A stretch of 24,000 bases of DNA from Acidimicrobiales bacterium. Lineage in GTDB: Bacteria > Actinomycetota > Acidimicrobiia > Acidimicrobiales > Poriferisodalaceae. The translations under genes were made by a program, and so were the position numbers. The notes beneath the pieces were generated by a model. It was not told where the DNA came from. It saw only the letters and a program-made list of their open reading frames with translations, and searched no databases. Where the stretch lies: positions 1,154,860-1,178,859 of the forward strand of contig OZ243889.1 of the NCBI GenBank assembly GCA_965213525.1. Direction: 5' to 3'. Shown here piece by piece: positions 1 to 24,000 of the stretch; position 1 is the stretch's first letter; each line of letters starts with the position of its first letter.

Positions 1-1183
1 CGGCGTGCTTCCAGTCGACCGGATCGTGCAGTGACAGCGTGCGGGCGTTGCGCCACCAGCGATCGAAGCCGGCGCCGGCGGCCACCGAGCGGGTGCCCAT
101 CAACGAGTGCAGCTCCGAGGTGGCCCGCAGCGCCGCCCGAGACGCCGCCGCCTTGGCCGCGTAGATCGGCACCGCCAGCTCGGTGCGCGAGATCTCGTCG
201 CGCTCGAAGGCGTCGAGCAGGTCAGCGGTGCGGATCGTGAGGGCGTGGGCGGCGGCCAGATCGCTCGTCAGCTCGCCGGTGAGGCGCCGCACGTAGGGGT
301 CCTCGGTGGCCACCTCCACCCCGCCGGCCGCCCACGGCCGACTGCGTTCGGCGACGAAGGGCACCGCGTCGGCGATCGCCCCGACGCCGATGCCGACCAA
401 CACCGCAGCGAAGCCCGCCTGGTACCGGAGGCTCGCATGGGGCAGTGGCGCCCGACCCGGCACCGAGGCCACCCACTCGGGTGGACATTGCACGGCGTCG
501 AAGGTGATCGTCCCTGAATCGGTGGCGCGCTGCCCGAGCGCGTCCCAGTCCCGGTGCACCGTCACCCCGGGGGTGCCACGGGGGATCAGGAGCAGCTGCA
601 TGCCGAGGATCGGCACCTCCTCGGTGGCGGCGGCCGGGTTGAACGCCCAGGTGGCGATGTGGTCGGCCTCGGCTGCGCCGGTCGTGTAGATCTTCCTGCC
701 GTCGACGACGAAGCCGCCGTCGTCGGTGGGCGTGGCGATGGTGGTGAGGGGATCCTCGGCGGTGCGGCCACCCTCGGCCACCGCCAGCCCGAGCACGGCC
801 CCGCCGGCCACCAGGCCCCCGAGGCGGCGGCGCTGGGCGTCGGGGCAGTACACGACGATCTCGCGCGTCAGCTCGTCGTGGACCTTGAAGACCTGGGCCA
901 CGGCCGAGTCGGCCACCGCAAGGCGGACCTGCAGTTCGAGGCTGCAGCGGTGCGACGCTCCCCCACCACCGAGGTCGGCGGCCAACCCGCTCGTCATGGC
1001 CCGCAGGCCCCGCAGGGCGGCCATCGACTCGGTGGGGTACCGGCCCCGCTCGTCGTTGGCCCGGGCCGCCGATGCGATGACGTCGTCGAGCACCTTCTGA
1101 GCCTCGGCGACGATCTCGGTCTCCTCGGGCACCAGCCCGGGTGGTGGGATGGCCGCACCGAGCAGCGGGGGCAGCGCGCTCAC
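1..1183 (-). CDS. Acyl-CoA dehydrogenase-fold flavoenzyme (DszC/SfnB-like flavin monooxygenase type); 3' end cut by the window edge
   Basis: Absent from the ORF track because it has no stop inside the window. Manual minus-strand translation from GTG 1183..1181 stays open to position 2 (394 codons): VSALPPLLGAAIPPPGLVPEETEIVAEAQKVLDDV...GRKIYTTGAAEADHIATWAF...DALGQRATDSGTITFDAV...SELHSLMGTRSVAAGAGFDRWWRNARTLSLHDPVDWKHA. The layout is ACAD-like. The C-terminal FDRWWRNARTLSLHDP block is typical of DszC/SfnB-type enzymes. A GGAGG sits 5 nt upstream of the start. There is a GTGA start/stop overlap with the upstream gene at 1180-1183. Confidence 0.85.
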   Translation of the reverse strand, partial: MSALPPLLGAAIPPPGLVPEETEIVAEAQKVLDDVIASAARANDERGRYPTESMAALRGLRAMTSGLAADLGGGGASHRCSLELQVRLAVADSAVAQVFKVHDELTREIVVYCPDAQRRRLGGLVAGGAVLGLAVAEGGRTAEDPLTTIATPTDDGGFVVDGRKIYTTGAAEADHIATWAFNPAAATEEVPILGMQLLLIPRGTPGVTVHRDWDALGQRATDSGTITFDAVQCPPEWVASVPGRAPLPHASLRYQAGFAAVLVGIGVGAIADAVPFVAERSRPWAAGGVEVATEDPYVRRLTGELTSDLAAAHALTIRTADLLDAFERDEISRTELAVPIYAAKAAASRAALRATSELHSLMGTRSVAAGAGFDRWWRNARTLSLHDPVDWKHA

Positions 1184-2934
1184 GGGGCACCTCCGGTGGG
1201 ATCGTGGACGTGAGACGGACAGCGACAGCACATGACGACGGGCACGAAGCTCTGGGTGGGGGTGTCGATCAACCCCCGCTCGGTGAGGCCGTAGTCGGGC
1301 ACCCCGGCGAGCCCCACGAAGGCGAGGATCATGAACGGGCTGGCCACCTCGCACCCGAGCCCCCGCGCCGCAGCGTTGACGCCGTCAGACGCCTCGAGCA
1401 CCTCCTCGAAGGGCCGGTCCGACATGATCCCGCCCACCGCCAGCGGGGCGGCGGCCAGCACCTGGCCGTCGCGCACAGCGACGTACCCGCCGCCGAGATC
1501 GCCCAGGGCGTTGGCGGCGGCGGCCATCTCGGCGTCAGAGGTGCCGACCACCACGAGGTTCTGGTTCTCGCAGTTCGTCGTCGAGGCCAGGGCGCCAGCT
1601 CGCAGACCGAAGCCTCGCACGAACCCGCATGCCCGGCCGTCGGTGCCGTGGTGGCGGTCGACGACGGCGATCTTGGCCACGTCGACGGCCGGGTCGGCCA
1701 CGACGTTGCCGTCGACCACGGCCAGCTCGGCCTCGAAGGCCCGCTTGAAGTAGCCGTCGTACATCTCCATCGCCCGCACGACGGCGATCTCGTCCTCAGC
1801 GGCGTCGGCAGCCACGACGAACGCCGCGGGTCCGAAGTCCGGGGCCAGGTGCACCGTGGCGTACAGGTCGTCGGGCACCGTGTCGGGGTTGTCGAAGGCG
1901 GGCGCGCCGTCGCGCCCCACCACGACGCCGTCGACCAGCACCAACGACGGCACCACCTCGGCGAGGTCGTCGAGGATCATCAGATCGGCCCGGCGGGTGG
2001 GGGTGACCGAGCCGACGACGTGGTCGAGGCGGTAGTGGGCGGCGGCGTTCAGCGTGGCCATCCGGTACGCATCGACCACCGGGACACCGGTCGCGATCGC
2101 CGAGCGCACGTGGTGGTCGATGTGGCCGATCCGGTGGAGGTCCTCGACGTGGCGGTCGTCGGCGCAGAACGACACGTGGGCGAACCCGGCGCGCACCGCA
2201 TCGACGTCGGCGAACACCAGGGGCACGTTGTCGTTCATCGACCCCGACATGACCGTCACCATCATCCCGAGGCGCAGGCGCTCGAGCACCTCGGCGGTGT
2301 CGAAGGCGTTGTGGTCATCAGAGATGCCCCCAGCGGCGTAGGCCCAGAGGGGTTCGTCGGCCAGGCGAGCGGTGTGGCCGGTGTTGCGACGCCCCAAGGC
2401 CAGGGTGAGCGACTGCGCCCGGGCCGAGCGGTCATCCAGATCGAAGGGGTTGGACTCTCCGAGGGTCACGGTGTGAGCCCGTGGGATGCGCACCAGCTGC
2501 TCGTCCTCGGTGACCGTCGCCCCGCCGAGCTCGAGCGCGGGCACCCGGGGGATGCGGTGGGAGATCTGGGCGAGGATCCGCAGCGGGGTGCCGGTGGTGC
2601 CCACCCAGTCCATGGCGTCGGCGCCGGCGACGTTGCCGATGCAGTTCGGGTCGGCGAGGACGGTGGTGGTCCCCCGGGGCACCACGCATCGGGCCAGCTC
2701 GCCGGGGGTGAGCATCGTGTACTCGATGTGCAGGTGGGTGTCGATGAAGGTGGGGCTGACGAACGCCCCGGCGGCGTCGATCTCGTCTTCGGCGTCGAGG
2801 CGGCCGGGCGGCACGACCGCCGCCACGAAGGCGCCGCACATCACGACGTCGCGCTCGAGGACCTCGCCGGAGTGCACGGCCAGCAGGCGCCCGCCGCGCA
2901 CCGCGAGATCGCCGGGTTCATGACCACCGGCCAC
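1180..2934 (-). CDS. Adenine deaminase-fold amidohydrolase (divergent paralog; substrate uncertain)
   Basis: ORF track 1180..3087 (-). Family blocks seen: FIDTHLHIEYTM (HxH metal motif), GTTTVLADP, GGISDDHNAFDTAEVLERLRLGMMVTVMSGS, and the C-terminal block DRHHGTDGRACGFVRGFGLRAGALASTTNCENQNLVVVGTSDAEMAAAANAL..GGGYVAVRDGQVLAAAPLAVGGIMSD. The ATG at 3087 would overlap the upstream gene by 73 nt. I therefore place the start at in-frame GTG 2934 (VAGGHEPGDLAVRGGRLLAV...). TTG 2952 and ATG 3087 remain possible. Confidence 0.8.
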   Translation of the reverse strand: MAGGHEPGDLAVRGGRLLAVHSGEVLERDVVMCGAFVAAVVPPGRLDAEDEIDAAGAFVSPTFIDTHLHIEYTMLTPGELARCVVPRGTTTVLADPNCIGNVAGADAMDWVGTTGTPLRILAQISHRIPRVPALELGGATVTEDEQLVRIPRAHTVTLGESNPFDLDDRSARAQSLTLALGRRNTGHTARLADEPLWAYAAGGISDDHNAFDTAEVLERLRLGMMVTVMSGSMNDNVPLVFADVDAVRAGFAHVSFCADDRHVEDLHRIGHIDHHVRSAIATGVPVVDAYRMATLNAAAHYRLDHVVGSVTPTRRADLMILDDLAEVVPSLVLVDGVVVGRDGAPAFDNPDTVPDDLYATVHLAPDFGPAAFVVAADAAEDEIAVVRAMEMYDGYFKRAFEAELAVVDGNVVADPAVDVAKIAVVDRHHGTDGRACGFVRGFGLRAGALASTTNCENQNLVVVGTSDAEMAAAANALGDLGGGYVAVRDGQVLAAAPLAVGGIMSDRPFEEVLEASDGVNAAARGLGCEVASPFMILAFVGLAGVPDYGLTERGLIDTPTQSFVPVVMCCRCPSHVHDPTGGAP

Positions 2935-3014
2935 CCGGCGGAGCCGTTGCAACTCGGCGGGGGTGGCGACGAGGTGCGCGCCGACGGCGCCGACCGCGGC
3001 CGCCGCGGGCGGGG

Positions 3015-3731
3015 TCAGCTGCTCACCGCGGCGAGGCGGCGCTCGAAGGCGATCCGCCCGGCCTGCTCGCGCTCGAAGGCGCCCCACACCCGGTCACGCA
3101 CCCGTTGTTGGGCCTCTGTCGTGGTGGCGTAGCGCTCGACGGTGCGCCGGCCGATCAGCACGTGGAACCGCTCGTCGGGCACGACCTTGTCGAGCACGGC
3201 GTTGGTGGACGCCGGCAGCCGTGGCCGCAGATCCTCGAAGGCCTGCACCGCGCCGAGCTCGCCAGCGATGTTGTGGGCGGCCACCTTCTCGAGCGTGTCG
3301 GCACCGGCGGGGTACCAGACCTGGATCCACTCGACCCACTCGGGCTCGGGCTCCCAGCCCTGCATCGTGCCGCCCAGCTCGTCGAGGTGGCGGGCGAACA
3401 GGTGGTGGTGCTTGCCCTCGTCGGCGATCTGGCGGGTGAGGGCGTAGAAGACGTCTTCCTCGGTGACGTCGGCCAGCCAGGCGCCGATGAACTGAGCGGC
3501 CTGGCGCTCGTACCACGCCTGGAAGGCGACCCACTCCCTCAGCTCGGCGCCCTCCATCGGCCGCCCGGCCCCGAAGCCCTGCTCGGCGGTGGACAGCTCA
3601 CCCCGCCGCACGGCCAGCTCGGCGCACAGCTCGTCGTAGAAGACCGACGGGACGAGAGCTCGGTCGCTCGGGCCCCGTTCGCTTGGGCCCCGGTCGCTCG
3701 GGCCCCGTTCGCTGGGGGCGGCGACGCTCAT
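3015..3731 (-). CDS. Ferritin-like diiron-carboxylate protein, function unknown
   Basis: ORF track 3015..3731 (-), 238 aa. It shows a four-helix-bundle diiron ligand pattern, E...ExxH...E...ExxH: WYERQAAQF, IADEGKHHH, IAGELGAVQAFE, PDERFHV. The N-terminus carries a GPSER/GPSDR x4 repeat. The ATGA start/stop overlap with the upstream amidohydrolase (3728-3731) indicates translational coupling. Confidence 0.75.
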   Translation of the reverse strand: MSVAAPSERGPSDRGPSERGPSDRALVPSVFYDELCAELAVRRGELSTAEQGFGAGRPMEGAELREWVAFQAWYERQAAQFIGAWLADVTEEDVFYALTRQIADEGKHHHLFARHLDELGGTMQGWEPEPEWVEWIQVWYPAGADTLEKVAAHNIAGELGAVQAFEDLRPRLPASTNAVLDKVVPDERFHVLIGRRTVERYATTTEAQQRVRDRVWGAFEREQAGRIAFERRLAAVSS

Positions 3732-4912
3732 GCGGCCGCTCGCGGCGGGGCGGTCACCCCGTCGGCGTCGAACCAGGCGCCCGAACGCAGGCAGCCGACC
3801 GGCTCGAGCACCTGATCGGCCACGACGGTCTCCTTGCCGTCGCTCAGCTCGGTCGCCTCGGTGGCGATGCGCAGCACCGAGACGTGGGCCTCGCGACCGG
3901 GGGCGAGCGACCCGAGCTCGTCGAGGCGGCCGATGCTGCGGGCAGCGTTGACGGTTGCCATGGCGATGACGGCGGGCAGCTCGACGCCCAGGTGCCAGAT
4001 CTTGGACATGGTGGTGGCCAGGCTGAAGACGGGCCCGTCGAGGTTGAACACGTTGAGGTCGGTGGAGATGGTGTCGGGCAGGTAGCCCTGGTCCATCAGC
4101 CGGCGGGCGTCACGGAACCGGAAGTCGGTGCCGCTGTGGCCCACGTCGAGGCGCACGCCCCGATCGACGGCGTCACGGAACTCGGCGATCACCTTGCCGT
4201 CGGTGCCGATCATCCCGCCCGCACCACGGAAGGCGTGGGTGATGATGTCGCCGGGCCGCAGCGCCCGCAGCAGGTCCGGCGTCGAGATCGTCGGGGTGAA
4301 CGGGAACCGGCCGAGGTGCACCATCACCGGCTTGTCGCCAGCGACCTCCTGCGCCCCTTCGAGGAACGGCGAGCGGGACTCGTCCTCGCCGTCGACGTAG
4401 CAGGCCCGCACCTTGAACCCGACGGCGAGGTCGGCGTGGCGCTCGAAGCTCTCGCGTGCCGAGGCGATGTCGAGGTTGCGCAGATCGTTGGCGATCTCGA
4501 GCTTGTGGCAGATGAAGTCCTTGGTCGCCAGATAGAGCTGGTTGGCGTCCATGAACGCGTAGACCTTGGTCGACACGTCGGGGTGGTCGAGCCAGGCTCG
4601 CCGGCTGACGTCGAAGGTGGCGATGCCGCTGGTCCCGCCGTCGACGAGCACCGGCACGCCGTGGGCGACGCCCACCTGGTCGGGCTCGAGGCAGAAGTCG
4701 CCGAGGCCGGCCATCACGTGCACGTGGGCGTCGATGAGCCCGGGTGTGACCACCGATCCGGTGCAGTCGCGCACCTCGGCGTCGGGGTGGGCGGCGGCGG
4801 CGTCGGGGCCGACCCCGACGATCCGGCCATCGCTCACGACCACGTCGGCCGTCTCGTCGAGCTCGTTTGCCGGGTCGATGACCCGGCCGCCTGCCAGCAC
4901 CATGGTGTCCAT
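3728..4912 (-). CDS. Amidohydrolase-superfamily metallohydrolase (dihydroorotase/deacetylase-like)
   Basis: ORF track 3728..5146 (-). The first 78 codons are Arg-rich with no family similarity. The real start is taken as ATG 4912 (MDTMVLAGGRVIDPANE...), the usual N-terminal beta-strand of this fold. Motifs: PGLIDAHVHV (HxH), VGFKVRA (candidate carboxylated Lys), VMVHLG, IITHAF, TISTDLN (Asp). Confidence 0.85.
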   Translation of the reverse strand: MDTMVLAGGRVIDPANELDETADVVVSDGRIVGVGPDAAAAHPDAEVRDCTGSVVTPGLIDAHVHVMAGLGDFCLEPDQVGVAHGVPVLVDGGTSGIATFDVSRRAWLDHPDVSTKVYAFMDANQLYLATKDFICHKLEIANDLRNLDIASARESFERHADLAVGFKVRACYVDGEDESRSPFLEGAQEVAGDKPVMVHLGRFPFTPTISTPDLLRALRPGDIITHAFRGAGGMIGTDGKVIAEFRDAVDRGVRLDVGHSGTDFRFRDARRLMDQGYLPDTISTDLNVFNLDGPVFSLATTMSKIWHLGVELPAVIAMATVNAARSIGRLDELGSLAPGREAHVSVLRIATEATELSDGKETVVADQVLEPVGCLRSGAWFDADGVTAPPRAAA

Positions 4913-5019
4913 GGGCGCACCATATGCAGCGAGGGTTGCGCTTGCGTCACGGGCTCCTGCACCCGTTCTTTCGCAGCCGGCCCCGTCGTCGTGGCCCTCG
5001 GCGTGCGAGTGGCGCCGCC

Positions 5020-5421
5020 TCAGGTGCGCCAGCTCGCCCGGGGATCGGCCTCGGGTCCCTCCGCGTCGCCGGTGCGCACGTACCACTCCCAACGGGTGCC
5101 GTCGGGGCCGTCGAGCCACGTCTCGGTCTTGGTGGCGAAGCAGCACACGGCGTCGGCGACGCCGGTGGTGTCGATGCCCACGCCCGAGAGGCGCTGCTCA
5201 GCGGCCACCACCTCCTCGGCGGTCTCGGTCTCGACGCCGAGGTGGTTCAGCGAGCCGCTCGGGCCTGCACCCTCGAACAGCACGAGCTTGAGGGGTGGTT
5301 CGGCGATCGCGAAGTTGGCGTACCCGTCGCGGATCTTGGCCGGTTCGGTGGCGAACAGCCGGGAGTAGAAGTCGACGGCTGCGTCGAGGTCATCGACGTT
5401 CAGGGCGAGCTGCAGGCGCAC
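5020..5421 (-). CDS. arsI: ArsI/CadI-family VOC (glyoxalase-fold) metalloenzyme, putative C-As lyase
   Basis: ORF track 5020..5493 (-). The start is taken at GTG 5421, with a GGAAGGA SD 5 nt upstream. The sequence VRLQLALNVDDLDAAVDFYSRLFATEPAKIRDGYANFAIAEPPLKLVLFEGAG..LNHLGVE....DAVCCFATKTETWLDGPDGTRWEWY matches the ArsI/CadI family, including the vicinal Cys-Cys pair and candidate Gln/His/Glu metal ligands. Confidence 0.85.
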   Translation of the reverse strand: MRLQLALNVDDLDAAVDFYSRLFATEPAKIRDGYANFAIAEPPLKLVLFEGAGPSGSLNHLGVETETAEEVVAAEQRLSGVGIDTTGVADAVCCFATKTETWLDGPDGTRWEWYVRTGDAEGPEADPRASWRT

Positions 5422-5522
5422 GGTGGTCCTTCCGGAGGCGACAGCGGGCGACCGACGATCGCCTCGCAACGATGGTGTTCGATCGCTTCGCATCTACGCG
5501 CTTGGCATCGATGGTGATCGAT
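5422..5522. promoter_or_regulatory. Divergent arsI / arsR control region with a candidate ArsR operator
   Basis: This is a 101-nt gap between divergent starts. It contains four GCATC(G) motifs (about 5490, 5505, 5528, 5536; the last two lie beyond the 5522 feature end and fall inside arsR if it starts at 5523). It also has two ATCGAT palindromes (5507-5512, 5517-5522) and an outer inverted pair TTCGAT (5478-5483) / ATCGAA (5538-5543). No -10/-35 assignment was attempted. Confidence 0.35.
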
Positions 5523-5930
5523 ATGTTGCATCGTCGCATCGAAGGCTGTCAATATGTCGTCGTGGCTGGCGAGGACGACGTGCGGCCGTGGTGCTGCCCA
5601 CCCCTCACCACCGAGGTGCTCGACGCACACCACGCCGACGAGCTGGCCGGCGTGATGAAGGCGCTCGCCGATCCCGTGCGGCTGCGCCTGGTGTCCATCG
5701 TCGCCAACGCCGCCTCCGGCGAGGTGTGCGCATGTGACCTCCCCGCTCTCGTGGGTCGATCACAGCCCACCGTCAGCCACCACCTCGCTCAGCTGGTCGC
5801 CGCCGGGGTGCTCGAGCGCTCGCAGCGGGGTCGGTGGGCCTGGTTCCACCTGCGACCCGGGCGGTTGCAGGCCCTGTCCGAGCTGCTCGATGCGACCGCA
5901 GCGACAGCCCGCTCCCCCGCCGACGCCTGA
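5523..5930 (+). CDS. arsR: ArsR/SmtB-family metalloregulator
   Basis: ORF track 5295..5930 (+), trimmed to ATG 5523. In-frame GTG 5562 or GTG 5580 (GAGGA 4 nt upstream) are alternative starts. Motifs: ALADPVRLRLVSIV, EVCACDL (a variant of ELCVCDL), SQPTVSHHLAQLVAAGVL (HTH). An N-terminal WCCPPL Cys pair resembles the corynebacterial-type As(III) site. Confidence 0.85.
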   Translation: MLHRRIEGCQYVVVAGEDDVRPWCCPPLTTEVLDAHHADELAGVMKALADPVRLRLVSIVANAASGEVCACDLPALVGRSQPTVSHHLAQLVAAGVLERSQRGRWAWFHLRPGRLQALSELLDATAATARSPADA

Positions 5931-6043
5931 CCTCCATCCCGCAGCTCTCGGGGGCCTCGCCGACGATGCGATCACCGACGCTGCCGGCCTCCCCATCGCA
6001 ACTGACCGCCCTGCAGACACCACCACCGCCGAAGGAACCTGCG

Positions 6044-6529
6044 ATGACCTCGCCCGAACCGCCCCGCCCCGCCACCGATCCGACCCCGACCGGCTCGCCC
6101 GCCCCGACCGGAGCACCGGCCCCACAGCGACCCACCGTGCTGTTCCTCTGCGTCCACAACGCCGGCCGGTCCCAGATGGCCGCGGGGTGGCTCCGGCACC
6201 TGGCGGACGAAGCCATCGAGGTCCGCTCCGGTGGATCCGAACCTGCTGGTGAGCTCAACCCGGCGGCGGTGACGGCGATGGCCGAGGTCGGCGTGGACCT
6301 CACCGGCGAGGCGCCGCGGCGCTGGGACGACGCCGAGGTGCGAGCGGCCGACGTCGTGGTCACCATGGGCTGCGGGGACAGCTGCCCGATCGTGCCCGGC
6401 GTGCGCTACGAGGACTGGAACCTCACCGACCCCGCCGAGCAGCCGGTCGAGGTGGTCCGGGAGGTCCGTGACGAGATCCGCCGGCGGGTCGAGGTCCTGG
6501 CGCTCAGCCTCGGGGTCGGCCCGGCGTGA
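6044..6529 (+). CDS. arsC: Arsenate reductase, low-molecular-weight phosphatase type
   Basis: ORF track 5834..6529 (+), trimmed to ATG 6044, with a GAAGGAA SD at 6031-6037. P-loop CVHNAGRS (CX5R-S): TVLFLCVHNAGRSQMAAGW. Downstream Cys pair in VVTMGCGDSCP, followed by EDWNLTDP. About 30 aa of Pro/Thr-rich sequence form an N-terminal extension. Confidence 0.9.
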   Translation: MTSPEPPRPATDPTPTGSPAPTGAPAPQRPTVLFLCVHNAGRSQMAAGWLRHLADEAIEVRSGGSEPAGELNPAAVTAMAEVGVDLTGEAPRRWDDAEVRAADVVVTMGCGDSCPIVPGVRYEDWNLTDPAEQPVEVVREVRDEIRRRVEVLALSLGVGPA

Positions 6530-7296
6530 GGGCCGGCGCCCGGGTGGACGGGTCGTGGCGCCCCGACCTCCGGCGCCTGACCGCCGAGCTCGTCGGCACG
6601 GCGTTCCTGCTCGCTGCGGTGGTGGGCTCGGGCATCATGGCCGAGCAGCTCACCGACGACGTCGGCCTGCAGCTGCTCCAGAACGCCTTGGCCACCGCCG
6701 GGGTGCTGACCGCGCTGATCCTGGCGCTCGGCCCGGCCTCGGGCGCCCACTTCAACCCGGTGGTCACCCTGGCCGACCGCATCTTCGGGGGCATGGACAC
6801 CCCCACCGCGGCGTCCTACGTCGTCGCCCAGGTCGCCGGCGGGGTGCTCGGCGTGCTCGTCGCCAACGCGATGTTCGACCTGTCGGTCATCGACTGGTCC
6901 ACCACGACGCGCTCTGGTGCTCACCTGGTGCTGGCCGAGGGGGTGGCCACGATCGGGCTGCTGTTGGTGATCTTCGGGGTCGTGCGATCGGGCCGGCCGA
7001 TGCTGGCCGCGTTCTCGGTGGGCGGCTACATCGCCGGCGCCTACTACTTCACGTCCTCGACGAGCTTCGCCAACCCGGCGGTCACCGTCGCCCGCACGTT
7101 CTCGGACACCTTCGCCGGCATCGAGCCCTCTTCGGCCCCGGCCTTCGTCGCCGCCCAGCTGGGCGCCACGATCCTCGCCGTGGCCCTGATCCGGGTGATC
7201 TACCCCGACATCTCCGACGTCGCCGACCAGGTCATCGTCCCCCATGGCGACACCGCCGCCCACGAAGAGGTCGAGGTCGAGGCCGAGCCGCCGTAA
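6526..7296 (+). CDS. MIP-family aquaglyceroporin (probable arsenite channel, AqpS/GlpF-like)
   Basis: ORF track 6526..7296 (+), 256 aa. It has two half-helix boxes, SGAHFNPVVT (NPV) and SFANPAVT (NPA), and six hydrophobic segments. The GTG start overlaps the arsC stop (GTGA at 6526-6529). Confidence 0.9.
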   Translation: MRAGARVDGSWRPDLRRLTAELVGTAFLLAAVVGSGIMAEQLTDDVGLQLLQNALATAGVLTALILALGPASGAHFNPVVTLADRIFGGMDTPTAASYVVAQVAGGVLGVLVANAMFDLSVIDWSTTTRSGAHLVLAEGVATIGLLLVIFGVVRSGRPMLAAFSVGGYIAGAYYFTSSTSFANPAVTVARTFSDTFAGIEPSSAPAFVAAQLGATILAVALIRVIYPDISDVADQVIVPHGDTAAHEEVEVEAEPP

Positions 7297-7316
7297 GCCG
7301 CTGTGGGCCTGCGTGG

Positions 7317-7390
7317 GCGGCACCGAGGTGACCGGGCCGACGTGCGCGACACCGAGGTGATCGGGTCTGGGCGACACCGAGGTGATCGGG
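7317..7390. repeat. Three 20-nt intergenic direct repeats (GCGRCACCGAGGTGAYCGGG)
   Basis: Copies at 7317-7336 (GCGGCACCGAGGTGACCGGG), 7346-7365 and 7371-7390 (both GCGACACCGAGGTGATCGGG). A degenerate fourth copy, CGGTGAGGTGTTCATCGG, lies at 7411-7428. The array sits between the aquaporin stop (7296) and the heliorhodopsin start (7505). Confidence 0.85.
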
Positions 7391-7504
7391 CCGAGGTCCC
7401 AAGCCGTCGTCGGTGAGGTGTTCATCGGCGCCCGGCGGGGGACGACGCCCTGACGGTCCGCCCGACGATCCCGTCCAGGTGACCGCGATGGAGGGATCCA
7501 CGCC

Positions 7505-8293
7505 ATGACCACCGCCACCGCCACCAGGAACGACGCCGTCGCGTCGGGCGTCACGCCGGATCGGCTGGGTGATCTGCGCCGTTGGAACCTCGGGCTCACC
7601 GCGTTGCACGCCGTGCAGGCCGTCGTCGTCGTCGTCCTGGCGAGCGACTTCGCCGTCACCCTCACCTCGACGTATCCGGACGGTCCGCCCGGGACGAGGA
7701 CCCCCCAGCCAGCCGAGCTCTTCGACGTGCGCATCGGAGCGGCGATCGCGGTGTTCCTCGGGCTCGCCGCCCTCGACCACCTCCTCACCGCCACCGTCGC
7801 CCGCCAGACCTACGAATCCGACCTCCGGGACGGCATCAACCGGTTCCGCTGGGTCGAGTACTCCTTCAGTGCCACGCTGATGGTGCTGCTCATCGCCTCC
7901 TACGCCGGCATCACCGACATCACCGGGGTCGTCGCCATCGCCGGGGCGAACGTGGCGATGATCCTGTTCGGCTGGCTGCAGGAGCGGATGAACCCGCCGG
8001 GGCGGGCGACGACGACGATGACGCCGTTCTGGTTCGGCGTCCTGGTCGGCCTCGCCCCGTGGGTGGCGATCGCCGTCAACCTCTTCGGCGCCGACACCGT
8101 GCCCAACTTCGTCTACGGGATCTTCTTCGCCCAGCTCGTGTTCTTCTTCAGCTTCGGGCTGAACCAGTGGCTGCAGTACCGCGGGGTCTGGCGGTGGTCG
8201 GACTACGCCTTTGGCGAGAAGGCGTACCTGGTGCTGAGCCTGGGCGCCAAGTCGGTGCTGGCCTGGCAGATCTTCGGCGGATCGCTGAACTGA
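7505..8293 (+). CDS. Heliorhodopsin (retinal-binding seven-TM photoreceptor, inverted topology family)
   Basis: ORF track 7505..8293 (+), 262 aa, with a GGAGGGA SD at 7490-7496. There is block-by-block similarity to heliorhodopsin 48C12 as I remember it. Blocks: LHAVQAVVVVVLASDFAVTLTSTYPDGPPGT; AVFLGLAALDH; NRFRWVEYSFSATLMVLLIA (counterion Glu in RWVEYS); NVAMILFGWLQE; TPFWFGVLVGLAPW; NFVYGIFFAQLVFFFSFGLNQWLQYRG; EKAYLVLSLGAKSVLAWQIFGGSL (Schiff-base Lys in SLGAKS). Confidence 0.9.
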   Translation: MTTATATRNDAVASGVTPDRLGDLRRWNLGLTALHAVQAVVVVVLASDFAVTLTSTYPDGPPGTRTPQPAELFDVRIGAAIAVFLGLAALDHLLTATVARQTYESDLRDGINRFRWVEYSFSATLMVLLIASYAGITDITGVVAIAGANVAMILFGWLQERMNPPGRATTTMTPFWFGVLVGLAPWVAIAVNLFGADTVPNFVYGIFFAQLVFFFSFGLNQWLQYRGVWRWSDYAFGEKAYLVLSLGAKSVLAWQIFGGSLN

Positions 8294-8330
8294 TCGAGGC
8301 CGCAGGAGGTCGTCGCTACGATCGGCGGGT

Positions 8331-9383
8331 GTGGCGACACGGGTGATCCAGTGGGGCAGCGGCAACGTGGGCCGCAAGGCCATCGCCGCGGTGGCGGCGC
8401 GACCTGACCTCGAGCTGGTGGGCCTGATGGTGACCGATCCCGCCAAGGTCGGGCGCGACGCCGGTGAGCTGGCCGGCATCGACACGCTCGGGGTGGCCGC
8501 CACCGACAGCCTCGACGAGCTCGTGGCCCTCGACGCCGACGTGGTGCTGCACATGCCGCTGCCGTCGCTGGTGCACGGCGACGACCCCGGCGCCGACCTC
8601 GACGTGTTCTGCCGCCTGCTCGCCGGCGGCGCCCACGTCGTGACCACGGTCGGGTACATGTACCCGTCGGTGCACGGCGACGAGGTGATGGGCCGCCTCA
8701 CCGAGGCCTGCCAGACCGGCGGGACGGCGTTCCACGGAACCGGAGCCAACCCGGGCTGGTTCGGCGACGTGGTGCCGCTGGTCATGTCGGGGCTGTCGCT
8801 GTGCATCGACCGCATCTCGGTCACCGAGATCAGCAGCTTCCAGCACTACCCGTCGCCCGAGATCATGTTCGACATGATGAACTTCGGGCGCACGCCGGCC
8901 GAGTTCGACGCCGTCTCGGCCCGTCACCGGGGCTGGCTCGACGGCTTGTTCACCGAAGCGGTCCAGATGGTCGCCGACGGCCTCGGCCTCGACGTCGACG
9001 GCGTGTCCTCAGGGCTCGAGACGTGGGTCACCGACACCGATCTTGACACCGCAGCCGGCCGAGTCGGTGCCGGGACGGTGGCGGGCCAGCGGTGGAACTG
9101 GCAGGCGACCATCGACGGCGAGCCCGTGGTCACCCAGGAGACGGTGTGGCGGATGCACGACGACGCGGCCCCGGAGTGGCCCCGTGGCGACTGGTCGATC
9201 GTGATCGACGGTGAGCCCCGCATGCGCCTGTCCCTGCCCCACGGCTGGAACCGCGACGTGTTGGCCTCCACGGCCGCCCACGCCGTGAACGTCATCGGTT
9301 ACCTGGTCGACCGACCGCCCGGCGTCGCCACCTTCTTGGACCTGCCCGTCGTCGCCGGCCGGGGTGCCCACCTCCGCCGCTGA
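8331..9383 (+). CDS. DapB-like NAD(P)-binding oxidoreductase (dihydrodipicolinate reductase N-terminal fold / amine dehydrogenase-like)
   Basis: ORF track 8331..9383 (+), 350 aa, GTG start. The N-terminal Rossmann signature RVIQWGSGNVGRKAIAAV is typical of the family usually annotated as dihydrodipicolinate reductase-like. The gene starts 37 nt after heliorhodopsin on the same strand. The exact start is uncertain; GTG 8343 is also possible. Confidence 0.7.
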   Translation: MATRVIQWGSGNVGRKAIAAVAARPDLELVGLMVTDPAKVGRDAGELAGIDTLGVAATDSLDELVALDADVVLHMPLPSLVHGDDPGADLDVFCRLLAGGAHVVTTVGYMYPSVHGDEVMGRLTEACQTGGTAFHGTGANPGWFGDVVPLVMSGLSLCIDRISVTEISSFQHYPSPEIMFDMMNFGRTPAEFDAVSARHRGWLDGLFTEAVQMVADGLGLDVDGVSSGLETWVTDTDLDTAAGRVGAGTVAGQRWNWQATIDGEPVVTQETVWRMHDDAAPEWPRGDWSIVIDGEPRMRLSLPHGWNRDVLASTAAHAVNVIGYLVDRPPGVATFLDLPVVAGRGAHLRR

Positions 9384-9437
9384 CGCCGGCTCGGTGGGCA
9401 CGCACCATCGCACCACGCGGTGGGCCAGACGGCGCGC

Positions 9438-12191
<2,754 letters not shown>

Positions 12192-12270
12192 CTCGGCCTC
12201 CCCCGTCGCGTCCACGTAGGCGGGCTCATCCTCCCATGCCCGGGCTCCACCTGGCCCGCCCCCCGGCTCC

Positions 12271-12624
12271 TCAGTCCTGCAGGGGGTCGTGGCCCCAGTT
12301 CATGAGGGAGTACCGCCACCTCGTCTCGGTCACGTCGCCGTCGGGTCGCTGTGCGAGGTGGCGGTGCACGTAGCCGATGACCTTCTCCATGTGGTCGTAG
12401 GCGTCGGTGTCGTAGTCGGCGACCTTGGTCCCCAACAACTCGACGATCCGCCGTCCGGAGCGGTGGCCGACGGATTCGTCGTCCTCACCCTCAGCGGCGC
12501 CCACCGACTGGGACTCCTCGGTGTCCAGCCACTCCTCGAGCTCTGACGGGCTCATGTTCACGACGTCGGAGAACTTGTTCCTGACGTCCTGGCGTTCGTC
12601 GTCGTCTCGCTGCTGGTCTGCCAT
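12271..12624 (-). CDS. DUF3140-family protein
   Basis: ORF track 12271..12624 (-), 117 aa. The pattern matches what I recall for DUF3140: [23 protein letters not shown]....[15 protein letters not shown]...[18 protein letters not shown]......[18 protein letters not shown] lies upstream of the ATG. Confidence 0.75.
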
Positions 12625-12663
12625 GGCCCTCGGTCCGCCTCCTGGTTCGCCCGCCCCGTCTGT

Positions 12664-12687
12664 GGCCCGGCGGAGATCTCGCCGGCC
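12664..12687 (-). terminator. Candidate intrinsic-terminator-like hairpin after the PGPGW gene
   Basis: An imperfect GC-rich inverted repeat is centred on AGATCT (12674-12679). The arms GGCCCGGCGG / CGCCGGCC pair with two bulges. It begins 8 nt past the stop at 12696. There is no U-tract, so support is weak. Confidence 0.2.
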
Positions 12688-12695
12688 GTGAGGAG

Positions 12696-13148
12696 CTAGT
12701 CGACTACCCAGCGGCGCACGGCGGGAACCAACACGGCCATGGCGAACGTGCCCGCCACGATCGCCGAGATGCCCAGGCCCTGGCGACCGTCGAGCAGCAG
12801 CAGCGCGATCAGACCGCCGCCGACGAGGGAGATCGCCGACAGGGCCAGCAGGCCGCGCGCCATCCGGCTGCGGTCGAGCTCATCGGTGAGCACCTTGGCC
12901 TTGCCCTTGGCCCGGTCGAGGGTGCGTTCGGCCCAGGCGAACTCCCGGGCGAGGATGGCCAGGCCCACCAGGATGACGAGCATCCCCGGCCCCGGCAGCA
13001 CGAGCATGACCACCCCGGCGCCGAGCATGGTGACCCCGACGAGGAACACGACCATGCGCCGGGCGTTGGACGCGATGACCTCGAGCCAGCGCAGGGGGTG
13101 GTGCAACCCTCGGGTGCTGCGGTCGTCTGCGCTCGAGGTCGATCCCAT
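12696..13148 (-). CDS. PGPGW-motif small membrane protein
   Basis: ORF track 12696..13337 (-), trimmed to ATG 13148. Third-position GC collapses just upstream (TGT CAA ACT CCA), and the upstream part is the intergenic repeat array. The motif MLVLPGPGMLVILVGLAILAREFAWAER plus two further TM segments fit the PGPGW transmembrane family. No clear SD is present, so the start is uncertain. Confidence 0.65.
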   Translation of the reverse strand: MGSTSSADDRSTRGLHHPLRWLEVIASNARRMVVFLVGVTMLGAGVVMLVLPGPGMLVILVGLAILAREFAWAERTLDRAKGKAKVLTDELDRSRMARGLLALSAISLVGGGLIALLLLDGRQGLGISAIVAGTFAMAVLVPAVRRWVVD

Positions 13149-13184
13149 GACGGCTGGAGTTTGACACGGCGACGGCATCGACCA

Positions 13185-13305
13185 CTGACGACCGGACCGC
13201 CTGGCCGCCTGAACCGCCTGACGACCGGACCGCCTGGCCGCCTGGCCGCCTGAACCGCCTGACGACCGGACCGCCTGACCGCCTGACCGGCTGACCGCTT
13301 GCCGG
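13185..13305. repeat. Intergenic tandem repeat array built from 9-nt CTGRMCGCC units with a 33-41-nt super-unit
   Basis: CTGACGACCGGACCGC recurs at 13185, 13218 and 13259. Each copy is followed by runs of CTGGCCGCC / CTGAACGCC / CTGACCGCC / CTGACCGGC. The array lies in the 282-nt divergent gap between the PGPGW gene (start 13148) and the P450 gene (start 13431). Confidence 0.85.
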
Positions 13306-13430
13306 CCGGTGATCCATGCGAGCGGGCCGTCACCCATGTGGCCGTCGCCGTCCGATGCGTGGTGTCATCGGGTCGCGGGGCGCCGCTCAGGATGGGGCCT
13401 CGCGCGCCGAGCGACGAGGACGACCACACC

Positions 13431-14854
13431 ATGACCACCGTGACCAGACCGACGATCGACCTCGTCGATCCGGCCAGCTTCGCCGGCAGCCAGCCCCACG
13501 CCGCCTTCGATTGGCTGCGTGAGCACGAGCCCGTGCACCGCCACGGCGAACCCGACGGTCCCGGGTTCTGGGCGGTGACCCGCCACGACCTGGTCACGGT
13601 GGTGGGCAAGGACGCCGGACGGTTCTCCTCTGAGCCGACGATCATGTTGGCCGACCCCGACGAGGCCACCGATCTCGGTGAGCACCAGATGATGTTGATG
13701 TCTGACCCGCCCTTGCACACCCGGATGCGGCGCCTCGTCAGCCGCCGCTTCACCCCCAAGGCCGTGCGGGCCCTGGACGGATCGATCGCCCAGCTGGCGA
13801 CCCGCATCGTCGACGGCGTGATCGAGCGGGGCGGATGCGACCTCGTCACCGACCTGGCCGGTGAGATGCCGAGCTTCGTCATCGCCGACCTGCTCGGCAT
13901 CCCCCTGGAGGACGGACGAGCGCTGTACCACCACACCGAGGCGCTGCACTCCTCACCAGAGGTCGTCGGCATCGAGGCCCAACGCGCGGCGTTCGGCCAG
14001 ATGATGGCCTACAGCCAGCAGGTAAGCGGGGCGGATGCGACCTCGTCACCGACCTGGCCGGTGAGATGCCGAGCTTCGTCATCGCCGACCTGCTCGGCAT
14101 CCCCCTGGAGGACGGACGAGCGCTGTACCACCACACCGAGGCGCTGCACTCCTCACCAGAGGTCGTCGGCATCGAGGCCCAACGCGCGGCGTTCGGCCAG
14201 ATGATGGCCTACAGCCAGCAGGTCTACGCCGAACGGACCGCTGACCCGGGCGATGATCTCGCCTCGCTCATCGCCACCGGCCGGGTCGACGAGCGCCCGG
14301 TCGACGAGATCGACTTCTTCTTGTGGTTCCTGCTGCTCGTCGACGCCGGTGGTGACACCACTCGCAACCTCGTGGGCGGCGGCATGCACGCCCTGTTCGA
14401 GCGACCCGACCAGCTGCGGTGGCTCGCCGAGGATCCGCGAGGACGTCTGCCCCGGGCGGTGGAGGAGCTGCTCCGCTTCGTCAGCCCGGTCATCCACATG
14501 CGCCGGACCGCCACCGCGGACACCGAGCTCGGCGGGCAGCACATCGAGGCCGGCGACAAGGTCGTCATGTTCTACGGGGCGGCCAACCGCGATCCGGCGG
14601 TCTTCGATGACCCCCACCTCCTCGACCTCGGGCGTGACCCCAACCCCCACGTGGCCTTCGGTGGTGGTGGTCCGCACTTCTGCCTCGGGGCCCACCTCGC
14701 CCGCACCGAGATCATCGCCTTGATGGGTGAGATCCTCACCCGCCTCGACGATCTCGAGCCCGCCGGCGAACCGGGGTGGATGGCGTCGAACTTCATCTAC
14801 GGGCCGACCACCCTGCCGGTGCGCTTCACCCCGGCGACTCGCACCGTCGCCTGA
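13431..14854 (+). pseudogene. Cytochrome P450 interrupted by a frameshifting 200-bp tandem duplication
   Basis: The gene is split across two track ORFs. ORF 13299..14204 has its real start at ATG 13431, with GAGGA at 13415-13419 (MTTVTRPTIDLVDPASF...). ORF 14066..14854 is the second piece. The N-half reads correctly to ...MMAYSQQV, then leaves the frame. The C-half carries the I-helix VDAGGDTTRN, EELLRF (ExxR) and the heme loop FGGGGPHFCLGAHLAR. The span is 1424 nt, not a multiple of 3. Removing 200 nt gives 1224 nt, a typical 407-aa P450. Confidence 0.85.
13825..14223. repeat. Perfect 199-bp direct tandem duplication (13825-14023 and 14025-14223) separated by a single A (14024)
   Basis: A base-by-base comparison of the two copies (AGCGGGGCGGATGCGACCTCGTCACC...ATGATGGCCTACAGCCAGCAGGT) shows no mismatch. 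Both copies encode GGCDLVTDLAGEMPSFVIADLLGIPLEDGRALYHHTEALHSSPEVVGIEAQRAAFGQMMAYSQQV, in different frames. Confidence 0.95.
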
Positions 14855-15026
14855 GACCGGGGCGGCGGCGACGCGGCGCTCGGCCGTCTGAGGCGAGGCC
14901 TGACGGGGACGCCAGAGATGGCGTGCCACCGAGAGTGGCGCAACAGATCGACGACGGACACTCAACGTCGCATGTACAGGCTCCGACAGGGCAGGGGTCC
15001 ACCCCCTAACCGCCCAGGAGCCTCAC

Positions 15027-17783
15027 GTGGCTACTCAGAGTACACGACGAACGCGACTGTCGGTCGCGCTCGTCGCTGCGATCATCGTGCTCACCGCCCT
15101 CCCGGTGGCCGCGTCGGCCGACCCGGCCGCCTCGGGTCCGGTCCTGCCCGGCGCCACACCATGGGCGTTTCGATCCTCATCGATCGAGGGCGCCGGCTTC
15201 GTCAACGTCATCGCCCACGACCCCCACCACCCCGGGACCCTGCTCGCCGGCGGCGACGTGTCGGGCCTGCACCGCTCGACCGACGGCGGCCAGACGTGGG
15301 CCGCATCCAACCGTGGCATCACCCGCATCCCCGAGCTGTCGGTGGCGGCGATCGCCTACTCCCCGACCGTCCCAGATCTCATCTACGCCGCCGTGGGCGG
15401 AAAGAACGCCGCCGGCGGGGCGCTGCTCGTCTCAGAGGACGGGGGCGCCAGCTGGTCGTCGCGCTCACGAGAGGTCACCTTCTCGGGTGCGAACAACTTC
15501 GGGCACGACGTCCTGCCCGCTCCCCACCCCCGCTCCACGGGGCAGCTGCTCGTCGTCGCCGACGACGGCACCCTCTACGCAGGCACGTTCGACGACGGGG
15601 TGCACCGCTCGACCGACGGCGGGCGGAGCTGGAAGCACCTCGGGCTGCGGGGCCGGTTCATCCGCGGCATGGCTGCTGACCGCGACCGCCTCTACGTCGC
15701 GGCGTGGGATGGCGTCCACGTCATCACCGACGCCGACGGCGCGGCCCGGGCGTCGCACCTGACCGACTCACCCGCACGGGTCGAGGAGATCGCCGTCGAC
15801 GGCGCCACGGTCGTGGCCGTGGCCGGCAAGGCGGGCATCTGGCGTTCGACCGACCGGGGTGGCACCTGGAGCCGCCAGCACAGCGACGGGGGCCTCTGGA
15901 TGTCGGTGACCACCGGCGTCGACGCCGGTCGGACCGTCTGGTACGCCGGCTCTGACGATCCGCCCCGCCAGGGCAGTCGTCGTGACAGCGTCATCCGCTC
16001 ACGCGACGGGGGCCGGACGTGGTCGCCGGTCACCGGGCCGGGCAGCGTCTCGACCGACGTCGGCGGCCCCGGAGGTGACCCATGGTGGTTCGCCAAGGAC
16101 AACGGCTGGGCGATGATCGGCCAGGGGGGCTTCACCGCCGCCCAGATCACCGTGAGCCCCCACGACGGTCGCCACATCGGTGTGTCCGGACGCTCAGGGA
16201 TCTGGGGCACCCGCGACGGCGCTGTCACCTGGCACCCGTGGGTGCGTGGGCTGGGCGTCACGGTGAACCAGGACGTGACCGCCGTGCGAGGGCCCCAGGA
16301 CCAGTGGGCGGTCGCCAACACCGACTGGGTGACCTTCGCCAGCGGTGACGACCTCAACAGCCACGCCGACCAGCGCCCGCCCAAGGGCAACACGGCCTTC
16401 TCGATCGTGCCCGACAGCCCGTCCAACGAGGGCGGCATCGTCGTCGCCGTCGGCGACCGGGACCACAACAAGAACGGCGAGATCTACAGCAACCGGGACC
16501 ACCTGCGCGGCGGACGGTGGGTCTCGGAGGGCTTCTTGAACGCCACCGGCGGTCGGCGACCCTTCGGTGCCGTGGTCGGCGAGGACACCCAGGGCCGCCG
16601 GGTGCTGGTCGTGGCCAGTGACGGCGACGGTGTGTGGCGCCGGGTCGGCAACGGGCCGTGGCGGCGTTCTGGGGGCACCGCCATGCGCAACACCCCGGCG
16701 AACCGCACCGCTCCCCTGGCATGGGCCGAGGGCACCGACACCGTCTACCTCTATGACGCCGCCCAGGGTCTGTACCGCTCGAACGACGCGGGCGCATCGT
16801 TCTCGTTGATCTCGGCGACGACGTCGAACCGGTGGTTGTCGGGGTTCATGGCCCTTGACCCCACCGACCCGGGCCGGGTCTACATCAGCCGCCTCAACCG
16901 CGAGGTCTGGCGCCTCGACGGGGCTGACGGGCCCGCCACGCACGTGCGCGCCACCCGCCTCGACGGGGTGTCGAGCCCCGGCCCGCTGGTCGTGGCCCCC
17001 GACGGCACGGTGATCGTGACGGGCAACGCCCTCGCTGACGACGTGGCGCTGTGGGTGTCCGGCGATCACGGCGACCGCTGGGTCGACGTCGCCGACGACG
17101 CCTACCGGGCGGCGGCCGGCTTCCCCTGGCAGATCGCCATGGCCGAGGACGGGACCCTCGTGCTCGCCCTGTTCGGCAACGGCGCCATCGTCGGTGACGT
17201 GCTCGACGGCATCGGCGCCGTCTCGATCGGGACCAAGGTGCCGACGACGACGGCGGCGCCCGATGTCACCGAACCCCCTGTCACGGTGGCGCCGACCACG
17301 GCGGCGCCCACGACGGCGGCGCCCACGACGGCGGCGCCCACGACGGTGGCGCCGACCACGGCGGCGCCCACGACGGCGGCGCCCACGACGGCGGCGCCCA
17401 CGACGGCGGCGCCGACCACGGTGGCCCCCCCGGCCGGCGAGGTCGACCAGACCCCGACGGTGAGGTGGAGCCGCCCCGCCACCGGCAGCACCGGGCTGGC
17501 GGGCAAGGTGACCCTGACGGGCATCAGCAACGACGATCGCGCCGTCGCCGAGGTGCAGGTGTCGGTCAAGGACCGCGGCACCGGCCAGTGGCTGCGTGCC
17601 GACGGGTCGTGGGGTCGCTTCGAGTGGGTCGACGCCCGTGCGGCCCGTCCCGGCAGTCACCGCACCACCTGGTCACTGCCGATCCAGGTGCCGGCGGGAT
17701 CGCGGTTCTTCGCCCAGGTGCGAGCCGTCGATGACGCCGGTCAGATCTCCGAGGTTCGTCCCTCGGTGGCCTGGAGCAGCTGA
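15027..17783 (+). CDS. Secreted BNR/Asp-box repeat protein (sialidase/GH74-like beta-propeller fold) with a Pro/Thr linker and a C-terminal Ig-like domain
   Basis: ORF track 15027..17783 (+), 918 aa, GTG start with AGGAG at 15016-15020. Signal peptide RRTRLSVALVAAIIVLTALPVAASA. There are at least 7 Asp-box (SxDxGxTW-like) motifs: STDGGQTW, SEDGGASW, STDGGRSW, STDRGGTW, SRDGGRTW, TRDGAVTW, SGDHGDRW. The (APTTA)n linker runs over roughly aa 750-800, followed by a C-terminal beta-rich domain of about 110 aa. Confidence 0.8.
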   Translation: MATQSTRRTRLSVALVAAIIVLTALPVAASADPAASGPVLPGATPWAFRSSSIEGAGFVNVIAHDPHHPGTLLAGGDVSGLHRSTDGGQTWAASNRGITRIPELSVAAIAYSPTVPDLIYAAVGGKNAAGGALLVSEDGGASWSSRSREVTFSGANNFGHDVLPAPHPRSTGQLLVVADDGTLYAGTFDDGVHRSTDGGRSWKHLGLRGRFIRGMAADRDRLYVAAWDGVHVITDADGAARASHLTDSPARVEEIAVDGATVVAVAGKAGIWRSTDRGGTWSRQHSDGGLWMSVTTGVDAGRTVWYAGSDDPPRQGSRRDSVIRSRDGGRTWSPVTGPGSVSTDVGGPGGDPWWFAKDNGWAMIGQGGFTAAQITVSPHDGRHIGVSGRSGIWGTRDGAVTWHPWVRGLGVTVNQDVTAVRGPQDQWAVANTDWVTFASGDDLNSHADQRPPKGNTAFSIVPDSPSNEGGIVVAVGDRDHNKNGEIYSNRDHLRGGRWVSEGFLNATGGRRPFGAVVGEDTQGRRVLVVASDGDGVWRRVGNGPWRRSGGTAMRNTPANRTAPLAWAEGTDTVYLYDAAQGLYRSNDAGASFSLISATTSNRWLSGFMALDPTDPGRVYISRLNREVWRLDGADGPATHVRATRLDGVSSPGPLVVAPDGTVIVTGNALADDVALWVSGDHGDRWVDVADDAYRAAAGFPWQIAMAEDGTLVLALFGNGAIVGDVLDGIGAVSIGTKVPTTTAAPDVTEPPVTVAPTTAAPTTAAPTTAAPTTVAPTTAAPTTAAPTTAAPTTAAPTTVAPPAGEVDQTPTVRWSRPATGSTGLAGKVTLTGISNDDRAVAEVQVSVKDRGTGQWLRADGSWGRFEWVDARAARPGSHRTTWSLPIQVPAGSRFFAQVRAVDDAGQISEVRPSVAWSS
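17283..17425. repeat. 15-nt in-frame tandem repeat (APTTA/APTTV) with a 60-nt higher-order unit
   Basis: Units are GCGCCCACGACGGCG / GCGCCGACCACGGCG. Block 17281-17340 and block 17341-17400 are 58/60 identical, so a four-unit block has itself been duplicated. Confidence 0.9.
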
Positions 17784-17876
17784 ACCGTCGATCCAGCCGG
17801 GTCGTCCGAGCTGCTGGCCCGTGGGCTGGTGGGCCCAGCGTCCGGTAGCCGCCACGGCCGCCGAGCGTCAGACGAG

Positions 17877-17907
17877 GGCCGGGGTCAGCGGGGTCTCCCC
17901 GCCGGCC
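17877..17907. terminator. Candidate GC-rich hairpin between convergent genes
   Basis: GCGGGG-TCT-CCCCGC lies at 17888-17902, nested in GGCCGG...CCGGCC (17877-17882 / 17902-17907). It sits in the 140-nt gap between the convergent stops at 17783 (+) and 17924 (-). No U-tract; weak. Confidence 0.2.
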
Positions 17908-17923
17908 TCGGCCTTCGACGCGC

Positions 17924-20491
17924 TCACCAGCTGCTGCCGCCCCCGAAGCCGCCGCCGAACCCGCCGCCGCCGAACCCGCCGAAGCCGCCGCCGAACCCGC
18001 CGCCCCAGCCCGATCCGCCCCAGCCGGACGAGCCGCCCGCGCCGCCGGCGAAGGTCCCCCCGCCAAAGCCCCCGAACCAGTCGGGTTGATCGGACCAGGA
18101 CGGGTCGGAGTACACAGGCTCCCAGCCGTAGGCCTGCTGGTCGCCACCGGTCAGCATCCAGTGGAAGAAGAAGAAGGTGAACGGGTCGAACGTGCCGAGC
18201 CCGGCGGCGATGGGTCGACCGGTCCAGGTGTCGTTGCGATCGCTCGTCCCGTCGTGGGCCAGCTCGGCAGCGAAGCGGTCGGCGTCATCGATCGACGAGC
18301 GGGCCAGGGACTGGCGCTGGGCGGCGTAGGCGAGGGCGAACTCCCGGGGACCCCGGGGATCAGACGCCCCGAAGGCCGCCGCCACGTCGGCGTAGGCGCC
18401 GACGAGCCCGAGCGCTCCGAGGGCGGACCGGGCCTCGGCCCAACGGCGCATCGCCTGGGCCGGCTCCATCGACACGGCCAGCACGCCTGCGATCGTGCGG
18501 GCGACCCCGGGGTCGACGTCGTGGCCGATGAGCTGGTCGTGCAGCTCGCCGAGGACGACGAAGCCGCCCTCACGTCGGCGCAGCAGCGCCACCGCGATCG
18601 ACAGCGGGATGCCCTCGGCCTCGGCCGCCTGCCGCACCCGGGCGATCTCGCCGGGGTCGGTCAGACCGGCGACGGCCTGCTCGGCGCTCTCCCCGGGCGA
18701 GAAGCCCTGACGGCGGTTGTGCTCGTAGACGTCGAGGAACTCGTCGACGTCGTCCTCGTCCCGGTTGAGGATCAACAGTGCGGCCAGCGCGGCCGGGTCG
18801 AGCCCGTCGCGCTGCAGCTCGGCGGACCGCTCGAGACGGATCCGCACCTGCTCGTAGATCTCGACCGATGCACCGGCGTCGAGGTCGACGTCGGCGAGGG
18901 CGGCGGCGACCGCTGGACGGGCGGTGCTCTCGGGCAGCCGTTCGTAGAGGTCACCGAGGCGGCGGGTCTTGTGCTCGGCGAGGTCATAGGACCGCTCGAG
19001 GTGAGCGACCTCCTCGGCGAGCGGGTCGTCGCCGTCCAACACGGGCCCCGCCCGGTGGAAGCGCTCGCCGAGATCGGTCACCAGCACCTCACCGACAGGG
19101 GTGGGCACGAGGTGATCCTCGATGATGCGCCCTGCTCGGCGTCGAGCCTCGGCCACCCGGTGGGGACGGACCGCCGAGACCAGCTCGTCGAGCTCACGAA
19201 GGCGCACGTCGAAGGTGGCGTCGTCATCGAGATCGACCGCCAGGGCCTCAGCGGCCAGCGCCTGGGTCCCGTCGTCGAGGACGTCGCGCTCGCCGGTGGC
19301 GGCGAGCTCGAGCGGCACCTCGGTGCCAGCGCGCAGGCGATCGGCGTCGATGAGCTGCACCAGACCGGCGGCGGCCAGCGACGGCACGATCTCGGGCCCC
19401 TGGACGAGGCGCCGGTCCAACAGCTCATCGAGCGCCGACAGCGCGACCGAGGTGGGCACTGCTGGGCCGCCCTCACCGTCGACGGCCACGGCGTACTCGG
19501 CGGGGCGGGGGATCTCGGCGCCGGTGACCTCGAGCCGGTCGAGCTGCGCGTCGACCAGGGCGGCGCGGCGGCGGTGCTCGGCGTCGTGGCGTTGGCGTCG
19601 GCGGGCGTTGCGGTTCGAGAGCGCCAACGCACCAGCGCCACCGGCGGCGACGAGGCCGAGGACGACGAGCGGCGCCGCCGAGGACCCACCGTCGTCGGTG
19701 CTGGCAGGCGGAGCGGGGTCGGCGACGCCGCCGGCGCCCGGATCGCCGCCCGGATCGGCCGGAGCGAGCTGCTGGCTGATGGCGGCGGCGATGGCGATGA
19801 TGCCGCCGTCGAAGTCACCAGCTCCGAAGAAGTTGTCGCCCGCCGAGGCCAGTCGGTCCCCGTCCGACAGCGTGTCTGCGAGCCCGGGGCCCCACACGAC
19901 GGCCGAACGTCGGCCACCCACATCGACGACGACGACGATGCCGTCGTCGCGGTCGGCGTCACCGACCCCCCAGGCGTCCCCGAGCCGTTCGGCGAAGTCC
20001 TCGGCGCCACCGGGGGCGTCGGACACGGTGACCACCGCCATCTGGCGGCCGTGGGTGGACACCTCACGGGCGACCGCCGCCTCCACCCGGGCTTGGTCGG
20101 CCAACACCCCGGCGCCGTCGGTGACGAAGCCCTCGCAGGTGTCCAGGCTCTCGAACGGGGGGCACGAACCGGCACCCGGCGTCGGGACGGTGTCACCGAC
20201 CCCCGGTCCGTCGACAGCGGACGTGGTGGCGTCGCCGCCAGGGGCCGAGACCGCCGGGGCCTCATCATCGACCACGGCTCCGAGCGGCACAGCCAGCCCC
20301 AACGCGGCCCCACCGGCGGGCACAGCCGGCCCCAACGCGGCCCCACCGGCGGGCACAGCCGGCCCCAACGCGGCCCCACCGGCGGGCGAGGCGGTCGATC
20401 CGAGCACCACGACGGCCGACACGACGGCGAGCACCGGCATCGACAGCCGCCGGCGGGGGGCCATCTGAGAACACCCAGCCGGTCGGTCCAT
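17924..20491 (-). CDS. TPM-domain (TLP18.3/Psb32/MOLO-1 family) membrane protein with a large uncharacterised cytoplasmic domain and a Gly/Phe-rich tail
   Basis: ORF track 17924..20491 (-), 855 aa; ATG 20464 is an alternative start. Signal/anchor MPVLAVVSAVVVLGS. Three copies of PAGGAALGPAV. TPM block FVTDGAGVLADQARVEAAV....GRQMAVVTVSD..GGAEDFAERLGDAWGVGDADRDDGIVVVVDVGGRRSAVVWGPGL...FFGAGDFDGGI. TM helix AAPLVVLGLVAAGGAGALAL followed by RNARRRQRH. About 480 aa follow with no motif I recognise, then FFFFHWMLTGG and the tail GGFGGGFGGFGGGGFGGGFGGGSSW. Confidence 0.75.
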   Translation of the reverse strand: MDRPAGCSQMAPRRRLSMPVLAVVSAVVVLGSTASPAGGAALGPAVPAGGAALGPAVPAGGAALGLAVPLGAVVDDEAPAVSAPGGDATTSAVDGPGVGDTVPTPGAGSCPPFESLDTCEGFVTDGAGVLADQARVEAAVAREVSTHGRQMAVVTVSDAPGGAEDFAERLGDAWGVGDADRDDGIVVVVDVGGRRSAVVWGPGLADTLSDGDRLASAGDNFFGAGDFDGGIIAIAAAISQQLAPADPGGDPGAGGVADPAPPASTDDGGSSAAPLVVLGLVAAGGAGALALSNRNARRRQRHDAEHRRRAALVDAQLDRLEVTGAEIPRPAEYAVAVDGEGGPAVPTSVALSALDELLDRRLVQGPEIVPSLAAAGLVQLIDADRLRAGTEVPLELAATGERDVLDDGTQALAAEALAVDLDDDATFDVRLRELDELVSAVRPHRVAEARRRAGRIIEDHLVPTPVGEVLVTDLGERFHRAGPVLDGDDPLAEEVAHLERSYDLAEHKTRRLGDLYERLPESTARPAVAAALADVDLDAGASVEIYEQVRIRLERSAELQRDGLDPAALAALLILNRDEDDVDEFLDVYEHNRRQGFSPGESAEQAVAGLTDPGEIARVRQAAEAEGIPLSIAVALLRRREGGFVVLGELHDQLIGHDVDPGVARTIAGVLAVSMEPAQAMRRWAEARSALGALGLVGAYADVAAAFGASDPRGPREFALAYAAQRQSLARSSIDDADRFAAELAHDGTSDRNDTWTGRPIAAGLGTFDPFTFFFFHWMLTGGDQQAYGWEPVYSDPSWSDQPDWFGGFGGGTFAGGAGGSSGWGGSGWGGGFGGGFGGFGGGGFGGGFGGGSSW
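20288..20386. repeat. 3 x 33-nt in-frame tandem repeat (PAGGAALGPAV)
   Basis: Units lie at 20288-20320, 20321-20353 and 20354-20386 (CACAGCCGGCCCCAACGCGGCCCCACCGGCGGG). Unit 1 differs by one base. Confidence 0.95.
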
Positions 20492-20518
20492 CCCCTCAGT
20501 CTGGCGTCCCCCGGGCCC

Positions 20519-21730
20519 TCACCGGGGATCCGGCGCGCCAGGGACGAGGCTGGCGGCGATCTCGACCAGACGATCATCAGCGCCTCGAGGTCCCGTGAGG
20601 GCGACGCCGACCGGGCGACCGTCGAGCCCGGCGAGCGGCAGGCTCACCACCGGCAGGCCCAACAGGCTGGCCGGAGCCGTGAAGGCCAGCGTCCTGGCCC
20701 GGCGCGGGTCATCCCCCGGGGCGTTCGGGTCAGGCGGCGGGGCCACCTCGGGCGCGGTCGGGTGGACGATCACCCCGTCGTCGCCGAGCAACTCGGCGAC
20801 CATCTGCTCGAGGCCCTCGCGAACGCCCGCTGCTGCGTCCGCGTCGGCCTGCTGGGCCCGGGACGCACGCTCGAACCGCTGGCGCACCCTGGCCCCCAGG
20901 GCCGGCTCGTGCTCGCTGATCCACCCGCCGTGGGCCGCCCACACCTCGACCAGCTGCAGGGCTCTGAAGACGTCCCGGCAGGCCTCGACACCGTCAGGGC
21001 CGCAGAGCTGCACGTGCTCGACACCGACGCCCAGCCGGGCAGCGACCGCCTCGGTGGCATCCACCGCGGCATCGGCCACGCCGGGATCGGCGAGGGCGAC
21101 GAGGTCATCGGCGATCAGGATCCTTCGAAGCGGCGGTTGCCTCGTGGGCGGCCCGGCGACCGCTCGCCAGGCCGTGCGGAGCGCGGTCCCGTCCCGGGCG
21201 AACGTGCCCACCGTGTCGAAGGACGGGGCGAGCGGGACGAGGCCGCGGGTCGACAGGCGACCGTGGGTCGGGCGGATCCCGACGAGTCCGCAGTACGACG
21301 CCGGCACCCTGATCGAGCCGGCGGTGTCGGTGCCGAGGGCGACGTCGACCAGCGAAGCCGCCACCGCCACCGCCGATCCGCTCGACGAGCCACCCGGCAG
21401 GCGACCGGGGGCGGCGGGGTTGCGGGGGGTGCCGTGGTGCACGTTCTCCCCGTCGAGGCCGAAGGCGAGCTCGTCACAGACGGTCACCCCCACCAGGTCC
21501 ATGCCCGAGGCCAGCAGGGCGTGCACCACCGGAGCGTGCGTGGCGGCCGGGTCGTGGGTGGCCGCCCACGTCGGGTTGCCGGCGCCGGTGACCCGGCCCG
21601 CCACGTCGATGACGTCCTTGACCGCGAACGTCAGACCAGCGGCGGGACCAGCGGGCGCGCCCTGGACCGCCACCTCGGGGCCGACGACGAACGCCCCGAC
21701 GTCGTCCGCCGTGCGCTCGCGCCCGGTCAT
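20519..21730 (-). CDS. Amidase-signature (AS) family amidase
   Basis: ORF track 20519..21730 (-), 403 aa. Motifs: FAVKDVIDVAG (catalytic Lys), GGSSSGSAVAVAASLVDVALGTDTAGSIRVPASYCGLVGIRPTHG (the AS signature with the Ser-cisSer pair). The stop is 27 nt upstream of the start of the TPM gene on the same strand. Confidence 0.9.
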   Translation of the reverse strand: MTGRERTADDVGAFVVGPEVAVQGAPAGPAAGLTFAVKDVIDVAGRVTGAGNPTWAATHDPAATHAPVVHALLASGMDLVGVTVCDELAFGLDGENVHHGTPRNPAAPGRLPGGSSSGSAVAVAASLVDVALGTDTAGSIRVPASYCGLVGIRPTHGRLSTRGLVPLAPSFDTVGTFARDGTALRTAWRAVAGPPTRQPPLRRILIADDLVALADPGVADAAVDATEAVAARLGVGVEHVQLCGPDGVEACRDVFRALQLVEVWAAHGGWISEHEPALGARVRQRFERASRAQQADADAAAGVREGLEQMVAELLGDDGVIVHPTAPEVAPPPDPNAPGDDPRRARTLAFTAPASLLGLPVVSLPLAGLDGRPVGVALTGPRGADDRLVEIAASLVPGAPDPR

Positions 21731-21897
21731 CCGCGCACCGTAGCGACCGCCCGCGACACCGCAGCGCGACGCCGACGGGCGCTGCGCCTCGTGGCGTCCC
21801 AGGCGCCGGCTGTGACCCCGAGCCGTAACGCTGCGGAAAACGCCGGGCCATCGCCGGGTGCGAAGGTGCGCCGCCGTCGCTGACCGGGGGGTCGCTC

Positions 21898-22917
21898 GTG
21901 CTCGTCCACCAGATGCCGTTCCTCGAGGACCACTGGTGCCCGGTCGCCCGGGTCGGCGACGTCGATGACGGGCCCCGCACGGTGACCTTGTTCGGGCGGC
22001 AGTTCACCCTCTGGCGTGGCGCCGACGGCGGCGAGCACTGCCTCACCCAGCACCACTGCCCCCACCGCTCCGCCGAGCTGGGGGCCGGCTGGCTCGACGG
22101 CGGCGAGCTCGTCTGCCCCTACCACGGCTGGCGCTTCGACGTGGCCGGCACCTGCACCCGCATCCCCCAGCTGGACCCCGGCCTGCCCATCCCGTCGCGC
22201 GCCGGGCTGAGCACCTGGCCGGTCGTCGAGCGCTACGGCCTCGTGTGGACCTGTGTCGGTGACCCCGTCAGCGACGGCCCCCCGGCCTGGCCCGAGGCCG
22301 ACGAGGGCGGTTGGCGCGTCGCGGTCGAGTTCTTCGAGGAGTGGGCGGTGGCCGCCCCCCGCATCATCGACAACGTCTTGGACCAGTCCCACCCCGCCTA
22401 CGTCCACCGGGGCACCTTCGGTGACACCAGCCGGGCGCTCGTCCCCCGCTACGACGTCGAACCGACCGCTACCGGGTTCCGGGCGCGCATCGCCGCGGAG
22501 ACGAAGGGCGTCGGGGTGCAGATGGGCGTGAGCGCAGACGAGACCCTCACCTTCGAGCGCCTCACCGAGGTCGAGCTGGTGACGCCCCTGGTCACCCGGG
22601 TCCGGCTGCACAACGGCTCGAGCGGCCCGGACTACTGCTTCTTCGGGCCCATCACCCCCATCGACGACCACCGCTCGATGTACTGCCGCATCACCGCCCT
22701 GGCCGGCAGCGAGCAGGAGCAACCCTTCGAGCCCTTCACCGCCTTCGGGCACCGGGTGAAGGAGGAGGACCGGGTGCTGCTCGAGACGACCCGACCGGAC
22801 CTGCCCCTCGACCTGACGAGCGAGGTCCACCTCCGGGCCGACCGGACGACGCTCGAGTACCGCCGCCACCTCGCCCGGGCCCTCGACGCCCACCTCGCCG
22901 GATCGGCGCTGCGGTGA
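21898..22917 (+). CDS. Rieske [2Fe-2S] non-heme iron oxygenase (VanA/KshA/PaO-like alpha subunit)
   Basis: ORF track 21898..22917 (+), 339 aa, GTG start; ATG 21913 is an alternative. Rieske motif CPHRSAELGAGWLDGGELVCPYHGWRF (CxH-x16-CxxH). Mononuclear-iron block DNVLDQSHPAYVHRGTFG. Confidence 0.85.
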   Translation: MLVHQMPFLEDHWCPVARVGDVDDGPRTVTLFGRQFTLWRGADGGEHCLTQHHCPHRSAELGAGWLDGGELVCPYHGWRFDVAGTCTRIPQLDPGLPIPSRAGLSTWPVVERYGLVWTCVGDPVSDGPPAWPEADEGGWRVAVEFFEEWAVAAPRIIDNVLDQSHPAYVHRGTFGDTSRALVPRYDVEPTATGFRARIAAETKGVGVQMGVSADETLTFERLTEVELVTPLVTRVRLHNGSSGPDYCFFGPITPIDDHRSMYCRITALAGSEQEQPFEPFTAFGHRVKEEDRVLLETTRPDLPLDLTSEVHLRADRTTLEYRRHLARALDAHLAGSALR

Positions 22918-24000
22918 CCCCGGTGACCGTGGCCGACTCGCCTCTGGACGCCGATGCAGGGCTCACCGCCGCTGCTGGCACCGTCGACGGCGGCGATGGG
23001 CGACGCCCGGCCGCGCTGACGATCGAGGGGCTGTCCAAGACCTATGACCCCAAGGTCGGCCCGGTGCTCGACGGCATCGACCTCGAGGTGGGTCGGGGCG
23101 AGTTGGTCGCCCTGCTCGGGCCGTCGGGGTGCGGCAAGTCGACGCTGCTGCGGCTGGTCGCCGGCTTCCTGCACGCCGAGCGGGGCCGCATCACCATCGA
23201 AGGTCGAGACGTCTCGCGGGTGCCCACCCACCGGCGGGACGTGACGATCGTCCACCAGAGCCACGCCCTGTGGCCCCACCTGACCGTCGCCGAGAACGTC
23301 GCCTTCGGGCTCGAGATGCGGAAGGTGCGCCGACCCGAGCGGAGCCGCCGCGTCGAGGAGGTGCTCGACGTCGTCGGCTTGGCCGGCTATGGCCGGCGCA
23401 TCCCCGGCGAGCTCTCCGGCGGCCAGCAACAACGAGTCGCCCTGGCCCGGGCGCTCGTCGTGCACCCCCGCGTGCTGCTGCTCGACGAACCCCTGTCGAG
23501 CCTCGACGCCAACCTGCGGGTGCACCTCCGCGAGGAGATCCGGCGCCTGCAGCGAGACATGGCCCTCACCACGATCCTGGTCACCCACGATCGAGAGGAG
23601 GCGATGGCGGTCTCGGACCGCATCGTCGTGCTCGAGCGGGGCCGCATCGCCCAGATCGGCACGCCCACCGAGATCTACACCGCCCCGGTGAGCTCGTTCG
23701 TCATGGGCTTCACGGGGCCCTCGGTCCAGATGCCGGCCACCGTGTCGTCACGACACGCCGGGCGGGTCATCGTCGACGGGGCCCTCGGTCACCTCGATCT
23801 GCCCGAACCGTCGGACAGCCTCGCCGGGGCCGATCTCACCCCGGGGGCCGCCGTCGTCGTGGCCGTGCGTCCCGAGGAGCTCGTCCTCGACCCCGCCGGC
23901 TCGGGTGCCGGGGTGGACGTCACCCTCGAGGAGCTCGCCTTCTTGGGCACCGAGGTCGAGGCGCGCCTGCGCCTGGCCACCGGCGAGCGGGTCGACGTGC
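22914..24000 (+). CDS. ABC transporter ATP-binding protein (PotA/CysA/MalK-like importer ATPase); 3' end cut by the window edge
   Basis: Absent from the ORF track because it has no stop in the window. Manual translation from GTG 22914 (GTGA overlap with the Rieske stop, 22914-22917) stays open to 23999. Motifs: Walker A GPSGCGKST, Q-loop VHQSHALWPHLTV, signature LSGGQQQRVALARAL, Walker B LLLDEPLSSLD, H-loop LVTHD. A C-terminal regulatory/OB-like region then begins. Confidence 0.9.
   Translation, partial: MTPVTVADSPLDADAGLTAAAGTVDGGDGRRPAALTIEGLSKTYDPKVGPVLDGIDLEVGRGELVALLGPSGCGKSTLLRLVAGFLHAERGRITIEGRDVSRVPTHRRDVTIVHQSHALWPHLTVAENVAFGLEMRKVRRPERSRRVEEVLDVVGLAGYGRRIPGELSGGQQQRVALARALVVHPRVLLLDEPLSSLDANLRVHLREEIRRLQRDMALTTILVTHDREEAMAVSDRIVVLERGRIAQIGTPTEIYTAPVSSFVMGFTGPSVQMPATVSSRHAGRVIVDGALGHLDLPEPSDSLAGADLTPGAAVVVAVRPEELVLDPAGSGAGVDVTLEELAFLGTEVEARLRLATGERVDV

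Follow-up and report, generated by a model that had tools for sequence, protein, structure and literature searches.

The gene at positions 7505..8293 on the + strand of the 24,000-nt window (the whole stretch of DNA that was analysed) is, judged by its sequence, a genuine intact heliorhodopsin (HeR), an inverted retinal-binding membrane protein of an Acidimicrobiia-type, Ilumatobacteraceae-like actinobacterium, and nothing contradicts the family assignment. We propose, with a probability of roughly 0.8, that it is a bacterial 48C12-like heliorhodopsin working as a slow, non-transporting photosensor that modulates some partner protein.

The open reading frame runs from ATG to TGA, encodes 262 residues at full length and carries the coding signature of a ~72% GC genome, third-position GC being 0.95 and second-position GC 0.48. 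A Shine-Dalgarno-like GGAGGG (7490-7495, + strand), read by eye ~10 nt 5' of the ATG, presumably functions as such. An earlier, sequence-only reading had recognized the family from short peptide blocks and had called the copy intact, and both statements hold. All the blocks that it quoted were located in the translation (LHAVQ 34-38, TSTYPDGPPGT 54-64, ALDHLL 89-94, RFRWVEYSFS 113-122 and SLGAKSVLAWQIF, residues 245-257), and two profile models match over their full length and far above their cut-offs: PF18761 (Pfam Heliorhodopsin) with 328 bits (E 3.7e-98, cut-off 26.7, model positions 1-242 of 242) and the NCBIfam HeR equivalog NF038020 with 272 bits (cut-off 100, model positions 1-244 of 244). 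The equivalog model of the NCBI annotation pipeline would label the gene automatically, and close relatives are already named 'heliorhodopsin HeR [Acidimicrobiales bacterium]' at NCBI. The homologues number at least 4,415; thousands of family sequences are already known, along with several crystal structures and a number of reported functions, and the query is one more uncharacterised member among thousands of recognisable heliorhodopsins, which matters little alone. The exact query protein is on record as a single-member cluster.

Alignment to HeR 48C12 and TaHeR places the catalytic residues in register (all codons on the + strand). The retinal Schiff-base lysine K249 (8249..8251, AAG) corresponds to K241 of 48C12 and K238 of TaHeR, and Lys occupies this position in 70/71 relatives (genome loci) and in 119/119 protein hits. 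The single Schiff-base counterion E118 (7856..7858, GAG) corresponds to 48C12 E107 and TaHeR E108 and is Glu in 71/71 relatives. The conserved His pair, likewise expected from the peptide blocks, consists of H35 (7607..7609, CAC) and H92 (7778..7780, CAC), aligned with 48C12 H23 and H80 and assigned to the Schiff-base cavity and proton relay.

The likeness to 48C12, from an actinobacterial fosmid of Lake Kinneret (PDB 6SU3, 6SU4, 6UH3, 9LJJ), amounts to 44-45% identity over 245 aligned residues (E 2e-64). H35, H92, N28, Y103, N112, R115, Y119 and E238 are the same residues in 48C12, the whole cavity (N16, Y92, N101, R104, Y108 and E230 in 48C12 numbering) being common to both proteins, as are the polar region E149/Q216/Y226/W105/Q213, the π-bulge proline P172 and the retinal-pocket residues M141, I142, F206, F72, M115 and N138. 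S245 is in register with 48C12 S237, the Ser at the bR-Asp212 position. Among the 17 polar or charged residues rated structurally important by Kovalev et al., 16 are identical and S76 is the sole exception. From 48C12 to the query S76 becomes A88, L202 becomes Q210, N207 becomes F215, P40 becomes T52, the dimer contact Y179 becomes N192, L227 becomes A235 and A210 becomes G218, and each of the seven is either fixed or in the majority within the query's own clade; the N-terminus is ~12 residues longer than that of 48C12 and disordered. TaHeR, from Thermoplasmatales archaeon SG8-52-1 (PDB 6IS6, 7U55, 7CLJ), is more distant (E 8e-47, ~35% identity): K238, E108 and the His pair are in register, whereas it has Met at the Q213 position, Ile at Q210, Ser at A88 and a shorter A-B loop sequence.

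The AF2 model of the query (pLDDT 79.4) predicts seven transmembrane helices and, in the A-B loop (residues 50-76, 7652..7732, + strand), which includes TSTYPDGPPGT, the β-hairpin typical of heliorhodopsins, with strands at 50-55 and 70-76; G60, P61, P62 and G63 of this loop are invariant (alignment A1). The top 10 Foldseek matches of the model are all heliorhodopsin structures (TM 0.71-0.77, E < 3e-13), followed after a gap by type-1 rhodopsins at E > 0.04. The TM-score is 0.74-0.77 against 48C12, the long A-B β-hairpin included, and 0.71-0.75 against TaHeR. Applying the positive-inside rule computationally to the predicted helix boundaries, we counted 12 Lys and Arg residues on the cytoplasmic side (N-terminus, BC, DE and FG) versus 2 outside (AB, CD, EF and C-terminus), a split that agrees with the inverted insertion expected by the sequence-only reading; the model is thus consistent with a cytoplasmic N-terminus.

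Genomes of Ilumatobacter, Ilumatobacteraceae and Acidimicrobiales supply the closest relatives of both the heliorhodopsin and the gene downstream of it, in agreement with the high-GC actinobacterial context first suggested. That such a host would in itself be noteworthy does not stand: the family occurs chiefly in Actinobacteria (PMC7049168, PMC8612252), and the case is not an unusual one. The Acidimicrobiia (Actinomycetota) origin of these relatives points indirectly to a monoderm host; a distribution limited to monoderms has been reported for heliorhodopsins, which Kovalev et al. dispute.

The physiological role of heliorhodopsins had been described as unresolved, which is now true only in part: members of the family have since been reported to bind and regulate glutamine synthetase, photolyase and an ABC transporter, and viral members to transport protons (PMC9529153, PMC9769723, PMC11109279, PMC9448325). 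By analogy with characterised homologues, we propose that the query binds retinal, undergoes a slow, non-transporting photocycle and modulates a partner. The seven-helix protein would sit in the membrane with a cytoplasmic N-terminus and would carry all-trans retinal covalently on K249 of helix G, the protonated Schiff base being balanced by the lone counterion E118 of helix C. A pigment absorbing at ~550-560 nm would be expected, 48C12 itself absorbing near 551 nm, and a photocycle of seconds with M and O states. Green light would isomerise the retinal, and the Schiff-base proton would pass to a cytoplasmic cavity that is filled with water and lined by E118, H35, H92, N28, Y103, N112, R115, Y119, E238 and S245; its later return would leave no net transport. 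The long-lived intermediate would alter the Arg-rich cytoplasmic face (R100, R108, R113, R115, R161, R167, R226 and R230), which in turn would modulate a cytoplasmic or membrane partner, as in other bacterial heliorhodopsins. AbHeR, which pairs with glutamine synthetase, TfHeR, which pairs with photolyase, and OcHeR, which pairs with the OmrDE ABC transporter, belong to the same family as the query. In AbHeR the partner is bound via positively charged residues of the intracellular loops, and the query has Arg-rich cytoplasmic loops like those through which partners have been shown to bind (PMC9529153). Regulation of a partner as in these three proteins is, on this analogy, the most likely mechanism of the query. 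AbHeR, TfHeR and OcHeR share operons with their partners, whereas the transcription unit of the query holds no such gene, nor does it hold a histidine kinase.

The chromophore would presumably be either scavenged or synthesised by enzymes encoded elsewhere in the 3.3-Mb genome. A Pfam scan of the 19 GC3-supported ORFs found no crt or blh gene in the 24-kb window, as the sequence-only reading had noted. This absence is uninformative because the full retinal pathway is seldom encoded in heliorhodopsin-only genomes, only 1/381 of which had it complete (preprint 10.1101/2021.02.01.429150); an open chromophore source is normal for such genomes, and 24 kb of a 3.3-Mb chromosome is too little to judge. 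The only hit with a carotenoid name, to Lycopene_cycl, was rejected as a carotenoid gene: at 28 bits and among 13 overlapping FAD/NAD families, it reflects cross-matching of the FAD Rossmann fold in a Baeyer-Villiger monooxygenase (BVMO). Carotenoids bear on a further reading, in which the protein is a two-chromophore light harvester with an exogenous xanthophyll at a lateral fenestration as second antenna, as has been proposed for most heliorhodopsins (Kornilov et al., 2025 preprint 10.1101/2025.11.27.691015). The query carries the motif of that preprint, namely F175 and F214 (48C12 F162 and F206), Gly182 (G169) and the non-bulky V179 and G218 (positions 166 and 210), and an antenna would be compatible with a sensory role. 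The proposal, however, comes from docking; the supposedly conserved Asn next to the carotenoid (48C12 N207) is a bulky Phe215 in the query, which could block the groove, and carotenoid genes are absent from the window. We regard the antenna as unlikely.

The clade of the query, at ~75-84% identity, carries three signatures in its sequences: Ala replaces Ser76, Phe replaces Asn207, and the viral proton-gate position holds Gln or Glu, with Gln, the non-conducting state, in the query. A88 (7766..7768, GCC, + strand), at the position of 48C12 Ser76, which is normally conserved, is a clade-wide natural S-to-A variant, Ala being found in 71/71 relatives (genome loci) and 119/119 protein hits; Phe at F215 is shared by the query and 65/71 relatives. 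Q210 (8132..8134, CAG, + strand) aligns with 48C12 L202, TaHeR I199 and V2HeR3 E191, the gate of proton-transporting heliorhodopsins, and within the clade the position is Gln, Glu or Leu in 42, 23 and 6 genome loci and in 101, 16 and 2 protein hits, respectively. According to Kovalev et al. (2020), subfamily 1, the 48C12 group, is marked by the Ser76/Ser111/Ser237 triad, Gln213 and a fully hydrophobic interior of the extracellular half that includes Leu202. The query keeps S122, S245 and Q221, while Ser76 is replaced by Ala88 and Leu202 by Gln210 throughout the clade. In 48C12 the S76A mutation shifts absorption to the red by ~6 nm, and reorientation of Ser76 has been proposed as a proton-transfer step (PMC9726877); QM/MM work implicates Ser76 in the first proton transfer, and a paper on colour tuning (PMC7807009) does not treat positions 76 and 207. 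Because the clade lacks Ser76 and has a polar Gln in the normally hydrophobic extracellular half, details of its photocycle may differ from those of 48C12. The bolder reading, that the Acidimicrobiia clade is a functionally distinct bacterial subfamily in which the Ser76-dependent first proton transfer is rewired, the Glu-bearing sisters perhaps being the first bacterial ion-conducting heliorhodopsins and the Gln form of the query their non-conducting sensory counterpart, strikes us as decidedly unlikely. This large natural clade nevertheless offers ready natural variants, with Ala at Ser76 and Gln or Glu at the E191 equivalent, for tests of the proposed Ser76 relay and of ion conduction, and is a modest lead for rhodopsin biophysicists.

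The neighbourhood of the gene had been thought interpretable, which was not borne out: no neighbour recurs beside the heliorhodopsin in 83 related loci, and the reverse test, on the dehydrogenase gene downstream, gave 1/48. All proteins of the window were compared with 80 and then 83 heliorhodopsin loci, at E < 1e-10 with 40% coverage and then per domain at E < 1e-5, and the only exceptions were a P450 that adjoins the heliorhodopsin in three loci (L004, L068 and L073) and an Abhydrolase_3 esterase near it in L081/L082, which are one organism. Ten classes of recurrent heliorhodopsin neighbours have been described (Shim et al. 2024), namely GS, NAD+ synthetase, photolyase, MerR, TerC, ABC transporter, SDR, alpha/beta-hydrolase, DUF2177 and DUF2238, and the transcription unit of the query contains no co-directional adjacent member of any of them. 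An alpha/beta-hydrolase domain occurs only once, at the C-terminal end of a BVMO fusion gene that lies 1.1 kb downstream in convergent orientation, and this domain recurs near a heliorhodopsin in only one other organism (L081/L082). Elsewhere in the window, a putative 200-bp P450 duplication lies at 13.8-14.3 kb. Sister sequences of other sub-clades are accompanied by photolyase-related (DPRP), SelO, FGE-sulfatase or NAD-binding/DUF2867 genes. Kovalev et al. report no conserved transducer beside subfamily-1 heliorhodopsins, which agrees with the synteny found here; like most 48C12-type proteins the query has no conserved genomic partner, and gene order is therefore no guide to its function.

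The nearest gene downstream (8331..9383, + strand), 37 nt 3' of the heliorhodopsin, encodes an NAD(P)H amine-dehydrogenase or 2,4-diaminopentanoate-dehydrogenase-like (Ord/DapB-like) protein, which may be co-transcribed with the heliorhodopsin and is not a conserved partner. One could imagine the heliorhodopsin as the light-regulatory subunit of this dehydrogenase, comparable to the operon pairs of AbHeR with glutamine synthetase and TfHeR with photolyase, given that the two genes are co-directional and no terminator-like site separates them, that the AbHeR operon also has a Rossmann-type oxidoreductase (Gfo/Idh/MocA) directly 3' of the heliorhodopsin gene, and that in one locus (L084) 1.5 kb separates a dehydrogenase homologue of 75% identity from another heliorhodopsin, of a paralogous type and 47% identity. 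Against this, homologues of the dehydrogenase were found within 10 kb of the heliorhodopsin in 0/83 loci of its clade, and conversely only 1/48 dehydrogenase loci (4 individual contexts and 44 metagenome loci; 324 kb of sequence) has a heliorhodopsin nearby, that of L084, which is divergent with two genes between. The dehydrogenase adjoins P450 genes more often (6/48 loci), and the dehydrogenase falls outside the ten recurrent classes, so that we hold a functional pairing of the two to be very unlikely.

Light-gated proton transport or channel activity like that of the viral V2HeR3, instead of a sensory role, has something in its favour in the residues around Q210, which places a polar side chain at the E191 gate position, in a half of the protein that 48C12 and TaHeR keep entirely hydrophobic. 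Glu stands at this position in 23 sister genome loci and 16 protein hits, and the equivalents of V2HeR3 E205 (E/Q at this position) and E215 are kept as Q224 and E238. Proton transport goes with a carboxylate at E191 together with Trp at W195, whereas the query has Q210 and F214, and Phe replaces W195 in 71/71 relatives as well. The E191Q mutation abolished the photocurrent of V2HeR3, E191 alone is insufficient in EhHeR or McHeR, and 48C12, the closest solved homologue, does not transport (PMC7049168). The query moreover belongs to a 48C12-like clade and V2HeR3 to viral subfamily 2, and transport by the query appears highly improbable.

Upstream of the heliorhodopsin lies an arsenic module, arsR-arsC-MIP, with ArsI divergent. 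That the heliorhodopsin modulates the MIP channel or shares arsenic-resistance regulation is scarcely credible. In its favour are the co-directional MIP gene, which stops 208 nt before the heliorhodopsin without an intervening terminator-like site, and the precedent of heliorhodopsin modulation of the membrane ABC exporter OmrDE (PMC11109279). Against it, arsR, arsC, MIP and ArsI are absent near the heliorhodopsin in the 83 related loci even at E < 1e-5, and the ars genes make up a complete module that is self-contained and often mobile.

The 208-nt intergenic region between the MIP gene end and the heliorhodopsin (7297..7504, + strand), the presumed promoter region, contains a 3-copy tandem repeat (7305-7394). 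The repeat was considered as a regulatory element or RNA and gained no support: the motif was not found in 80 related loci, the window has no Rfam match, the upstream fold is no better than that of shuffled sequences (z = -0.17), and no sigma-70-like promoter or terminator was found in the region. With no promoter, terminator, Rfam match or significant fold, a regulatory role of 7297..7504 is unproven. An ORF of ~97 aa that seemed to adjoin the heliorhodopsin in 40/72 loci was dismissed as a small partner; it is an antisense shadow ORF inside the heliorhodopsin gene, and is conserved because the heliorhodopsin itself is.

The open reading frame at 7505-8293 on the forward strand, which runs from an ATG to a TGA and encodes 262 aa, is with near certainty a genuine heliorhodopsin (HeR) gene, its coordinates being exactly those proposed in the sequence-only reading, whose quoted peptide blocks are all found in the translation. 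The window is ~72% GC and many spurious ORFs in other frames overlap the gene; the HeR frame carries the coding signature of the genome (GC3 0.95, GC2 0.48), and a GGAGGG Shine-Dalgarno, read from the sequence, lies ~10 nt 5' of the ATG on the same strand. Profile HMMs uphold the earlier family assignment, as Pfam PF18761 (Heliorhodopsin) matches the protein over the whole length of the model (E = 3.7e-98; 328 bits, cut-off 26.7) and the NCBIfam equivalog NF038020 'heliorhodopsin HeR' scores 272 bits (cut-off 100). The match extends over essentially the full length of both solved reference proteins, 48C12 of an actinobacterial fosmid (6SU3, 6UH3, 9LJJ; E = 2e-64) and TaHeR of a Thermoplasmatales archaeon (6IS6; E = 8e-47). 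An antisense 'shadow' ORF inside the gene (7900-8106, reverse strand) is open and, as it seems, conserved in the corresponding place of 40 out of 72 loci; we rejected it as an artefact of high GC and sense-frame conservation, and such ORFs can pass for conserved small neighbours in automated context analyses.

The residue register was taken from a HMMER alignment, with a separate MAFFT alignment that included 71 relatives as a cross-check. As the sequence-only reading had expected, the Schiff-base Lys (K249; K241 in 48C12, K238 in TaHeR) and the counterion Glu (E118; E107 in 48C12, E108 in TaHeR) are in register, and the two conserved His are H35 and H92, equivalent to H23 and H80 of 48C12. 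Of the 17 polar or charged residues to which Kovalev et al. (PMC7049168) ascribed structural importance in HeRs, 16 are identical here (in 48C12 numbering S237, E107, S111, H23, H80, N101, Y108, N16, E230, R104, Y92, E149, Q216, Y226, W105 and Q213), S76 being the sole difference. The retinal-pocket residues M141, I142, F206, F72, M115 and N138 and the HeR-specific P172 (48C12 numbering) are likewise identical. An AlphaFold2 model built from 31 sequences (pLDDT 79.4) shows seven TM helices, with a beta-hairpin in the A-B loop. A Foldseek comparison of this model with the PDB gives only heliorhodopsins in the top ten (TM 0.71-0.77, E < 3e-13), type-1 rhodopsins coming after them at E > 0.04. 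By the helix boundaries of the model, 12 Lys/Arg lie on the N-terminal/BC/DE/FG side versus 2 on the AB/CD/EF/C-terminal side, a bias that by the positive-inside rule predicts an inverted, N-in topology. The profile matches and in-register residues, together with the fold and charge data, therefore leave the HeR assignment standing and establish family, key residues, fold and a topology-consistent charge bias.

We propose, with a probability of about 0.6, that the protein is a non-transporting sensory or regulatory HeR. It would act as a retinal-binding, inverted seven-helix photoreceptor in which photo-isomerisation would leave the Schiff-base proton parked in the cytoplasmic polar cavity, to be given back over seconds, and the long-lived state would be read by a partner via Arg-rich cytoplasmic loops. 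We infer chromophore binding, the photocycle and the modulation of a partner from homologues; precedents for HeR partners are the glutamine synthetase of AbHeR (PMC9529153), the photolyase of TfHeR (PMC9769723) and the OmrDE transporter of OcHeR (PMC11109279), all three being bacterial HeRs. The absence of blh and crt genes from the window, correctly noted in the sequence-only reading, carries little weight, since among 381 HeR-only genomes a complete de novo pathway was found in only one, beta-carotene oxygenase in 55% and retinol dehydrogenase in 63% (preprint of PMC8612252). According to Shihoya et al., as cited in that preprint, HeRs capture exogenous retinal efficiently.

Compared with 48C12/TaHeR, the protein carries A88 for S76, Q210 for L202/I199 and F215 for N207/N204, and further T52 for P40, N192 for Y179, A235 for L227 and G218 for A210 (48C12 numbering); none of the seven substitutions is private to it. 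Phe at the N207 position is found in 65 of 71 genome relatives and 104 of 119 protein hits. This position bears on whether the protein is a light harvester with a carotenoid antenna, a role compatible with a sensory one, as a 2025 preprint (Kornilov et al.) placed N207 beside the proposed antenna. The remaining carotenoid motif is present (F175, F214, G182, V179, G218), but the carotenoid-side Asn is replaced by the bulky Phe215, and we consider an antenna unlikely.

Regulation of the downstream gene by the HeR is a still weaker proposition. This gene (8331-9383, forward strand) starts 37 nt past the HeR stop and encodes a 350-aa Ord/DapB-like protein that contains the domains DapB_N and DAP_DH_C. 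The protein is a relative of 2,4-diaminopentanoate dehydrogenase (123 bits, far under the 400-bit equivalog cut-off), and its homologues bear the NCBI name 'NAD(P)H-dependent amine dehydrogenase family protein'. Every window protein was searched by tblastn against 83 related HeR loci with up to 10 kb of flank per side. Homologues of arsR, arsC, MIP, ArsI, the amine dehydrogenase, DUF3140 and PGPGW were found in none of these loci even at E < 1e-5; the esterase domain recurred near HeR only in L081/L082 (one organism) and a P450 beside HeR in three loci. In the reverse direction, HeR was found in only one of 48 loci (324 kb) with a homologue of the dehydrogenase, and regulation of this enzyme is accordingly very unlikely. 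In that locus, L084, the HeR (1651-2532, reverse strand, 293 aa, 47% identical, from a different lineage) lies 1.5 kb from, and divergent to, the closest homologue of our dehydrogenase (4001-5047, forward strand, 75% identity), the two being separated by a GHMP kinase and by a TehB-like ORF; the proximity is probably a coincidence. In 6 of these 48 loci (L086, L087, L095, L097, L106, L119) dehydrogenase homologues adjoin P450 genes, which suggests that the enzyme really belongs to oxidative catabolism or to secondary metabolism and not to light sensing.

The neighbourhood is thus not interpretable as the sequence-only reading had supposed, there being no informative recurrence in either direction. 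This agrees with Kovalev et al., who saw no conserved transducer adjoining subfamily-1 HeRs, and with Shim et al. (PMC11109279), who reported co-transcribed neighbours for only 173 of 448 helR genes, in ten recurrent classes, none of which occurs in the transcription unit of this HeR. Nor does the window contain genes for a histidine kinase, response regulator, GS, photolyase, crt, blh or type-1 rhodopsin. When ORFs of the related loci were clustered, neighbours recurred only inside sub-clades, and none of these neighbours is in the window. In one sub-clade (L032, L039, L053, L066, L077, L078) a SelO adenylyltransferase is encoded ~1 kb upstream of HeR, and a protein with an FGE-sulfatase domain just upstream of HeR on the other strand. 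SelO has been tied to redox-stress responses, and such a neighbour would accord with what Bulzu et al. proposed on oxidative stress. In another (L012, L022, L024, L025, L030, L036), a ~540-aa NAD-binding (NmrA/epimerase-like) and DUF2867 protein is encoded upstream, its stop overlapping the HeR start by 4 bp, which looks like a real HeR operon, absent from the window. This second sub-clade also has a photolyase-related DPRP gene ~2.4 kb upstream on the other strand (L016, L022-L025 and L059).

Proton transport is less probable again. The L202/I199 position corresponds to E191 of V2HeR3, the 'hallmark' gate residue of this viral proton transporter, in which E191Q abolished all photocurrent (PMC9448325). 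The protein carries the equivalent of E191Q (Q210) and Phe214 where V2HeR3 needs Trp195, and is therefore predicted to be non-transporting. Genome relatives have Gln in 42, Glu in 23 and Leu in 6 of 71 cases at this position, and protein hits Gln in 101, Glu in 16 and Leu in 2 of 119; the Glu-bearing sequences all keep Phe, not Trp, at W195. Glu here was already noted by Kovalev et al. in subfamilies 2 and U8. Ser76 hydrogen-bonds the counterion, S76A in 48C12 gives a ~6 nm red shift, and it was proposed that Ser76 has to reorient before the Schiff base can give its proton to Glu107 (PMC9726877); the clade lacks it, having Ala in 71/71 genome relatives and 119/119 protein hits. That this Acidimicrobiia clade (Ala76, Gln/Glu202, Phe207) might be a functionally distinct subfamily whose Glu-bearing members conduct ions is an unlikely suggestion, a little less so than transport by the present protein, and it bears on the clade, not on this gene.

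That a high-GC actinobacterium has a HeR is expected and no surprise, as Actinobacteria are the main HeR hosts and Acidimicrobiia clusters have been described (PMC7049168; preprint of PMC8612252). Public collections (NCBI/ENA) already contain the identical sequence. At least 4,415 homologues were found at E <= 1e-10 in a word-seeded search with 8,000 candidates scored; the best non-self matches are 83-84% identical and all carry PF18761, and for several of them NCBI already uses the name 'heliorhodopsin HeR [Acidimicrobiales bacterium]'. At least 338 genomes of GTDB species representatives have a relative, and nearly every one of the best 80 belongs to Acidimicrobiales, Ilumatobacteraceae or other Actinomycetota. 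HeR is not the sole basis for placing the host, since the closest dehydrogenase homologues come from Ilumatobacter, Ilumatobacteraceae and Acidimicrobiales. The gene thus adds an uncharacterised member to a well-known family, in the phylum that most typically hosts it; it is nameable automatically by current annotation models and lies in an idiosyncratic gene context.

Directly upstream lies a complete, self-contained arsenic-resistance module (5020-7296), comprising a divergent ArsI/CadI metalloenzyme (5020-5493, reverse strand; 156 bits against a 116-bit NCBIfam cut-off), an ArsR-family HTH regulator (~5601-5930), an LMWP-type arsenate reductase (~6131-6529) and, sharing 4 bp with arsC, a MIP-family channel (6526-7296); a tie between HeR and this module is scarcely credible, as its genes do not recur beside HeR in the 83 loci. 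The 208-nt gap from the MIP stop to the HeR start holds a three-copy tandem repeat of ~25-29 bp (7305-7394; core GACACCGAGGTGATCGGG at 7319, 7348 and 7373), non-random in that three copies were reached in 0/100 shuffles; it has no Rfam match, significant RNA fold (z = -0.17) or promoter/terminator consensus, and its motif is absent from 80 related loci.

Convergent with the dehydrogenase is a 925-aa fusion (9438-12215, reverse strand) of a Baeyer-Villiger monooxygenase (flavin monooxygenase, ~68-545) and an Abhydrolase_3 esterase (LipP1/hormone-sensitive-lipase family, ~614-900, above the NCBIfam LipP1 cut-off). Since the monooxygenase yields an ester or lactone and the esterase cleaves esters, the fusion may catalyse consecutive steps. 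Its predicted N-terminus bears a degenerate acidic repeat (ADESG, ~8 copies), given which the true start may be further downstream. Beyond it follow DUF3140, a PGPGW protein, a P450 and then unrelated catabolic genes. Within the P450 gene (~13431-14854, forward strand), 200 bp are duplicated in perfect tandem (copies of 199 nt, 13825-14023 and 14025-14223, 100% identical); as 200 is not a multiple of 3, this splits the gene into two overlapping frames (13299-14204 and 14066-14854). Either the assembly is at fault here or the duplication is a very recent, disruptive one that has made a pseudogene. In L068 and L073, intact homologues of this P450 (420 aa) adjoin HeR.

Follow-up and report, generated by a model that had tools for sequence, protein, structure and literature searches.

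Gene content of the window

The DNA considered here (the window, meaning the whole stretch analysed, 24,000 nt in length) has a GC content of 72% and belongs to one contig of 3,310,513 bp in the NCBI/ENA record. A single contig of that size from an uncultured lineage points to a long-read or finished assembly. Intact genes of the window, as judged by GC3 frame plots and Pfam coverage, include those for an adenine deaminase, an amidohydrolase, a glyoxalase-family protein, and an LMW phosphatase. A heliorhodopsin gene (7505-8293, plus strand; PF18761, E=3.7e-98) is preceded by the gene for a MIP-family channel (6526-7296, plus strand) and followed by a DAP-dehydrogenase/DapB-like gene (8331-9383, plus strand), the three lying on the same strand with short gaps between them. 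Two genes upstream of the cytochrome P450 gene that is our main subject, the minus strand encodes a 925-aa flavin monooxygenase-esterase fusion (9438-12215) that combines an FMO/BVMO-like part, with a Pyr_redox_3 domain at about residues 74-280, and a C-terminal alpha/beta hydrolase (Abhydrolase_3, E=2e-75). Such a combination of domains suggests that the protein may couple Baeyer-Villiger oxidation to ester hydrolysis. An intact gene for a PGPGW membrane protein, also on the minus strand, separates the fusion from the P450. Downstream of the P450 lie genes for a 918-aa BNR/sortilin-like protein, a TPM-domain protein, an amidase, a Rieske/VanA oxygenase, and an ABC ATPase, all of them intact. 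No redox-partner or sterol-catabolism genes were found next to the P450 within the 24-kb window, and neither Ku nor LigD is encoded within it.

Short-unit tandem arrays occur at several places. One lies at 13195-13309, where an 8-nt unit (GACCGCCT and variants) is present in about 13 copies embedded in a 41-nt higher-order repeat. It lies about 120 nt upstream of the ATG at 13431, in the region from which the minus-strand PGPGW gene and the P450 diverge, and is probably intergenic, the coding signal there being ambiguous. Other arrays lie in frame inside genes (12026-12168, minus strand; 17283-17429, plus strand; 20286-20387, minus strand; 17936-18004, minus strand). At the protein level, the 925-aa fusion carries (ADESG)n at its N-terminus, the 918-aa BNR/sortilin-like protein has an (APTTA)n linker, and the TPM-domain protein combines (AGGAALGPAVP)x3 near the N-terminus with a C-terminal tail rich in Gly and Phe. 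Low-complexity linkers built from repeats seem to be tolerated in this lineage.

Of all the genes in the 24 kb, the P450 alone is interrupted. A second broken gene was considered at 5020-5197 on the minus strand and rejected, as this is a separate glyoxalase-family gene overlapping a long version of the amidohydrolase ORF. Because all other genes are intact, the consensus is not generally error-prone, and what is seen at the P450 is one discrete structural lesion. Apart from that lesion, which is a tandem duplication, the P450 gene shows no decay.

An interrupted cytochrome P450 gene

The P450 gene spans 13431-14854 on the plus strand and measures 1424 nt as deposited, or 1224 nt (407 aa) without one period of the duplication. 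The deposited sequence holds no uninterrupted P450 ORF. The frame is lost at 14024, the seam of the duplication, because the period of 200 nt is 2 mod 3. A preliminary description of this DNA had placed the break directly after ...AYSQQV, and both the ORFs and a GC3 frame plot, in which the coding phase shifts solely at ~14024, confirm that position.

Two fragments result, both called as separate genes in the public record. The N-terminal ORF (13431-14204, plus strand; P0121 in the public record) encodes 257 aa, of which 198 are genuine P450 residues and the remaining 59 are out-of-frame residues read through the second copy, in close agreement with the roughly 60 aa of junk C-terminus described earlier. 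Searched alone, this fragment has no Pfam match. The C-terminal ORF (14066-14854, plus strand) is 262 aa at its longest, starting from an internal methionine (Met146); it carries the I-helix, the ExxR motif, and the heme-binding cysteine, and is without the N-terminal third of the P450 fold. The preliminary description gave the fragment this start, which holds for the ORF, but the public call (P0147) begins at the ATG at 14201 and is 217 aa long. In the string ATGA at 14201-14204, this in-frame ATG (14201-14203) shares two bases with the TGA stop (14202-14204) of the N-terminal fragment, an overlap that we take to be coincidental. Deleting either 200-nt period in silico yields the seamless P450 that had been proposed, a 1224-nt ORF of 407 aa that reads ...AYSQQV|YAERTADPG... 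across the restored junction.

Anatomy of the duplication and its junction

Copy 1 of the repeat (13825-14023, plus strand) and copy 2 (14025-14223, plus strand) are identical at 199 of 199 bases by direct reading, repeat search, and string comparison. Tandem Repeats Finder returned a single array at 13825-14223 with period 200, 2.0 copies, 100% matches, and a score of 798. The copies are arranged head-to-tail. Copy 1 encodes residues 132-198 (ERGGCDL to AYSQQV), which correspond roughly to helices D to the start of G of the P450 fold, and copy 2 is in frame with the rest of the gene downstream. Between them sits one base, an A at 14024 (plus strand), which sets the period to 200 nt and fits neither flank, the base before copy 1 being G (13824) and that after copy 2 being C (14224). 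Two identical copies joined by an extra A had been reported at the outset, and four approaches now agree on this structure. It can be read either as 199 duplicated nucleotides with a 1-nt filler or as a 200-nt duplication mismatched at the seam. The probability of a 199-nt identity arising by chance is ~4^-199, and a chance origin is not an option. A repeat search found no third copy of the unit in the 24-kb window.

The duplicated form reads CAGCAGGTAAGCGGGG across the seam, with GGT-A-AGC at the junction itself, while the single-copy form reads CAGGT|CTACG. Microhomology at the two breakpoints amounts to 0 nt on either side and the filler is the single A, so the joint shows the absent or minimal microhomology and the non-templated nucleotide of an NHEJ-type joint. 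Microhomology was therefore rejected as the cause of the duplication. Inverted repeats were likewise rejected, as those detected (I6-I9) sit within the repeat unit and not at its ends. A predicted DNA hairpin encloses the right breakpoint in its native context (14184-14263, plus strand; -24.4 kcal/mol, z = -3.7), where stability exceeds that of 199 of 200 shuffled sequences; the left-breakpoint context gave z = 0 against shuffles and no hairpin signal. The bearing of the right-breakpoint hairpin on the duplication is uncertain, and it is compatible with natural and artefactual scenarios alike. The string CAG|GTAAGC at the junction resembles a eukaryotic 5' splice site, a likeness taken as coincidence in a bacterial gene of 72% GC.

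The restored P450, its orthologs, and the public record

The restored 407-aa protein matches Pfam PF00067 (E=1.3e-19) and is colinear with characterised P450s, but only once one 200-nt period is removed. Its closest PDB entries are CYP125MRCA (8vxi, E=6e-118), CYP268A2, CYP124, CYP125, and CYP142, and its residues 3-403 align with residues 4-415 of 8vxi. In an alignment of 12 sequences, comprising the restored protein and 11 orthologs, the heme-thiolate motif FxxGxxxCxG is present as FGGGGPHFCLG with Cys351 in invariant columns, and the I-helix motif DAGGDTT (238-244) and the K-helix motif EELLR (278-282, with ExxR at 279-282) are invariant across all 12. The restored ORF thus retains all invariant positions of its orthologs. 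By sequence, the restored P450 is placed in the CYP125/124/142 clade, alongside CYP268. It shares with this clade of steroid and methyl-branched lipid omega-hydroxylases a full-length alignment and the I-helix, ExxR, and Cys-ligand motifs; unlike the genes of clade members, however, the gene here is interrupted as deposited, and the likeness is one of sequence alone.

Orthologs of 395-426 aa number in the hundreds in Acidimicrobiales MAGs, the best of them 79% identical. No gap occurs at the restored junction when the 11 orthologs are aligned, the consensus there reading AYSQQVYADR. DNA alignments of orthologous loci to the window fall into two blocks, and on the ortholog side these blocks share ~190-200 nt; the duplication is thus a property of the present sequence only. 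All 160 related loci align as a single copy, none (0/160) with a tandem duplication in the orthologous gene, and no ortholog in the 11-sequence alignment or in the DNA alignments to related loci carries either the repeat or the gene split. A single copy is therefore the ancestral architecture of this P450 gene. The comparison with orthologous P450s proposed in the preliminary description has accordingly confirmed a single-copy architecture, and the possibility raised there that orthologs carry the same internal repeat in frame was looked for and not found. An in-frame domain duplication, a split P450, and programmed frameshifting are rejected on the combined evidence of the Pfam result and the gapless ortholog alignment.

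Related loci share only the P450 with the window, with the exception of one (L091) that also shares a few upstream genes. A scan of 2.14 Mb of related MAG loci turned up a single near-perfect tandem duplication of comparable length, and no gene contained one. The single case, at 17084-17406 of a Polyangiaceae MAG contig (L052), is a 163-nt x2 tandem duplication with copies 98% identical, apparently in non-coding DNA.

In a large protein collection, the N-terminal fragment and four neighbouring proteins each form a singleton cluster derived from the same contig. The presence of the fragments in a public collection means that the duplication is in the record and was not created by cutting the window. 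Among 5.8 billion clusters, no other protein at least 90% identical was found beyond the two fragments, and a 190-aa query spanning the junction matched the two fragments of this contig and nothing else above 76% identity. No second copy of the gene was found in GTDB representative genomes or JGI metagenome contigs, where orthologs reach at most 79% identity. Among the collections searched, this population is sampled once.

Origin of the duplication

We infer that the seam has a software origin, and consider an untrimmed overlap or false duplication from assembly or post-processing to be the probable explanation, though with only modest assurance. The organism would then have an ordinary, intact, single-copy gene for the 407-aa P450, and the second 200 nt would be absent from its DNA. 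Two pieces sharing ~200 nt at their ends would have been set end to end with the overlap left untrimmed; these could have been reads, graph edges, contig ends (e.g., of a circular chromosome later rotated), or polishing chunks. Such a join would leave two identical copies and, if the end base of one piece was wrong, one badly supported base at the seam, the A at 14024, after which gene callers would cut the P450 into two fragments. This reading is favoured because one software join covers the identity of the copies, the misfit seam base without microhomology, and the period of 200 together. A period of exactly 200 resembles an untrimmed overlap with an end-base error, and biologically such a round number would be a coincidence. 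Slippage and template-switch duplications normally use short direct repeats, so the lack of microhomology at the breakpoints sets this case apart from the usual products of those routes and also favours an artefact. The same holds for the undecayed state of a gene that is the sole broken one in 24 kb, and for the rarity of long perfect tandem duplications in related MAG DNA, where the 2.14 Mb scanned yielded only the non-coding 163-nt example. Identical copies, an anomalous seam, and a parameter-like size are found together here, a combination that is suggestive, not diagnostic.

There is precedent for errors of this kind. Long-read metagenome assemblers (metaFlye, metaMDBG, hifiasm-meta, HiCanu) have been found to produce direct duplications without any supporting read (10.1101/2025.04.22.649783), and polishing workflows cut drafts into overlapping segments, with an overlap of 1000 nt in one example (PMC6962354). 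A contig of several megabases from an uncultured lineage is in keeping with a pipeline of this type. The present case shares with assembly false duplications and untrimmed overlaps the identical adjacent direct copies, the misfit seam base, the parameter-like size, the setting in a single multi-megabase contig, and the spurious split ORFs. It differs in that published false duplications mostly involve longer repeats and were detected through read clipping, whereas this one is known from the assembled sequence alone. One polishing tool is said to have a default overlap of 200 nt; the literature consulted bore out overlapping-segment polishing as such and did not connect the 200-nt figure with a specific tool. 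Several points weaken the artefact reading. Polishing with reads usually eliminates 200-nt insertions for which there is no read support, and the clean surrounding consensus suggests careful polishing. A 1-nt filler without microhomology is also what Ku/LigD end joining, a widespread process in Actinobacteria, is known to leave. The window contains other tandem arrays as well, although those are short-unit and in frame.

A genuine, very recent tandem duplication that inactivated the P450 and left a young pseudogene is a serious possibility, if the less probable one. By an end-joining route, sister chromosomes broken at 13824|13825 and 14023|14024, or an end from a stalled fork, would have been joined in the absence of homology and with addition of a non-templated A. 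Zero microhomology and a 1-nt filler are what Ku/LigD NHEJ would be expected to leave, given that LigD-POL adds both templated and non-templated nucleotides and that Ku/LigD end joining occurs widely among Actinobacteria (PMC8068969). The locus thus has in common with a spontaneous intragenic duplication of the Ku/LigD type an out-of-frame copy in an otherwise intact ORF and a joint, free of microhomology and with its single filler base, that is compatible with LigD polymerase activity. The right-breakpoint hairpin offers a plausible site of stalling or breakage. The quality of the surrounding consensus also speaks for a real event, as polishing might have removed a 200-nt insertion lacking support, and loss of the P450 would be tolerable in an accessory gene that has many paralogs and orthologs in the clade. 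The lesion would on this account be neutral or mildly advantageous, and not yet collapsed or further damaged. Against it, a tandem duplication by end joining depends on two breaks on sister copies, an uncommon route, and leaves the exact 200-nt size unaccounted for except as coincidence. RecA can collapse perfect direct repeats of 199 nt, and without selection the allele should be short-lived; this instability, together with the lack of further decay, means that any genuine event must be recent. Nor did the protein clusters searched contain a second independent sample of the population with the junction, or the 160 related loci a duplication in the same gene.

Two functional readings of a real duplication were also weighed. 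In one, the P450 would be reversibly phase-variable, off when duplicated and on after precise RecA-dependent excision, in the manner of cap3A; we consider this unlikely. It draws on the facts that a perfect intragenic duplication here shifts the frame of the ORF and that its precise loss restores it in silico, and on a pneumococcal precedent. In cap3A of the Streptococcus pneumoniae type 3 capsule, as Waite et al. (2001) are reported in PMC11163986, the gene goes OFF through a spontaneous tandem duplication within it and comes back ON by precise reversion. The formal structure, a direct tandem duplication within an ORF whose precise reversion restores the frame, is shared with the present locus. 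In pneumococcus, however, many independent duplications arose in one gene and switching was seen phenotypically in culture, whereas here there is one event in one sample. Duplicated lengths in the cap3A study of Waite and colleagues are said to lie between tens and a few hundred bp. For a switch one would expect repeated, independent duplications of the gene, but the related loci show none, the gene neighbourhood shows no selective rationale, and reversibility alone is insufficient since any tandem duplication is reversible in principle. The fuller proposition, in which a lipid/steroid-type P450 of a free-living, uncultured Acidimicrobiales bacterium is governed by a RecA-reversible switch and a real duplication is one of its states, is a little more doubtful again. 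In the other functional reading, the duplicated arrangement itself would work, either as a split P450 made of two polypeptides or through ribosomal frameshifting that gives a protein with an internal 66-residue repeat. The ATGA overlap of stop and start at 14201-14204 does recall a layout for translational coupling. But the N-terminal fragment ends in 59 out-of-frame residues and matches nothing in Pfam, the C-terminal fragment is missing a third of the fold, orthologs are neither split nor repeat-bearing, no slippery site or conservation was seen, and the zero divergence between copies gives no sign of selection on the arrangement. This reading is very improbable indeed.

The preliminary description had listed three origins, namely a very recent event, a RecA-reversible on/off duplication, and an assembly or sequencing artefact. 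The list was sound, but the junction details tilt the choice toward the artefact and, failing that, toward end joining, while the on/off option gained no support, with none of the 160 relatives carrying a duplication in the P450 gene.

Implications

Under both leading readings the feature is of a known kind, either an assembly seam or a duplication-inactivated gene. Its main value is one of caution: the deposited record yields two spurious P450 'proteins', one with 59 out-of-frame residues, and both (P0121, P0147) are already in public protein collections. Wider biological interest would arise only if the switch were true, as this would be duplication-based phase variation of a catabolic gene outside a host-pathogen setting, and the switch is unlikely. 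An artefact would call for correction of the sequence and for a search of this contig for other seams. A real duplication would make the P450 a textbook young pseudogene and add a small datum on end-joining-type duplication in Acidimicrobiales.
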